A DNA stretch of 64,000 bases from Candidatus Poribacteria bacterium (GTDB lineage Bacteria > Poribacteria > WGA-4E > PCPOR2b): NCBI GenBank assembly GCA_965116925.1, contig OZ220744.1:1184001-1248000 (forward strand). Direction: 5' to 3'. The number at the start of each line of letters is the position of its first letter. Within the stretch, counting starts at the first letter, position 1. Position numbers and translations under genes: made by a program. Positions 1 through 64,000 of the stretch are shown here, one piece after another. The notes under the pieces are model-generated. The model was not told where the DNA came from. It searched no databases and saw nothing but the letters and a program-made list of their open reading frames with translations.

Positions 1-218
1 GCGAAGGAGTAGATTTCAAGACCGTGACTGGCATAGATGTCAAGCCAACGCCGACGTTCTCCTTCATTTGCCACCAACGTGTCCACATCACAGTATCGCG
101 TGACCCCGGATTCGGTTGCATCTACCTCGACCGCTTTTACCCCAAGTTCTTGACAAAATTTAAGCCCCGCTTCAAACCCAAATTTCATGATGAAAAATGT
201 GTTAATGCCGAGTTTCAT
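1..218 (-). CDS. sugar phosphate isomerase/epimerase (TIM-barrel) family, 5' part, runs off window
   Basis: Own translation from ATG at 218 after SD AAAGGAG: MKLGINTFFIMKFGFEAGLKFCQELGVKAVEVDA..., a typical AP2/xylose-isomerase-like N-terminus; not in the ORF track. Confidence 0.7.
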   Translation of the reverse strand, partial: MKLGINTFFIMKFGFEAGLKFCQELGVKAVEVDATESGVTRYCDVDTLVANEGERRRWLDIYASHGLEIYSF

Positions 219-719
219 GTGGCCCGCTCCTTTCTTGTGAAACGCATAATTTTCTGTGATTGTTCATCTCCCTAGTTTTGACTCCAATCCAAACTGTAAC
301 TGTGCCGACGAGAGGGCATAATCATTATACGCCGTCTCTAACCGATGTCAACAAGAAACGCGGTGCGGCGGAGATACGCAGACTGGAATGATGTGCGATG
401 CGTGAAACATGAGTGTAAAGATAAATCAATTCCCTGCATTTCTCACTTTTTTAGGTCAACCGTATGTGAATATTGTGTGGGACTTTGGCATACGACAATA
501 GAAATGTACTCGTAGCCACAGGTTTCCTAACCTGTGATCGGATCGGGATTAGAAACTCCGACTTCATCGAAGACAGGTTGCAGCGCAGCAGAAATCCCAC
601 CTATCCCGATTTATCGGGGATCCATCGAGGCTCGGCAGCACGACAGCAGCTAACCCCAAATGCTGATTTCTCAACACCCTAATCTCTATAACAGATGCAA
701 CTCTCCTATCACTTTTTTA

Positions 720-748
720 TTGCCCGCTGACAGATGATATGATATGAT
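720..748 (+). promoter_or_regulatory. putative sigma70 promoter
   Basis: TTGCCC-17 bp-TATGAT with extended TG, upstream of the 1132 operon. Confidence 0.5.
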
Positions 749-755
749 GCAATTA

Positions 756-1082
756 TAGGACTTACGCACTTCAGTTTGTAGTAGCGCAATTTATTGCGCG
801 TCACGACGAGTGATAAATCGCCCTACTATAAACCAAGGGCATAGCGTAACCGTTTCTGGTGTTGGCGGTGAGCGTTTAACTGCGTAACTTCTATCCTGAA
901 AATCCTTGAATCCTAAAAATCCTGATTCAGACAATTTACACCAACACCCGACCACCACCCCTGATAATGTTATTCATTATGTTTCACAGCCTGTCTCCCT
1001 GGTCTAAGAACGGACGATTTATCGAGGCATTACGTTTCACGTTTCTGGTGTTGGTTTTGAGCATTCAACTGCGTAGGTCTTA
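756..1082. mobile_element. MITE-like element family A, copy 1 (composite, two right ends)
   Basis: Left TIR TAGGACTTACGCA at 756; right ends TGCGTAACTTCTA (881-893) and TGCGTAGGTCTTA (1070-1082); AATTA on both outer flanks. Confidence 0.7.
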
Positions 1083-1131
1083 AATTATTATATCGGTATT
1101 GGACAAATACTTCAAATGGAGGGAAACGTCA

Positions 1132-2346
1132 ATGGCAAAAACAGTTGGCATCGTCGGAACATTGGACACAAAAGGTATGGAATTTCAGTTTATCAAAGAA
1201 CAAATCGAGGCGAGCGGTACTTCGACATGCGTTGTCAACACAGGAATTATAGGAGAACCACACTTTGAACCAGATGTCTCCGCCGGTGAGGTTGCAGAAG
1301 CAGCGGGCACATCACTACAAGCCCTTCAGGACGGAGGCGACCGTGGTGTGGCAGTGGCAGCGATGGCGGAAGGCGCAGCGAAGATTATCGCGCAATTGCA
1401 GCGCGATGGAAAGATCGACGGCGTAATCTCGCTCGGTGGTTCTGCTGGAACGACAATCGGGACGACAGCGATGCGCGCAGTCCCCGTTGGTGTGCCGAAA
1501 ATCATGGTTTCAACCTTAGCTTCGGGCGATACGAGCCCCTATGTAGACACCAAGGATGTTTCAATGATGTATTCCGTCGTAGACATTGCGGGTATCAATA
1601 GCCTCTCCCGACAGATCTTGGCAAATGCAGCCGGCGCAATCGTGGGTATGGTCAACGCAGAAGTGCCGGCGGCGGAAGATAAACCGTTGATCGGTGCTAC
1701 GATGTTCGGTGTAACAACGCCGTGTGTGACGAAAGCGCGTGAGCTTCTTGAAGAAGCCGGCTACGAAGTCCTTGTCTTCCACGCTACCGGTGCCGGTGGG
1801 CGAGCGATGGAAGATCTGGTCAAAGGCGGATTTATCGTCGGCGTCCTTGATGTGACAACCACAGAACTTGCCGATGAACTGGTCGGCGGAGTTTTGAGCG
1901 CGGGACCAGATCGCTTGGAAGCAGCGGGTGACCTCGGTGTGCCGCAGGTGGTCGCACCGGGCGCGTTGGATATGGTCAATTTTGGACCGCCCGACACAGT
2001 GCCAGAGCAGTTCAAAGATCGGACATTCTACCAGCACAACCCAACGGTCACACTGATGCGAACCACTGTTGAAGAAAATGCCGAATTGGGCAAAATCATG
2101 GGACAGAAGTTAAGCCAAGCCAAGGGACCCACGACAGTGATCATTCCAAAACAGGGAATCTCAGCAATTGATCAAGAAGGACAGCCATTCTACTCAGTAG
2201 AAGCGGAGGCTGCATGGATCGAAAATCTGAAGGCGAATCTTGGAGATAATGTTACGCTGATCGAGATGGATAACCACATCAATGACGATGCGTTTGCGAC
2301 AAAGTTAGTGGAAACGTTGCTGGCAAGTTTGAATGGTGACGCGTAA
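1132..2346 (+). CDS. Tm-1-like ATP-binding domain protein (UPF0261)
   Basis: GTLDTKG, GGSAGT, TMFGVTTPCV, GALDMVNFG motifs; SD GGAGGG before ATG 1132. Confidence 0.9.
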   Translation: MAKTVGIVGTLDTKGMEFQFIKEQIEASGTSTCVVNTGIIGEPHFEPDVSAGEVAEAAGTSLQALQDGGDRGVAVAAMAEGAAKIIAQLQRDGKIDGVISLGGSAGTTIGTTAMRAVPVGVPKIMVSTLASGDTSPYVDTKDVSMMYSVVDIAGINSLSRQILANAAGAIVGMVNAEVPAAEDKPLIGATMFGVTTPCVTKARELLEEAGYEVLVFHATGAGGRAMEDLVKGGFIVGVLDVTTTELADELVGGVLSAGPDRLEAAGDLGVPQVVAPGALDMVNFGPPDTVPEQFKDRTFYQHNPTVTLMRTTVEENAELGKIMGQKLSQAKGPTTVIIPKQGISAIDQEGQPFYSVEAEAAWIENLKANLGDNVTLIEMDNHINDDAFATKLVETLLASLNGDA

Positions 2347-2380
2347 TGTCAAAGTAGCTTGCGGTTGAAAGGAAACTTAC

Positions 2381-3067
2381 ATGGCACTCACACCAGTTCT
2401 GTCCGGTCAGCAAACCCAGCGGTATTGCGAAGACAATTACTTGTTGGTATCCGGGTTAATCCCGGACGCTATCGCGGAACGGGCGGAAGCAGCAATGTGG
2501 CGATGGATGGGGCTTCAACCCAATGATCCAGAGTCGTGGGAGAATGTGCAGTCCCCGGAGACCTGCGATGATCCCGATGTCCTTGCTGTCTATACGCCCC
2601 AATTCTTGACCGCCGCCGCACAACTTGGCGAAGGCGATATGGCTCCCGACGTTTATCGTCCGCCGAAGGGTGTGCGCCCGATCAATATCTTCCCACAAAC
2701 AGGTGAATGGATGCCGCCGGGATCTCATATCGACCATGCAATTAAAGAGCACGGGCACAAGACATTTCCCCCCGCCTTTCGCGTTGCAACCCTCACGTAT
2801 CTGACTGACGTAGAACCTCATGGCGGTGGCACGGTTGTCTGGCCTCGGTCTCGCCACAAAATTGAGGGGCTGGCGCGTAGCGATCCGGACCGCTATGAGT
2901 ATATGTGGGTTCTCAATCAGGAATACAACCGTGAGGAACTAGGAGATTATGTGGAGTTAACGCCCAAACGCGGCGATGTGCTCTTCTACCACGTCTTCTG
3001 TGCACACGCTGGCAGTAAAAATATTGGACGAGTACCCCGTTTTGCCCTCCCCTGCAAATGGGGGTAG
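2381..3067 (+). CDS. phytanoyl-CoA dioxygenase (PhyH) family Fe/2OG enzyme
   Basis: HID motif, GGGTVVWP, GDVLFYH..CAHAG..N..R. Confidence 0.8.
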   Translation: MALTPVLSGQQTQRYCEDNYLLVSGLIPDAIAERAEAAMWRWMGLQPNDPESWENVQSPETCDDPDVLAVYTPQFLTAAAQLGEGDMAPDVYRPPKGVRPINIFPQTGEWMPPGSHIDHAIKEHGHKTFPPAFRVATLTYLTDVEPHGGGTVVWPRSRHKIEGLARSDPDRYEYMWVLNQEYNREELGDYVELTPKRGDVLFYHVFCAHAGSKNIGRVPRFALPCKWG

Positions 3068-3100
3068 AATCAATATAGAATCAATGGAGGTTTTCATTTA

Positions 3101-3922
3101 ATGACACCTGAACAGAGATACTTGTTTGATGTTACCGGATATTTACACTTAGAAAATGTGCTTACAGGCGATACGTTGCAAGAGGCCCAAGAAGCGATTG
3201 ACCGATATATCCAAACCCCAGAGGATAAACTGCCTCCCGGATTTGAAATCAAAGGGCTCCATCAACACGGCTTCGCGTTCGATAAGTGTCTCGAAGCCTT
3301 GACCCTCCACCCAGCGACTTGGCCAATTGTCAAGGAATTGACCCTTAACAAACCCCGTTTCGCAAGAGGATCGCTCAAGCGAGAACAACACACCGATTGG
3401 AAAGAAAATGAGCGAGCCCGTACAAACCCAGGTGGGCTCCACTGCGCCCGCGATGACTACGGTTGGTATAGCACCCTTTATAAGGTCAAAGATGGACGAA
3501 TCTATTGCGATGACTTTGTCGCCTTTTTCTATTTTACCGATGTCTACCCCGGCGACGGTGGACTGATTGTAATCCCCGGATCTCATAAAAGCGAGTTTCA
3601 ACGTCCAAAGGATCTGTTGGCACTGGACGAGGCGGATGGATTCGATCCAGAACCGGATCCGGTGTTTACAAACATCACCGCACGGGCGGGCGATGTTGTG
3701 ATTATATCCGAGCTGCTTACCCACGGGGTCTTGCGATGGAAACCGACGGATCGCGATCGTCGTATACTGGTACTGCGCTACAAGCCGCAATATATGGGAA
3801 CGCACAATTTCCCGCAACCAATCGTAGACCGGTTGTCGCCGGAGACGCAGGAACTAGTCGAATCGGCACACTTCCAACATACCAAAGAAATCGTCAAACA
3901 GGACATCGTCCATCTCTCTTGA
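3101..3922 (+). CDS. PhyH family Fe/2OG enzyme (HxA variant)
   Basis: YLFDVTGYLHLENVL, GGLIVIPGSHK, AGDVVIISELLTHG; LHCA at the expected HxD site. Confidence 0.8.
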   Translation: MTPEQRYLFDVTGYLHLENVLTGDTLQEAQEAIDRYIQTPEDKLPPGFEIKGLHQHGFAFDKCLEALTLHPATWPIVKELTLNKPRFARGSLKREQHTDWKENERARTNPGGLHCARDDYGWYSTLYKVKDGRIYCDDFVAFFYFTDVYPGDGGLIVIPGSHKSEFQRPKDLLALDEADGFDPEPDPVFTNITARAGDVVIISELLTHGVLRWKPTDRDRRILVLRYKPQYMGTHNFPQPIVDRLSPETQELVESAHFQHTKEIVKQDIVHLS

Positions 3923-3937
3923 GCCGGGAGGCTCCCA

Positions 3938-4756
3938 ATGACACCGAAACAGAGGTATCTCTTTGATTTAACTGGCTATCTTCACCTGAAAAACGTCCTC
4001 AGTCCGGAAGAACTGCGAGATGCACAAGCAGCAATTGAACGATGTCGTCAGACGCCGCCAGATCAGTTGCCGCCCGGCATCAACAGGCAAGGAGAAGGTT
4101 TTTCCTACGGCTTTTCGTTTGACAAAGCGTTGGAAGCGTTGACGCTCCATCCGGTTACGTGGCCACTCATCAAAGAACTGACCCGCGGGAAACCCCGTCT
4201 TAACCGGGGGACGCTCGCCATCAATACACACGAAAAGCGTCAACTAACACCCTTCCATTGTGCACGAGAAGACTTGGGTTGGATCACCCGGCGTTATGAG
4301 GCTAAGGATGGACAGGTTTTTGCCAATGACCTGGTGGCATTCTTTTATTTCACGGATGTGTTTCCCGGAGATGGTGGCTTGGTTGTAATTCCGGGCTCTC
4401 ACAAAGCCGAATTTGAGCGTCCTGAAGGACTGTTTTTCCCAGATCTTGATGACCCAGACCCTGAGCTGCATCCCGCAATGACAAATATCACACCTCGCGC
4501 TGGCGATGTCGTGCTCATTTCAGAACTGCTCACGCATGGTGTTTTGGTGTGGAAACCGAAAGATCGGGATCGCCGCTTCCTAATCCTACGGTACAAAACC
4601 CAGTACTTTCAGGATGCGTCGGGGGACACGAATCCAGTTCCCGAAGAGGTACTCGCGAGACTGTCGCCGGAGACGCTAGAGTTGACTGAACCTGCATTTT
4701 ATACTGATGTTAAGGAGATTGCCAAACAGGACAGGGTCACACTGACAATTGACTAA
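3938..4756 (+). CDS. PhyH family Fe/2OG enzyme (HxA variant), paralog of preceding gene
   Basis: Same motifs; FHCA at the HxD site. Confidence 0.8.
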   Translation: MTPKQRYLFDLTGYLHLKNVLSPEELRDAQAAIERCRQTPPDQLPPGINRQGEGFSYGFSFDKALEALTLHPVTWPLIKELTRGKPRLNRGTLAINTHEKRQLTPFHCAREDLGWITRRYEAKDGQVFANDLVAFFYFTDVFPGDGGLVVIPGSHKAEFERPEGLFFPDLDDPDPELHPAMTNITPRAGDVVLISELLTHGVLVWKPKDRDRRFLILRYKTQYFQDASGDTNPVPEEVLARLSPETLELTEPAFYTDVKEIAKQDRVTLTID

Positions 4757-4881
4757 CAGGACAAGGACTATTTTCCATTCCAGAACCTTTGGTGTGAATT
4801 GGCGAGACTGTTTCCACATCGATCAAGTTGAAAATCCCGATTTATCGGGGAGTCCATTGGTTTATTAGTGCACTAAACGAT

Positions 4882-4908
4882 TTTCACGTTTCACGCATTA
4901 CGTTTCAC
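4882..4908. repeat. heptamer tandem repeat (TTTCACG)n
   Basis: TTTCACGTTTCACGCATTACGTTTCAC; near-identical copy at 45507-45533. Confidence 0.75.
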
Positions 4909-4963
4909 ATACGCTCTCAACGGTTGCAAACAAGTACCATTGGTTATAGAACAGGAGATTACC

Positions 4964-6196
4964 ATGAAAATCACCGACATCGAATGTATCCCAATTGTTA
5001 TGCCACTCGCGGAACGCTACAGCGATCACCACGGTCGGGTCCGTATGGGTGATATTGATGAACACCTCGTTGTCAAGGTTCACACAGATAACGGACTGAT
5101 CGGATACGGCGATTATGAAGACGATCCCAATCCAATCCCACAGTCGATTATCGACACGCTCATTGGTCGCAGCCCGTTTGACTTTCTTCATAATAATTTT
5201 AATATGGCGCTCGGTATGGCACTCTACGATGTGATGGGGAAACACCTCGGCGTGCCGGCCTATAAACTCATGGGACAAAAAGTGCGGGATGCTGTGTCTG
5301 TGGCAGCATGGACTCGACCGTGTCCGCCAGAGGTCTTTCGCGACGAAATCCAGCGTGCCGCCTCCCAAGGCTACACCATTTTCAAGATGCACTCCGGCGA
5401 ATTATGGGATGTGCTTGAGCAGACCCGTCTTGCCGCAGAGGTTGCACCACCGGGGTTTAAGATTCACTGGGACTTCAACCACAACCGGAGTTTGGCCGTC
5501 GTTCTTCCCATCATCAATGAATTGGAGAAGAACCATCCAATCGTCGGCTACATTGAAGACCCGCTGCCGTGGACGGATATTGATGGTTGGAGAAAACTAC
5601 GAGAGAAGACACGCATCCCACTCATCATGCACGTTCCCCAACTCGGTGGCATTCAGGAAGTCATCCAAGGATGCGCTGACATTTATATGATCGGCGGTGG
5701 AATCGGCACCACTCTGATGAAAGGATTTGCGTATGGGGAGGCAAACATCCAAGCACTCATCCAGCAGAGTGGGGGTACACTGATGAAAGCGTTGACGCTG
5801 CACCAAGCCGCTGTCCTTCCGAGTGCAACCGCTCATACGATAAACCTTGATGACCAATACTCAGAGGATATAACAACGGAGCGCGTTCCGGTGATTGAAG
5901 GGTTTTCCCCTGTGCCTGAAGCCCCCGGACTCGGTTTCGAGGTGGACGAAGATGCTATCGCGCGATTCGCTTCGGGGACACCGTTAACAACCGGCAGAAT
6001 CATCGGTATTCTGTCCCTGCCCGGTGGTCACAAGTTTTACACCCCTCGTTCCCTCAGTGTTGCAGGGTTGACAGGCTATGAGGAAGGTGCGATACGGGGA
6101 ATTCACTTCGAGAAATGGGAAGACGACGGTTCATCGGAATTTAATCGTATCTATGAGCGGGTGGAGCGGGAAGGTTCGTTCTTAGCAGATAAATAG
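4964..6196 (+). CDS. mandelate racemase/muconate lactonizing enzyme (enolase superfamily)
   Basis: MKITDIE, VKVHTDNGLIGYG, MALYDVMGKHLGVPAYKLMG, IEDP, PEAPGLGFEVD; SD AGGAG before ATG 4964. Confidence 0.85.
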   Translation: MKITDIECIPIVMPLAERYSDHHGRVRMGDIDEHLVVKVHTDNGLIGYGDYEDDPNPIPQSIIDTLIGRSPFDFLHNNFNMALGMALYDVMGKHLGVPAYKLMGQKVRDAVSVAAWTRPCPPEVFRDEIQRAASQGYTIFKMHSGELWDVLEQTRLAAEVAPPGFKIHWDFNHNRSLAVVLPIINELEKNHPIVGYIEDPLPWTDIDGWRKLREKTRIPLIMHVPQLGGIQEVIQGCADIYMIGGGIGTTLMKGFAYGEANIQALIQQSGGTLMKALTLHQAAVLPSATAHTINLDDQYSEDITTERVPVIEGFSPVPEAPGLGFEVDEDAIARFASGTPLTTGRIIGILSLPGGHKFYTPRSLSVAGLTGYEEGAIRGIHFEKWEDDGSSEFNRIYERVEREGSFLADK

Positions 6197-6207
6197 GAGA
6201 GAAAAAA

Positions 6208-6882
6208 ATGAAAGTTCTTATTACCGGTGCCGCCGGTGCCGTTGGTTCAACTCTTGTAAAAGGCATGAAAGATCGATACACGATTCGTGGACTTGACCGT
6301 CTGCCGATGCCCGACCTCGAAGACGCAATCGAGGGCGATGTGGCAGATTTTGACACTATGCTCAAAGCTACCGAGGGCATGGAGGCTGTCATCCACCTGA
6401 CCGGGACCGACAGTGAATGGGAAGCAGCCCTACAAAGCAATTTCATCGGCACCTACAACATGTTTGAAGCTTCACGTCTAAACGGTGTAAAACGGATAGC
6501 GTATGCTAGCCGCGCTGGCGTGTTGGGGCCCTATCCGAAAAGTATCAAGCGAACGATTGACATGCCAACCAAACCGGTCGGTCACTATACGGTTAGCAAG
6601 GTGTTCGGCGAGGCGATGGGATATTCTTACGCAAGCCGTTACGACATGGAGTTCGTTGGGGTCCGAATTGGAAATTTTAACCGTGACAGACCGCTGCCTG
6701 AACACCCCCATCACCTCGGTCATGGCGACGCAGTGCGCGTGTTTGAGCAGGCGATTATCCACCCGGATGTGAAGTTTGAAATTGTATTCGGTGTCTCAGA
6801 TAGCAACTGGCCCCTGTATGACTTAGACCATGGGCGTTTGGCAATCGGCTATTATCCGCAGGATCGCTATGAGCATAAGTAA
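6208..6882 (+). CDS. NAD-dependent epimerase/dehydrogenase (uronate dehydrogenase-like)
   Basis: ITGAAGAVG, YTVSK, VRIG motifs. Confidence 0.8.
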   Translation: MKVLITGAAGAVGSTLVKGMKDRYTIRGLDRLPMPDLEDAIEGDVADFDTMLKATEGMEAVIHLTGTDSEWEAALQSNFIGTYNMFEASRLNGVKRIAYASRAGVLGPYPKSIKRTIDMPTKPVGHYTVSKVFGEAMGYSYASRYDMEFVGVRIGNFNRDRPLPEHPHHLGHGDAVRVFEQAIIHPDVKFEIVFGVSDSNWPLYDLDHGRLAIGYYPQDRYEHK

Positions 6883-6924
6883 ATTCGTAGTATCAACTTT
6901 GTACCTGCTTTTGGGAGCGAAACA

Positions 6925-9900
6925 GTGCGTAATATTGAACCGATTCTTGGGCTAATCATTGTTTTCTCATGTGCGTGTGGTATGCTCTATGAAATAATAT
7001 GGGCACGCCAGCTAATCCTGTTTTTCGGGAGTCCGGTGTTTGCTGTGAGCGCGTTGTTGAGTGCGTTAGTGGGAGGATTGGGGCTTGGTAGCTTCTACTT
7101 TAGGCGTTTGGCAGATGGAGAAAAGCGACCATTACGCCTGTATGCCTTTCTCGGAGTAGGGCTCGGAATCTTCGCGCTCATCTTTCCGACTCTGTTAGAT
7201 ATTCTTAACGCTATCTGCGTTCTTACCTATCGCGGGCTGGGCACGGGGTTTTATCCCCTTTCGTGGATTCGGTTTGTCCTATCGTTTGTCGTCCTGTTGA
7301 TTCCATCAACGCTGATGGGAAGCGGGCTAGTCCTACTCAGTAGATCCGCTAGGGAAAGATGTGCAGGATTCAGAGCAGATCGCGTTTTCACAATCAGTAT
7401 GCTTGGTGCAAGTGTCGGTTGTGTTGCCACTGGGTTTTTCCTCATCCAGCTTCTAGGGATTCAGAGTTCAGTCTACTTGGGTGTGGCGATTAACTTGATT
7501 CTGGCGGGAGCTGCTTTCAGTTTAGATCGCTCTTGGTCTGAAACCTCTGTGGACTTGCAGCAGGGCACGAACGACGAAGCAGGAATATCCCCGCAAGCAG
7601 AAATGTGGCGACCGTTGTTATGGACATTTGCTGTCTCCGGGTTTTGCGCGATGGCTTATCCTGTCCTTTGGACGCGGATTCTGACCTCCTTTCTCGGCAA
7701 CTCAGGTTACGCCTTCTCAGTCACGCTGACCGCCCTACTGTTCGGCATTGCCATTGGCAGTTTTCTCTTTGCAGCGATAGCGCGCCGGATTCAATCGTGT
7801 GTAAACCTTTTCGGCTTGGTGCAGATTGGGATAGGACTGTCCCTTGTTGCGTTGATACCGGCTTTCGGAAACCTGTCTGGGATTAGTAGGGGACTGCAAG
7901 CTGCCTTTGGGGTTGGACGCCTTTGGGAATTTGTTGCCGGTTTTATCCTGATGATTATTCCCACTATCCTGATCGGGGCTAGTTTTCCGGTGGGCAGACA
8001 AATATGTGCTGCTGCTAAGTCACAATCAGTGGTTTACCCTGTCAGTGCAATCGGTGCACTCCTTGGATCGCTGTGTGCGGGATTTATTTTAATTCCACTG
8101 ATCGGAGTTCGTCCGAGCCTTCTCTTGACCGCCGGATTGAATGCGATGGTAGGATGTGTCCTGATTCTTCGGAATACGGAGAAGTCACAGGTTATCAGCG
8201 GTGCCGCGATTGGTGGCACCATCCTGACCGGCGGAGTTGGGTTGATGGTGTTACTATGGGGGAATTCGCCCCCCTTTTTGAAGAATGGAACTTTTTGGGC
8301 ACAACGCATAAACGATACGCTGGTCGAGCATACCGAAACTGTTGATGCAAACATTGCTACGTTTATGGATGACCAAGGTATCCATCGAATCTACGTTGAC
8401 AATGACGAAACCGCCGACACGTCTCGTCAGGGGTCTACGCCATATCGTATCATCGCTCATCTGCCGCTACTGCTGCATCCGAATCCTGAACACGGTCTTG
8501 TCCTCGGGTTTGGTATGGGAATCACCTCCCATACCATGACGCAGCACGATGTACGTGTGGACACCGTCGAAAATCCAGACGGACTCATCGAAACGGCACA
8601 GAAATACTTTGCCGACGTAAACCATAGCGTCCTCGACAGTTCCTCGTTCAATCATACACTCAATGATGAGCGAAATTATCTGTTGATGACGCCAAAACGA
8701 TACGACGTAATTTCTATAGGTGCCCGTCATCCGCTGGTGAGTTCAAGGGGAGCCAACCTTTATACCGCGGATTTCTACCGCCAGTGCAAGCGTATTCTCA
8801 CAGAAGATGGTATAATATGCCGATGGATACCGCTCAAGCAGCTGCCGGAAACACATCTCAAGATAATTGTGAGAACCTTTATGGAGGTATTTCCAAATGC
8901 AACAATATGGTATAAATACACGCCAGACTTCGCCCTCCTGATTGGTGCGCCCGAGCGGCTCAAGATAAATTATCAGCGGCTCATGGAGAGGTCGCAGATG
9001 CTGCGGGTTTACGAAGTACTTGCGACTGATGACCTTGATGGTATGTCACTTCTTGATTCATTCATGATGGGTGAGAAGGCAGTGCGAGCGTATGCCGGCG
9101 ATGGTCCAATCCATACAGACAATCACCCATATTTGGAATTTTTCCAGTCCCGTGCACTGGTAAACACAACTCATAAGAATCTTGCGGGGCTAGCGAAATA
9201 CCGTGAACGCTCCACCCCTTACTTGGCAAATTACGGCCGCACGATGGGCGATAAGATCGAGGTGCGAAAGCGAATAGATCTCTACTTTGATGCCACGCAG
9301 AAGCTGATTGAAGGACAGATTGAATATGCCAAAGGAGAGTACGAGAAAGCTGTTGGTGTGTTGAATCAGGCGATAGCCATTAATCCGGACGATTATACCA
9401 TTCGATATAATCTTGGGGCTGCGGTAGAGCTAGCAAACAAGGATTATCAAGAGGAGCTCAAACAGACTGAAAAGGTTCTCAAGCAGGCACTACAAAGTAA
9501 TCCACAGGATGTCCAAAAACAGGTCGAACTGGGCATCACCTATGAACTTCAGGGAGAATTGGCAAAATCGGCATCCGCCTTTGAAGAAGCACTGAAGTAT
9601 GATCCGAATCGCCTAGAGTTGTATTCACTGCTCGGACCGATTTATGAGCGTCAAGAACGGTACGATGACGCATTGCGCACGTACCAGAGGCTTGAAGAAT
9701 TAGATCCCAATCTCCCCGCTATCATTTTCGGTGCAATGGCATCAATTTATCATTTCCACAAGAAAATGCTCCCCGAAGCCCTTCAATACGCGCAGAAGGC
9801 GTTGGTGGTGGATGCAAATTCTTGGCGTCTGCATAACCTGTTGGGGGTTATCTATACGGATAAGAAAGAGTTTGAACGAGCGGTTGATGCTTTCAAGAGT

Positions 9901-10083
9901 GCAATGCAGCTCGCACCGAATGAACCGATGCCGCACAGCGATTTGGCAAAAGCGTACCTCGTGCAAGGCAGACATGATGAGGCGTTGGAATCGGTGGGCA
10001 CAGCAATACGTCTTGCACCGCGCGATCCATACTTTCAGGAGCAGCACCGTCAAATCCAAGCAGCAATAACAATGCAGAGGTAG
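6925..10083 (+). CDS. multi-TM (MFS-like)/spermidine synthase-like fusion protein with C-terminal TPRs
   Basis: About 12-13 hydrophobic helices with YEIIWAR/WTRIL repeats, LVLGFGMG SAM-type motif, TDNHPYLEF, several TPRs. Confidence 0.8.
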   Translation: MRNIEPILGLIIVFSCACGMLYEIIWARQLILFFGSPVFAVSALLSALVGGLGLGSFYFRRLADGEKRPLRLYAFLGVGLGIFALIFPTLLDILNAICVLTYRGLGTGFYPLSWIRFVLSFVVLLIPSTLMGSGLVLLSRSARERCAGFRADRVFTISMLGASVGCVATGFFLIQLLGIQSSVYLGVAINLILAGAAFSLDRSWSETSVDLQQGTNDEAGISPQAEMWRPLLWTFAVSGFCAMAYPVLWTRILTSFLGNSGYAFSVTLTALLFGIAIGSFLFAAIARRIQSCVNLFGLVQIGIGLSLVALIPAFGNLSGISRGLQAAFGVGRLWEFVAGFILMIIPTILIGASFPVGRQICAAAKSQSVVYPVSAIGALLGSLCAGFILIPLIGVRPSLLLTAGLNAMVGCVLILRNTEKSQVISGAAIGGTILTGGVGLMVLLWGNSPPFLKNGTFWAQRINDTLVEHTETVDANIATFMDDQGIHRIYVDNDETADTSRQGSTPYRIIAHLPLLLHPNPEHGLVLGFGMGITSHTMTQHDVRVDTVENPDGLIETAQKYFADVNHSVLDSSSFNHTLNDERNYLLMTPKRYDVISIGARHPLVSSRGANLYTADFYRQCKRILTEDGIICRWIPLKQLPETHLKIIVRTFMEVFPNATIWYKYTPDFALLIGAPERLKINYQRLMERSQMLRVYEVLATDDLDGMSLLDSFMMGEKAVRAYAGDGPIHTDNHPYLEFFQSRALVNTTHKNLAGLAKYRERSTPYLANYGRTMGDKIEVRKRIDLYFDATQKLIEGQIEYAKGEYEKAVGVLNQAIAINPDDYTIRYNLGAAVELANKDYQEELKQTEKVLKQALQSNPQDVQKQVELGITYELQGELAKSASAFEEALKYDPNRLELYSLLGPIYERQERYDDALRTYQRLEELDPNLPAIIFGAMASIYHFHKKMLPEALQYAQKALVVDANSWRLHNLLGVIYTDKKEFERAVDAFKSAMQLAPNEPMPHSDLAKAYLVQGRHDEALESVGTAIRLAPRDPYFQEQHRQIQAAITMQR

Positions 10084-10216
10084 GGGGCGTACCTTCCAAA
10101 TTGTGATAAATAACTAGACAACAAACACCAGGATAGCTTGAAGAAAAGCAAGCCATAGTGGTTAAAGAAGTAACAATACATCATTATACACATGACAAAG
10201 AGGTAATCGATAGAAA

Positions 10217-11482
10217 ATGCAGATTCAATCACCAAAGGGGACGAGAGACATCCTCCCTTCAGAAGTTCAGACATGGCAATGGGTTGAGGGGGTTGCGCGG
10301 TCCGTTTTTGGCACTTACGGGTATCAGGAAATCCGTACGCCAATTTTTGAAAGCACAGACCTTTTTGTGCGCGGAGTCGGCGATACCACTGATATTGTTG
10401 AAAAAGAGATGTACACCTTCAATGACCGGGGCAACCGAAGTGTCTCGTTGCGTCCAGAGGGCACAGCATCAGTCGTGCGCGCCATGCTCCAGAATCGTTT
10501 GATGGACGGTGCTAGCGTCTTAAAATTTTACTATATCGGTCAGATGTTCCGCTATGACCGTCCCCAAGCGGGGCGGTATCGAGAGTTTTGGCAGGTTGGC
10601 ATCGAAGCGTTTGGGGCGGATTCGCCTGCAATTGACGCGGAGATTATCGCAGCGGGACAACAATTCTTCTCGACGCTCGGCATCAAAGATCTCACCTTGC
10701 ACCTCAACAGTATCGGCGATCCAGCCTGTCGTCCAAAGTATGTTGAAGATTTGACAGCGTATGCGAAGGAGCATCTTGACGAGTTGTGCGGAAAATGTTA
10801 TGCACGTCACGAACGAAATCCGATGCGGATCTTGGATTGTAAAGAGAGCGGTTGTCGTGCCGTTGTTGCTAACGCACCGCTTCTGTCCAATTATCTGTGT
10901 GCCCCCTGCCGTGAGAATTTCGATATGGTAAAGAGTTATCTTGACGAACTCGAAATTGATTATCACGAAGATCCGTATATCGTTAGAGGGCTGGATTACT
11001 ACTCTCGCACCGCATTTGAATTTACAGCGGGTGGATTGGGTGCACAGAACGCAATCGGGGGTGGCGGTCGGTATGACTATCTAGCAGAAGAAATCGGGGG
11101 TGCTCCAACACCCGGCATCGGATTCGCACTCGGTATGGACCGAATTATCATCGCCTTAGATGCCCAGAACGTTAAGGTGCCAACCGCTGCGCCGGTGGAT
11201 GTCTATCTCACGGTGTTAGGGGACGCAGCGATGCCTATAGCCCTGCAACTGGCACGAGATCTGCGTGAGAATGGCGTCAAAACCGATCTTGAGTTCAAAG
11301 GGCGTGGCTTGCGAGCACAGATGAGGACTGCAAACAAACTGAACGCACGGTATGTAATCATGATCGGCGAAGATGAAATCAACAATGCAGCTGCAACGGT
11401 GCGAGATATGGGGAGTGGTGATCAGCAATCGGTTCCGTTCCAACAGTTAGCGGAAATGATGCGTGAAAAGGTAGATAGCTAG
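10217..11482 (+). CDS. hisS: histidine--tRNA ligase
   Basis: PKGTRD, LRPEGTA, RGLDYY, GGGGRYD. Confidence 0.97.
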   Translation: MQIQSPKGTRDILPSEVQTWQWVEGVARSVFGTYGYQEIRTPIFESTDLFVRGVGDTTDIVEKEMYTFNDRGNRSVSLRPEGTASVVRAMLQNRLMDGASVLKFYYIGQMFRYDRPQAGRYREFWQVGIEAFGADSPAIDAEIIAAGQQFFSTLGIKDLTLHLNSIGDPACRPKYVEDLTAYAKEHLDELCGKCYARHERNPMRILDCKESGCRAVVANAPLLSNYLCAPCRENFDMVKSYLDELEIDYHEDPYIVRGLDYYSRTAFEFTAGGLGAQNAIGGGGRYDYLAEEIGGAPTPGIGFALGMDRIIIALDAQNVKVPTAAPVDVYLTVLGDAAMPIALQLARDLRENGVKTDLEFKGRGLRAQMRTANKLNARYVIMIGEDEINNAAATVRDMGSGDQQSVPFQQLAEMMREKVDS

Positions 11483-11557
11483 AAGGTGGCCAATAAGGTT
11501 TATCACCTTGAGGAATGAAATTGTACTTTTTACAGATTGAAGGAGATAATTAGAGCA

Positions 11558-13336
11558 ATGCCTGAGATGAAAAGGACACATTATTGCGGAGAATTACGGA
11601 TCGCCGATGCCGGTGAATCGGTACGACTCACCGGTTGGGTATCCCGCCGCCGGGATCACGGCGGCGTGATTTTTGTAGATCTACGTGATCGAACCGGGAT
11701 CACGCAAGTGGTCTTCGATCCATTGATCGACCCCGAAGCACACCGGGCTGCAGGCGTGATTCGCAACGAATTTGTGCTAAGTGTCAGTGGAAAGGTGCGG
11801 GAGCGGGGTGAGGGACTGACTAACCCCAACCTCCTTACCGGCGAGATTGAACTGGCGACGGATGAATTGGAAATCCTGAATGCTGCGAGGACACCGCCAT
11901 TTGCTGTCGAGGACGAGATTGATACAGCCGAGGACGTGCGCCTAACACATCGTTACGTTGATCTCCGCCGTCCTAAAATGCAGAAGATATTACAGGTTCG
12001 GCACAAAGCTGCCCTTGCTGCGCGGAAGTATATGGATGAGCAAGGCTTCCTCGAAATCGAAACACCTATCTTGATGAACAGCACCCCCGAAGGTGCGCGG
12101 GATGTACTGGTGCCAAGCCGACATAACCCCGGTGAATTCTACGCGCTGCCGCAATCACCCCAGCAGTTCAAGCAGATCTTGATGATGAGCGGCGTGGACC
12201 GTTACTTCCAGATTCCGCGCTGCTTCCGTGATGAAGACACCCGCGCGGATAGGCAGCTTGAGTTCACGCAGCTCGATCTTGAGATGTCATTTGCAACTGT
12301 GGACGACGTGCTTGAAGTTACAGAGGGTTTGATGAAACGGATGTTTGAAGAAGCGGCCGGTATTTCTGTGCCAACACCCTTTCCACGCATACCGTATGAT
12401 GAATCAATGGCACGATTCGGCAATGACAAACCGGACACACGATTCGGAATGGAACTCTCCGACCTCTCAGATCTAGTGGCGGACTGCGATTTCAAGGTGT
12501 TTACGGGTGCCTTGGCAAACGATGGGCAGGTAAAAGGATTAGCCGTTCCCGCCGGAGCGTCACTTTCTCGAAGGGAAATTGATGATCTCACAGAGTTTGT
12601 CGCCATCTATAGAGCAAAAGGGTTAGCGTGGATTAAGGTAACAGAGTCGGGTGATTTTGAATCAAGTATTGTCAAGTTTTTCAATGAAGACACCCTCAAA
12701 GCGGTTAGCGAAAGGATGGAAGCAAAGCCGGGCGATTTAATGGTGTTTGTCGCAGATAGACCAAAGATTGTTGCGGACGCTCTGTGCAATCTCCGACTCC
12801 ATCTTGGAAACAAACTCAATCTAATTGATGAAAATCAATTTCACTTCCTATGGGTTGTAGATTATCCGCTGTTCGATTGGGATGAAGTGGAGCAGCGATA
12901 CGAGCCGTTCCATCACCTTTTTACTGCGCCAACGGATGAGAGCATTCCACTGTTGGACACCGATCCAGGCAAAGCCCAATCGCTGCATTATGATCTGATT
13001 ATCAACGGCATCGAGATCTGTAGTGGTAGCGTCCGAATCCATCAACAAGAGATTCAACAGAAAGTTCTTGAGATCTTAAAAATCAAACCCGAAGAGGCAG
13101 AACAACGATTCGGTTATTTTATCGAAGCACTGCAGTACGGTACGCCGCCACACGCAGGAATCGCACCGGGGCTGGACCGAATTGTGATGCTGATGACCGG
13201 CGAAGAAAATATCCGTGAAGTCATCGCGTTTCCAAAGACGCAGAGTGGGTTATGTCTCCTCACCGGAGCACCGTCTGCAGTTGACGAGGACCAGCTTCAG
13301 GAGTTGTCGATCCGGGTTGATGCGGTTGAAGATTAA
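11558..13336 (+). CDS. aspS: aspartate--tRNA ligase (probably non-discriminating Asp/Asn)
   Basis: RTHYCGELR, RDHGG, LPQSPQQFKQ, RCFRDED, GTPPHAG, FPKT. Confidence 0.97.
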   Translation: MPEMKRTHYCGELRIADAGESVRLTGWVSRRRDHGGVIFVDLRDRTGITQVVFDPLIDPEAHRAAGVIRNEFVLSVSGKVRERGEGLTNPNLLTGEIELATDELEILNAARTPPFAVEDEIDTAEDVRLTHRYVDLRRPKMQKILQVRHKAALAARKYMDEQGFLEIETPILMNSTPEGARDVLVPSRHNPGEFYALPQSPQQFKQILMMSGVDRYFQIPRCFRDEDTRADRQLEFTQLDLEMSFATVDDVLEVTEGLMKRMFEEAAGISVPTPFPRIPYDESMARFGNDKPDTRFGMELSDLSDLVADCDFKVFTGALANDGQVKGLAVPAGASLSRREIDDLTEFVAIYRAKGLAWIKVTESGDFESSIVKFFNEDTLKAVSERMEAKPGDLMVFVADRPKIVADALCNLRLHLGNKLNLIDENQFHFLWVVDYPLFDWDEVEQRYEPFHHLFTAPTDESIPLLDTDPGKAQSLHYDLIINGIEICSGSVRIHQQEIQQKVLEILKIKPEEAEQRFGYFIEALQYGTPPHAGIAPGLDRIVMLMTGEENIREVIAFPKTQSGLCLLTGAPSAVDEDQLQELSIRVDAVED

Positions 13337-13459
13337 CCAAATTTCTATAGTCGTTGACATCGGTCTTGTACCTGATCCCACTATCTGTTTTGCGAAACTC
13401 CTCTCAGCGATCTGCCGTTACAATTAAGGGGGATTTGTTGCCAGAAAGATACAGGGTCA

Positions 13460-14359
13460 ATGCTGCTTCTGTGTCAAGGTAGACACATGTTTCCTGACGA
13501 AAGGGCAAAAACGGAAATGGCCGCAATGATAGAAGATATCCATTTCAGTCCAGAGGATCGGCAGTTCATTGACCGAGCCATAGATTTTTGCCAACGAATG
13601 GGCGAACGGGCAGTCCTCATGTTAGTTGGGAGTCGTGCCGCTAACTTTGCCGATGAATGGTCGGACCTTGACCTGTGCATCATTGGTGATAAGCAGTGCC
13701 TTTCCGATGCGGATCGTAAAACTTATGAACAAAGCCGACAACTCTTCGTCGATCGGGGCGATTATGAAGCCCACTGGTCGTTTTTTGACGAAGGTGACCT
13801 GCGAACATGGTTGGAAACATGGCCCAATGAAATGATGTGGCTTATTGCCACTGCGCAGACCCTCTACGGTTGTTCAAGTACCGCCGAAGAGTTGAAGCAT
13901 CATTATCGCCTGTATCCGCTAGCAGTCGCGGAAAGTAAGTTAAAATGGATGTTCGGCAAGTATTATTACTCGCAACGCGGTCCCTTAGCTATGGCAGCTC
14001 GGAAACACACGGAAATGGCGTTTATTGCGGTTGGAAACGTCATTGAGTACCTCTGCAAAATTTGCTGCATTGCTGACAGGCAGCCCTTTCCCTACAGCAA
14101 ATGGCTGGTTGCAGCAGCTAAACAGACGCAACTGGGCGCAATAGTATATCCTTCAATTCAACGGGCGGTAGGGGGCATTGAAGAATTGATCAGCCCACCA
14201 ACTGACCGTCATTGGCGCGACTGGTTGCCGGTGAAAGAATTGCGGGCGACGTTACCGATTGTTCAAAACGGGCTGAAAGAACTGGGATGGGTTTACGATT
14301 GGATTGACAATCCGGAGAGAGTTTACTTCGAGGAGACAGTGAGACGACCTGAACCCTAA
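13460..14359 (+). CDS. nucleotidyltransferase-domain protein (DUF4037-like)
   Basis: VGSRA..ADEWSDLD (GS..DxD) and PFPYSKWL; start uncertain. Confidence 0.6.
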   Translation: MLLLCQGRHMFPDERAKTEMAAMIEDIHFSPEDRQFIDRAIDFCQRMGERAVLMLVGSRAANFADEWSDLDLCIIGDKQCLSDADRKTYEQSRQLFVDRGDYEAHWSFFDEGDLRTWLETWPNEMMWLIATAQTLYGCSSTAEELKHHYRLYPLAVAESKLKWMFGKYYYSQRGPLAMAARKHTEMAFIAVGNVIEYLCKICCIADRQPFPYSKWLVAAAKQTQLGAIVYPSIQRAVGGIEELISPPTDRHWRDWLPVKELRATLPIVQNGLKELGWVYDWIDNPERVYFEETVRRPEP

Positions 14360-14436
14360 ACACCGACGAACCGGAATTAGAACGACAAACGGCTATGTCG
14401 GGCATGACTCTTGCACGAGATATTACGTGATTTTCA

Positions 14437-15426
14437 ATGACGACGAAGGAGAAATTTGAGATGGAGAAAGAGCAGTTGCTCGAAAAACGAATTGCGGTGT
14501 TGATGGGTGGAAAATCAGGCGAGAGACAGGTGTCATTGCGATCTGGAGCGCGGATCACTGCTGCACTCGAACGGCTTGGTGCAAATGTGGTGACAATAGA
14601 TCCAATCGACCTCGATTGGGTGGAGCGGATGCGAACTGACTTGATTGAAATTGCATTTCTAGGGGTGCACGGCAAAGGTTGTGAGGATGGAACGATTCAA
14701 GGCGTTTTAGAGGCGTTTGAGTTTGGCTACACCGGTTCCGGGGTGCTTGCAAGTGCGCTAGCAATGAATAAGGTCATGACCAAGCGGGTGCTTTCAACGC
14801 AGGACATCCCGACACCGGACTACCTTGCGGTTGACCCGAACCAAGATTTAGATCCGCAATGCGAGGAGGCAATCGATCGTCTGGGATTGCCGCTTGTAAT
14901 TAAACCTGCATCGGAGGGTTCAAGCATTGGCGTATCGATTATTTCTGAGCTGCCAGAGGTCAGGCTGATCGCCCATAAAACCCAGCATCAGTTTGGGGAA
15001 ATCTTATTTGAGCGATATATCCAGGGGCAGGAAGTCACTGTCGGATTGCTGGGCATTAATGAAAACCTCCGTGCTTTACCCATACTTGAGCTAGTTCCAA
15101 AACGGGAGTTTTACGACTACGAGGCGAAGTATACCGAGGGGATGACGGAGTTTATTATCCCCGCAAGGTTATCTGATTCGCTCACCGAACAAGTACAGGA
15201 AATTGCACTTGGGACGCACCAAGCGGTCGGTTGTTGGGGATACTCAAGAGTAGATATGTTAGTCGATACCGATGGACAACCCTATGTGATGGAGATTAAT
15301 ACACTGCCGGGTTTGACTGACCTCAGTGATTTACCCGCACAAGCGGCGGCGGCGGGAATGTCTTATGATGAATTGATCTATGAAATCCTAACAAGTGCAC
15401 AAGCTCGTCTTATCGCAGCCGATTAA
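14437..15426 (+). CDS. ddl: D-alanine--D-alanine ligase
   Basis: GGKSGERQVS, HGKGCEDG, GSSIG, FYDYEAKY, EINTLPG. Confidence 0.95.
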   Translation: MTTKEKFEMEKEQLLEKRIAVLMGGKSGERQVSLRSGARITAALERLGANVVTIDPIDLDWVERMRTDLIEIAFLGVHGKGCEDGTIQGVLEAFEFGYTGSGVLASALAMNKVMTKRVLSTQDIPTPDYLAVDPNQDLDPQCEEAIDRLGLPLVIKPASEGSSIGVSIISELPEVRLIAHKTQHQFGEILFERYIQGQEVTVGLLGINENLRALPILELVPKREFYDYEAKYTEGMTEFIIPARLSDSLTEQVQEIALGTHQAVGCWGYSRVDMLVDTDGQPYVMEINTLPGLTDLSDLPAQAAAAGMSYDELIYEILTSAQARLIAAD

Positions 15427-15465
15427 TATCGACGCGTTGGTGGTGCGACTTCTATTTCAATTTAC

Positions 15466-16500
15466 CTACGCAGAGGCAAGTTGCGTAGGTATCACATCGG
15501 AGGCAGCACCTTGTCGAAACTCAATAGCGGAATCAATCATCTTAAAGATATCAAACTGTGGTCGGTAGCCGATGAGCTGTGCGCCTTTGGTGAGATCAAA
15601 CTCATAATAGGTCGGCGTGTTTTCTGCTAACCGAACATCTGCGTAATCCACACCTAGCTTCTGCGCTAGATAAGGCACCGTTTCCTCCCATGTAAAAGGC
15701 TCTGGTCCCGCAAGTTGGAAGGTTTCCCCAATTGCCTCTGGTTTACCAAGTGCGGCTAAGAAACCGAGCACGATATCTCGCACATCTGCGATATGTTTCT
15801 TATAGGATCTTCCGTTCTCATCTCGTGCGATGAGTAGGCGTTCTCCCGCCTCCCCGAACCCCAGTAGTTGTTGGCGAGTCTCGGCGGCTGCACCTGTGGT
15901 TCTGTTTGCGTAGGTATTCTGCCATTGATCAAGACGAAACTGAGCAAAATTCAAGATCTCATCGCCTGCTGCCACAAAGGCAAAGCGAAAAATCGAAATC
16001 GGCAGTTGATAGCTCCGATAATAGCCACGACACATCTCTTCGCCAAGTACCTTTGAAAGTGCGTACCACCCGCCCGGCTTCTGGAGCATTGCGTCTTCGC
16101 GAATCGGTTCTGACAAACCGCCGGGAAGGTATTTCTCGTAGGTTGCATCGGTGCTTGCAAAGAAGAAGTGTTTGAGATTGGTCCCGCTTTCACGGGCAGC
16201 CTCTAACATGTTAAACGTGCCGCGTGCATTAATCTCGAAATAGTCTTCGTTGGAGAAAGGACCGCCGCCCTGGAATGCCGCCCCAAGATGACAGATCGCC
16301 TCTACTCCGGTGACCGCTCTGTTTACATCTGCCGGATTGACCAAACTTCCTTCAACCAATTCAACCGGAAGCCCTTCAAACTTTTCTAACCGTGAATCCT
16401 TTTCCCAAACCAGTCCGCGTATTTCATGCCCTTCATCAATGAGAGCTTTGGCAAGGTTGGCACCGATTCTGCCGGATATGCCAGTAATGAGAATTTTCAT
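15466..16500 (-). CDS. NAD-dependent epimerase/dehydratase
   Basis: MKILITGISGRIG, YALSK; SD AGGAG. Confidence 0.85.
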   Translation of the reverse strand: MKILITGISGRIGANLAKALIDEGHEIRGLVWEKDSRLEKFEGLPVELVEGSLVNPADVNRAVTGVEAICHLGAAFQGGGPFSNEDYFEINARGTFNMLEAARESGTNLKHFFFASTDATYEKYLPGGLSEPIREDAMLQKPGGWYALSKVLGEEMCRGYYRSYQLPISIFRFAFVAAGDEILNFAQFRLDQWQNTYANRTTGAAAETRQQLLGFGEAGERLLIARDENGRSYKKHIADVRDIVLGFLAALGKPEAIGETFQLAGPEPFTWEETVPYLAQKLGVDYADVRLAENTPTYYEFDLTKGAQLIGYRPQFDIFKMIDSAIEFRQGAASDVIPTQLASA

Positions 16501-16645
16501 AAGTGTATCTCCTAACTTTATTGTGAACTCGGCCAATTTTTTATTTGTGATTTTGACCTTATTTTGTTATCATGTTGTTATATTCTACGCAACACTGTTT
16601 TATGTGTCAAAAAGAAAAGCACATAATACCACCTTTTTTATACTT

Positions 16646-16784
16646 TAGGAGTTACGCAGTTCAGTTTGTAGTAGCGCAATTCATTGCGCGTCACGACACA
16701 CGCGCCCGACTATAAACCGAAGATCTGACCGTAGGGGCAACCCTTGTGGTTGCCCGCTTTAAGCGTTCAAGTGCGTAAGTCCTA
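16646..16784. mobile_element. MITE-like element family A, copy 2
   Basis: TAGGAGTTACGCA...TGCGTAAGTCCTA; interior has GTAGCGCAATTCATTGCGC and GTAGGGGCAACCCTTGTGGTTGCCC hairpins. Confidence 0.75.
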
Positions 16785-16804
16785 CTTATCTTTCGGAGTC
16801 TCTC

Positions 16805-18583
16805 ATGTTGATGCGTAATGAAGGCAGAACCTTAAAGAGCCAGATTGTTGTCATGTTCCTTCTAATCGGACTATCTCCGCTGTTTTCCGCCTCAATCCTC
16901 GCTTTCTATTCAAGCCAGAAGACATTGAATCAAGTCGTCGGCAATATAGAACGGGATCTGGCGATTAAGGTTATGGATAAAATTGACCATGAGATAGATA
17001 GTATCAGTCTTTTGGTCGATAATTGGACCAGTTTTGAAAATCGAAAGATTTTGGTGAACGCGGTGATCGAAGGGCAGAAGAAGAGTCGCGAACAATTATT
17101 CGATGAATGGAATCGTGACGGATTAACTTCAACACCCAGCGCACAGTTTCTCAAAAATCTCCAGCGAGCGAGCATAAATTTCAAGGAGATCTTTCTGACC
17201 GATATACGCGGATATGTTGTCGCAGCAACAGACAAAACAAGTGATTTCGATCAAGGTCCGGAAGATGATCCACCGTTCGGCGAAAAATGGTGGGCAGCGG
17301 CGAAAGACAAGGGTGAACATATCGGAGATATTGCCTATGATGAAAGTGCAGGGGTCTACGCCGTTGATGTGAGTATGGGTATTAGAACGGATGACGATGA
17401 AACTGTGGGCATTATAAAGGTGGTCTATAGTGTGGAGAACGTCCCGAAACTCATCGGAGATACAGGCCACGGAACTTCACGGCATTATGAGCTGCTGAAT
17501 CGATACGGTTACATTGTTGCGGCGACTGAGTCGGATCAAGTCGAGATTCTAAAAGATATGTCTCGTGTTGCACTCCCTGATAACAAGGAGATTTGGAAGA
17601 ACAGGGCGGCCAAAAATGGGTTCGCTATCGGCGAGACGGAGAACGAAAAAGTTCTCATGGGTTGGTCCCGTGGTGAAGCGTGGACCGTATTAACATACAG
17701 TCCTCTGGATACAGCCTACGCACCCTTGCACGCGCAGGCACGGTGGCTCATGGGGGTGTCGGCAGTTGCTACCGTTATCATACTCCTCGTTGCGCTGGCG
17801 GTGGGAAATCGTGTGGTCTCCGAATTGCTAGGGAAGGAACTCATGGCGCAAGAGATTCAAACTGCTCAGAGCATGCAGATGGGATTGTTACCCGAATCAC
17901 CTGATATTAGCGAACTTGATTTGGCAGGACGTTGTCTCGCAGCGAACCGTGTCGGTGGGGATTATTACAACTATCTGTGGATGGACGACGATCAGAGAAA
18001 ACTTGCGATCGTCATCGCCGATGTGGCTGGGCACGATATGTCTGCAGCAATCCCTGCCGTGATGTTCTCCGGGATGCTTGATTTCGCTGTCAAAGAGGGG
18101 GCGCCCGGTGCGATGCTCACCGCGCTCAATCAGTCGCTCTGTCAACAACCTAAGCGTACGCCTTTCATCACCTGTTGTGTGGCTATCATTGATCTGGATG
18201 AGAAGCAGATGCAATGGTCAAAAGCAGGTCATCCCGAAATTTATCACTATCAGACAGAATCAGATACTGTCGATGAACTAGCTGCGGAGAGCTATCCGCT
18301 CGGCGTATCTCTGAAAGCGGATTATATAGATGAAACGGTAACCCTGTCCGATGGAGATCTGCTCATTTTTTATACCGATGGACTTCCGGAGGCAGCCAAC
18401 CCCAGCGGGAGGATTTACGGCTATAATCGACTCGAAAGGAGCATCCACCGCGCTGCCCAAGGTGACCTTTCATCGACGGAAAGAATCGATCAAATTATAA
18501 ACGATGTTCGTGGGTTCATTGACAATACTGAGCCGGAAGATGACATAACGGTTGTTGTAGCGAAGGTAACAAAATCCCAATAA
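16805..18583 (+). CDS. membrane sensor PP2C/SpoIIE phosphatase with extracytoplasmic Cache-like domain
   Basis: Two TM helices; VGGDYY, IADVAGH, YTDGLPEA, EDDIT. Confidence 0.88.
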   Translation: MLMRNEGRTLKSQIVVMFLLIGLSPLFSASILAFYSSQKTLNQVVGNIERDLAIKVMDKIDHEIDSISLLVDNWTSFENRKILVNAVIEGQKKSREQLFDEWNRDGLTSTPSAQFLKNLQRASINFKEIFLTDIRGYVVAATDKTSDFDQGPEDDPPFGEKWWAAAKDKGEHIGDIAYDESAGVYAVDVSMGIRTDDDETVGIIKVVYSVENVPKLIGDTGHGTSRHYELLNRYGYIVAATESDQVEILKDMSRVALPDNKEIWKNRAAKNGFAIGETENEKVLMGWSRGEAWTVLTYSPLDTAYAPLHAQARWLMGVSAVATVIILLVALAVGNRVVSELLGKELMAQEIQTAQSMQMGLLPESPDISELDLAGRCLAANRVGGDYYNYLWMDDDQRKLAIVIADVAGHDMSAAIPAVMFSGMLDFAVKEGAPGAMLTALNQSLCQQPKRTPFITCCVAIIDLDEKQMQWSKAGHPEIYHYQTESDTVDELAAESYPLGVSLKADYIDETVTLSDGDLLIFYTDGLPEAANPSGRIYGYNRLERSIHRAAQGDLSSTERIDQIINDVRGFIDNTEPEDDITVVVAKVTKSQ

Positions 18584-18589
18584 GGTGTC

Positions 18590-19888
18590 ATGAAAGATAA
18601 GGATATGACCACACAACCGACTCCCTTCTCTACGAACGATGTGGTGGATACTTCTAATGACGACGAAACCGACGAGCGCATTAAGTTAGTTTCCTTTCGG
18701 GAGTTAGTCCCTGAAATCAAAGATACAGGGTATTTAACACACTCGATTTTTTACTATCCCGCTAAATTTATACCCCATGTTGTAAGATACACACTAGAGT
18801 CCTTCACAAAGGAAGGTGATTGGGTTGTTGATCCGTTTGCAGGTTCCGGGACCGTCGGCGTTGAGGCTTACCTGTGCAAGCGAAATGCGTTTCTACTGGA
18901 CCTGAATCCGCTTTTGAATTATATGATACCACTCAAGGTGCGTACCAAAAAAGACCGATTGCGTGAAGACTGGCTCAGTCAGACGTTAGATAACTTAGAA
19001 AAAAGTAGGCACCACTTCACCCCAGCGTGGTCCAATCTAACGTATTGGTATCCACCCGAAATGCTGGAGACTCTAAGTAGGTACTGGGGATTTATCAAAA
19101 ACAGTAGACGGGACACATACATTACAATCATAGAATCAGCACTCGTGAAGATGAGTAAGCACTTTTCTTATGCAGAGCATAGAACCCCTAAACTGTTCAG
19201 GTCTAAAAGTAAGCACAAATATGTTGAAGAACTGCTACAGACGGATTGGGAAGAAAAATTAAAAGGGATGATTCGGAATCATTCATTCGACACTTTACGA
19301 AATATAAATGACTTTGCAGTACTTACCGACCGTCACAATAACTGTGTTGCGTTTAAGGGTGGGGTAGATTCTTCATACTATCCGTTTCAGCAGGAGTTTG
19401 ATGCCTTAATCACATCACCGCCCTATCTACAAGCCCAAGAATATATGCGGACAGTCAAAATGGAGCTATTTTGGCTAGGTTATAACGATGAAAATATTAG
19501 AAAGTTATCCAGACTTGAAATACCGTATCGGAAGGCGGATAGGATAATTCAAACCCCAACACTGAAAAAAATAAGATCAGAACTCACACGGGCTGACCTC
19601 ACAAAGTTATTAGATTCGTATTTTTGTCATACCATCAACGCCCTTGAGAATGCAATGAATCAGTTAAAAGCGAACGGAACCGCCTGCATTTTCATTGGAA
19701 ATCCGTTGATTGATGGGATAAAGGTTGAAATCTGGCGGATATTGATGGAGTATTTTACGGACAACGGATATCTCTTTGAGAATCTGTATGAAGATCGGAT
19801 AAAGAACAGACAATTATTCGGCACTCGGAAAAATAAAAATCCAGATGGGATGAAGTCTGAATTTTTGCTAATTTTGAGAAAAGGGTGA
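18590..19888 (+). CDS. DNA amino-methyltransferase (probably N4-cytosine, motif I before motif IV)
   Basis: YPAKFIP, DPFAGSGT (motif I), ITSPPY (motif IV). Confidence 0.85.
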   Translation: MKDKDMTTQPTPFSTNDVVDTSNDDETDERIKLVSFRELVPEIKDTGYLTHSIFYYPAKFIPHVVRYTLESFTKEGDWVVDPFAGSGTVGVEAYLCKRNAFLLDLNPLLNYMIPLKVRTKKDRLREDWLSQTLDNLEKSRHHFTPAWSNLTYWYPPEMLETLSRYWGFIKNSRRDTYITIIESALVKMSKHFSYAEHRTPKLFRSKSKHKYVEELLQTDWEEKLKGMIRNHSFDTLRNINDFAVLTDRHNNCVAFKGGVDSSYYPFQQEFDALITSPPYLQAQEYMRTVKMELFWLGYNDENIRKLSRLEIPYRKADRIIQTPTLKKIRSELTRADLTKLLDSYFCHTINALENAMNQLKANGTACIFIGNPLIDGIKVEIWRILMEYFTDNGYLFENLYEDRIKNRQLFGTRKNKNPDGMKSEFLLILRKG

Positions 19889-19960
19889 TAGGTAACGAGA
19901 ACTGTTTAGGAGAGTTGCCTTTCAGGTCATAGACTCTCGACATAGTTGGAGAAGTATGGG

Positions 19961-20698
19961 ATGAGTGACAATTTACGCGAATCTGAAGCCAGAGTGACGC
20001 TTAAAGCTTTGGAATCATCTTACTGCCCTGAACCTATAAAAGAAGCGCGGGAACGGCAGGATGAAATACTGATTGAAAGGTTCCGAGGGCAGCCCTACGC
20101 GATTGCAGATATCGGTTGTGGCACAGGCTACCACGGCTCAATCTTCGCGCCCACTTGCCGACTTTATCACGGTTTTGAGCTATCAACCGATATTGCAGCA
20201 GTTGCTCAAGATAGATGGCGCAGGGAAGGGCTAAATAACACCGAATTATTTCTCGGCGATGCTGCTCAAGCCAAAACACCGAATAATTTTTATGACCTTG
20301 TCTGGTGTTTATACTTTACCCCCGGCAATCTTCGAGAACCATCAACGGATCTGGGTGTTTATACGGACGCATACCTCGATCAAAATCCGAGTTTTATCGC
20401 TATATTCTCGAACTTTTATCGAGCACTGAAACCGGGCGGGTTGATGTTCTTAACGATCTACAAGGATGTGCCGGAGGCTGAGGACGCCCAGATCGATTTC
20501 TACGAGCATACCGATCAGCGTGTAGTAACACCTAGAGGCGGGCGATTTGTGGCGACTGCGGAAAATTTCTGGTCTGCTAGATGGACCGAGCAAAGTCTCT
20601 TATCGAACCTTAAAGCGTGTGGGATTGCCGAGAGTGATGTTATGTTTCGTGACCTAAATCATATCGCATGGCTTGTTGAAATCAGTAAGCAATTATAG
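19961..20698 (+). CDS. class I SAM-dependent methyltransferase
   Basis: ADIGCGTG, GDA, ALKPGG. Confidence 0.85.
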   Translation: MSDNLRESEARVTLKALESSYCPEPIKEARERQDEILIERFRGQPYAIADIGCGTGYHGSIFAPTCRLYHGFELSTDIAAVAQDRWRREGLNNTELFLGDAAQAKTPNNFYDLVWCLYFTPGNLREPSTDLGVYTDAYLDQNPSFIAIFSNFYRALKPGGLMFLTIYKDVPEAEDAQIDFYEHTDQRVVTPRGGRFVATAENFWSARWTEQSLLSNLKACGIAESDVMFRDLNHIAWLVEISKQL

Positions 20699-20713
20699 AG
20701 TAAAGGAGAAATT

Positions 20714-21514
20714 ATGATAGGTCCCAGACTTCCCTACCGCTACGACCACTACACCTGGCCCGAAATCAGGGATTTGGTTAAAAAACAACCCGTCATTGTT
20801 CTACCGGTCGGCTCTACCGAGGACCATGGCCATCATCTTCCCTTGGATGTGGATACCTTCGTAGTCAGCAGCATCTGCGATGCCGCCGCACAGCAGATTC
20901 CTGACGAAGTGCTGCTTTTACCCGAACTCGCTTACGGTTTTGAAGATCACCACATGGATTTCCCCGGCACTATCACTATCCGTGATGACCATTTACTAAA
21001 CTTTGTCGTCGATATTACCAAGAGCGTTGCCCACCACGGTTTTCGCAAGATCCTTATCGTCAACGGGCACGGTTCCAACGTTCCTATCTTGGAGTTGGCG
21101 GCGCGTCGGACAGTGATTGAGACCGAGGCACACTGCGGCATGCTCAACGGGGGAGCAGGCGTTTCGGTCGATGAAATCGTTGAATCAGATGTACTGTCCC
21201 ATGCGGATGAGATCGAAACATCGGTCTACCGCTACCTCAATGATGCAGCAGTCCAGATGGATAAAGCCTCCCACGAAGTGAAAGTTCCAGTTTCGCGCTA
21301 CTATTGGCGTGGCACGGTACGCGGCAAGGGCAGTGCGCCGCTACGGATGATGGACCATTGGTCACGCATCTCGGAGACGGGGGTCATCGGGGATGCGACT
21401 CTCGGTACAGTGGAGAAGGGTGAGCGGTTCTTCAACGCTGCCGCTACAGAGCTCGCCGCACTTATCCGTGAATTCCGTTCCTTGCCCATCGAACCGCGTG
21501 TAGACCATCATTGA
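20714..21514 (+). CDS. creatininase/creatinine amidohydrolase family
   Basis: GSTEDHGHHLPLDVD, NGHGSN, HADEIETS. Confidence 0.9.
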   Translation: MIGPRLPYRYDHYTWPEIRDLVKKQPVIVLPVGSTEDHGHHLPLDVDTFVVSSICDAAAQQIPDEVLLLPELAYGFEDHHMDFPGTITIRDDHLLNFVVDITKSVAHHGFRKILIVNGHGSNVPILELAARRTVIETEAHCGMLNGGAGVSVDEIVESDVLSHADEIETSVYRYLNDAAVQMDKASHEVKVPVSRYYWRGTVRGKGSAPLRMMDHWSRISETGVIGDATLGTVEKGERFFNAAATELAALIREFRSLPIEPRVDHH

Positions 21515-21764
21515 ACCTGTTGAACCAAATAAGTGCTGTTGGGAGATGAAGATAGAATGTAATTGTTTGTAATTATATGTAATGCAATTGGTGAGCTGCC
21601 ACAAAACGTTTCATTCTGAGACAGGAATAATCCCCCCATTTTCACGGGAAAAATGGGAAAGTTTGCATTTTTCGTGCTTAACTAATGAACAAATTATCTG
21701 TACGTTTCACGTTTCGCGCTCGCCTTCTACCTAAGCCATTAATGGATGGCTACAAGGATCCAAT

Positions 21765-22478
21765 ATGTCCCAAAATCAACTCATCGTTGCGTTAGATGTA
21801 GAAAACTTGGCAGCAGCAAACGAACTAGTCACTACACTTTCCGATGATGTCAAATGGTTCAAAATCGGCAAACAACTCTTCACCGCGGTGGGCCCCACTT
21901 CTGTTAAGCTGCTACATGAAGCAAAGAAAAACATCTTTCTGGATCTCAAGTTCCACGATATTCCCAACACTGTCGCCGGTGCGGTTGCATCTGCGACAAA
22001 AATTGGTGCCAATATGATCAACATGCACGCTTCAGGCGGATTGGAGATGATGCGTGTCGCGGGGGAAACCGCTGAGAAACAAGCGTCCGAACTTGGCATC
22101 TCCAAGCCAATAGTTTTGGGGGTGACCATCCTCACAAGCGTTGATGAGGCGAACTTCCAGCGCGATTTTGGGACACAACGCAAGCTGAAAGATCAGGTCG
22201 CTTATCTCGCAGAACTATCTCAGAAAGCAGGATTGGATGGCGTGGTCGCTTCGCCATTGGAGATTGGGTTGATTCGGAAGGTTTGCGGGGATGATTTTGT
22301 AATCGTTACACCGGGCGTCCGTCCCGCTTGGGCCGCTTCAAACGATCAGCAGCGGGTCATGACACCCGCCGAAGCGATCCATGCCGGCGCGGATTACATC
22401 GTCGTTGGAAGACCTATCACAGCAGCGGATAACCCACGTGAGGCAGCGAGGAAAATACTACAAGAAATCGATAAGTGA
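21765..22478 (+). CDS. pyrF: orotidine-5'-phosphate decarboxylase
   Basis: IVALD, FLDLKFHDIPNT, TPGVRP, VGRPI. Confidence 0.97.
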   Translation: MSQNQLIVALDVENLAAANELVTTLSDDVKWFKIGKQLFTAVGPTSVKLLHEAKKNIFLDLKFHDIPNTVAGAVASATKIGANMINMHASGGLEMMRVAGETAEKQASELGISKPIVLGVTILTSVDEANFQRDFGTQRKLKDQVAYLAELSQKAGLDGVVASPLEIGLIRKVCGDDFVIVTPGVRPAWAASNDQQRVMTPAEAIHAGADYIVVGRPITAADNPREAARKILQEIDK

Positions 22479-22613
22479 AACGTGATGCGTGAGATACCAA
22501 TTTGACGTTCATATTTTACGCCAGATCCTACTATTGACATAAGAGTGAGTGATGAATTCAACGAGATCGCGCATGTAATCGTCAAACACAGCGATCATAT
22601 TTTTTAACGTAAT

Positions 22614-22688
22614 TAGGACTTACGCAGCCACCTGTAGGCGGGGCATCTGGTTTCCCCGCGCAAACTGTACTGAAATGAGTAAGTCCTA
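22614..22688. mobile_element. MITE-like element family A, copy 3 (short)
   Basis: TAGGACTTACGCA...TGAGTAAGTCCTA around GTAGGCGGGGCATCTGGTTTCCCCGC. Confidence 0.7.
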
Positions 22689-22718
22689 TTAACACAAAGA
22701 TGACAATTCACGATAATT

Positions 22719-24521
22719 ATGAGTCACCAACAAAAGATACGAAACTACTGCATTTTAGGACATATAGATCACGGCAAAAGCACGCTCAGTGATCGGCTTT
22801 TGGAGTACACCGGCACATTGACACCCCGCGAGATGCGCGAGCAGGTCTTGGATCTGATGGATCTTGAACGCGAACGCGGTATCACCATTAAGGCAACCGT
22901 TGTGAAACTCGATTATCGCGCTATAGATGGGGAGGTCTACGAACTGAACCTGATTGATACACCTGGACATGTGGATTTCACTTACGAAGTGTCGCGGAGC
23001 CTCGCAGCCTGCGAAGGGGCAATTTTGATCGTAGATGCCGCCCAAGGTGTAGAAGCGCAGACGTTAGCAAATGCTTATCTCGCAATTGACCACGATCTTG
23101 AGATTATTCCCGTTATTAATAAAATCGATCTCCCGACAGCGCGTCCAGATGAGGTTAAACGGCAAATCGAAGAAGTGGTTGGCATCCCCGCAGACGAAGC
23201 GATTTTGGTGAGTGCAAAGGAAAATATCGGCACGCAGGAGATATTGGAAGCAATTGTTAACCGGATCCCTCCACCGAAGGGGAGTACCGATGGATCTCTG
23301 AAGGCACTGGTCATTGACTCTGTGTATAACAGCTATCGGGGGGTCGTCATGTATGTGCGCGTGTTTGATGGAAGCGTGAAGATAGGCGACAAGATCCGCT
23401 TGATGGCAGCGAGGAGTGCTTACGAAGTCGAGGAGGTCGGCGTTTTCCTGCCGCACATGAAACCTGTTGATGTGCTATCAACAGGTTCGGTCGGTTATGT
23501 CATTGCCGGGGTTCGGGAGATAGCGGACGCCAAAATCGGTGAAACTATTACCGACCACACAAACCCCACAGCAGAACCGCTGCCCGGCTACCGTGAAATG
23601 AAGCCACTCGTGTTTTGCGGACTATATCTAGCGGACACCAGCGAGGTCGGCGCGTTGAGAGAGGCACTCGAAAGACTCAAACTCAACGACGATTCTTTCA
23701 GCTTTGAACCTGAAATTTCTGTGGCACTTGGATTCGGATTTCGGTGTGGTTTCCTAGGATTGCTGCACATGGAGATTATCCAAGAACGGCTAGAACGCGA
23801 ATTTGACCTCTCCCTTGTTCGGACCTCACCGAGCGTTAAGTACCGTGTCATCCAACGAGATGGTGAGTGCGTTGAAGTTGATAATCCCGCGAAGCTGCCG
23901 CCCGTTGATCAGATCGATTTCATTGCGGAACCTCACATCACCGCTGACATTATTGTCCCGCGAGACTACATCGGCAATGTGATGGATTTATGTCAAAAGC
24001 GGCGAGGTGTCTTCATACGCATGGATCAGCTGGACGCAACCCGTGTACAAATCAGTTACGATCTGCCCTTGGGCGAAATTCTCCTTGATTTCTACGACAA
24101 GCTCAAATCATTAACGCGCGGCTACGGTTCGCTTGAATACGAAGTTGGTGAATACAAACCTGGTGATCTCGTGAAGCTAGATATTTTGCTCAACGAAAAG
24201 CCAGTTGATGCCCTCTCAACAATTGTCCACCGTGACATGGCTTACGGTCGAGGAAAGGCGTTAGTAGAAAAGTTAGGGGAAGTGATCCCACAGCAGATGT
24301 TTACCGTGCCCATCCAAGCAGCAATCGGACATAAAGTAATTGCCCGTGAAACCATCCGTGCTTTCCGAAAGAATGTAACAGCAAGACTTTACGGCGGTGA
24401 CGTTACCCGCAAGCGGAAGCTGCTCGAAAAGCAGAAAGAGGGCAAAAAACGGATGAAACAGATTGGGAGCGTCGAGGTGCCACAGGAAGCGTTTATGGCA
24501 ATTCTATCTATTGATGAATAA
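22719..24521 (+). CDS. lepA: elongation factor 4
   Basis: [49 protein letters not shown]. Confidence 0.98.
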
Positions 24522-24553
24522 AATTTGTATCTTACATTGGAGGTAACGCACTT

Positions 24554-25354
24554 ATGAATGAAACGTTAGCGGACACGCATGAAGAGGCACTTTCACGATG
24601 GCAGAGATTCCAGCAGACTGTGGTATGGGAATACCTTCAGGTTATCGTGGTTGCGTTTGTGCTTGTCTTTGGATTTATTCGTCCCTTTGTTGTTGAAGCG
24701 TTCAAAATTCCGTCCGGTTCTATGGAAGAAACCTTGCTTGTTGGCGATCGCATCCTTGTCTGCAAATTTATCTACGGCATCAATATTCCGGGAACGAAAA
24801 TTAAACTCTTTGATTTCCATAAACCGGCAAGAGGAGATGTATTTGTATTCGTTCCGCCTCACGAGCGAACCAAGAATTTTATCAAACGGATCGTCGCAGT
24901 TGGTGGTGACACAATCGAGACGAAGGGGGACACGCTCTACGTCAACGGGGCAGCAATCGAAGATAGCACCTATGCGAAGCACGTGTCCCCCGCCATCGGT
25001 CATCGGTACAATTTCCCACCTTTCCGCAAGCCGTACCATTTGCCCAATGACAACGCTTTTGCACCTTATAAACTCTCGCCGAATCAGTTTCACATGACGT
25101 TTCCAGATGGTAGACCGTTTGAAGTTCCAGAAGGATATGTTTTTGCAATGGGGGATAATCGGGATCAGAGCAGCGACAGCCGGACATGGGGCCCCGTGTC
25201 TGTGAACGACATTAAGGGGCAAGCCTTCATGGTCTATTGGTCTTACGATGCGTTTAATCAGAAACGACCTTGGGAAGTTTGGAAGATTATCAATGGTATT
25301 CGATTTACCCGAATTGGGAGCTTGATTCGGTCAGAGTTTGATGGTGGGCATTGA
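24554..25354 (+). CDS. lepB: signal peptidase I, copy 1
   Basis: IPSGSM (Ser), FIKRIV (Lys), MGDNRDQSSDSR; follows lepA. Confidence 0.95.
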   Translation: MNETLADTHEEALSRWQRFQQTVVWEYLQVIVVAFVLVFGFIRPFVVEAFKIPSGSMEETLLVGDRILVCKFIYGINIPGTKIKLFDFHKPARGDVFVFVPPHERTKNFIKRIVAVGGDTIETKGDTLYVNGAAIEDSTYAKHVSPAIGHRYNFPPFRKPYHLPNDNAFAPYKLSPNQFHMTFPDGRPFEVPEGYVFAMGDNRDQSSDSRTWGPVSVNDIKGQAFMVYWSYDAFNQKRPWEVWKIINGIRFTRIGSLIRSEFDGGH

Positions 25355-25412
25355 GAAAACTGTTATTTTGTGAGACCAATAAGCATCTTCAACCCATGGA
25401 GGTAACACACTC

Positions 25413-26213
25413 ATGAGTAAAACGTCAATAGATACACACCAAAAACCGCCTTCACGATGGCAGAGATTCCAACAAACCGTGGTAGGGCAATACCTTCAGG
25501 TTATCGTGGTTGCGTTTGTGCTTGTCTTTGGATTTATTCGTCCCTTTGTTGTTGAAGCATTCAAAATTCCCTCCGGTTCGATGGAAGATACTTTGCTAGT
25601 TGGGGATCACATCCTTGTCTGCAAATTTATCTATGGCATCAATATTCCGGGAACAAAAATTAAACTCTTTGACTTCCACAGACCTGCAAGAGGAGATGTA
25701 TTTGTATTCATTCCTCCCCACGAACGCCCCAAACATTTTATCAAACGCATTGTTGCCATTGGCGGCGATACGATTGAGACAAAAGGGAATACGCTCTATG
25801 TCAACGGGGTAGCAATCGAAGATGGTGCCTATACGAAACATGTGTCCCATGTCGTTGGTCATCGTTACGATTTTCCACCCTTTCGTAAACCCCAGTATTT
25901 GCCCAGCAACAAAGTTTTTGCGCCCTATAAACTCTCGCCGAATCAGTTTCACATGACGTTTCCAGATGGTAGACCGTTTGAAGTTCCAGAAGGATATGTT
26001 TTTGCAATGGGGGATAATCGGGATCAGAGCAGCGACAGCCGGACATGGGGCCCTGTGTCTGTGAACGATATTAAGGGACAAGCCTTCATGGTCTTTTGGT
26101 CGTATGATCCATCTAATCAAAAAAGACTTTGGGAGATTTGGAAGATCATTGAGGGCATTCGGTTCACTCGAATAGGACACTTGATTCGATCGGAATTTGA
26201 TGGGAGACATTGA
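25413..26213 (+). CDS. lepB: signal peptidase I, copy 2
   Basis: Same length (266 aa) and same catalytic motifs. Confidence 0.95.
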   Translation: MSKTSIDTHQKPPSRWQRFQQTVVGQYLQVIVVAFVLVFGFIRPFVVEAFKIPSGSMEDTLLVGDHILVCKFIYGINIPGTKIKLFDFHRPARGDVFVFIPPHERPKHFIKRIVAIGGDTIETKGNTLYVNGVAIEDGAYTKHVSHVVGHRYDFPPFRKPQYLPSNKVFAPYKLSPNQFHMTFPDGRPFEVPEGYVFAMGDNRDQSSDSRTWGPVSVNDIKGQAFMVFWSYDPSNQKRLWEIWKIIEGIRFTRIGHLIRSEFDGRH

Positions 26214-26259
26214 GAAAATTGTTAACTTGTGACATCAACAAACGGGAGGAAGTTGACTA

Positions 26260-27375
26260 TTGTCCGTTGAAGTCCGTTTAGACCATATCGTTAAAGCGTT
26301 TGATACCACGATCGCAGTGAATGATGTCAGCCTTGAAATTCGGGAAGGTGAACTGTTTTTTCTGCTTGGGCCATCGGGTTGCGGAAAGACGACCTGCCTG
26401 CGCATTCTCGCGGGGTTCTACGAACCGGATAGCGGGCAACTGATGTTTGGCGATCGAGAGATGAGTAGAGTGCCGCCGCATAAACGGAACACCGGGATGG
26501 TATTCCAGAACTACGCGCTTTGGCCCCACATGACTGTCTTTGAGAATGTCGAATATGGTCTGTCGCTTCGCAAGATTGATAAGGAGATCCGAAAAGAGAA
26601 AGTCCACGAAGTCTTAGAGGTGGTACAGATGCCGGAGTACGCTGATCGCCCTGTCAACAAGCTCTCCGGTGGACAGCAGCAGCGGATAGCCCTAGCACGC
26701 GCCCTCGTTGTAGAACCGGATGTGTTGCTTCTTGATGAACCATTAAGCAACCTTGACGCAAAGTTACGGCTTGAAATGCGTCAAGAAATTAAGCGCATTC
26801 ACTCACAAGCCGGTGCCACCGCCGTTTATGTGACGCACGACCAACAAGAGGCAATTCACCTTGCAGACCGGATGGCAATCATGAGAGAAGGTTCAATTAT
26901 CCAAGTCGGCACCCCGCGTGAAATTTATCGGTTCCCCACCAATCCGTTTGTCGCTAGCTTCATCGGCGAGACCAATTTCATCAGTGGTAAAATTCAATCT
27001 CTATCTAATGGATCTGCTGAAATTGAAACGGAAATCGGTGTGTTGCACTCAACAACAATCTATCACGATTTCACAAACGGTGAAGCGGTGACTTGTTGCA
27101 TTCGTCCAGAATCTATTCACTTCGACGAAGCAATTGCTGAAGGGACATCAAACCGACTGAGTGCGAAGGTCCTCAGTGCCACCTATCTGGGACGCGTCGA
27201 GGAATATCACTTGGCTCTCGATGATGAATTGACAGCAAAAGCGGTGCTGTACAATCCAAGAACGCACGGTAGAAATGTCGGTGATACGCTTTCCATATCT
27301 GTCAGCACAGAGGACGTAATCCCTTTACCGGTGGAGGAACCCTACAGCGATGAGGAAGAACGCGAAGAATTGTGA
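26260..27375 (+). CDS. ABC transporter ATP-binding protein (PotA/FbpC-like, TOBE)
   Basis: GPSGCGKT, LSGGQQQR, LLLDEPLSNLD. Confidence 0.92.
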   Translation: MSVEVRLDHIVKAFDTTIAVNDVSLEIREGELFFLLGPSGCGKTTCLRILAGFYEPDSGQLMFGDREMSRVPPHKRNTGMVFQNYALWPHMTVFENVEYGLSLRKIDKEIRKEKVHEVLEVVQMPEYADRPVNKLSGGQQQRIALARALVVEPDVLLLDEPLSNLDAKLRLEMRQEIKRIHSQAGATAVYVTHDQQEAIHLADRMAIMREGSIIQVGTPREIYRFPTNPFVASFIGETNFISGKIQSLSNGSAEIETEIGVLHSTTIYHDFTNGEAVTCCIRPESIHFDEAIAEGTSNRLSAKVLSATYLGRVEEYHLALDDELTAKAVLYNPRTHGRNVGDTLSISVSTEDVIPLPVEEPYSDEEEREEL

Positions 27376-28076
27376 ATCCACTGAACACTATCAAAGCCAA
27401 AATATTACTTCTCGCCTTAGCTGTCTTTCTCCTCCTGTTTTTCGGTGCCCCTCCTTTCCAAGATTGGATCGTAAGCATCTTTGAGCTCTTCAAAGATCCA
27501 CAGGCAATGCGAGAATACATCGCCGCTTACGGTCCCCTTGCTCCGGTAGTTTCTGCGCTCCTCATGATACTCCAGAGTGTTGCCGCACCGTTGCCCGCTT
27601 TCCTGATTACTTTCGCTAACGGGCTGCTGTTTGGTGTATGGTGGGGTGCTGCATTGTCGTGGAGCAGTGCTATGCTGGGTGCTGCCCTCTGTTTTTTTAT
27701 CGCTCGATACTTTGGGCGCCCTGCCGTTGTTAAGCTGACCAGCGAATCCGCCCTTGCCGTTTCTGATCGGTTTTTTGAACGCTATGGGAAACATGCGGTG
27801 CTCATTGCGCGATTAGTCCCTATTATCTCATTTGACGTAATTAGCTATGGGTCAGGGTTGACCGGCATGAGATTTCTCGGATTCTGGCTCGCTACCGGAA
27901 TTGGGCAACTCCCCGCAACGATTCTGTACTCCTATCTTGGGGATGAAGCAACCGGGACAATTAAAATCCTGTTTTGGGCTTTTGGGATTGTCAGTGCAAT
28001 CTCCATTGTAGCGGTCCTGATTAAGCGACGCTCAAAGGTCAGCTCGCATATCGGAGACCATTTCGCACTTCTGTAG
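27372..28076 (+). CDS. TVP38/TMEM64 (VTT/DedA-like) membrane protein
   Basis: APLPAFLITFANG, RLVPIISFD, ATGIGQLP. Confidence 0.88.
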   Translation: MNPLNTIKAKILLLALAVFLLLFFGAPPFQDWIVSIFELFKDPQAMREYIAAYGPLAPVVSALLMILQSVAAPLPAFLITFANGLLFGVWWGAALSWSSAMLGAALCFFIARYFGRPAVVKLTSESALAVSDRFFERYGKHAVLIARLVPIISFDVISYGSGLTGMRFLGFWLATGIGQLPATILYSYLGDEATGTIKILFWAFGIVSAISIVAVLIKRRSKVSSHIGDHFALL

Positions 28077-28144
28077 GTCGATTTTCCAAAATCGACAGTC
28101 TTTGGTGCAAAGAAACCGAGTTTTTTCCGCAAAACTCGGTTTCT
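28073..28144. repeat. REP-like hairpins
   Basis: GTAG-GTCGATTTTCCAAAATCGAC (copy at 60277-60300) and AGAAACCGAGTTTT..AAAACTCGGTTTCT. Confidence 0.7.
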
Positions 28145-28214
28145 CTTCATGTTTTGCACTTTCTTTTTGCATGAGCCATCAATTTATAGTGATAGCGATT
28201 ATTTGGAGGAATCC

Positions 28215-29435
28215 ATGGAAATTCGTGGCGTCCGTGAATCAGAATTAGCGGAAATGATTGAATTGCAATGCCAGGTTTTTCGACCGGATGGGCATGAACG
28301 GTACTCGCAATATGTTCGCACTGATCCAAGCTACCGATACGACCAATCTCGCGTCGTAGTGGTGAACGGAGAAATTGTATCGACCCTTCGTGTCTGGAAA
28401 CGCGAAATGCGAATTGGTTCTATCGCCGTGCCGATGGGAGGGATTGGAGGCGTGGGCACGCACCCTGACCATCAAGGGGCTGGTTATGCCACAGCGTTGA
28501 TGAAAGACACGATTTCCTACATGCGGACGGTTGGCTATGACGTTGGTGTACTCTTTTCCGCTATTCCATGTGCATTTTATCGGAAGTTGGGGTGGGCAAG
28601 TGTGCCGTTGGCAGGTTTTCGAGTAAAGCGGAGGGTGAGCGTTGGACTAGGAGGAACGGAGTGGTGTGTTGAGTCTTTCGACGAAAGGCGAGATATAGAG
28701 GACTGCATCGCGCTTTACGACAAGCATAACGCTCAACAAAGCGGATCGCTTGTGCGCGTAAGGTCTTATTGGGAAAGTGGTCCCGCACGGCTACGGGAAA
28801 TTTTGCCGACGGTAGTCGCTCGGAGTGAGAACAAACTTGGGGGTTACCTCAACTTTCAAGTTGGTAAAAAAAGTGTAAACATCCTTGAAGTTGCCTATGA
28901 CCGTACACAGCCGGAAGCCTTAACAGCGTTAGTAAACCATCTCCTCGAGATCTGTGAACGAGAGAACGTAGAGGAACTTCACAGTGATATTCCGCATCGA
29001 CATCCGATGGTCGATCTACTTGTTGAGGGGACAGCGGGGGATACCTTCTTGACTGGCAACTCTGCCATGATGTTATATCCTGTGAATCTCCCTTCTTTGT
29101 TCCAGCGACTTCTACCTGAGCTACAAGTCCGGCTCGATGCAGTGAACCAAACCTCCACCCCTGTCTCGATCCGCTTTGCCGTTAATGACCAGGAGGCGGG
29201 GCTACGTTTACTCAATGATGGAACGCTCCAAACCTTTGATTCAGATGAGGAGGCAATTCGTCTGCCATTGCCGGGACACCTTTTTTGGCGGGCACTACTT
29301 GGTGAATCGAGCTGGGGGCAGCTTGAACCGACCTTGCATCTAGGGGGGATTGCGGTGGAGCCAGAGATCGCAGCCCTATTGTCAATCCTATTTCCACAAC
29401 GAGAAGTCATTTTTTGGGGACCAGATCACTATTGA
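28215..29435 (+). CDS. GNAT acetyltransferase, Eis-like
   Basis: GGIGGVGTHPDHQGAGYA, FYRKLGW; tandem GNAT architecture; SD GGAGG. Confidence 0.85.
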   Translation: MEIRGVRESELAEMIELQCQVFRPDGHERYSQYVRTDPSYRYDQSRVVVVNGEIVSTLRVWKREMRIGSIAVPMGGIGGVGTHPDHQGAGYATALMKDTISYMRTVGYDVGVLFSAIPCAFYRKLGWASVPLAGFRVKRRVSVGLGGTEWCVESFDERRDIEDCIALYDKHNAQQSGSLVRVRSYWESGPARLREILPTVVARSENKLGGYLNFQVGKKSVNILEVAYDRTQPEALTALVNHLLEICERENVEELHSDIPHRHPMVDLLVEGTAGDTFLTGNSAMMLYPVNLPSLFQRLLPELQVRLDAVNQTSTPVSIRFAVNDQEAGLRLLNDGTLQTFDSDEEAIRLPLPGHLFWRALLGESSWGQLEPTLHLGGIAVEPEIAALLSILFPQREVIFWGPDHY

Positions 29436-29438
29436 ACC

Positions 29439-29466
29439 GTAAGGAACAACGATCGTTGTTCCTTAC
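29439..29466. repeat. perfect 28-bp palindrome
   Basis: GTAAGGAACAACGATCGTTGTTCCTTAC. Confidence 0.85.
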
Positions 29467-29484
29467 TGCAAACAGGAGAAAAAC

Positions 29485-30276
29485 ATGAAAATCGGTGTGA
29501 CACAAATCATTCTTGGGACAATGTCGCTGGACGACACGCTTAACCTCTGTCAAGATGCGGGTTATGAGGCAGTGGAGTTGACCTTCCGAGACGGAAAAGA
29601 TCTGAATGCGGACATGAGCACAGCCGAAATTGAGAGCGTCGGTGAGAAGTGCAGAGAGGCGGGGGTTGAAATCGGCAGCGTTATCGCCAGCTATGCAGAC
29701 CGCGGAAATCTGCTCAGTCCAGACACAGCGGAGCGGGAGAGCGGCGTCAAATCCCTCGTCCGTAACCTCGAAATCGCAGGCATACTCGGCGTGGGTGGAA
29801 TCCTCTTGCATCCCGGACAGCTAACCGTCTCTGACACCTATCAATCGGTCTGGGATAACCTGATCGGTATTCTGAAAGAGGTTGCTCCAATCGCCGCGCG
29901 GAACAGAGCTGCAGTTGGGTTGGAAAATGTGTGGAACAAATTTCTACTGAGCCCGAAAGAGATGCGTGATTTTGTCGATGAGGTTGGGAGCGAATGGGTA
30001 GGGGTCTATCTTGACACCGCCAATATGATGGCTTACGGCTATCCTGAACACTGGATCCGTGAGTTAGGGACTCGGATTTGCCGTGTTCACTTTAAGGATT
30101 TTGACCGGGGGGCGCATCAGTTCGTCAACCTTCTCGATGGCGATACCGATTGGCACACCGTGGTTCATGAACTCCGGGCGATCGGATACGATGGTCCCGT
30201 CATCCACGAAGTGGGCGGCGACCATGCCGCTCAAGTTGACCTCGCTGAACGGATGCGGAAGATCGTTTCGATGTAA
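29485..30276 (+). CDS. sugar phosphate isomerase/epimerase family
   Basis: LENVWNKFLLSP, YLDTAN, VHFKDF. Confidence 0.88.
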   Translation: MKIGVTQIILGTMSLDDTLNLCQDAGYEAVELTFRDGKDLNADMSTAEIESVGEKCREAGVEIGSVIASYADRGNLLSPDTAERESGVKSLVRNLEIAGILGVGGILLHPGQLTVSDTYQSVWDNLIGILKEVAPIAARNRAAVGLENVWNKFLLSPKEMRDFVDEVGSEWVGVYLDTANMMAYGYPEHWIRELGTRICRVHFKDFDRGAHQFVNLLDGDTDWHTVVHELRAIGYDGPVIHEVGGDHAAQVDLAERMRKIVSM

Positions 30277-30278
30277 TT

Positions 30279-30386
30279 TATAGTGAATTCAAAAAATAAA
30301 TAGACACTTTCGCTCCCCATGTTTGGTAGGCGCTGTTTCCAACTGCGCCGATTTGGAGTGTCTCATTAATTCTAAAATCTACTATA
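30279..30386. mobile_element. MITE-like element family B, copy 1
   Basis: TATAGTGAATTC...ATTAATTCTAAAATCTACTATA imperfect TIRs with TA ends; interior GTAGGCGCTGTTTCCAACTGCGCC. Confidence 0.75.
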
Positions 30387-30410
30387 ATTCCGTTCATAGG
30401 GTTGTCAGGT

Positions 30411-31319
30411 TCAACGATCGTTGAACCCTACATTCGCTGGGCGCACACCAAATTCTGCCTCGAAGTCCCGCCAAATTTCGAGGGGCACATCTGCGGTTGC
30501 CGCCTCGTATGCTTCCTCAACCTGCATTTTATTGGCGGGGCCCACCATCACAATACCGTCCACCGGCGCAGCCAAGCAAAACTGCATTGCAAGATGACGG
30601 ATGTTTACGCCACGCTCTTGGCACCATTGCCACATCATGTGCGCCCGCGGCATGGAACCGGGGTGGCGACGTCGCTCCGTTTCCACGTCCGGCTCCACGC
30701 CGGTTAGCGATCCCATACCGAGGGGACTGGCGAGAATAATACCCACATCATATTGGCGGGCTAACGGCAGCGTTGTTTGAGCGACTGATTGGTCTAGAAG
30801 ATTGTAATCAAGAAATGTCAGGACGACTTCGATATGGCCCGTCTCAATGGCTACCCGATGAAACTCGTGTTGGCGGACACCGAGTCCGATATGTCGGATA
30901 ACTCCCTCCTCCTTCATCTTCAGTAACTCATCCAACGCACGACCTGGGCCCAAGGGATCTTCAATAGCGATCGGATCGTGGATAAGGACTGAGTCCAAGT
31001 AATCAGTCCGGAGCTGCTTGAGGCTGTTTTCCACACTCCGACGTGTCGTCTCGCCGGAATAGTCTTTATCTGGACCCGGAGGACTAACCTTGGCTTGCAG
31101 ATAGATTTTTTCCCGCAGACCACCGGCAAGTGCTTTGCCCCAGCGTCCTTCTGCATGACGTGGGTAGGTATCCACATAGTCAATGCCTAACTCAATCGCA
31201 CGATGGATAGCTTCGATCGTTTCAGCTTCGGATCCTTGTGCCAACCAAGCCGCACCCAAGGCGAGCGCCTTTGGTCGCATCTCTGTGCGTCCCATCCGTC
31301 GGGTTTCCAGTTCTGCCAT
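30411..31319 (-). CDS. aldo/keto reductase
   Basis: GIDYVDT, SVENSLKQLRTDYLD, IHDP; SD GGAGG before MAELETRR. Confidence 0.88.
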   Translation of the reverse strand: MAELETRRMGRTEMRPKALALGAAWLAQGSEAETIEAIHRAIELGIDYVDTYPRHAEGRWGKALAGGLREKIYLQAKVSPPGPDKDYSGETTRRSVENSLKQLRTDYLDSVLIHDPIAIEDPLGPGRALDELLKMKEEGVIRHIGLGVRQHEFHRVAIETGHIEVVLTFLDYNLLDQSVAQTTLPLARQYDVGIILASPLGMGSLTGVEPDVETERRRHPGSMPRAHMMWQWCQERGVNIRHLAMQFCLAAPVDGIVMVGPANKMQVEEAYEAATADVPLEIWRDFEAEFGVRPANVGFNDR

Positions 31320-31394
31320 TATCCCTCCAGCTATATTCTGACCTAGATTGTTGGTAGTAGCCACACGCCGTATACCGTGACCTCAAAAGTTTAC

Positions 31395-31497
31395 TATAGT
31401 GAATTCAAAAGATAAAGAAACACTTGCGCTCCCCCGGTAGGTGCGGTTTGTAACCGCACCGGTTTGGCGTGTCCCATTAATTCTAAAATCTACTATA
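31395..31497. mobile_element. MITE-like element family B, copy 2
   Basis: Same ends; interior GTAGGTGCGGTTTGTAACCGCACC. Confidence 0.75.
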
Positions 31498-31570
31498 GTT
31501 GCACAAGTGAGCCAAGGTTTTTCGCGTTTCACGCTTTTTGAGCCCCTTAATTTCGTGGAATACTCTGGCT

Positions 31571-32569
31571 TTAACGCGGTCCCGGTATCGTGATCTTCCC
31601 GTTATCGCGGCGTTGGGATTCCAAGAAGCCAATCATAATCTCCACAACCTTGTGCCCGTCTCTGCCCGATGACGAGGATTCACCGCCTTCAGCGACGATA
31701 CGCACCAGCTCTTGGACACCGGCGGGTATCCCCTCGACCTCCCACGTAGGTGGTGTTATGGGTTGGGAGGTTCCATCCTTTTCGAGGCTCGCTTTTTCAT
31801 TATCGATAAGGACATAGCCTTCTGTACCAACGATCTCAAGGCGGAAGTTCGGGGCGGGCGTATTCTTTGATCCACCGGCGTAGTACCCGCGCACACCGTT
31901 TGCAAAATGGATGTAACCGCTCGCGGCAGGCTCCGTCTTGGGTTCATGTCCGCCATCTCCCCGATATTCCCAATAATCTTCGTATCCCTCTTCCAACTCG
32001 GCGATAACCCACTCCGGGTCAGAATCCGCATAGTAGCAGATCGCGTCGATGAGATGGGTGCCGTTACGGAAGAGCATAGCACGACCCCCATTCAGCGTAC
32101 CGATGATATACTTTACCTCCCCGATCTCACCGGCTCCAACAATCTCCTCTTTCGTATGCCGCCATAGGGGTTGCCATCGTCGAGTGTGATCGATAGACAG
32201 GATTGTGCCGTTACGTTCAACCGCTTCGAGCATACGGTCGGCATCAGCGAGATTGGTCGCCATCGGTTTCTCACAGAAAATCCCCTTCGCGCCAGCATTC
32301 GCTGCATTGACCACCAGATCAGCGTGCCGGTGATCAGAGGTCGCCACCGTTACGATGTCTAAGTTCTCCTTTGCCAACATCTCTTGGTGATCCGTATAGA
32401 GGGCAATATCGGACCAATGGTCTTGCCACTGCTCCTTGAAATCTGCGAGTGTAGTCTCTAATATATCACATGCGGCAACCAGTTCAGCATTGGGCAGCCC
32501 TACCAAGCCAGAGGTATGTCTGACACCAATGCCTCTACATCCAATTACACCAACTCGATATTTTGCCAT
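31571..32569 (-). CDS. Gfo/Idh/MocA family oxidoreductase
   Basis: VGVIGCRGIG, FCEKPMA. Confidence 0.9.
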   Translation of the reverse strand: MAKYRVGVIGCRGIGVRHTSGLVGLPNAELVAACDILETTLADFKEQWQDHWSDIALYTDHQEMLAKENLDIVTVATSDHRHADLVVNAANAGAKGIFCEKPMATNLADADRMLEAVERNGTILSIDHTRRWQPLWRHTKEEIVGAGEIGEVKYIIGTLNGGRAMLFRNGTHLIDAICYYADSDPEWVIAELEEGYEDYWEYRGDGGHEPKTEPAASGYIHFANGVRGYYAGGSKNTPAPNFRLEIVGTEGYVLIDNEKASLEKDGTSQPITPPTWEVEGIPAGVQELVRIVAEGGESSSSGRDGHKVVEIMIGFLESQRRDNGKITIPGPR

Positions 32570-32637
32570 AATAGCTTCTCCAATCTTCTTAGGTTATACT
32601 TTCATGAAGGTTCCGGTTATGTTGAATCGTTCCAATC

Positions 32638-33018
32638 TTACTTCCCTTCTTCCGCATCCCGTTGAAACAGCTGCAAAAGCATATCATTCGGACCTTTGAA
32701 GAACGCCAGACGAATGCCACCGGCACCCGCATCAAAAGGTTCTTTCTCGATCGGCACACCTTTCTCTTTGAGATCTTGGGCACTTGCATCCACACTATCA
32801 ACCCTGAAGGAGATATGGTGGAAACCTTCTTCTGCTTCCATTGATTTTTTTGGCATCAGCTCTAGGATCATATCCCCAGCTTTAAGAAAGACATAATCTT
32901 CATCGTCTTCCACGGGGAATCGCTCAATCACTTCCAATCCAAGTGTTTCGGTATAAAATTTGACAGAGCCTTCAACATCATCGGTAACAAGGGCTATCTT
33001 GTGAATCTTATGGATCAT
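32638..33018 (-). CDS. VOC/glyoxalase family protein
   Basis: IALVTDDVEGSVKFYTETLG, HHISFRV. Confidence 0.85.
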   Translation of the reverse strand: MIHKIHKIALVTDDVEGSVKFYTETLGLEVIERFPVEDDEDYVFLKAGDMILELMPKKSMEAEEGFHHISFRVDSVDASAQDLKEKGVPIEKEPFDAGAGGIRLAFFKGPNDMLLQLFQRDAEEGK

Positions 33019-33224
33019 GCAGGGTCTCCTTTTATGTACTGGTAGTGAATATTGCTGGGTGCTGATTTGATTTTTGTACGGTAGGTTTAAGTTAGGAAAG
33101 GCAAATAGATTTTGAGGTAGGGTATATTATTTGAAGTGTCTCACGGTTTTGTAGCAAGGCATCAAACGTAAAACGCAAGGAGCGAATCCTTTACGTTTTA
33201 CGTTCGACGCATTACTTGTGATAG

Positions 33225-34079
33225 CTAAGATGCAGCACTCTCAATCGCTCGACGGGTGTAGATCTCCGCCAAGTTTTCGCGATACGCCTGACTGGCGTGA
33301 ATGTCTTCCAACGCAGTTATTCCGTCAGCCGCTCTCGCAGCAGCGGCAGCGATGTTATCAGCGGTCAGTGCCGATCCTGTTAGCGCGGACTCGACGCCCG
33401 ACGCCCGATATGGGGCATCCGAAACGCCGGTAATACCAACCGAAACGCTCTGACAGGTATCTCCAGATTTCGTTAAGACGACAGCCACGCCGGTGAGGGC
33501 AAATCCTGATGCGACTTGGTGCAGCTTCAGGTATGTCCCCTTGGTGTTAGCATCTGGAATGGACACATGGATTGCCGTAAGGATCTCATCATCCCCGAGG
33601 TCTGTCTCGTACAGCCCTTGGAAGAAATCGGTTGCTTTGACAGTCCGCTCGCCGTTGGACCCAGCGATCTGGAGATCCGCATCCAGCGCGAGAATCGTCG
33701 CGGGCCAATCAGCAGCCGGATCGGCGTGTGCAAGACTGCCGCCAATCGTGCCTTTGTTTCGCACCTGCACATCGCCAATTTCGGCAGCGGTCTGTGCAAG
33801 CAGCGGCACCTTCTGCTGGACCAGCTCTGAACTCTCCAATTCATGATGCGTCGTCAGCGCACCGATAACCAATTTTCCGTCAGACTCAGAGATCCCTTTC
33901 AAGCCGCCAATGCGTCCAATATCGATGATGACCGCAGGCTCAGCCAAGCGTAATTTCATTGTTGGGATCAGGCTATGCCCACCAGCGAGCACCTTCGCAT
34001 CGTCTCCATGTTCCTGCAAGAGCGATAACGCTTCATCAAGTGCTGTTGGTGCAAAGTATTCAAAACTTCCCGGAATCAT
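33225..34079 (-). CDS. coxM: molybdenum hydroxylase FAD subunit (CoxM-like)
   Basis: LAGGHSLIP, VRNKGTIGGS, HADPAAD. Confidence 0.88.
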   Translation of the reverse strand: MIPGSFEYFAPTALDEALSLLQEHGDDAKVLAGGHSLIPTMKLRLAEPAVIIDIGRIGGLKGISESDGKLVIGALTTHHELESSELVQQKVPLLAQTAAEIGDVQVRNKGTIGGSLAHADPAADWPATILALDADLQIAGSNGERTVKATDFFQGLYETDLGDDEILTAIHVSIPDANTKGTYLKLHQVASGFALTGVAVVLTKSGDTCQSVSVGITGVSDAPYRASGVESALTGSALTADNIAAAAARAADGITALEDIHASQAYRENLAEIYTRRAIESAAS

Positions 34080-34172
34080 TCGTTATTTCCTCCTTCCTTC
34101 ACTTGAGCATAACTTTCCATCCCCCTTTTTCCCTCCGTCAGCGGGGGGACAGAGGGGGGACAGAAAATTATA

Positions 34173-36509
34173 TTAACCCTTCGCATCTTGGATCGCCTGC
34201 CACACACGGTTCGGCGTCAGTGGCATCTCAATATCTTTCACCCCAAACGGCGATAAGGCGTCCACAACGGCGTTGACCATACACGGTGTTGAGCCGATTG
34301 TCCCGGCTTCCCCAACCCCTTTGACTCCCATCGGATTGACAGGTGAAGGAGTCACCGTATGATCTGTCTCAAAGTGGGGCACCTGTGTCGCCTTGGGAAC
34401 GGCATAGTCCATAAACGACCCGGTCAAAAGCTGACCGCTCTCATCGTAGACTGCGCCTTCGTACAGTGCCTGCCCTAAACCTTGTGCAATACCGCCATGT
34501 ACCTGTCCTGCAACGACTAAGGGGTTGATGATATTGCCGATATCGTCAACGCATACATATCGTTGAATATCGATCTCGCCGGTATCCGCATCAACCTCGA
34601 CCACTGCGATGTGGGCACCGAATGGATAGGTGAAGTTCGACGGTTCAAAGAAATGTGTTGCTTCGAGGCCAGGCGTCGTGTCGGGCGGCAGATTCTTGGC
34701 AACGTGTGCTTCGAGGGCAATCGCCGCGAAATCAATCGATTGATCCGGTGAACCCTCAACGAAAATCTGTCCGTCTCCAAAGACGAGATCATCGGGGTTC
34801 GCTTCCATCAGATGCGCTGCGAACGTTGCCATCTTCTCTTTCACCTGACCGGCAGCGATAACCATCGCGGTTCCACCGACAGCCGTCGCTCGACTACCAA
34901 ATGTGCCGATACCGTAAGGCTGCCTTCCAGTATCGCCATGGATAACTACAACATCGTCAATATCCACGCCAAACTCATCAGCAATCATCTGAGCGAAGGT
35001 GGTTTCTTGACCCTGACCGTGTGGTGAAACACCAGTCAACACCGTAATCTTTCCAGTCGGTTCGACCCGAACGGTGCTACTTTCCCAACCACCGGCGGGC
35101 ATCGCTATAGACGGTCCCATACCACAAATCTCAGCGTAGGTGGAGATACCAATTCCCATGTATCTGCCCTGCTCACGGAGCGCTGCCTGCTGCGCTCGCA
35201 AACCATCATAGTCAACAATTCCCAATGCCTTGTTAAAGCTTTCTTGGTAGTTGCCACTGTCGTAGATAATTCCGGTTGGGATTTCAAGTGGGAATTCCGT
35301 TGGCTGCGGGAAGTTTTTGAACCGAATATCTTTCGCATCCATTCCTACCGCCGACGCTGCCAGATCAACCATCCGCTCAATGATGTAGGTCGCTTCGGGA
35401 CGCCCCGCACCACGGTACGCATCCGTCGCCATCTTGTTCGTTAAAACGCCAATCAGTTCAATCTGGACATTCGGAATCTTGTAACAACCGACAATCATAA
35501 GATTTGTCAACGTGGGAATAAGCGGGGTGAGTAACTGATAGGAAGCTCCAAGATCGGCAAGAATCTTCGCACGAATCCCAGTGATTGTCCCATCATTGTT
35601 GACTGCGACATCCACATAGTTGACTTGGTCTCTACCATGGATTGTCGTCGTGAAGTTCTCAGTCCGCTTCTCCGTCCATTTCACCGGTTTGCGTAACTGT
35701 ATCGCCAAATATGAAACAACGACCTCTTCAGGGTAAACATTCAGTTTACTGCCGAAGCCTCCGCCAACTTCCGGGGCGATAACGCGCACTTTCTGTTCCG
35801 GCACGTTGACAATCAGAGACAACTGAGTTTTAAGGATGTGTGGAACCTGCGTTGATGACCAGACGGTGAGGGTGCCTTCGCCCGGTAGATATTCCGCTAA
35901 CACACCGCGCGTTTCCATCGCATTCGGAACTAAACGCTGATTGACGAAACGTTGGGATACGACATGATCTGCTGCTGCAAAAGCTGCATCGGCATCCCCT
36001 GCCTCTAGTGGCATTGCAAAACCGATATTGTCGCCGAAGTCATCGTAAATCAGCGGTGAATCTGCCTCGACCGCCTTATCAAGATCGGTAACAGCGGGCA
36101 GTTCTTCGTAATCAACTTCAATCAGGTCCAGTGCATCTCTGGCAATATACGCATCCGTTGCCACAACCGCAGCAACTGGCTCCCCAACGAATCGTACACG
36201 TCCCACCGCAAGTGCGGGGTGATCTGGAACCTTGAGGTCTGGAATCTCAGCGCCACAAGGGATGCCCCCAACGTCCCCTAAGTCTTCAGCGGTAATCACC
36301 GTGACGACGCCGGGCAATTCTTTTGCTGCTGATGTGTCGATGCTGTTAATAGCTGCGTGTGCGTAGTCGCTGCGCAGGAATGCGCAGTGAAGCGTGCCCA
36401 CCAGTTTAATGTCGTCGACATAATGGGATAACCCTTGGATTAGCCGCGGATCCTCGCGCCGCTTAATCGGGGCACCTATCATCCGAGTCGGTGCTGCTAT
36501 TGTCGCCAT
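34173..36509 (-). CDS. coxL: molybdenum hydroxylase large subunit, form II CoxL-like
   Basis: GGGFGSK, AYRGAGR active-site loop, GQGQET, KGVGEAG. Confidence 0.88.
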   Translation of the reverse strand: MATIAAPTRMIGAPIKRREDPRLIQGLSHYVDDIKLVGTLHCAFLRSDYAHAAINSIDTSAAKELPGVVTVITAEDLGDVGGIPCGAEIPDLKVPDHPALAVGRVRFVGEPVAAVVATDAYIARDALDLIEVDYEELPAVTDLDKAVEADSPLIYDDFGDNIGFAMPLEAGDADAAFAAADHVVSQRFVNQRLVPNAMETRGVLAEYLPGEGTLTVWSSTQVPHILKTQLSLIVNVPEQKVRVIAPEVGGGFGSKLNVYPEEVVVSYLAIQLRKPVKWTEKRTENFTTTIHGRDQVNYVDVAVNNDGTITGIRAKILADLGASYQLLTPLIPTLTNLMIVGCYKIPNVQIELIGVLTNKMATDAYRGAGRPEATYIIERMVDLAASAVGMDAKDIRFKNFPQPTEFPLEIPTGIIYDSGNYQESFNKALGIVDYDGLRAQQAALREQGRYMGIGISTYAEICGMGPSIAMPAGGWESSTVRVEPTGKITVLTGVSPHGQGQETTFAQMIADEFGVDIDDVVVIHGDTGRQPYGIGTFGSRATAVGGTAMVIAAGQVKEKMATFAAHLMEANPDDLVFGDGQIFVEGSPDQSIDFAAIALEAHVAKNLPPDTTPGLEATHFFEPSNFTYPFGAHIAVVEVDADTGEIDIQRYVCVDDIGNIINPLVVAGQVHGGIAQGLGQALYEGAVYDESGQLLTGSFMDYAVPKATQVPHFETDHTVTPSPVNPMGVKGVGEAGTIGSTPCMVNAVVDALSPFGVKDIEMPLTPNRVWQAIQDAKG

Positions 36510-36547
36510 AGTATAAGTCCTCCTATTTGCGTCCTGTCTCTCGCTTG

Positions 36548-37021
36548 TTAGCCCTGCATCTGCTCCGCAGCGTGTTGAACCGCCTCAACGATATGCTGAT
36601 AGCCAGTGCAGCGGCAGAGATTTCCTTCCAACCCGTGCCGAATCTCGTCTTCTGTTGGGTTGGAATTCCGCGAGAGCAACTGATGGGCAGCCATAATCAT
36701 ACCGGGTGTGCAGAAACCACACTGCAAACCGTGACGTTCCCAGAAACCCTCTTGGATGGGATGGAGATCTCCATTTTGCGCCAAGCCTTCGATGGTTGTT
36801 ATTTCCGCGCCATCCGCCTGAACTGCTAACATCGTACAAGATTTGACTGCTTGTCCGTTGACTGAGACCGTACAAGCACCACACAGGCTCGTTTCACAAC
36901 CAACGTGTGAACCGGTCAAACCAACGACATCTCGGATGTAGTGAACTAAAAGCAGCCGTGGTTCAACTTCGTGTGTGTGCGCCTCTCCATTGATTGTTGT
37001 ATGAATGACTTTCTTAGACAA
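36548..37021 (-). CDS. coxS: 2Fe-2S subunit (CoxS-like)
   Basis: [26 protein letters not shown]. Confidence 0.92.
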
Positions 37022-37098
37022 GGGTATTGCCTCCTTTTAGACAGCTCGCCCCTGATGGGACGGACGAAAATCTTACTTTCCTCTTTGAATTAAGCGGC

Positions 37099-37127
37099 AT
37101 TATATCAGAATCGGTTTTTTACTGCAA
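37099..37127 (-). promoter_or_regulatory. putative sigma70 promoter of coxSLM
   Basis: Minus strand TTGCAG-17 bp-TATAAT with extended TG. Confidence 0.55.
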
Positions 37128-37210
37128 CAAAAAAAGGGAAGATTCTTGTACTAGGAAACCGACGGGAAAACCAACCTTGTTTGGAGGTTTTTTCTTAGGT
37201 TTTCTACTGT

Positions 37211-37238
37211 TTGCAAAAAAGTAACAAAATGATAAAAT
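37211..37238 (+). promoter_or_regulatory. putative sigma70 promoter of ECF-ankyrin gene
   Basis: TTGCAA-16 bp-TAAAAT with extended TG. Confidence 0.4.
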
Positions 37239-37318
37239 AAACCTGATTTTTTTATACGGATTGTCTTAGCGAATTGGGATTATTATAGTGAAACCTATCA
37301 AACGAAAAAGAGGTTGAT

Positions 37319-39601
37319 ATGGAAGAACTAGGATCACTTATCAGTCGGGCGCAATCCGGAGATCTGGACGCCTACGGTAGCATTGTTGAACAGTTCCAAG
37401 ACATGGCAGTGGGTTACGCCTACTCCATCTTAGGGGATTTCCATCTGGCTGAGGATGCCGTGCAAGAGGCGTTCATCGAAGCGTATCCGATTCTTTCAAG
37501 GGTCTACGGTCCCGTTGCTTTCCCGGGCTGGTTTCGGAGGATTATTGTCAAGCACTGCGATCGGTTGACACGCGGGAAGCGCGACGAACTTATGTCCCTA
37601 GAAACAATGGTTGAGATACCTTCGGGTAGAAGAGATCCAGCGGAGGAGCTTGAAGAACAGGAGACAAAATCCCTCGTGTTAGCCGCAGTTGACGCATTAC
37701 CGGAACACCAACGTCAGACCACAACGCTCTTCTATATCAGCGGTTTTTCACAAAAACAGATTGCGGACTTCCTAGAAGTGCCGGTGACAACCGTCGATAA
37801 CCGTCTCCGCGCCTCAAGGAAAAAGCTAAAAGCAACCTTACATTCTGAAAGGATGATTACCATGTTGAAAGATACACTGGGTGAAAACGCACCATCACGC
37901 GACGATTCGTTTGTCAATGCAGTTGGCATCTGCAATGCAGCGCAGGCGGGAGATCTGCAGCGGGTACAGGAGATTCTCGCTGTTAAGCCGGAGTTGGCAA
38001 CCCGAGATATTGCTTCAAATAATGAACATCAACCCATCCATCTTGCAGCGGAGGAAGGTCATGCCGAAATCGTGCACGTACTACTAGAAGCAGGAGCAGA
38101 CCCACTCAATGGGATATATCCTCACCGAGAAGCCACCAGTGCGCTGACAATGGCGAAAGACCGTGGACACACCTCCGTCGTTGAGGTCATTGAGACATGG
38201 CTCAACGAACAACGGGGGACGACGCCGAAAGGTGAAACCTTAACCCGTGCTGCATCGGACGGTGATATTGAGGGGGTCCGCTCACTGCTCAATGAGGATG
38301 GGGGACTTATCAATGCCACCGATCGAGGTGGAGAAACTGCGCTTTTCAAAGCGATTGATCGAGGCGATTTGTTGCTTGTCCTTGAGTTGCTAGATCGAGG
38401 TGCCGATGTTGATCATCGTGCCGCCGACGGAAGTCGTCCGATCCACCACTGCCTTGCACACAGTTGGAAGGTGCCAGACGAGATGTACAAAACCTACGCC
38501 ATCCTCGCGGGTGCCTTGCTTGCACGCGGTGCAGCCTATGATCTCTGGGTTGCCTGCGGCGTTGGCGATGCCGAAGGTGCGAAGCGGTTCATTGACGCTT
38601 GTGAGGATAAGACCCAGTTGTGCAAAAGCAGCGAACCGTTTTGGGGAGATAATGACAATCCGTTGGTCGTCGCTTGTTTTCAAGGACATACAGAAATTGT
38701 TCGATTGTTAATTGATGCCGGGGCGAATCCCGATTCGCCGTTTGAAATCGATGTTGCCGGTGAGCAGGTAAAACAGTGGGGACATCCGCTCTGGCTAGCA
38801 GCGAATCGTGGGCATTATAATGTTGTCAAGTTGCTTCTTGAGCGTGGAGCGAACCCAAACACAGCAGTCTATGCTTCCGGTAACGCTGTGTGCTGGGCTT
38901 ATCAATACGGACACAAGCGCATTGCGGATCTGATGTTCCAACACGGCGCTGTCGCCGATCTGTTGAGTTACTGTCTGACACATAATCTCCCTGCTATCGC
39001 GGAGATCTTGCAGCGGGATGCTTCAGAGCGCAAAGAATTACTGTGGAGCGCGATTCTAGCGGGTAATATCGATGTAGTCGAGATGGGACTGCGCGATAAC
39101 CCACAGTATGATGACGCAAAGTGGTTTAATCTATTGGAACAAACGGTACGAGGCTGGCGGTTAGGAGATCTGAAAATCAACAACGAGGGATTTGACCGGC
39201 GCAACTACATCACCAATCTGGGTAAATTGCTTGAGTATGGGGTAAATCCGAACCTCAGAAATCCACGCGATGAACGGTTCAATTTCACAATTCTGCATCA
39301 CTTGGCTGGCAGGAGTTGTAATTCTAGAACTTATGGACATACAGCGGAAGAGGTCGTTGAGTTTGCTCGTATGTTGCTCAAACACGGTGCTGACATCAAT
39401 GCGATGGAAGACAAGCTAAAATCAACCCCACTCGGTTGGGCTGCGCGATTTGGTCAGAAAAAATTAGCAGAATTTCTGCTTGACAACGGCGCAGACCCAA
39501 ATCTGGCGGGGGCACCGTGGGCGACCCCGCTCGCCTGGGCGGAGAAAAAGGGACATTCGGAAATCGCTGAAATCCTCCGAGAACACGGTGCAGCAGGGTA
39601 G
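37319..39601 (+). CDS. ECF sigma factor fused to ankyrin repeats
   Basis: LAEDAVQEAF, FPGWFRRI, IADFLEVPVTTVDNRLRASRKKL; then many ankyrin motifs (PIHLAAEEGH, TPLGWAARFG, TPLAWAEKKGH). Confidence 0.9.
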   Translation: MEELGSLISRAQSGDLDAYGSIVEQFQDMAVGYAYSILGDFHLAEDAVQEAFIEAYPILSRVYGPVAFPGWFRRIIVKHCDRLTRGKRDELMSLETMVEIPSGRRDPAEELEEQETKSLVLAAVDALPEHQRQTTTLFYISGFSQKQIADFLEVPVTTVDNRLRASRKKLKATLHSERMITMLKDTLGENAPSRDDSFVNAVGICNAAQAGDLQRVQEILAVKPELATRDIASNNEHQPIHLAAEEGHAEIVHVLLEAGADPLNGIYPHREATSALTMAKDRGHTSVVEVIETWLNEQRGTTPKGETLTRAASDGDIEGVRSLLNEDGGLINATDRGGETALFKAIDRGDLLLVLELLDRGADVDHRAADGSRPIHHCLAHSWKVPDEMYKTYAILAGALLARGAAYDLWVACGVGDAEGAKRFIDACEDKTQLCKSSEPFWGDNDNPLVVACFQGHTEIVRLLIDAGANPDSPFEIDVAGEQVKQWGHPLWLAANRGHYNVVKLLLERGANPNTAVYASGNAVCWAYQYGHKRIADLMFQHGAVADLLSYCLTHNLPAIAEILQRDASERKELLWSAILAGNIDVVEMGLRDNPQYDDAKWFNLLEQTVRGWRLGDLKINNEGFDRRNYITNLGKLLEYGVNPNLRNPRDERFNFTILHHLAGRSCNSRTYGHTAEEVVEFARMLLKHGADINAMEDKLKSTPLGWAARFGQKKLAEFLLDNGADPNLAGAPWATPLAWAEKKGHSEIAEILREHGAAG

Positions 39602-39622
39602 CACACTCTCAATCTTGGGATA

Positions 39623-39803
39623 TATAGTAAACACGAGAAATAAGGATACATTTACCAATAACTCCGGACTGCGCGAAGTTCCAAAAGTCCCCCTGACAAC
39701 GGTTTCCCCCCTGATAAGGGGGGCTAGGGGGGTTAGGGAGTTGGGGGATTTAGGGGGTTGGCTGTGTATTAAGAATGTCTCATTAATTCTAACATCTACT
39801 ATA
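39623..39803. mobile_element. MITE-like element family B, copy 3 (different cargo)
   Basis: TATAGTAAAC...TGTCTCATTAATTCTAACATCTACTATA; interior CCCCCCTGATAAGGGGGG-type repeat. Confidence 0.65.
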
Positions 39804-39810
39804 AAATACG

Positions 39811-39840
39811 AAAGCCGACCTATCATGGGTCGGCTTTTTT
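39811..39840 (+). terminator. intrinsic terminator
   Basis: AAAGCCGACC-tatcatg-GGTCGGCTTTTTT. Confidence 0.8.
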
Positions 39841-39994
39841 CTTAGTTATCAGTTTCTTGGAGACGGGTGTAACTTCAATGGGCCGGACTTCACCAGAACA
39901 AACCAAAAACAAAAAATCTCGTCTCAGTGCAAAAAAAATGCTAAAAAAATCTCGGAACTGTGTCTTAATAAGTGCAAGGGAGGAATCGAGAGCC

Positions 39995-41416
39995 ATGGCT
40001 AAGGACAACACCCTCATCTATCGCGCCCAAACTGGGGATGAAGAGGCTTTTGCTGCCCTGATGCGGGAGCATTACCCTTTCGTCTATGCAATTGTTATAA
40101 GAATCGTGAAAAATTCCCATGACGCCGAAGAAGTGGTGCAAGACAGCTTCCTCAACGCCTATCGGGGGTTGGCACAGCTTGAGGATGCGACCAAATTCAA
40201 AAGCTGGTTGGGGGAGATAGCACAAAATTGTGGGCGAAACTGGCTGAGAAAACAACGGGGCGATACCGTATCCATCGATGAAGTAAGCGAAGAAATACTT
40301 CAAACCCAAGATTCACCTGATGAGCGATTAACACGCTTGGAACAGAGAGAGTTGATTCGCCGGACGATGGAAATGCTTCCGGAGAAAGACAGGGAAATTG
40401 CCCATGCCTATTATCTGGAAGGTGCAAGCTACGATGAACTGACAAGCACGCACGGGCTATCATACAGCGCAATTGCATCTAGGCTGTCACGCGCGAAGCG
40501 GCAACTCACCGAACGATTGCAATATCTTCTGACTGGCATCTTCGTTTCCCCTGCGATGATACTAAAAAAAATCTATTCGGGAGGGCTAACTGTCATGAAA
40601 GTTGGAACGGTTCCTAAAATAACGGTGGGAGTAGCAGTGCTAATCACACTCATTTTTATCGGTTTTATCGGTGTCCGCCAGATGAATATGTCCACAGTCG
40701 AGGAGCGTGTATATTTGACGCCGTGGGAAGATGGCACTGAACGCCCACAAAACAACGCCGAAGACTTGGCTGCACAAACTGATTCGGCTCAAGATACAGG
40801 ATTCCGAGACAATCAGTCGCAAAACTCTGCCACAGAAATCGAACCGAACGAAGATTTCTTGGGTCCATCTGAAGAAACAGATACAGCGCAATTCACGACA
40901 GACGCAGAATTTGAGATAGAGGCAGATCAGGACCTCTTTACCGGGATTTCTGCATTATTAGATGACGAAGGTCGGTCTGCTGAAGACGTGATGAACGCTT
41001 ACCTAGAGGCGTATAGGAATGTGGACGCTGACGCAATGCGTTCGTTACTGACAGGATCTGCCAAAGAAGGGTTTGAAAATGGAATGATGCACCGCTGGAA
41101 TGGAAATGCGGAGTTACCACAAGATCTTGTAGATTTTGTTTATCGTTTGGTGCCAGAGGAGGACGTGGAGGTGGCGGCTGAAATTCTTCAGCAGGTGAAG
41201 GGGAACATGCTACCAAGTCTTAAACAGAGGAATGCTCAAACAGAGATTGCGAGCAGCGAGCATGTTGGTGATGAATTCCATTTTCGGATAAGAATACCAG
41301 TGCCGAAGATGCGGGAGATACCGGGAGTAGAAGTGCCGAAACTACCGGACTCAGTCACTCCAATTCGTAAGATGCGAAAAGAAAATGGGTTGTGGCGGAT
41401 TTATTATTCGCAATAG
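39995..41416 (+). CDS. ECF sigma factor with TM helix and extracytoplasmic C-terminal domain, copy 1
   Basis: DAEEVVQDSF, FKSWL, SRLSRAKRQL; TM ITVGVAVLITLIFIGFIGV; C-terminal ..KENGLWRIY; SD GGGAGG before ATG 39995. Confidence 0.88.
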   Translation: MAKDNTLIYRAQTGDEEAFAALMREHYPFVYAIVIRIVKNSHDAEEVVQDSFLNAYRGLAQLEDATKFKSWLGEIAQNCGRNWLRKQRGDTVSIDEVSEEILQTQDSPDERLTRLEQRELIRRTMEMLPEKDREIAHAYYLEGASYDELTSTHGLSYSAIASRLSRAKRQLTERLQYLLTGIFVSPAMILKKIYSGGLTVMKVGTVPKITVGVAVLITLIFIGFIGVRQMNMSTVEERVYLTPWEDGTERPQNNAEDLAAQTDSAQDTGFRDNQSQNSATEIEPNEDFLGPSEETDTAQFTTDAEFEIEADQDLFTGISALLDDEGRSAEDVMNAYLEAYRNVDADAMRSLLTGSAKEGFENGMMHRWNGNAELPQDLVDFVYRLVPEEDVEVAAEILQQVKGNMLPSLKQRNAQTEIASSEHVGDEFHFRIRIPVPKMREIPGVEVPKLPDSVTPIRKMRKENGLWRIYYSQ

Positions 41417-41456
41417 TAATTCAACCAACTTTTAACTCTATTCCGCAAGACCTCAT

Positions 41457-41488
41457 AAGGCGAATGGTTCAATCCATTCGCCTTTTTT
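41457..41488 (+). terminator. intrinsic terminator
   Basis: AAGGCGAATGG-ttcaat-CCATTCGCCTTTTTT. Confidence 0.85.
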
Positions 41489-41520
41489 ATTTATCGAGCG
41501 TGAAAAATCTGTTATCCTAA

Positions 41521-41743
41521 CGCAAGTTGCTAGTGATGTACGGCGCGGTAAAATTGATCCGTATACCCATAGATCGGGCATCTTGCTCGACTTACAAAGC
41601 CCCAGAGGGGCGATATGTGTATAGAACATAGATAAACCAACTCTCCCAAGCCCCAGAGGGGCGACATGTGTGTCGTAAATTTGGTTATTTCTGATAGGTG
41701 TCAGGCATGAAAACTCGACCTATAGGTTGTCTAGCAACTTGCG
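41521..41743. mobile_element. MITE family C, 223 bp, 13-bp perfect TIR, 9-bp target duplication
   Basis: TTATCCTAA|CGCAAGTTGCTAG...CTAGCAACTTGCG|TTATCCTAA; empty site in the paralogous spacer at 43366-43374. Confidence 0.9.
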
Positions 41744-41862
41744 TTATCCTAAGAATCCTTTAATCCTGTAAATCCGTATTTTGACAGTTAAATCTCCCAA
41801 AAAAGTGCTAAAATAAATATCAGAACTGTGTCTTAATAAGTGTAAGGGAGGAACCGAGAGCC

Positions 41863-43269
41863 ATGGCTAAGAACAACACCCTCATCTATCGCGCCCAAAC
41901 TGGGGATGAAGAGGCTTTTGCTGCCCTGATGCGGGAGCATTACTCTTTCGTTTATGCGATTGTTATAAGAATCGTGAAAAATTCCCATGACGCCGAAGAA
42001 GTAGTCCAAGACACCTTCCTCAACGCCTATCGTGGATTGACACAGCTTGAGGATACAACCAAATTCAGAAGCTGGTTGGGGGAGATTGCACAAAATTGTG
42101 GGCGAAATTGGCTCCGCAAACAGAGGGACGATACCGTATCCATCGATGAAGTGAGCGAAAATCTTCTTCAAGCGCAAGACTCACCTGATGAGCGGTTAAC
42201 ACAACTGGAACAGAGAGAGCTGATTCGCCGTATCATAGAGACGCTTCCGCAGAAAGATAGAGAGATTGCCCATGCCTACTATCTGGAAGGTGCGAGTTAT
42301 GACGAGCTGACGAGTACACACGGACTGTCATACAACGCCATTGCGTTTCGGCTGTCACGTGCGAAGCAGCAACTCACCAAACGGTTGCGATACCTTCTGA
42401 CCGGCATCTTCGTTTCTCCGGCGATGACACTTAAAAAAATGTATTCAGGAGGGCTAACTGTCATGAAAATTGGAACAGTTCCTAAAATAACGGTTGGAGT
42501 TGCAGCACTGATTGCGCTCATTTTCATCGGCTTCGTCGGCGTCCGCCAGATGAACGCACCCACAATTGAGGAGCGGGTGTATTTGTCGCCGTGGGAAGAT
42601 GGCACTCCACGCCCACAAAACAACTCCGAAGACTTAGCTACCCAAACTGATTTTGCTCAAAATACAGAATTCCGAGACAATCAGTCACAAAATTCTGCCG
42701 CAGAGATCGAACCGAACAAAGATTTCTTGGGGCAATCTGAAGAAATGGATGTGTCACAATTCACGACAGACGCAGAATCTGACATAGAAACGGATCCGGA
42801 CCTCTTTACCGACATATCTATGCTGTTAGATAACGAAGGTCAGCTCGCTGAAGATGTGATGAATGCTTACGTGGAAGCGGTAAGAAGTTTTGACGGTGAA
42901 AGAATACGCCCATTAATGACGGGGGCTGCCAAGGAAAAGTTTGAGAGTCAGATGGTGCCTGCGTTAAAGGGGGAGCTCTCAGAAGAGTATATAAATACAT
43001 TTTATAGCGTAGCTCTTGATATGTCACCAGAGATGGCGGATGAGATGGTAGATTATCTAATTCAGACGGTACAGCCGGAAATGCTACCGCTACTTAAGCA
43101 GATGTTTGGTTCGGCAGCGGTTGCGAGTAGTGAATATGTCGGCGATGAACTCCACTTCCGAATAAGAATGTGGGATCCGCCGGGAACAGAAATGCCGGGA
43201 ATACCACCGGGCCCACCTCATAAAATTCGGAAGGAAAATGGGGTCTGGCGGATCTATGATTCGCCATAA
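41863..43269 (+). CDS. ECF sigma factor with TM and extracytoplasmic domain, copy 2
   Basis: Colinear paralog of 39995-41416. Confidence 0.88.
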   Translation: MAKNNTLIYRAQTGDEEAFAALMREHYSFVYAIVIRIVKNSHDAEEVVQDTFLNAYRGLTQLEDTTKFRSWLGEIAQNCGRNWLRKQRDDTVSIDEVSENLLQAQDSPDERLTQLEQRELIRRIIETLPQKDREIAHAYYLEGASYDELTSTHGLSYNAIAFRLSRAKQQLTKRLRYLLTGIFVSPAMTLKKMYSGGLTVMKIGTVPKITVGVAALIALIFIGFVGVRQMNAPTIEERVYLSPWEDGTPRPQNNSEDLATQTDFAQNTEFRDNQSQNSAAEIEPNKDFLGQSEEMDVSQFTTDAESDIETDPDLFTDISMLLDNEGQLAEDVMNAYVEAVRSFDGERIRPLMTGAAKEKFESQMVPALKGELSEEYINTFYSVALDMSPEMADEMVDYLIQTVQPEMLPLLKQMFGSAAVASSEYVGDELHFRIRMWDPPGTEMPGIPPGPPHKIRKENGVWRIYDSP

Positions 43270-43310
43270 TAACTAGACCAATTTTTAGCACTATCTCGCA
43301 TGACTTCACG

Positions 43311-43342
43311 AGGCGAATGGTTTGAACCATTCGCCTTTTTTT
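43311..43342 (+). terminator. intrinsic terminator
   Basis: AGGCGAATGGTT-tg-AACCATTCGCCTTTTTTT. Confidence 0.85.
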
Positions 43343-43485
43343 ATTTGTCGAGCACGAAAAATCTGTTATCCTAAGAATCCTTTAATCCTGTAAAAATTCC
43401 GATTCAAACAGTTAAATCCCAAAAAAGTGCTAAAAAAAATTGCAGAGCGGCGTTAATAATAAAATGCAAGGGAGGATAACGAGCC

Positions 43486-44916
43486 ATGGCTAGCGACGAT
43501 ACACTCATTAATCGCGCCCAATCTGGGGACGAAGGTGCATTTGTTGATCTGGTACGGGTATATTACCCCTTTGTCTATGCGATTGTTATTAGAATTGTGA
43601 ACGATCCACACGACGCCGAGGAGATCGTGCAAGACACCTTTCTCAACGCCTATCGCGGTTTGGCGGAGTATCAGGAGATGGCAAAGTTCAAAAATTGGTT
43701 GGGGGAGATTGCGCGAAATCGCGCACGAAGCTGGCTGAGAAAACAGCGGATCGATACCGTTCCGATTGATGAAGTGAACGAACACATCCTTGGGACACAA
43801 GATTTGCCAGACGAACAGTTGGTGCGCCATGAACAAAGGGAACTGATTCGCCGTGCAATGGAGACGCTCTCGGAAAAAGATAGGGAGATTGCCCGCGCGT
43901 ATTACCTTGATGGCGCAAGCTACGACGAACTAATCAGTACGCACGGTCTGTCATACAACGCCATTGCATTTCGCCTCTCTCGTGCCAAACGGCAACTCAC
44001 CAAACGGTTGCGATATCTCCTGACTGGCATCTTCGTTTCCCCTGCGATGACACTTAAAAAAATCTATTCAGGAGGCCTAACTGTCATGAAAGTTGGAACG
44101 GTGTCCAAGATAACGATCGGCGCAGCAGTATTAATTGCACTGATTTTTATCGGTTTCATCGGTGTCCGCTATATGAGTGCGCCCACAGTCGAGGAGCGTG
44201 TATATTTATCGCCATGGGAGGACGGCACTGAACGCCCTCAAAACAACTCCGAAGACTTGGCTGCCCAAACTAATTCGCCCCAAAATACGGAAAGCCGGGA
44301 CAATCTGTCACAGAGTTCCACAGAGGGATCGGAACTGATTGACGATTCCTTGGGGCAACCTGAAGAAACGAATACAGCACAGTTCGCAGCAGATGCAGAA
44401 TCTGATATCGAAACGGACTCGGATCTGTTTGCCGACATATCTGCGTTGTTAGACGACGAGGGTCAGCTTGCTGAAGATGTGATGAACGCTTACGTAGAAG
44501 CATTAAGGGGGCTTGACGTTGAAGGAATACTCTCAGTAGTGGCAGGGGCTGCAAAGGAAGAGTTTGAGAGTGAAATGTTGCCTTTCTTAAAGGGGGAGTT
44601 GCCACAAGATCTTATAGATACATATTATAGCGTGGCTCGTGATATTGTGCCCCCAGAGAAACTGGATGAGATGGCAGATGAGTGGATCCAGGCAATGAAA
44701 GGGGCAATGCTACCGGTACTTAAACAGATGCTTGGTTCGGCAGAGATCGTAAGCAGTGAGTATGTCGGCGACGAACTCCACTTCCAAGTAAGAATATCGT
44801 CACCGGAGATACCGGGTGCATCGGATTTCGGGATACCAGAGATGTCGAAAATGCCGGACCAACTTAATAAAATTCGCAAAGAAAATGGGGTGTGGCAGAT
44901 TTATAATTCGCAATAG
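43486..44916 (+). CDS. ECF sigma factor with TM and extracytoplasmic domain, copy 3
   Basis: Colinear paralog with a more diverged sigma domain. Confidence 0.88.
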   Translation: MASDDTLINRAQSGDEGAFVDLVRVYYPFVYAIVIRIVNDPHDAEEIVQDTFLNAYRGLAEYQEMAKFKNWLGEIARNRARSWLRKQRIDTVPIDEVNEHILGTQDLPDEQLVRHEQRELIRRAMETLSEKDREIARAYYLDGASYDELISTHGLSYNAIAFRLSRAKRQLTKRLRYLLTGIFVSPAMTLKKIYSGGLTVMKVGTVSKITIGAAVLIALIFIGFIGVRYMSAPTVEERVYLSPWEDGTERPQNNSEDLAAQTNSPQNTESRDNLSQSSTEGSELIDDSLGQPEETNTAQFAADAESDIETDSDLFADISALLDDEGQLAEDVMNAYVEALRGLDVEGILSVVAGAAKEEFESEMLPFLKGELPQDLIDTYYSVARDIVPPEKLDEMADEWIQAMKGAMLPVLKQMLGSAEIVSSEYVGDELHFQVRISSPEIPGASDFGIPEMSKMPDQLNKIRKENGVWQIYNSQ

Positions 44917-45008
44917 TCATTCAACCACCTTGCAGCTCTATTTTGCAAGATTTCGCTAAGTGAATGATGCTATCTATATTTTCACTTAACACAAGAAAGG
45001 AGACAAAC

Positions 45009-45374
45009 ATGAAATTCCAACAAATTGGTGCACTTTTCTGTGCTGTTTTGATTATCTCTGGGTGTGCTTCAAGCACCTCCCACGATTTTTTTACAAACCG
45101 GTACTCCCTTGACACCGAGGAGTTTGACCGCGGCTATAAAGCGGGTATTGCCTTCGCGAAAACGGAGGGACCTTTTAGCTCCTCACCAAAGGATGTGCCA
45201 TCTGCGATGCAAAAGATAATCGAAACCGAGTCGGATTCGTATCAAAAAGGGTTCTTCGCAGGCTATCGCGATCGAAAAGTTAGAAATCAGCAGTTGAACG
45301 GTGTTGTTTTCTGGAGTTCATGGGCGGTTATCATGACCGGTCTCATTCTAAGCGACGATCTACGCGAAGAATAG
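45009..45374 (+). CDS. small putative lipoprotein
   Basis: SD AAAGGAG, MKFQQ..VLIISG-C lipobox, C-terminal hydrophobic helix. Confidence 0.65.
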   Translation: MKFQQIGALFCAVLIISGCASSTSHDFFTNRYSLDTEEFDRGYKAGIAFAKTEGPFSSSPKDVPSAMQKIIETESDSYQKGFFAGYRDRKVRNQQLNGVVFWSSWAVIMTGLILSDDLREE

Positions 45375-45691
45375 TACTAGGAATGTGCGAAAAACCTTCT
45401 TTCAATTTGTCGCACTTAGGTTTAGCTAGTGGTTTGTTTTAACCGGGTCGGTAGTCTTTGCTCAGTCTCGCGATACTCTCTGACATATTTGGCTCATTGA
45501 TTCATTTTTCACGTTTCACGCATCACGTTTCACTTTTTCAGTTTTGCGCTTTACTTCTGACGTAAGCCACATATTTCTATTGCCTTCTTTTTTACATCGT
45601 GATAACATCTATAGTGTCTCAATTTCAATGACCGTATTGGAAATCGCACAGTGTAAATCGTCTCATCTAGAACTCCAAAAGGAGGTCTGTT

Positions 45692-47107
45692 ATGTACACG
45701 AGTGTCCAATATCCCGATACTATAGAACCTCAGGTGCAATTTATAGAGGAAACCGCGCCTGAAGACATTGTGGAAAAGACGATAGAAAAACTCCACGCTG
45801 GGGTTTCGATTAAGGAAATGTGTACCGCGTCTGCGCTAGCGGTGGTTCGTTCATCGGAGATGCCTTTCTTTGTGAATGGACAGTGGGGCCATCACGGTGG
45901 ACACATGCATCCCGTTTCTGGAATACATGCGGTGAAAGAGATCGCCTCAAGGCTTGCTGGGGACAATCGCTTTCTACCTGTGGTGCAAAACGTCGCCCTA
46001 TCCAATAAGCACATCCATCATCCCTCCATGGGTCCCTATGTGCTGCCCGCATTTGAACCACTTGATGCCGGTGGGGTGGAGGAAACGAAAAGGGCGTTCC
46101 TTGATGCGGTGCGGCGTGGCTCTGTTAATGACGCTGACCATTACTTTCTTTGGCTCGTTCAACACATACCGCACGAAGAAGCGCTGGATATACTTCTAAC
46201 GGTTGCCACCCTAAAGAATCTGGTGGATGACCATAAGTTCATCTATCCCATCTATACGTGGCGACTGCTCGAATGGCTGGATTGGGAACACCTTCAGGTG
46301 CTCACCCGTGGACCTGTCCGATACATCTCACAGCCGCCTTCAGCGAAGCCTGTGCAAGAAATTAACGAGTTGATTGAGAAATATCAACTGCTGTCAACCC
46401 CGCTGCGCCAAACGACGGGAGCTGATGAAACTGACGCTATCGTTCGATTGCGTGCAGGGTTGAACGACTGCGCCTTCACCGACATCCCTGAAACAACCGC
46501 CAAGGCACTTGCGGAAGGGCTTTCGTTAGAGGGAGCCGGTGAAGCACTTTCACTTGCCGCTTCAGACCTTTTCTTGCGCTTGGATACCAGCAATCCGATG
46601 GATGTCCACATGCACACCGGCGTCAATGCGAGGCGTCATGTCCTGCGGGTCAACGGTATCTGCAAAGAGAACAAGATTTTAGCCCTCCTGCTATGGAATT
46701 CGGGTCCCGAAGTCAGAAATGCACAAGGTCGTATTGATGACGGACCTTATCCTTCTCCCGACGCCGTAGCTGCAACTCCTCAACAAGGTCAGGAACAACT
46801 GTTGTCTGCTATTGAGGATGCTATCGCTGCCAATGACGTTGACCATGCAGCAACCCTGACAGCAAAGTATGGAGAGCTGGAACATGACCCGCAAGCATTA
46901 ATCACCTGCCTCACCGAAATCGTCTGCCGGGATAATGCGACAGAGATGCATGCGCTGAAGCACCATCAAGCAACGGTTGAAGAGTTCCAGACAACCCGTC
47001 CTCCATTCCGTTCCCGCCACATGGTTGCCGCAGCAAAAGCCGCAGCCATCTCGTATGGGACAGCCCAAGAGGTATATGAAAGGGCGAAACAGTTTTTGAA
47101 TAACTGA
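45692..47107 (+). CDS. His-rich hypothetical protein with internal two-fold repeat, probably metal-binding
   Basis: SD AAGGAGG; HHGGHMH, DDHK, DVHMH, MHALKHH. Confidence 0.7.
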   Translation: MYTSVQYPDTIEPQVQFIEETAPEDIVEKTIEKLHAGVSIKEMCTASALAVVRSSEMPFFVNGQWGHHGGHMHPVSGIHAVKEIASRLAGDNRFLPVVQNVALSNKHIHHPSMGPYVLPAFEPLDAGGVEETKRAFLDAVRRGSVNDADHYFLWLVQHIPHEEALDILLTVATLKNLVDDHKFIYPIYTWRLLEWLDWEHLQVLTRGPVRYISQPPSAKPVQEINELIEKYQLLSTPLRQTTGADETDAIVRLRAGLNDCAFTDIPETTAKALAEGLSLEGAGEALSLAASDLFLRLDTSNPMDVHMHTGVNARRHVLRVNGICKENKILALLLWNSGPEVRNAQGRIDDGPYPSPDAVAATPQQGQEQLLSAIEDAIAANDVDHAATLTAKYGELEHDPQALITCLTEIVCRDNATEMHALKHHQATVEEFQTTRPPFRSRHMVAAAKAAAISYGTAQEVYERAKQFLNN

Positions 47108-47258
47108 TACCGTTTAGGGGGCCAATGTTTTCTTCGCATTGCTTTCAATGTCTAAAACTAACGAATAGGGATGCAGAGGTCGAGGTGGGACAGAGAGACG
47201 CTGAGTGGGTTCACCCTTTTTTCGTGACTTGCCTGGTGACACTAACAGGAGATTTTGG

Positions 47259-49406
47259 ATGAGAGGCTTCGCGTTTCTCTTTCTTCCGCTTCTTATGCTT
47301 GGAGGAGTGGTAGACGCACAACTACAAAACGGTTTTGTTCCCTTCGATTATCCTGATGCGCCTATAGTTGAATTTCAGTTTGACTTAGACCGTAGCACCA
47401 TTGCGTTGATTATGGAAGACACGGATCCCCGTATCGTTTCGCTGTTCAACGCGTTAGCACACCTACACCTCCGTAGCTACAAGGCAAGCCATTTTGACAA
47501 GATACTTTGGTACTACGGAACGAACTTGAAAGCACGAGGATGGAGCACCTTCGAGAAAAGCGCGAACTTTCACCTATACACCCTCACGCAAAACGAGACC
47601 GTTATCGGTATCTTTGTGGCTGTCAAAAGCGGAAAGGAGATGTATCTGATAAATATGGACGGTCAGTTCGCACCAAAACAGGTCAGCGAACTGGTGGAAA
47701 ATCTCAGTGCGTTGGGCATTGAGATACCCGAGCTGAACGCTTTCGGCACGCGATCTGCCCCTGTATCCGCTTCAACCCTGCTTCGGACACCCGAAGGCGA
47801 TCCGATCCATGAGGTGCGAATTCAAGCGAATCAGACAACCATTGAACCCCAAGTTAGAGCGATGCTTGATGAGGGGCCAGATGAGCTCATCGCAGTGATG
47901 GCAGCCTTGCGTGGCAAACTCCCGGATACTCAGACGCTGACGGTGAGGATTGGCACGGAAGGTGGTAAGCGCATCGCAACGATTATCATTACAGCGCGAC
48001 CGGATACGGTGGATTTGTCAGTTTCGTCAATGGCAGCCGCCGATGAAATCGCGCAGGAGCAAGGCCCCCCAACACGATTTCGGACGGTCGAAGGTGAACC
48101 GATTCACGAAATCCGGATCCGAGGCAATCGGAAAATTACCGAGGTGGAGATTCGAGCTGCCCTCGACGAAGCACCAGAGAACATCGGAAAAGCAATTGAC
48201 ACCTTGAAGGAGGCACTGCCCTATTTTAGTCGAATCTCCCTACAGATCGAAGAGGACGGCACGAAGCGAGTTGCGACAGTTACCGTTGCGGAAAAAGCAC
48301 TTTCTTCCGACTATTACCTCCATGCGACACCACTCATTCAGTTTAACCGCGTCACCGGATTGTTACCCGCTGCGCGCCTTGAAGTGGGAAAACGGAGGCA
48401 GATGGGGCCCCTCTGGCTGTGGTACATCCCCAGTACGGTTAGAGCACGTCTGACAAAACTGTCTGGGGATATAGGCTACGGATTTGGAAATCGAGATCTC
48501 AATTACCGAGTGGGTGGAGATATGATCTGGGGTGAACCGGACATTTCAACTCTGGGGATCTCCGCTCAGATTTATCGTGGGACAAATGTTATTGCCCCGG
48601 ACCTCTTACCATACTATGCCAATTTGTCGACTGCTTGGGCTAACCTTTGGGGCACACCTCAGGTACACAACTACTATTTGAACAAAGGTATTGAGATGTC
48701 GCTTCGATGGGAGCCGGTGGGGCCAACGCATGCTCTCAAATTTATGGTGAGTGCCGAGTCACATGAAAGCCTGCAAAAGACTACAGATTGGCACATTAAC
48801 AATTGGTCTTCAGAATTGAAAGCGCGAGAAAATCCACCGATAACCCCCGGCGAGCTGCGAAGCGTTACGTTGCAATACAATTTAAGTACGCGCAGAAACC
48901 GTAACATCGGTTGGCGCAATACCTTGCTTATCGAGCACAGCAGCCCTGTTATCGGTTCTGCTTTTGATTTTACACGATTTCAACTACAGCTGCGATATGC
49001 CGTGCCAAGAGGTAACAATCTCATCCGTACACGATTGATGTTGGGGGCTGCCACTGGAACGTTGCCGATTCAACGCCAATTTATGCTTGGAGGGGCGGGA
49101 ACGCTTAACGGGTATCCACCCTATACGTTCACAGGGGACCACGGGGCTCTACTCAATATAGAATATTTATATCGCCTCTCGAATCTATACCATTGGAGTT
49201 TTCTGAAAGAAACTTTTGTCGTGTTGTTCTTTGATCAGGGACAAGTTTGGAATATGTCTGACAAGCCGTACCGCTTTGCCCCGAAAACAAATGTCGGCAT
49301 CGGTTGGCAATCCGGGGAGGATTACCCCTTCAGATTTTACGTTTCCAAATCCTTGGAGTCAGAGGGGGAGGCTGAAGTCATTTCAACATGGTATTATAGT
49401 TTCTAA
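47259..49406 (+). CDS. outer-membrane protein: signal peptide + DUF4252-like + 2 POTRA-like repeats + Omp85/BamA-type barrel
   Basis: PIHEIRIRGN repeats; FNRVTG, IGYGFG, QFMLGGAGTLNGY, FFDQG, terminal Phe; SD AGGAG before ATG 47259. Confidence 0.7.
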   Translation: MRGFAFLFLPLLMLGGVVDAQLQNGFVPFDYPDAPIVEFQFDLDRSTIALIMEDTDPRIVSLFNALAHLHLRSYKASHFDKILWYYGTNLKARGWSTFEKSANFHLYTLTQNETVIGIFVAVKSGKEMYLINMDGQFAPKQVSELVENLSALGIEIPELNAFGTRSAPVSASTLLRTPEGDPIHEVRIQANQTTIEPQVRAMLDEGPDELIAVMAALRGKLPDTQTLTVRIGTEGGKRIATIIITARPDTVDLSVSSMAAADEIAQEQGPPTRFRTVEGEPIHEIRIRGNRKITEVEIRAALDEAPENIGKAIDTLKEALPYFSRISLQIEEDGTKRVATVTVAEKALSSDYYLHATPLIQFNRVTGLLPAARLEVGKRRQMGPLWLWYIPSTVRARLTKLSGDIGYGFGNRDLNYRVGGDMIWGEPDISTLGISAQIYRGTNVIAPDLLPYYANLSTAWANLWGTPQVHNYYLNKGIEMSLRWEPVGPTHALKFMVSAESHESLQKTTDWHINNWSSELKARENPPITPGELRSVTLQYNLSTRRNRNIGWRNTLLIEHSSPVIGSAFDFTRFQLQLRYAVPRGNNLIRTRLMLGAATGTLPIQRQFMLGGAGTLNGYPPYTFTGDHGALLNIEYLYRLSNLYHWSFLKETFVVLFFDQGQVWNMSDKPYRFAPKTNVGIGWQSGEDYPFRFYVSKSLESEGEAEVISTWYYSF

Positions 49407-49415
49407 GGTTATAGA

Positions 49416-50570
49416 ATGCCCCAACATACAAACCGTGCACTACTCATTTCCTTAGGGTTACATCTGATTTTAGTTATGACAGTTGTTCCTATTCTCATTC
49501 AGCCTGCCGATAAGATTAGGAATAATTCGACTGTGATCCTACTCGAAGTGGAACCAATTCAGCAAGTGCGGCGACGTGTGTTGCGCCAATACCAGCCACC
49601 GATTCGACAAACCCACCGGGCAAAACCTGCGAAACCGCCAATCCCTTCATTGGTTTCGCCGACTAATACGGTGCAGGGTCCCACCCCCCAAGCCCCGGTG
49701 CATCTTGATGTTGCTCCTGCCTTGGTCACTCATGCCAATCTGCCGGAAACAGGTGCCCCTACGCTGCCGAATGCCAGTCTCGGCAAAGGTTTCGCTGGAG
49801 GCGGCACCGTAGAGATTGGTAGAGGCCGTGGAGCAGGTATTGACGGATTTAGGCACGGCGTATCGGGTGAAAACGGTGTCGAGCAGCGATTTACAAGCCT
49901 CACCAGGACAGATGAATTGGGGTTGGGAAATATTGGTGGTGCTTCCACAGGACTTGGTATCTTTGATACAACCGTGAGATCCGGACACGGCTTGGTTGGA
50001 ACTGTTTATGTTCGCGATGCGCCTATTCCTCAGGTGGATCTCTTTGAACGTTGCTTTACACCATCTGGGAGGATCTTTCAGATGCCCCCCTTTGAACATC
50101 TGACGCCGGTCTATACCTTTATTACAGGTAATCTAGATGTATCTCCAAGAAACTATACAGAGGGTTTTCCAACGGCGAAAATGGAGTCTGTCATTGACAA
50201 TTTCGCAATTCGTTTTCGCGGCAAGCTGGCTATTGAGACGCCCGGCACTTACACTTTTGCCCTAAACTCCGATGATGGCTCGAAGTTATACATCAATCAG
50301 AATCTTGTTGTTGATAACGATGGGATTCATACGCCGCGATACGTTCGGGGGAGCCTGAAGCTCGCAACCGGAATGCATCCTATTGAAATTCACTATTTCC
50401 AAGGACAACCCTACCAGATCGCCCTGCAATGGTTCTATCAGCCGCCAAATGGTCAAGAACAGATCGTTCCACCCGAAATGATTTATCTCCCAGAGCCGCC
50501 CCGTCCTCCGAGTGCATTGATAGGACTACAAGATCGACTAAAAAAGATCCGGGGTAAGGAAGTACAATAG
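49416..50570 (+). CDS. membrane-anchored PA14-domain protein with TonB/TolA-like anchor
   Basis: ISLGLH (SxxxH) TM, Pro-rich linker, PA14 motifs FAIRFRG, LNSDDGSKLYI, DNDGIH. Confidence 0.8.
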   Translation: MPQHTNRALLISLGLHLILVMTVVPILIQPADKIRNNSTVILLEVEPIQQVRRRVLRQYQPPIRQTHRAKPAKPPIPSLVSPTNTVQGPTPQAPVHLDVAPALVTHANLPETGAPTLPNASLGKGFAGGGTVEIGRGRGAGIDGFRHGVSGENGVEQRFTSLTRTDELGLGNIGGASTGLGIFDTTVRSGHGLVGTVYVRDAPIPQVDLFERCFTPSGRIFQMPPFEHLTPVYTFITGNLDVSPRNYTEGFPTAKMESVIDNFAIRFRGKLAIETPGTYTFALNSDDGSKLYINQNLVVDNDGIHTPRYVRGSLKLATGMHPIEIHYFQGQPYQIALQWFYQPPNGQEQIVPPEMIYLPEPPRPPSALIGLQDRLKKIRGKEVQ

Positions 50571-50697
50571 CTGTGAATACAGTGTAAAACCAAGAAGGAG
50601 AGAATTGTTGTACAGCTGCTAGCGAACTATGTGATAGCGGATGTGAATCGTACGATTCCCTCACAACTTGCCTGATTGCGATAATGGGAAATTTTAG

Positions 50698-53193
50698 ATG
50701 AAACACTTCACGCTGCTCTTTCTCTCGCTTTTCATACTGAGTAGCACAGTGAACGCACAATTACAAAGCGGTCGTGTCCCCTTCGATTATCCCAATGAGC
50801 CTTTCGTCGAGTTTCGGTTTGATCTGGACCGCAGTATGATCGCCCTTGTTATGGAAGACATGGGGCCCGATACCGCCTCACTATTCAACACACTAAATCG
50901 CCTACACCTCCGTGCCTACAAGGCTAGTCATTTTGACAAAATTCTCGGTCATTACGGAACGAACTTGAAAATACGCAGGTGGAGCGCGCTAGAAAGACCC
51001 CAAAACTATCACCTATATACCCTCACGCAAGGCGAAACCGTTATCGGTGTCTTCATAATTGTCAAAAGCGAAAAGACAGTGTATCGGTACACTGGTGATC
51101 CGGGCAGAAAGGCACTGTACCTGATAAACATAGACGGTCGGCTCGCTCCAAAACAGGTCAGCAAACTGGTGGGCAATCTAAATCAGGTTGGCATTGATAT
51201 ACCTGAGCTGAGTGCATTCGATGGATGGCGTAATGCCACATCTGCCTCAACCTTGCTTCGGATGCCTGAAGGGGACCCGATTCATGAGGTGCAAATTCAG
51301 GCGAATCGAACAACCATTGAGTCGCAAATTAGAACGGTGCTTGAAAATGGTCCACATGAGATCATCGCGGCGATGACAACCTTGCGCAGCAAACTCCCGG
51401 CTATTCAGACGCTAACGGTCCGGATTGATGCACAAGGTGACAAACGCATCGCAACAATGGTTGTTACAGCGGAACTGGATACGGACGGTTCATCAACCAC
51501 ACCAACGGCTCACTCCGATGAACTCACACAGGAACAAGCTCCCCCAACACGGTTTCAGACTTCTGAGGGTAAACCGATTCACGAAATCCATATTCAAGGA
51601 AATCAGAAAATCATCGCGGCAGAGATTCAAACTGCGCTTGAAAATGGACCTGAGGACATCGTAAAAGCGATTGCCAGTTTACCCTTGCCCGACTTTAATC
51701 GGGTCGTTGTAGAAATCAAAGGGGACGATACGAGACGCGTCGCAACAATTATCGTCATAGCACAACCGGATGTGAGCCCTTTGCCAACCGCTTCACCCAC
51801 GGAGCTTTGGACTGCGGCGCGGGACCCGATTCACGAAATCCGGATCCAAGGCAACCAACAAATCAGTGAGGCAGAGATTCGAAATGTTCTTGAAAACGGA
51901 CCCGAGGAAATCGAAAAAGCGATTGACAATTTGAGAGATGCGCTACCCTATTTTAGTCGAATCTCCCTACAGTTTGAAAATGACGGCACGAGGCGCATTG
52001 CGATAATTACCGTTGTGGAAAGAAGGCTCTCTTCCGACTATTATATTCATCCGGCACCTCTCGTTCATTTTAATCGCGTTACTGGTTGGCTGCTTGGTGC
52101 CCATCTTGAAGTGGGAAAACGGAGGCAGATAGGTCCACTCTGGCTGTGGAACATTCCCAGTTCCGTTACAGCACATCTTTCAAAGTTCTATGGCGAGATT
52201 GGCTATGGGTTTGGAAATCAGGATTTCAATTACCGGGTGGGCGGAGATATGATCTGGGGTCAACCCGACGTATCAAGTCTAAGCGTCTCCGCTCAAATCC
52301 ATCGGGCTACAACCGCCGTTGCTCCTGAACTCTTCCCACACTATGGCGGTGTGTCAGATGCTTTCTGGGCACTCGGATTTCATAACTACTATCTGAGCAA
52401 AGGTGTCGAAACGTCGTTTCGATGGGAGCCGGTAATCCCAACACATTCGCTCAGATTGACGATGCGTGCCGAGTCGCATGAGAGTCTACAAAAGACTACA
52501 GATTGGCAATTCGGAGATTGGGGTTCAGACTCGGAGGCGGAAGAAAATCCCCCAATAACCCCTGGCCAAATGCGGAGTGTGGCACTGATATACAACTTAA
52601 ACACCCGACAAAACACTGGCGCGCACACTACCCCACAGATATCTTCGACAGGAGTCTCTGTACCTTTGCAAAACAGTAGTCTCGGCTGGCATAATACCCT
52701 ATTCATTGAACACAGCAATCCCGCTGTCGGTTCCGATTTTGATTTTACACGATTTCAGTTACAACTGCGGTATGCCGCTTCAAGAGGGGATCATCTTATC
52801 CGCACACGGTTGGTGTTGGGCACAGCCACAAGGGCACTACCGATTCAACGCCAATTTATTATCGGGGGCAGGGGAACGCTTAGCGGCTATCCGCTGTATG
52901 CGTTTGCAGGCGATCACGTCTCCCTACTCAATTTGGAATATTTCTACCGCCTGCCCATACCCAATCCATACGGCTGGGAGTTGTTAAAGCACGCGAAGAC
53001 GTATGCCATATTGTTCCTTGATCAAGGACAGGTCTGGAGCATGTCTGATAAGCCGTACCGCTTTGACCCGAAAACAAGTGTCGGGATAGGACTACAGTTT
53101 GGGCAGGAATCTCCTTTCAGATTTAACGTGTCCAAACCCTTGGAATCTGAGCGGGGAGTTAAATTCGATCTGATGTGGTACTCTAGTTTCTAG
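50698..53193 (+). CDS. outer-membrane protein paralog: DUF4252-like + 3 POTRA-like repeats + Omp85-type barrel
   Basis: Colinear with 47259-49406 plus one extra PIHEIxIQGN repeat; terminal Phe. Confidence 0.7.
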   Translation: MKHFTLLFLSLFILSSTVNAQLQSGRVPFDYPNEPFVEFRFDLDRSMIALVMEDMGPDTASLFNTLNRLHLRAYKASHFDKILGHYGTNLKIRRWSALERPQNYHLYTLTQGETVIGVFIIVKSEKTVYRYTGDPGRKALYLINIDGRLAPKQVSKLVGNLNQVGIDIPELSAFDGWRNATSASTLLRMPEGDPIHEVQIQANRTTIESQIRTVLENGPHEIIAAMTTLRSKLPAIQTLTVRIDAQGDKRIATMVVTAELDTDGSSTTPTAHSDELTQEQAPPTRFQTSEGKPIHEIHIQGNQKIIAAEIQTALENGPEDIVKAIASLPLPDFNRVVVEIKGDDTRRVATIIVIAQPDVSPLPTASPTELWTAARDPIHEIRIQGNQQISEAEIRNVLENGPEEIEKAIDNLRDALPYFSRISLQFENDGTRRIAIITVVERRLSSDYYIHPAPLVHFNRVTGWLLGAHLEVGKRRQIGPLWLWNIPSSVTAHLSKFYGEIGYGFGNQDFNYRVGGDMIWGQPDVSSLSVSAQIHRATTAVAPELFPHYGGVSDAFWALGFHNYYLSKGVETSFRWEPVIPTHSLRLTMRAESHESLQKTTDWQFGDWGSDSEAEENPPITPGQMRSVALIYNLNTRQNTGAHTTPQISSTGVSVPLQNSSLGWHNTLFIEHSNPAVGSDFDFTRFQLQLRYAASRGDHLIRTRLVLGTATRALPIQRQFIIGGRGTLSGYPLYAFAGDHVSLLNLEYFYRLPIPNPYGWELLKHAKTYAILFLDQGQVWSMSDKPYRFDPKTSVGIGLQFGQESPFRFNVSKPLESERGVKFDLMWYSSF

Positions 53194-53200
53194 TAAGACA

Positions 53201-53354
53201 TAGGAGTTACGCACTTCAGATTGTAGTTGCCCGATTCATCGGGCGTCAAAGGTTATATTTAGGCTCTACGCCCATCGTAGGCGGGGCATCTTGCCCCGTA
53301 TTGGTGATAAACCATCGAATTATAACGCCTCATGACTCAACTGCGTAACTCCTA
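53201..53354. mobile_element. MITE-like element family A, copy 4
   Basis: AGACA|TAGGAGTTACGCA...TGCGTAACTCCTA|AGACA: perfect TIR and 5-bp target duplication. Confidence 0.85.
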
Positions 53355-53404
53355 AGACAATTGAGCGCAGCAATATACACACATCTGAAAGGTAACCATC
53401 AACT

Positions 53405-54382
53405 ATGTCCGAAATCCAACTCCGTCCCGCCCATAGGCAGACAACCGCTGCTACTCGCGTTATCGCGCAGCATGTTGAACCCACCCCTCTGAAGAAAGAG
53501 ACAACCTTCAGCGAATCCTTGAACGCAGATGTATTTGTTAAGTATGAATTTCTAAACCCCGTTAGATCCTTCAAGATCCGAGGGGCGTTGAATCTTGCCC
53601 ATACACTTGCGAACGATAAAACCGTGTCAAGAGTTATCACCGTTTCTACGGGAAATCACGGTGCGGCCATGGCGTTTGCCTGTCAGGAATACAACCTTTC
53701 GCTCACCGTTGGCGTGCCCGTCAATTGTGATCAGAGCAAACTTGAGTTAATCCGTCAATTTGGTGGGGAAATAGAGATGATCGGCCGAGATCTGGACGAA
53801 ACTAAGGAGCTGCTGCAGGGACGGCCACTCTCACCGGATACCGTCTTTATTGAGGATGGCTCCTGTCCCGAAATCGTCGCCGGCACCTCCACAATCGGGG
53901 CGGAAATTGTTCAGCAATTACCCAACGTAGAGGTTGTAATTGTACCGGTCGGGAACGGTGCATTAATCGGCGGAATTGGGACGGGGCTCAAGGAATTCAA
54001 CCCATCCATCCGTGTGATCGGTGTCCAATCCGATTTGGCACCTTGCATGGCGTTGTCGTTTGAAGCAGGTCACGCTGTGGACACGGAAAGTTGTGACACC
54101 TTTGCCACCGGCATGGCGGTACGGGTATCAATTCCGGAAGCGGTGGATCTGATGCTAGCAGTTGTGGAGGAGATGTGGGTAGTATCCGAAACCGATTTGA
54201 AAGAGGCAATGGGTGCCTTCTATAATCATACCGGATACCTTCCAGAAGGTGCCGGCGTGGCACCTTTAGCCGCAGCATTGAAGATGCGTACTGCTTTAGA
54301 AGGCAAGACAATCTGTCTAGTCGCTTCAGGCGCGAATGTGGATGACGCACTGCAGCAAGAAATTAAAGAAAAATTCGTGTGA
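53405..54382 (+). CDS. PLP-dependent threonine/serine dehydratase family
   Basis: SFKIRGA, STGNHG, PVGNGALIGG, SGAN. Confidence 0.88.
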   Translation: MSEIQLRPAHRQTTAATRVIAQHVEPTPLKKETTFSESLNADVFVKYEFLNPVRSFKIRGALNLAHTLANDKTVSRVITVSTGNHGAAMAFACQEYNLSLTVGVPVNCDQSKLELIRQFGGEIEMIGRDLDETKELLQGRPLSPDTVFIEDGSCPEIVAGTSTIGAEIVQQLPNVEVVIVPVGNGALIGGIGTGLKEFNPSIRVIGVQSDLAPCMALSFEAGHAVDTESCDTFATGMAVRVSIPEAVDLMLAVVEEMWVVSETDLKEAMGAFYNHTGYLPEGAGVAPLAAALKMRTALEGKTICLVASGANVDDALQQEIKEKFV

Positions 54383-54445
54383 ACTATTGCATTCTAGTGT
54401 ATAATCTATTCTGAACAGCAATCTAGCCTTGCAAAGATTAAACAC

Positions 54446-54511
54446 TAGGACTTACGCAGCCAACCGTAGGCGGGGCATCTGGTTTCCCCGCGCTGAAACG
54501 CGTAAATCTTA
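54446..54511. mobile_element. MITE-like element family A, copy 5 (short)
   Basis: AACAC|TAGGACTTACGCA...CGCGTAAATCTTA|AGCAC; same interior hairpin as 22614. Confidence 0.7.
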
Positions 54512-54549
54512 AGCACCTTTGCAGGGATGCAAAAAGGAGAAATATCATC

Positions 54550-55347
54550 ATGCCAGATTTCAAAGATAAAATCGTAATTGTCACCGGCGGTGTCAGAGGC
54601 ATCGGCGGCGGTATCAGCCGGGCTTTCGCTGAAGAAGGTGCTAGCGTCCTCTGTGCGGACTTGGACGAAGACTCCGGGGTACAACTCGTAGAAGAATCCG
54701 CAAGCATGGAAGGAACTGTTCGTTTCCTGAAGGCAGATGTTGCCCACAGCAGCGAGTGCCGAGGAGCTGTCGAAACAGCGGTATCAGAATGGGGTGGAGT
54801 GGATGTCCTCTGCAATAACGTCGGCATCCAGCCGGCGAATAGCTACTTGCCTGCCCACGAGTTTCCGGAGGAGATGTGGGATCGCATCATTGATGTCAAT
54901 CTCAAGAGCTTCTTCCTCATGACCAAATACTGCGTCCCAGAGATGAAAAAGCGGGGAGGCGGTGCTATTATCAATACCGCTAGTGTTCAGGGATTGCAGT
55001 CAATGCTAGGCGTATCTGCCTATGCAGCCAGTAAGGGTGGTGCCCTCTCCCTGACCCGTCAGCTGGCTCTGGAGTATGCCGAAGACAATATTCGGGTGCT
55101 GGCGGTCAATCCCGGAACGATTGACACGCCATTGGTAGCGGAAGCTGTAGACTTCATGGGAGGCGATTTAGAAAGCCTCAAGAAGCTATGGGGCAAGGCG
55201 CATCCGATGGGACGCATCGGTCAACCCAGAGAAATTGCCAATGTCGTTCTGTTCCTTGCTAGTGACAAAGCGTCCTTCATGACCGGCGAATACGTTTGTG
55301 TTGATGGTGGGATGATGGCAAAAGGTGCTTGGGCGGACAGCGAGTGA
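54550..55347 (+). CDS. short-chain dehydrogenase/reductase
   Basis: TGGVRGIG, NNVG, YAASK, PGTIDT. Confidence 0.92.
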   Translation: MPDFKDKIVIVTGGVRGIGGGISRAFAEEGASVLCADLDEDSGVQLVEESASMEGTVRFLKADVAHSSECRGAVETAVSEWGGVDVLCNNVGIQPANSYLPAHEFPEEMWDRIIDVNLKSFFLMTKYCVPEMKKRGGGAIINTASVQGLQSMLGVSAYAASKGGALSLTRQLALEYAEDNIRVLAVNPGTIDTPLVAEAVDFMGGDLESLKKLWGKAHPMGRIGQPREIANVVLFLASDKASFMTGEYVCVDGGMMAKGAWADSE

Positions 55348-55373
55348 GGAGGAACCTGGGGTGAGGAGAAGCC

Positions 55374-56336
55374 GTGATGAATAACGCCCAGATGTTGACC
55401 GACGGAATTTCTGATGAGCGCGCTTGGCGAGCGAGTACCATCGATGATACTACAGCTTGGTACTACCCGTTATCCGAGGGGTGTCTCTCCAGTTTTAGAC
55501 GCATCATCCGTGACGCACATCGTCAGTCGCGACCGATTACAGAGATTTACCGTCCCTCTGCCTTGTCCAATGGCTGCGGCGAATGCCTTCAACCGGCACT
55601 TGACGCGCTCAATTCGGGGCGTGGTTTTGCTATCGTCGAACGGGTGCCAATTGAACAGTATACAGTACAAGAAGCACTGGCCATGTACTGGTTAATTGGT
55701 CAATTCCTCGGTAGCCCGATGGAGCAGAACATTCAAGGTACGCTGCTGTACGATGTGCGAGATACGGGGCAAAATGTGGCGCAAGGGGCTCGGTTTTCGG
55801 TAACTAATGCCGAGAGCTCGTTTCATAACGATAACTCCTTCGGTGAGACACTACCCGATCTCGTGGGACTGCTCTGCCTGCATACGGCAAAGTCTGGCGG
55901 ACAGAGCCAACTTATCAGCGGCTACGCCCTCCACAATGAACTGCTGGAGAATCATCCTGATGTTCTCGAAACCCTCTATCAGCTGTTCTGTTTTGATCGT
56001 CGAGGACAGTTCAAAGCCGGGGAAGACCCTACCTCTCAATTCCCGATCTTCCAGTGGAGTGGGGACGAACTGACGCTCCGATACCTGCACTACTACATCC
56101 AAGTAGGTCATGAGCGTGCTGGTAAAATGCTGACCACGGATCAGAAAAAGGCACTGGACGTTGTGGAGGGGTTGCTGTGTCGCGCAGATTTCAGAGTAGA
56201 ATTCAACCTACAACCGGGGCAGATGCTATTCACTAACAACCGCTGGATCCTGCACAATCGCACCGCATTTGAAGACTATACCGATCCGGAACGCCGGCGA
56301 CATTATGTGCGCCTCTGGTTACGCCGGGAAGAATAG
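55374..56336 (+). CDS. TauD/TfdA family Fe/2OG dioxygenase
   Basis: FHND, NNRWILHNRTAFED, RRHYVRLW. Confidence 0.85.
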   Translation: MMNNAQMLTDGISDERAWRASTIDDTTAWYYPLSEGCLSSFRRIIRDAHRQSRPITEIYRPSALSNGCGECLQPALDALNSGRGFAIVERVPIEQYTVQEALAMYWLIGQFLGSPMEQNIQGTLLYDVRDTGQNVAQGARFSVTNAESSFHNDNSFGETLPDLVGLLCLHTAKSGGQSQLISGYALHNELLENHPDVLETLYQLFCFDRRGQFKAGEDPTSQFPIFQWSGDELTLRYLHYYIQVGHERAGKMLTTDQKKALDVVEGLLCRADFRVEFNLQPGQMLFTNNRWILHNRTAFEDYTDPERRRHYVRLWLRREE

Positions 56337-56435
56337 AGTGAGGGAACACAGGAACGCGGAGACGCCAAAAAATATTCTTAGCGACATTGCGGCTTTGCGT
56401 TAAATTTTCTTAAGAGATGCAGAAAGGAAAAGGAT

Positions 56436-57233
56436 ATGACTCGTATTATCATTGATGGTGCTTGCGGGAAAATGGGTAAGATGATTACGCAAGGCGTTTC
56501 AGAACAAGAAGATATGCAGATTGTCGGTGCTATCGAATTCTCTGAGCATCCGCAACTTGGGCAGGATGTAGGGGAAGTCGCCGGAATTGGGGCAATCGGT
56601 GTGCCTGTTACCAGCGATCTGCCTGCAATTCTGGAGGGCGGAGACGTTGTGATCGAGTTCACATCGCCAAGTGCAACCGTTGAACATCTCCAGAATGTTG
56701 TGGACGCCGGAAAGCGGATGGTCATCGCAACGACAGGATATGATGAAGAGGAATTGGCACAGGTACACGCACTTGCACCGCAGATCCCATGTGTGATGGC
56801 ATCCAACATGAGCGTCGGCATCAATGTCATGTTGCAAGCCATTCAACTCGTTGCGAAGGTACTTGGGGACGACTACGATGTTGAGGTTATTGAAGCACAC
56901 CATAACCAGAAGGTAGACTCGCCGAGTGGGACTGCCCTAACGATGGCTGAGGTCCTTGCTGAAACATTAGACAGAGATCTTGCGGAAGTTGGCGTGTACG
57001 GTAGACACGGCATTGTTGGCGCGCGTCCCAAGAAGGAGATCGGTGTCCATGCCATTCGAGGTGGTGACCTTGCCGGTGACCACACGGTTCTATTTGTCGG
57101 TACGGGCGATCGCCTTGAGATTACACATCGCGGTCAAAACCGTGAACCGCTTGCACGGGGAGCGATTCGTGCGGCAAGGTGGGTGATGAACGCACCGAAG
57201 GGCTTGCATGACATCGCGGAAGTTCTGTTCTAA
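56436..57233 (+). CDS. dapB: 4-hydroxy-tetrahydrodipicolinate reductase
   Basis: GACGKMG, EAHHNQKVDSPSGTA, IRGGD. Confidence 0.95.
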   Translation: MTRIIIDGACGKMGKMITQGVSEQEDMQIVGAIEFSEHPQLGQDVGEVAGIGAIGVPVTSDLPAILEGGDVVIEFTSPSATVEHLQNVVDAGKRMVIATTGYDEEELAQVHALAPQIPCVMASNMSVGINVMLQAIQLVAKVLGDDYDVEVIEAHHNQKVDSPSGTALTMAEVLAETLDRDLAEVGVYGRHGIVGARPKKEIGVHAIRGGDLAGDHTVLFVGTGDRLEITHRGQNREPLARGAIRAARWVMNAPKGLHDIAEVLF

Positions 57234-57291
57234 AGTGTGAAATGGGACTGGCGGTGATCTTTTTGCGATCCGCGGCGGTTAGGGAGTGGTT

Positions 57292-57942
57292 TCACTTGCC
57301 GGTTTGTCCGTCCCGCAAATCGGCGATTTCCTGCATAATCTGCTCACCCATTTGCCGGTATAACTCGCGTTTGTCCTCGATCTGTTTTACCTCTGTGAAA
57401 TCCATGGGCGTGCCAAAGGTTACGGAAAGTTGGGCGGGATAAATCCATTTCGCATTCCGGGGAAGTATCGTTCCTTTGAGATAAGCCGGAATGGCAGGAA
57501 CCCCTGCGTTATGAGCGATAAAACTGACACCACCATGCGCTTTGCCCAGTGTGCCATCGACGCTGCGTGTGCCTTCGGGAAAGATGAGAACTACTTTTCC
57601 TGATTTCAGGAGGGAGATAGTGTGTCGCAGTGCAGCGCGATCTGCCGTGCCACGTCGCACCGGATACGCATTGTGTGCAGCGATCAGCGGACCTATTAGT
57701 GGCATTTCAAAAGAATCATGCCTTGCCATAAAGTACAACTCTCGGTTCGCCGCGGAACCCACGATGAAGGGATCTAGATAGCTCCGATGGTTGCATAAGA
57801 TCAAGATGCCACCTTGCCGTGGAATATTCTCATTACCGTGGGATTCTAGTTTGCCGAAAACATTAAAGATAAAATTGGTAATTCGGTGTGACCAACGATA
57901 TGGGAGTTGATCTGTCCAGAATCCGAAATCGTGACGTCGCAT
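57292..57942 (-). CDS. plsC: 1-acyl-sn-glycerol-3-phosphate acyltransferase
   Basis: NHRSYLD, FPEGTRS; downstream of cmk. Confidence 0.88.
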   Translation of the reverse strand: MRRHDFGFWTDQLPYRWSHRITNFIFNVFGKLESHGNENIPRQGGILILCNHRSYLDPFIVGSAANRELYFMARHDSFEMPLIGPLIAAHNAYPVRRGTADRAALRHTISLLKSGKVVLIFPEGTRSVDGTLGKAHGGVSFIAHNAGVPAIPAYLKGTILPRNAKWIYPAQLSVTFGTPMDFTEVKQIEDKRELYRQMGEQIMQEIADLRDGQTGK

Positions 57943-58604
57943 TAGCTTTCCTCTACTCGGTTTAGAACGAAATCCACAGCTTGGTTGATGGTCATGCTAG
58001 TCGTATCTACGACAATTGCATCTTCGGCGGTTCGCAACGGGCTGTGCTCACGCGATTCGTCCATCTGATCTCGGCTGCGAATCTCTGTTTCGACCTGCTT
58101 CAATGTTGTTTCAATGCCTTTTGCTTTCTGTTCTTTGAAACGGCGTTTCGCGCGCTCTTCGACGGAAGCGTTAATGTAAAATTTCAGGTCCGCGTCCGGG
58201 AACACAACGGTCGTAACATCACGGCCCTCAACGATGATGCCGCCTTTTTCTCCAATCCGACGTTGTTGTTTCACCATTTCATGCCGTACTTCAGGGACCT
58301 TTGCAATATCGATAATGACACGATCAATTTCTGGGGTGCGAAGGGCATCCGATACATTTTCCCCATCCAACAGGGTAGTCTTACCATTGTCTATGAAATC
58401 AATCCGGCAACTCTTCGCTAGCTTGGTTAGCATAGGCACATTCGTCGGATCGCCCCCTGCTCGGATGGATAAAAGCGTCATCGCACGATACATCGAACCT
58501 GAATTTAGATAAAGGTAGTCTAACTTTTCAGCGAGCCGTTGGGCAATCGTGCTTTTTCCTGAACCGGCGGGACCATCCATTGCAATCGTTAAGCGTTCCT
58601 TCAT
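57942..58604 (-). CDS. cmk: cytidylate kinase
   Basis: DGPAGSGKST, SGSMYR, EGRD, RAKRR. Confidence 0.95.
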   Translation of the reverse strand: MKERLTIAMDGPAGSGKSTIAQRLAEKLDYLYLNSGSMYRAMTLLSIRAGGDPTNVPMLTKLAKSCRIDFIDNGKTTLLDGENVSDALRTPEIDRVIIDIAKVPEVRHEMVKQQRRIGEKGGIIVEGRDVTTVVFPDADLKFYINASVEERAKRRFKEQKAKGIETTLKQVETEIRSRDQMDESREHSPLRTAEDAIVVDTTSMTINQAVDFVLNRVEES

Positions 58605-59491
58605 CAGTCCTCCAGTGTATCCCTTAGCTTTTTTGCGTGTGCCAAGAGACGTTCAATTTCAACATCGTCTCGGTTTTCCAGTAAGGTTTTGAATTCAGCG
58701 AGATTTTCGATTGTTGAATCAATCATCGGTAGCAGCGAGTGGGCATTTTGCATGAAGATCGCCCTCCAAAGCGACGGTGAACCCGCAGCAATGCGCGTTG
58801 TATCGCGAAAACCTGTTGCAGCAAAATCGAGTGCTTTTACTGTGTTGTTACCGATCTCTCCTACTGTGTTGGTTAGAATAGAAGCGATGAGGTGGGGTAG
58901 GTGGCTCGCACCCGCAATGAGCAAATCGTGTTCAGCTGGAGAGAGATGACAGACCTGTGTGTCAACAAATTGCCAAAGGTCCGTAACAAGTTTCAACGCC
59001 TGCGGGTGGGTGTTATCCGTTGGGGTCACAATACACTTTGCACCGTCAAACAGGTCTGGACGTGCCGCTGCAACGCTTGTCTGTTCCGAACCAGCCATCG
59101 GGTGGGATCCAACAAAATGCAGATCGGTAGCGGTTAAGAAGTTTTCAATCTCCTCAACGATTTGACCTTTGATGCTGCCAACATCGGTAATCAATAAGGG
59201 TCGAGTGTCAGATGTTCTGATTTCTGCGATACGTTGCACCATTTCGGGGATAAGATCGACCGGCGTTCCAACCACTACCAGATCCGCGTCATGTATTCCC
59301 GCGTGAAAATCAGTCGTTGCGTTGTCAACCGCACCGCGTTCGAGCGCGATGTCAAGCGTCTGCATCCGCCTACCGAGACCGGTAATCTCTCCGCGGAAGC
59401 CTTTGGCTTTCAACCCTAATCCGAGAGATCCACCGATTAAGCCGACACCTAAAATGGTTATGTTTCTGATTTGACTAAAGTCTGCAAACAT
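58604..59491 (-). CDS. tyrA: prephenate dehydrogenase
   Basis: GVGLIGGS, TDVGSIK, HPMAGSE, SHLPH, GFRDTTRIA. Confidence 0.92.
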   Translation of the reverse strand: MFADFSQIRNITILGVGLIGGSLGLGLKAKGFRGEITGLGRRMQTLDIALERGAVDNATTDFHAGIHDADLVVVGTPVDLIPEMVQRIAEIRTSDTRPLLITDVGSIKGQIVEEIENFLTATDLHFVGSHPMAGSEQTSVAAARPDLFDGAKCIVTPTDNTHPQALKLVTDLWQFVDTQVCHLSPAEHDLLIAGASHLPHLIASILTNTVGEIGNNTVKALDFAATGFRDTTRIAAGSPSLWRAIFMQNAHSLLPMIDSTIENLAEFKTLLENRDDVEIERLLAHAKKLRDTLED

Positions 59492-59638
59492 ATTTTCCCA
59501 TGCTCGCTCTCCGTGATGTGCTTCGGAGATTTTATTAGTTGCCAGCGTTTTTGTCAACAAAAAATTCCTGTTAAATGCAGAATACCCACGCTTTAATGTG
59601 TGGGAATGTTTCAAGAAAAGGGGGTTCCCAAAAGGACA

Positions 59639-60136
59639 TTGAAAAACCTAGAATTCAAAGCAAATTGTGATTCACTTAATGTGCTCCGCGGACGACTTGT
59701 GGAGCTCCAAGCCGAACATCGCCGTACAATGAAACAGCTTGACACCTATTTTAACGTCCCTCAAGGTAGGTTGAAACTGCGGGAGATCAATACCCACGAG
59801 GCAGAACTCATCTACTATGAGCGTTCCGATCTTGCAGAATCACGCTATAGCAATTATCAGATATGCGATATTCCTGAACCGCTGGCTTTCAAGCAGATCG
59901 CGACAATGGCTATGGGAGTCAAGGGTGTTGTTGAGAAGCGACGGGAGTTATGGATGTTTGGCGATACGCGCATCCATCTGGATGAGGTAAATGATCTCGG
60001 TCAGTTTGTTGAATTAGAGACAGTGATTCACAACCAAACGGAAGCGGAGGCACAGGCGGAACACCAACTTGTGAAGGAGGCACTCGGAATTCAGGAAGAA
60101 GATCTGGTCTCCGTATCGTATAGCGATCTGATTTGA
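59639..60136 (+). CDS. CYTH-domain protein (class IV adenylate cyclase-like)
   Basis: NLEFKA (ExK), DTYF, RLKLRE, HLDEV, FVELE, SYSDL; TTG start after AAAGGA. Confidence 0.85.
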   Translation: MKNLEFKANCDSLNVLRGRLVELQAEHRRTMKQLDTYFNVPQGRLKLREINTHEAELIYYERSDLAESRYSNYQICDIPEPLAFKQIATMAMGVKGVVEKRRELWMFGDTRIHLDEVNDLGQFVELETVIHNQTEAEAQAEHQLVKEALGIQEEDLVSVSYSDLI

Positions 60137-60159
60137 AAACTATTCGTATCTACCTAGTA

Positions 60160-60332
60160 CGTAGGTTGGGTTGAACGGTCAAATGCCAATCGCTATCAGC
60201 TACAATAGGGTTTCCGTCGTTCAATCGAATCTACTTATAGGTGGATTGAGTGAAACCCAACTGGATAAAGACTTGTGTAGGTCGATTTTCCGAAATCGAC
60301 ATTTCGATGCCGAAATGTGAATCGTGACCTAC
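60160..60332. repeat. cluster of GTAG-type REP-like hairpins
   Basis: GTAGGTTGGGTTGA..GAAACCCAAC; GTAGGTCGATTTTCCGAAATCGAC..GACCTAC. Confidence 0.65.
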
Positions 60333-60440
60333 TATGGTGGATTCTAAAAATAAATAGACACTTTCGCCCCCCATGTTTGGTAGGCGCTGTTTCCAACTGC
60401 GCCGATTTGGAGTGTTTCATTAATTCTGAGATTTACTATA
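60333..60440. mobile_element. MITE-like element family B, copy 4
   Basis: Near-identical to 30279-30386. Confidence 0.8.
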
Positions 60441-60454
60441 AATTGGAGGACAAC

Positions 60455-61576
60455 GTGATTGATTGGGACAAATGGCGAAAACAATTTCCGGTGACAGAAA
60501 AATATATCTACCTGAATCACGCCGGGATTGCTCCGCTCCCGTTGTGTGTCCATCAGGCGATGGGACATTTTTTGGACGATGCGACCCATAACGGTGCGGT
60601 CAATTCCAAACGTTGGGAAGCTACAGCTGAAACCTGTCGCGCAAACGCAGCCAAATTAATCAACGCAGCTGTTGACGAGATCGCATTTATGAAGAACACC
60701 TCGCAAGGCATCATCATCGCTGCAAACGGGATTGATTGGCACGAAGGCGACAACGTCGTGACGACGGCTGTGGAATTTCCTGCGAATGTATATCCGTGGT
60801 GGAGACTCAAGCGTCTCGGTGTCGAAACGCGAATGGTGCCAGAACGAGAAAAACGCATCCACATTGAGGATATTGAGGCGGCGATTGACGAGCGAACTCG
60901 ATGCGTGACCATCAGCCATGTCGAGTTTGCATCGGGATTTCGGAACGACATCGCGGCGATCGGTGACATCTGCCAAAAAAAGGGACTCTGGTTCGTGGTG
61001 GACGCCATACAGAGCGTGGGTGCGATTGACTTGGACGTGAAGGCTTGCAACGTTGACATCCTTGCCGCCGACGGTCATAAGTGGCTGCTCGCACCTGAAG
61101 GCGCGGCAATCTTCTACTGTGCAAAAGAGAAGCAGGACGCATTGATCAACACAAATGTCGGTTGGGCAGGCGTGGTCAATCCGAGGGATTTTCTGAGCTA
61201 TGATTTCACACCGCAACCAGCAGCGACGCGCTTTGAGGAAGGATCGTATAACAGCGTTGGTTTGTATGGACTCGGCGCAGCGATTGAACTGCTGCTGGAG
61301 ATTGGGATTCCGAATATCGAGCAACGAATCTTGGATCTGACGGATCGCCTCATCGAAGGGCTTCGTTCAAAGAACTACCGGCTGTTGACACCCACAGGAG
61401 AATCTGAACGTTCCGGTATCGTAGTGTTTGAAAGCGACCGATATTCTTCAGCTGATTTGGTTGAGCAACTCAGGGGTGAAAATGTTATCGGAGCGGAGCG
61501 AGCTGGCGTCCGTCTATCGCCGCATTTCTATAACTCGGCGGCAGAGATAGATCAGGTTTTGGCATTGCTGCCATAG
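60455..61576 (+). CDS. class V aminotransferase (cysteine desulfurase-like)
   Basis: YLNHAG, VDAIQS, DGHKW, RLSPHFYN; GTG start after GGAGG. Confidence 0.88.
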   Translation: MIDWDKWRKQFPVTEKYIYLNHAGIAPLPLCVHQAMGHFLDDATHNGAVNSKRWEATAETCRANAAKLINAAVDEIAFMKNTSQGIIIAANGIDWHEGDNVVTTAVEFPANVYPWWRLKRLGVETRMVPEREKRIHIEDIEAAIDERTRCVTISHVEFASGFRNDIAAIGDICQKKGLWFVVDAIQSVGAIDLDVKACNVDILAADGHKWLLAPEGAAIFYCAKEKQDALINTNVGWAGVVNPRDFLSYDFTPQPAATRFEEGSYNSVGLYGLGAAIELLLEIGIPNIEQRILDLTDRLIEGLRSKNYRLLTPTGESERSGIVVFESDRYSSADLVEQLRGENVIGAERAGVRLSPHFYNSAAEIDQVLALLP

Positions 61577-61611
61577 TTGAGAAATGACTTTCTATCAGGC
61601 GGAGATTTCCG

Positions 61612-61640
61612 TTGCACAAAGATGGTGGTTGGCGTATAAT
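61612..61640 (+). promoter_or_regulatory. putative sigma70 promoter
   Basis: TTGCAC-17 bp-TATAAT. Confidence 0.6.
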
Positions 61641-61743
61641 AGCCTAAGTTGCTATCTTAATTGGAAGGCGGTTGCCAACACAAACCGACCTCAATCAACC
61701 TCAAAGGATAAACAACTGGTTTGAGAACAGAGGGGAATAGCAA

Positions 61744-62736
61744 ATGCAGCGAAGGCACAATCTCGCCCATTTCCTGTTGGCTATCGTTGTAGCCTTGAGT
61801 CTAACACTGCCGATGGTATGCGTTGACGCACAGGCACAGATTGCCTTCACCTCTGAGAGGGATGGAAACAGGGAAATCTACGTGATGGACGCCGACGGAG
61901 GTAATCCGCGAAGACTCACCAATAGCCGCCTTGTAGACTGGGCTCCTTCATGGTCGCCAGACGGTAGACACATTGTCTTTACGGGTAATGGGCGGCCCGG
62001 AGACTGGGGAGCTAGGGGTGGAGATTTGGAGATCTACATGATGGATGCCAATGGGAGTAATCCGCGAAGACTCACCAATAATCTCCGTCAGGATACTGAT
62101 CCTGCGTGGTCTCCGGACGGTAAGCATATTGCTTATACTTCCACCATAATACATAGGAACAACGAAATCTATGTGATGGACGCCGATGGGGATAATCAGC
62201 GAAGACTCACTAACAGTGGTGACGTTCATATTCATAACTGGAATCCCTCATGGTCTCCAGACGGCAGACGCATTGCCTTTGCTTCCCTTAGGGATGGGAA
62301 CCATGAAATCTATGTGATGGACGCTGATGGGGATAATCAGCGAAGACTCACTAACAGTGGTGACGTTCATATTCATAACTGGAATCCCTCATGGTCTCCA
62401 GACGGCAGACGCATTGCCTTTGCGTCTAATAGGGATGGAAAAAGCGAAATCTACGTGATGAACACCGATGGCGGGCAACAGCGAAACTGTACTAAAGATA
62501 TGCTTAGTGACGATCCCGCATGGTCGCCAGATGGTAAACGCATTGTCTTCGTATCTGAGAAGGATGGGAACAAGGAAATCTATGTGATAAACGCCGATGG
62601 CAGGAGGGACCCGCAAAGACTCACCGATAATCCCCAGGCTGATACCGATCCTGCATGGCTTAACCCTGTATTTGCAGTTGCTCCTGCAGACAAAAAAACC
62701 ACAATGTGGGGCTGGCTCAAGCAAGTCAACCGATAG
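61744..62736 (+). CDS. secreted TolB-like PD40 beta-propeller protein, copy 1
   Basis: Signal peptide (AQA), repeated PSWSPDG..IAF and EIYVMDADG; tail FAVAPADKKTTMWGWLK. Confidence 0.88.
   Translation: MQRRHNLAHFLLAIVVALSLTLPMVCVDAQAQIAFTSERDGNREIYVMDADGGNPRRLTNSRLVDWAPSWSPDGRHIVFTGNGRPGDWGARGGDLEIYMMDANGSNPRRLTNNLRQDTDPAWSPDGKHIAYTSTIIHRNNEIYVMDADGDNQRRLTNSGDVHIHNWNPSWSPDGRRIAFASLRDGNHEIYVMDADGDNQRRLTNSGDVHIHNWNPSWSPDGRRIAFASNRDGKSEIYVMNTDGGQQRNCTKDMLSDDPAWSPDGKRIVFVSEKDGNKEIYVINADGRRDPQRLTDNPQADTDPAWLNPVFAVAPADKKTTMWGWLKQVNR
62164..62423 (+). repeat. intragenic tandem duplication, period 141 bp
   Basis: 62164-62282 and 62305-62423 differ at about one position. Confidence 0.9.
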
Positions 62737-62804
62737 CTAGCATTATTGAGAGAACGGTGTTTGAGGATATAAAAACCGCTTTGAGAACAGAGGAGGAATA
62801 GCAG

Positions 62805-63785
62805 ATGCAACGGAGACACCATCTCGCACATTTCCTTTTGGCTAGCGTTGCTGTCTTGGGTCTGACACCGCTGATGGTAGCCGTTGAGGCACAGGCACGG
62901 ATTACTTTCGTGTCTGATAGAGACGGGAACTTGGAAATCTATGTGATGGATGACGATGGAGGTAATCAGCGAAGACTTACTAACAATCTCGTTCATGATT
63001 GGTATCCCTCATGGTCCCCTGACGGTAAACACATTGCCTTTACTTCTGGTAGGGATGTGAACCGTGAAATCTACGTGATGGATGCCGATGGAGGTAATCT
63101 GCGGAAACTCACTGAAAATCGCCAGAATGACTGGCATCCCTCATGGTCTCCTGACGGCAAACGCATTGCCTTTACGTCTACTGGGATTTGGTCCCTTGCG
63201 GAGGGTCACTCGCAAATCTACGTGATGGACGCCGATGGGGGAAGTCCACAAAACCTCTCTGACAATGGCTTTTTTGAAGATCACCCCTCATGGTCTCCTG
63301 ACGGTAAACGCATTGCCTTTACTTCTGGTAGGGAGGGGCAGGTGGAAATCTACGTAATGGATGTCAATGGCAAGAATCAGCATAGACTCACTAAAAGTCC
63401 TGTTCATATTCATAGTTGGCATCCCTCATGGTCCCCCGACAGCAAGCGTATTGTCTTTGATTCTCATAGAGATGGGGACTCGGACATCTATGTGATGGAC
63501 GCCGATGGGGGTAATGTTCAAAACCTCACCAATGATCCCTTTAAGGATCGGGATCCCTCATGGTCGTCGGACGGCAAACGGATTGCCTTTACTTCTGGTA
63601 GGGAGGGGCTCCTTGACATACACGGTTTCCCCACTTATGAAATCTACGTAATGGACGCGGATGGAGGTAATGTTCAAAACCTCACCAATAATCCCCATAA
63701 TGACGTTGATCCTGCATGGTATAACCCTGCTTTTTCAGTTGCTCCCGCAGGCAAGAAATTCACGATATGGGGAGGGCTCAAATAG
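62805..63785 (+). CDS. secreted TolB-like PD40 beta-propeller protein, copy 2
   Basis: Same architecture; tail [17 protein letters not shown]. Confidence 0.88.
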
Positions 63786-63878
63786 GTTGACTGATAACTA
63801 CCATTCGATTTTCAATGGGTGGCAACTTGCGTTATAATAGCTGCACTAGAAATTTACGGGGCAATCGGAGAAAACTTT

Positions 63879-64000
63879 ATGTATATTCAGGATCTACTCA
63901 GTTGGGAACGGTTTAACGATGAGAATCTCAGTTTTTTTAACGCCATTGGAGTTGATCGCCTCTGCCTTGATATTCGGGGTATGCACCGTGTTGATCCCTC
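63879..64000 (+). CDS. partial CDS, possibly mannonate dehydratase (UxuA)-like
   Basis: SD GGAG, ATG 63879, MYIQDLLSWERFNDENLSFFNAIGVDRL...; runs off window. Confidence 0.4.
   Translation, partial: MYIQDLLSWERFNDENLSFFNAIGVDRLCLDIRGMHRVDP

Follow-up and report, generated by a model that had tools for sequence, protein, structure and literature searches.

Does each of the four ECF sigma factor fusions that lie side by side in this Poribacteria-type genome encode a single protein, or does a second start behind the sigma part yield the fused module as a protein of its own? The array lies in a window of 64,000 nucleotides of contig OZ220744.1 (the whole stretch analysed), and none of the four frames is interrupted. 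Sigma regions 2 and 4 (PF04542, PF08281) were above the Pfam cut-off in all four proteins, together with ankyrin repeats in gene 1, and TIGR02937 was above cut-off in the NCBIfam search; the two regions are joined by a short linker and region 3 is missing, the arrangement by which ECF factors are recognised. Among the matches listed for the array proteins, no NCBIfam subfamily or equivalog model exceeded its own cut-off. The features are compiled in Table 1, where the SD-led ATG at 39995 was taken as the start of gene 2; the ORF tool runs on to a TTG at 39857.

Table 1. Features of the ECF array, with positions counted from the first letter of the window.
Feature	Position	Strand	Basis
Gene 1: ECF sigma (regions 2 and 4, residues 22-170) and ankyrin repeats, 760 aa, without membrane helix	37319..39601	+	Pfam, helix prediction
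Gene 1 internal SD AAAGGA, 8 nt, ATG 37862 (Met182); in-frame TTG 37865 adjoins	37848..37867	+	
Terminator-like stem after gene 1	39810..39838	+	consensus scan only
Upstream motif common to the membrane-type genes, and gene 2 5' SD	39919..39994	+	
Gene 2: ECF sigma, linker, membrane helix, acidic stretch, C-terminal domain, 473 aa	39995..41416	+	
Gene 2 internal SD GGAGG (40580), 10-nt spacer, ATG 40595 (Met201)	40580..40597	+	
Gene 2 predicted membrane helix	40619..40675	+	
Terminator-like stem after gene 2	41457..41484	+	consensus scan
Shared upstream motif and gene 3 5' SD	41792..41862	+	
Gene 3: layout like gene 2, 468 aa	41863..43269	+	
Gene 3 internal SD GGAGG (42448), 10-nt spacer, ATG 42463 (Met201)	42448..42465	+	
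Gene 3 predicted membrane helix	42487..42543	+	
Gene 3 C-terminal domain with a predicted NTF2-like fold, probably extracytoplasmic	42847..43260	+	weak structure matches
Terminator-like stem after gene 3	43310..43337	+	consensus scan
Shared upstream motif and gene 4 5' SD	43413..43485	+	
Gene 4: layout like gene 2, 476 aa	43486..44916	+	
Gene 4 internal SD GGAGG (44071), 10-nt spacer, ATG 44086 (Met201)	44071..44088	+	
Gene 4 predicted membrane helix	44110..44166	+	

All four genes are of the one-component type, with a long in-frame C-terminal extension and no adjacent anti-sigma gene. That the array holds no such gene follows from the terminator-like stems after genes 1-3 and from the small ORF 3' of gene 4, which matched no Pfam or NCBIfam family; the preliminary description was right on this point. 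The motif shared upstream of the membrane-type genes 2-4 is presumably promoter-like, and no copies of it were found inside the genes; a sigma-70 promoter scan stayed near chance (15 found, 11.4 expected).

Fusions of related design are known. In IutY of Pseudomonas putida (ECF243), and by prediction in the fused groups ECF48, ECF52 and ECF53, one polypeptide combines an ECF sigma with a membrane helix and an outer domain, and a separate anti-sigma is lacking (PMC8999054). This layout is common to genes 2-4, the only ones with a membrane helix after the sigma (predicted at residues 209-227; no hydrophobic helix was predicted in gene 1). In contrast to the IutY type, they lack the zinc-finger anti-sigma domain, and proteolytic release of the sigma is only proposed here. 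A long C-terminal extension is also what the array has in common, by description, with ECF57 of Planctomycetes and with other groups such as ECF41 and ECF42; in ECF57, which is described as 100% Planctomycetes, it carries membrane helices (PMC7826278). The main text of PMC8999054 mentions neither "start codon" nor an internal start, and the words Poribacteria and ankyrin were not found in the main text or the supplement portion of PMC7826278. The literature searched yielded no paper that describes internal initiation within an ECF fusion.

An in-frame SD and ATG after region 4 had been noted for all four fusions, and they are present at every junction (Table 1). Of the DNA contigs from four sequencing runs compared with the region, one of run X1 bridges the junction of gene 2 with zero differences; such joints as the contigs show lie between paralogs or repeats. 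Among 14,807 deep internal ATGs of the source genome, GGAGG at a spacer of 5-12 nt precedes 129 (0.87%); GGAGG-ATG occurs at the junctions more often than by chance. The internal SDs of genes 2-4 (-10.3 to -10.8 kcal/mol) are similar to those of their own 5' starts (-11.2 to -11.5 kcal/mol); that of gene 1 is weak (-5.7 kcal/mol) but similar to its 5' counterpart (-5.2 kcal/mol). The 10-nt spacer is longish, being found at 36 of 551 candidate 5' starts. As genes 2-4 are kin, the real test of the site lies across homologs.

For the membrane-anchored family, the comparison covered 127 homologous junctions, selected through a motif in the protein sequence past the site. The junction codon is ATG in 122, GTG in four (from few lineages) and ATA in one; one paralog of the source genome has ATA in place of a start codon. 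The first glycine, which forms the SD, is encoded by GGA in 99 of 104 cases, and its third base underwent 5 parsimony changes on the tree versus 25-38 at eight other glycine sites; for the second glycine, whose third base is dispensable for GGAGG, the number is 27. The serine preceding the pair is TCA or TCG in 95/96, substitutes of the first glycine are mainly AGA or GAA, so that purines are retained, and most third bases near the site, those at -4, -2 and +4 among them, are free to vary. The SD and the start codon are conserved beyond what the protein requires; the preliminary description had pointed to a comparison of this kind. Left out of the counts were two loci with a broken sigma and an intact downstream frame (L174, L193), perhaps errors or pseudogenes, as well as gene-caller proteins of 262-294 aa whose first residue is the junction methionine.

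In the ankyrin family, the SD-forming arginine is AGG in 18/18 copies, two distant homologs included, at a genome use of 7.3%; since 4 of 27 arginine columns are invariant among nine close orthologs, AGG by itself is weak evidence at that range. Met182 is invariant in eight proteins of 30-91% identity, and orthologs with ATT at the site carry a TTG beside it. Four genomes of another genus possess a sigma-less ankyrin gene, which starts with TTG or GTG after AAGGGG at the homologous place; at L156, the sigma part was lost at the same locus and the site was retained together with a frame of 579 codons. Natural sigma-less orthologs exist for the ankyrin type; a clean sigma-less gene of the membrane type was not found among the 29 genomes searched.

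The site recurs in unrelated fusions. An SD-led start was found at 174 of 257 junctions versus 59 of 600 background windows, and in a fresh sample at 20/37 versus 29/310. After de-replication, a strong SD-led start remained in 32 of 56 junctions (control windows: 2 of 51), and the SD was stronger than under synonymous recoding in 43/54 (controls: 21/46); stricter de-replication weakened the recoding test (26/38, p 0.017). Seven loci outside Poribacteria (L161-L167) were excluded from the first and the de-replicated counts, and L168 also from the first. The amino acids that spell the SD differ from fusion to fusion. In an Armatimonadia genome, two of the three fusions examined have the site; metagenome scans gave no match. 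The site is not universal: 24 of the 56 de-replicated fusions fall below the SD threshold, and it is missing in 12 of 54 copies of one family, in one WD40-type copy (L040) and in one sigma-PurC fusion (G004). Of ten sigma-PurC fusions examined, nine have their breakpoint past the internal start and no longer contain the start native to PurC, which speaks for use of the internal one.

Could the tract act in the mRNA instead, without a second protein being made in useful amounts? SD-like tracts can pause elongating ribosomes. A pause at the junction would let the sigma fold before the membrane helix emerges; alternatively, the tract could belong to an RNA structure. The long spacer fits this explanation, and so do the third bases of Gly +3 (4 changes) and Val -17 (3 changes), which are frozen like the SD base; initiation alone does not account for them. 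The two codons could form a pairing of 5-6 bp (T-A in 113/126), but it lacks compensatory change, and no consensus RNA structure was found around the junction. Moreover, the site codon varies almost solely among start codons, the sigma-less orthologs start at the site, and soluble fusions without a membrane helix carry it as well. SD and start codon are also lost jointly: among the copies of a related family, AGGAG accompanies the start codon in 31 of 42, and none of the 12 that lack a start codon has it. Taken together, we regard an mRNA element as an unlikely substitute for initiation.

The preliminary description had also considered that the sites are fossils of fused sigma/anti-sigma operons, in which one can still read the former start of the second gene although it is no longer used. 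In most ordinary sigma/anti-sigma pairs, the start of the second gene lies 10-25 codons past the same anchor, and some extensions arose by ancient fusion according to a review (PMC8999054). A fusion origin may, however, hold even with the site still in use. Against an unused relic speaks that the SD base was held while other synonymous sites changed many times, and that sites were lost and regained at new places; four of the 12 copies without a start codon in the related family have another SD and ATG farther on. No split ancestor was found among the 29 genomes searched. Synonymous constraint, start-codon exchange, joint loss and the sigma-less orthologs make a live internal start much more likely, as judged from comparative evidence, and leave the fossil improbable.

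A further possibility is that the block is kept as a DNA site for recombination or conversion, at which sensor modules are swapped, its likeness to a start being incidental. The same sigma-linker-SD-ATG block is indeed joined to NTF2-like, WD40, PurC and other modules, and the linkers of the three membrane paralogs are 92-96% identical as compared to 47-62% for their C-termini. Yet the third bases at -4, -2 and +4 are free to vary, SD and start codon close every one of the unrelated blocks, whose sequences differ, and the PurC breakpoints vary case by case. We consider this explanation very improbable. Equally so is a constraint on the protein only, a Gly-Gly hinge plus methionine for folding or cleavage: in the ankyrin type, Met182 does belong to a conserved segment that looks helical, but codon choice is restricted where the protein is not, and the glycine is replaced by arginine or glutamate with purine-rich codons, so that the synonymous tests largely refute it.

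What would the short forms be? Their predicted lengths are about 268 aa for gene 3 and 579 aa for gene 1. In genes 2-4, about 8 cytoplasmic residues precede the membrane helix, so the product would be a sigma-less sensor and not an anti-sigma. The four-helix cytoplasmic domain that class I anti-sigma factors (ASDI) carry before the membrane helix is missing, and no anti-sigma Pfam family was found in 56 members examined. The gene 1 segment after Met182 resembles, by eye, what we take to be ASDI helix 4. In the ASDI class, this helix binds sigma region 2 (PMC7406223); helices 1-3 are absent from gene 1, and in genes 2-4 the short form lacks a cytoplasmic domain altogether. Among the short forms, only the ankyrin one keeps a segment that could contact sigma. 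The short-form model of gene 3 has a pLDDT mostly above 90 for residues 131-268; modelling gene 3 from its single sequence gave a poor result (pLDDT 39). Foldseek matches of the C-terminal domain to solved NTF2-like domains were weak (best E 6.7e-3, none at 0.001), every ESM Atlas match stayed below 0.9, and the best hit of the PDB sequence search had E 0.037.

Genes within genes are known from Escherichia coli. In arcB, translation also starts in frame behind an SD located at a domain boundary, by which the C-terminal module ArcB-C is made separately (10.1101/520783), and an internal start in rpn gives RpnS, which blocks RpnL (10.1101/2023.05.02.539157). The junctions studied here likewise have an SD and an in-frame start codon at a domain boundary, conserved beyond protein constraint. 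These precedents concern a sensor kinase and a nuclease toxin and come with protein evidence, whereas here the N-terminal part is a sigma and the short product is predicted from sequence; unlike them, the array-type site recurs in many unrelated fusion families.

We favour, at a probability of roughly 70%, that each of the four genes encodes a sigma-module fusion whose conserved junction SD and start codon likely serve as a second start, which would supply the module without sigma in addition to the full fusion; this estimate includes the roles proposed below and the module socket. The two products per gene that had been suggested earlier thus gain support from the synonymous constraint, the near-exclusive exchange among start codons, the joint loss and the sigma-less orthologs; the anti-sigma label has to be dropped for genes 2-4. 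Their long form would be a membrane-tethered sigma that proteolysis probably sets free, in the manner of IutY. For the short form, we expect a sensor anchored N-in and comprising an acidic stalk and the predicted NTF2-like outer domain; most likely it co-assembles with the long form or competes with it for ligand or protease, and would thereby set the firing threshold without binding sigma. For gene 1, a soluble ankyrin protein retaining the helix after region 4 is expected, which could act on sigma in trans or function alone. The sigma-linker-SD-ATG block probably also acts as a socket behind which modules are exchanged. More tentatively, and rather doubtful at present, one-gene, two-protein ECF signalling might be general in Poribacteria and other phyla, with a socket that yields a fusion and a free module tuning it, and that recurrently acquires core-protein copies (PurC, DnaN, FtsZ, a PheS-like core), wiring their state to transcription.

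ECF factors with C-terminal extensions are currently treated as single proteins. What keeps fused ECFs inactive, and how they are adjusted, when no anti-sigma is present is an open question that silent mutations make testable, and the fusions amount to a large natural collection of internal starts backed by comparative evidence. Should the junction start be in use, around half or more of the genes for extended ECFs in this phylum would conceal a second protein, and the balance between long and short form would be a control point missing from every current model of ECF regulation.

Four intact ECF sigma fusion genes are arranged head to tail in the array (see table), which lies in a closed genome of 6.47 Mb; among named relatives, those nearest to gene 1 belong to Candidatus Poribacteria (71-95% identity). 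In genes 2-4, a linker of 25 residues joins the sigma part to a membrane helix; beyond the helix come a disordered acidic stalk and a C-terminal domain predicted from weak matches to be NTF2-like. As terminator-like stems are found 3' of genes 1-3 and genes 2, 3 and 4 each carry a copy of a common upstream motif, genes 2-4 are likely transcribed as separate units. This motif, a candidate promoter of the membrane-type family, precedes all membrane-type sigma genes as well as neighbouring TolB-like secreted-protein genes. In three of the four DNA runs, contig depth is very high over two intergenic stretches, which are likely multi-copy repeats. For the ORF following gene 4, whose N-terminus is lipoprotein-like and whose C-terminus is hydrophobic, a family search gave no match. 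Synteny of the array is kept in the four relatives examined, with differing content; the adjoining molybdenum hydroxylase genes, which from their motifs we take to be coxMLS-like, are found there too.

Coordinates of the array, its surroundings and related features (G000: genome carrying the array)
Feature	Position	Strand	Remark
Gene 1	37319-39601	+	ECF sigma and ankyrin repeats; internal ATG 37862
Gene 2	39995-41416	+	paralog; internal ATG 40595
Gene 3	41863-43269	+	paralog; internal ATG 42463
Gene 4	43486-44916	+	paralog; internal ATG 44086
Val -17 and Gly +3 codons, gene 2	40544-40546 and 40604-40606		identical codons in genes 3, 4
Upstream motif	39919-39994, 41792-41862, 43413-43485; G000 5.63-5.66 Mb
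High-depth intergenic stretches	39600-39840, 41424-41830
121-aa ORF	45009-45374		directly 3' of gene 4
Molybdenum hydroxylase genes	33225-37021	-
ECF sigma fused in frame to second PurC copy (L221)	G000:C1:6346739-6348283		similar fusions in 10 other genomes
Remnants of membrane-type family	G000:C1:2619750-2620040 and 359610-360170		broken sigma start and upstream motif 5' of TolC-like gene; lone C-terminal domain

The preliminary description had placed a hidden SD and an in-frame start codon behind sigma region 4 of each gene, and both were confirmed: GGAGG, 10 nt and ATG in genes 2-4, and AAAGGA 8 nt upstream of ATG in gene 1. The computed strengths of these internal SDs are comparable to those of the 5' starts of the same genes; GGAGG at usable spacing precedes only 129 of the 14,807 deep internal ATGs of the genome.

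Conservation was assessed on membrane-family junctions gathered by a protein motif downstream of the site, which leaves start codon and SD free and overlooks WD40-type copies of the block; in L040, which is among those missed, the SD and the start have both been lost. The 129 distinct junctions (127 with a full sigma frame, 126 aligned) span several genera and families within a single order. The junction codon is ATG in 122 of 127 cases, GTG in four and ATA in one. GGA encodes the first Gly in 99/104, with 5 changes on the tree compared with 25-38 at each of eight other Gly sites. The second Gly codon, whose third base is dispensable for GGAGG, changed 27 times, and the preceding Ser is TCA or TCG in 95/96. 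Substitutes of the first Gly are mostly AGA or GAA, which keep purines. As judged from this alignment, these patterns place the constraint on individual bases rather than on the block as a whole. Counting against a simple start-site account, Val -17 (GTT) and Gly +3 (GGA) have third bases that vary as little as the SD base does. These could pair with each other; no compensatory change was seen in the alignment, and a search for a consensus RNA structure around the junction found none.

The feature extends beyond this family. Within roughly 30 codons of the sigma end, 20 of the 21 long ECF fusions of the host genome show an in-frame ATG or GTG preceded by an SD-like tract; the remaining one has ATA. 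An SD strength of -8 kcal/mol was reached in 174/257 fusions (19 junction clusters) versus 59/600 background windows, and in a fresh sample in 20/37 versus 29/310. After de-replication at 45% identity, the site was present in 32/56 fusions versus 2/51 controls, and the real sequence surpassed synonymous recodings of the same protein in 43/54 (controls, 21/46); at 35%, the values were 23/38 and 26/38 (p 0.017). Across these fusions, the SD is encoded through many different pairs of amino acids. An Armatimonadia genome has the site in two of three fusions examined, five further long frames being outside this count. One family, drawn from two genomes, has AGGAG in 31/42 copies with a start codon versus 0/12 that lost it, a significance overstated because the copies are kin; four of these 12 have another SD and ATG further downstream.

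Among 18 ankyrin-family homologs, including ones from another genus and another family, the SD-forming Arg is always AGG (genome use, 7.3%); within the nine close orthologs alone this is weak evidence, as 4/27 Arg columns are invariant. Met182 is unchanged in eight ankyrin-type proteins of 30-91% identity, and orthologs with ATT in its place have an adjacent TTG. Four genomes of another genus contain the ankyrin gene without sigma, starting with TTG or GTG after AAGGGG at the homologous position, the motif just past the start having decayed. In L156, a copy at the same locus, the sigma part and its ATG are lost; the junction persists, and the frame of 579 codons is intact. At the level of gene layout, these cases show that the ankyrin module can exist as a separate gene beginning at the junction.

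The block also resembles a socket: one and the same sigma-linker-SD-ATG segment leads into NTF2-like, WD40, PurC and other modules; other blocks bear ankyrin, LRR, Kelch, HEAT, DnaN, FtsZ or a class II tRNA-synthetase core. Of the 29 genomes searched, 11 contain long PurC frames, in 10 of these alongside native purC. The 10 sigma-PurC fusions examined use four different blocks with varying breakpoints and lack the native PurC start; nine retain the internal start, and in five the fused PurC is sister to the native copy of the same genome. Copies or fragments of core proteins, with an SD-led start at each junction, were also seen in the ECF sigma fusions L054 and L260 (DnaN-like), L266 (FtsZ plus PHP) and L254 (class II tRNA-synthetase core).

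According to the accessible parts of the sources, fused ECFs (IutY and ECF48/52/53, PMC8999054; ECF57, PMC7826278) and in-frame internal starts (arcB, 10.1101/520783; rpn, 10.1101/2023.05.02.539157) are each known; a further paper (PMC13515050) was compared. The group comparison uses the main text and a partial supplement of PMC7826278, the rest of which could bear on group membership. The combination was not found in the literature searched, most subscription papers lying outside that search.

Codon comparison shows that the SD of the junction and its start codon are under selection; the feature is real with good comparative support, and the second protein itself is a prediction. We put the probability that the internal start is used at about 75-80%. 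Ribosomes initiating there would make a sigma-less module. In the case of genes 2-4, this short form would be a sensor anchored in the membrane, about 8 of its residues being cytoplasmic. The proposed anti-sigma isoform fails here, because class I anti-sigma factors require a cytoplasmic domain (PMC7406223, as far as consulted), for which there is no room. As our preferred role, the short form would instead be a partner or decoy, co-assembling or competing with the sigma-bearing form; the long form would be released by proteolysis, which the available part of PMC8999054 describes for IutY, like these a fused ECF, and which is only proposed for genes 2-4. The short form of gene 1 would be soluble and retain the segment following region 4, a putative contact with sigma. 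That the short form regulates the long form is a tentative proposal, somewhat below even odds.
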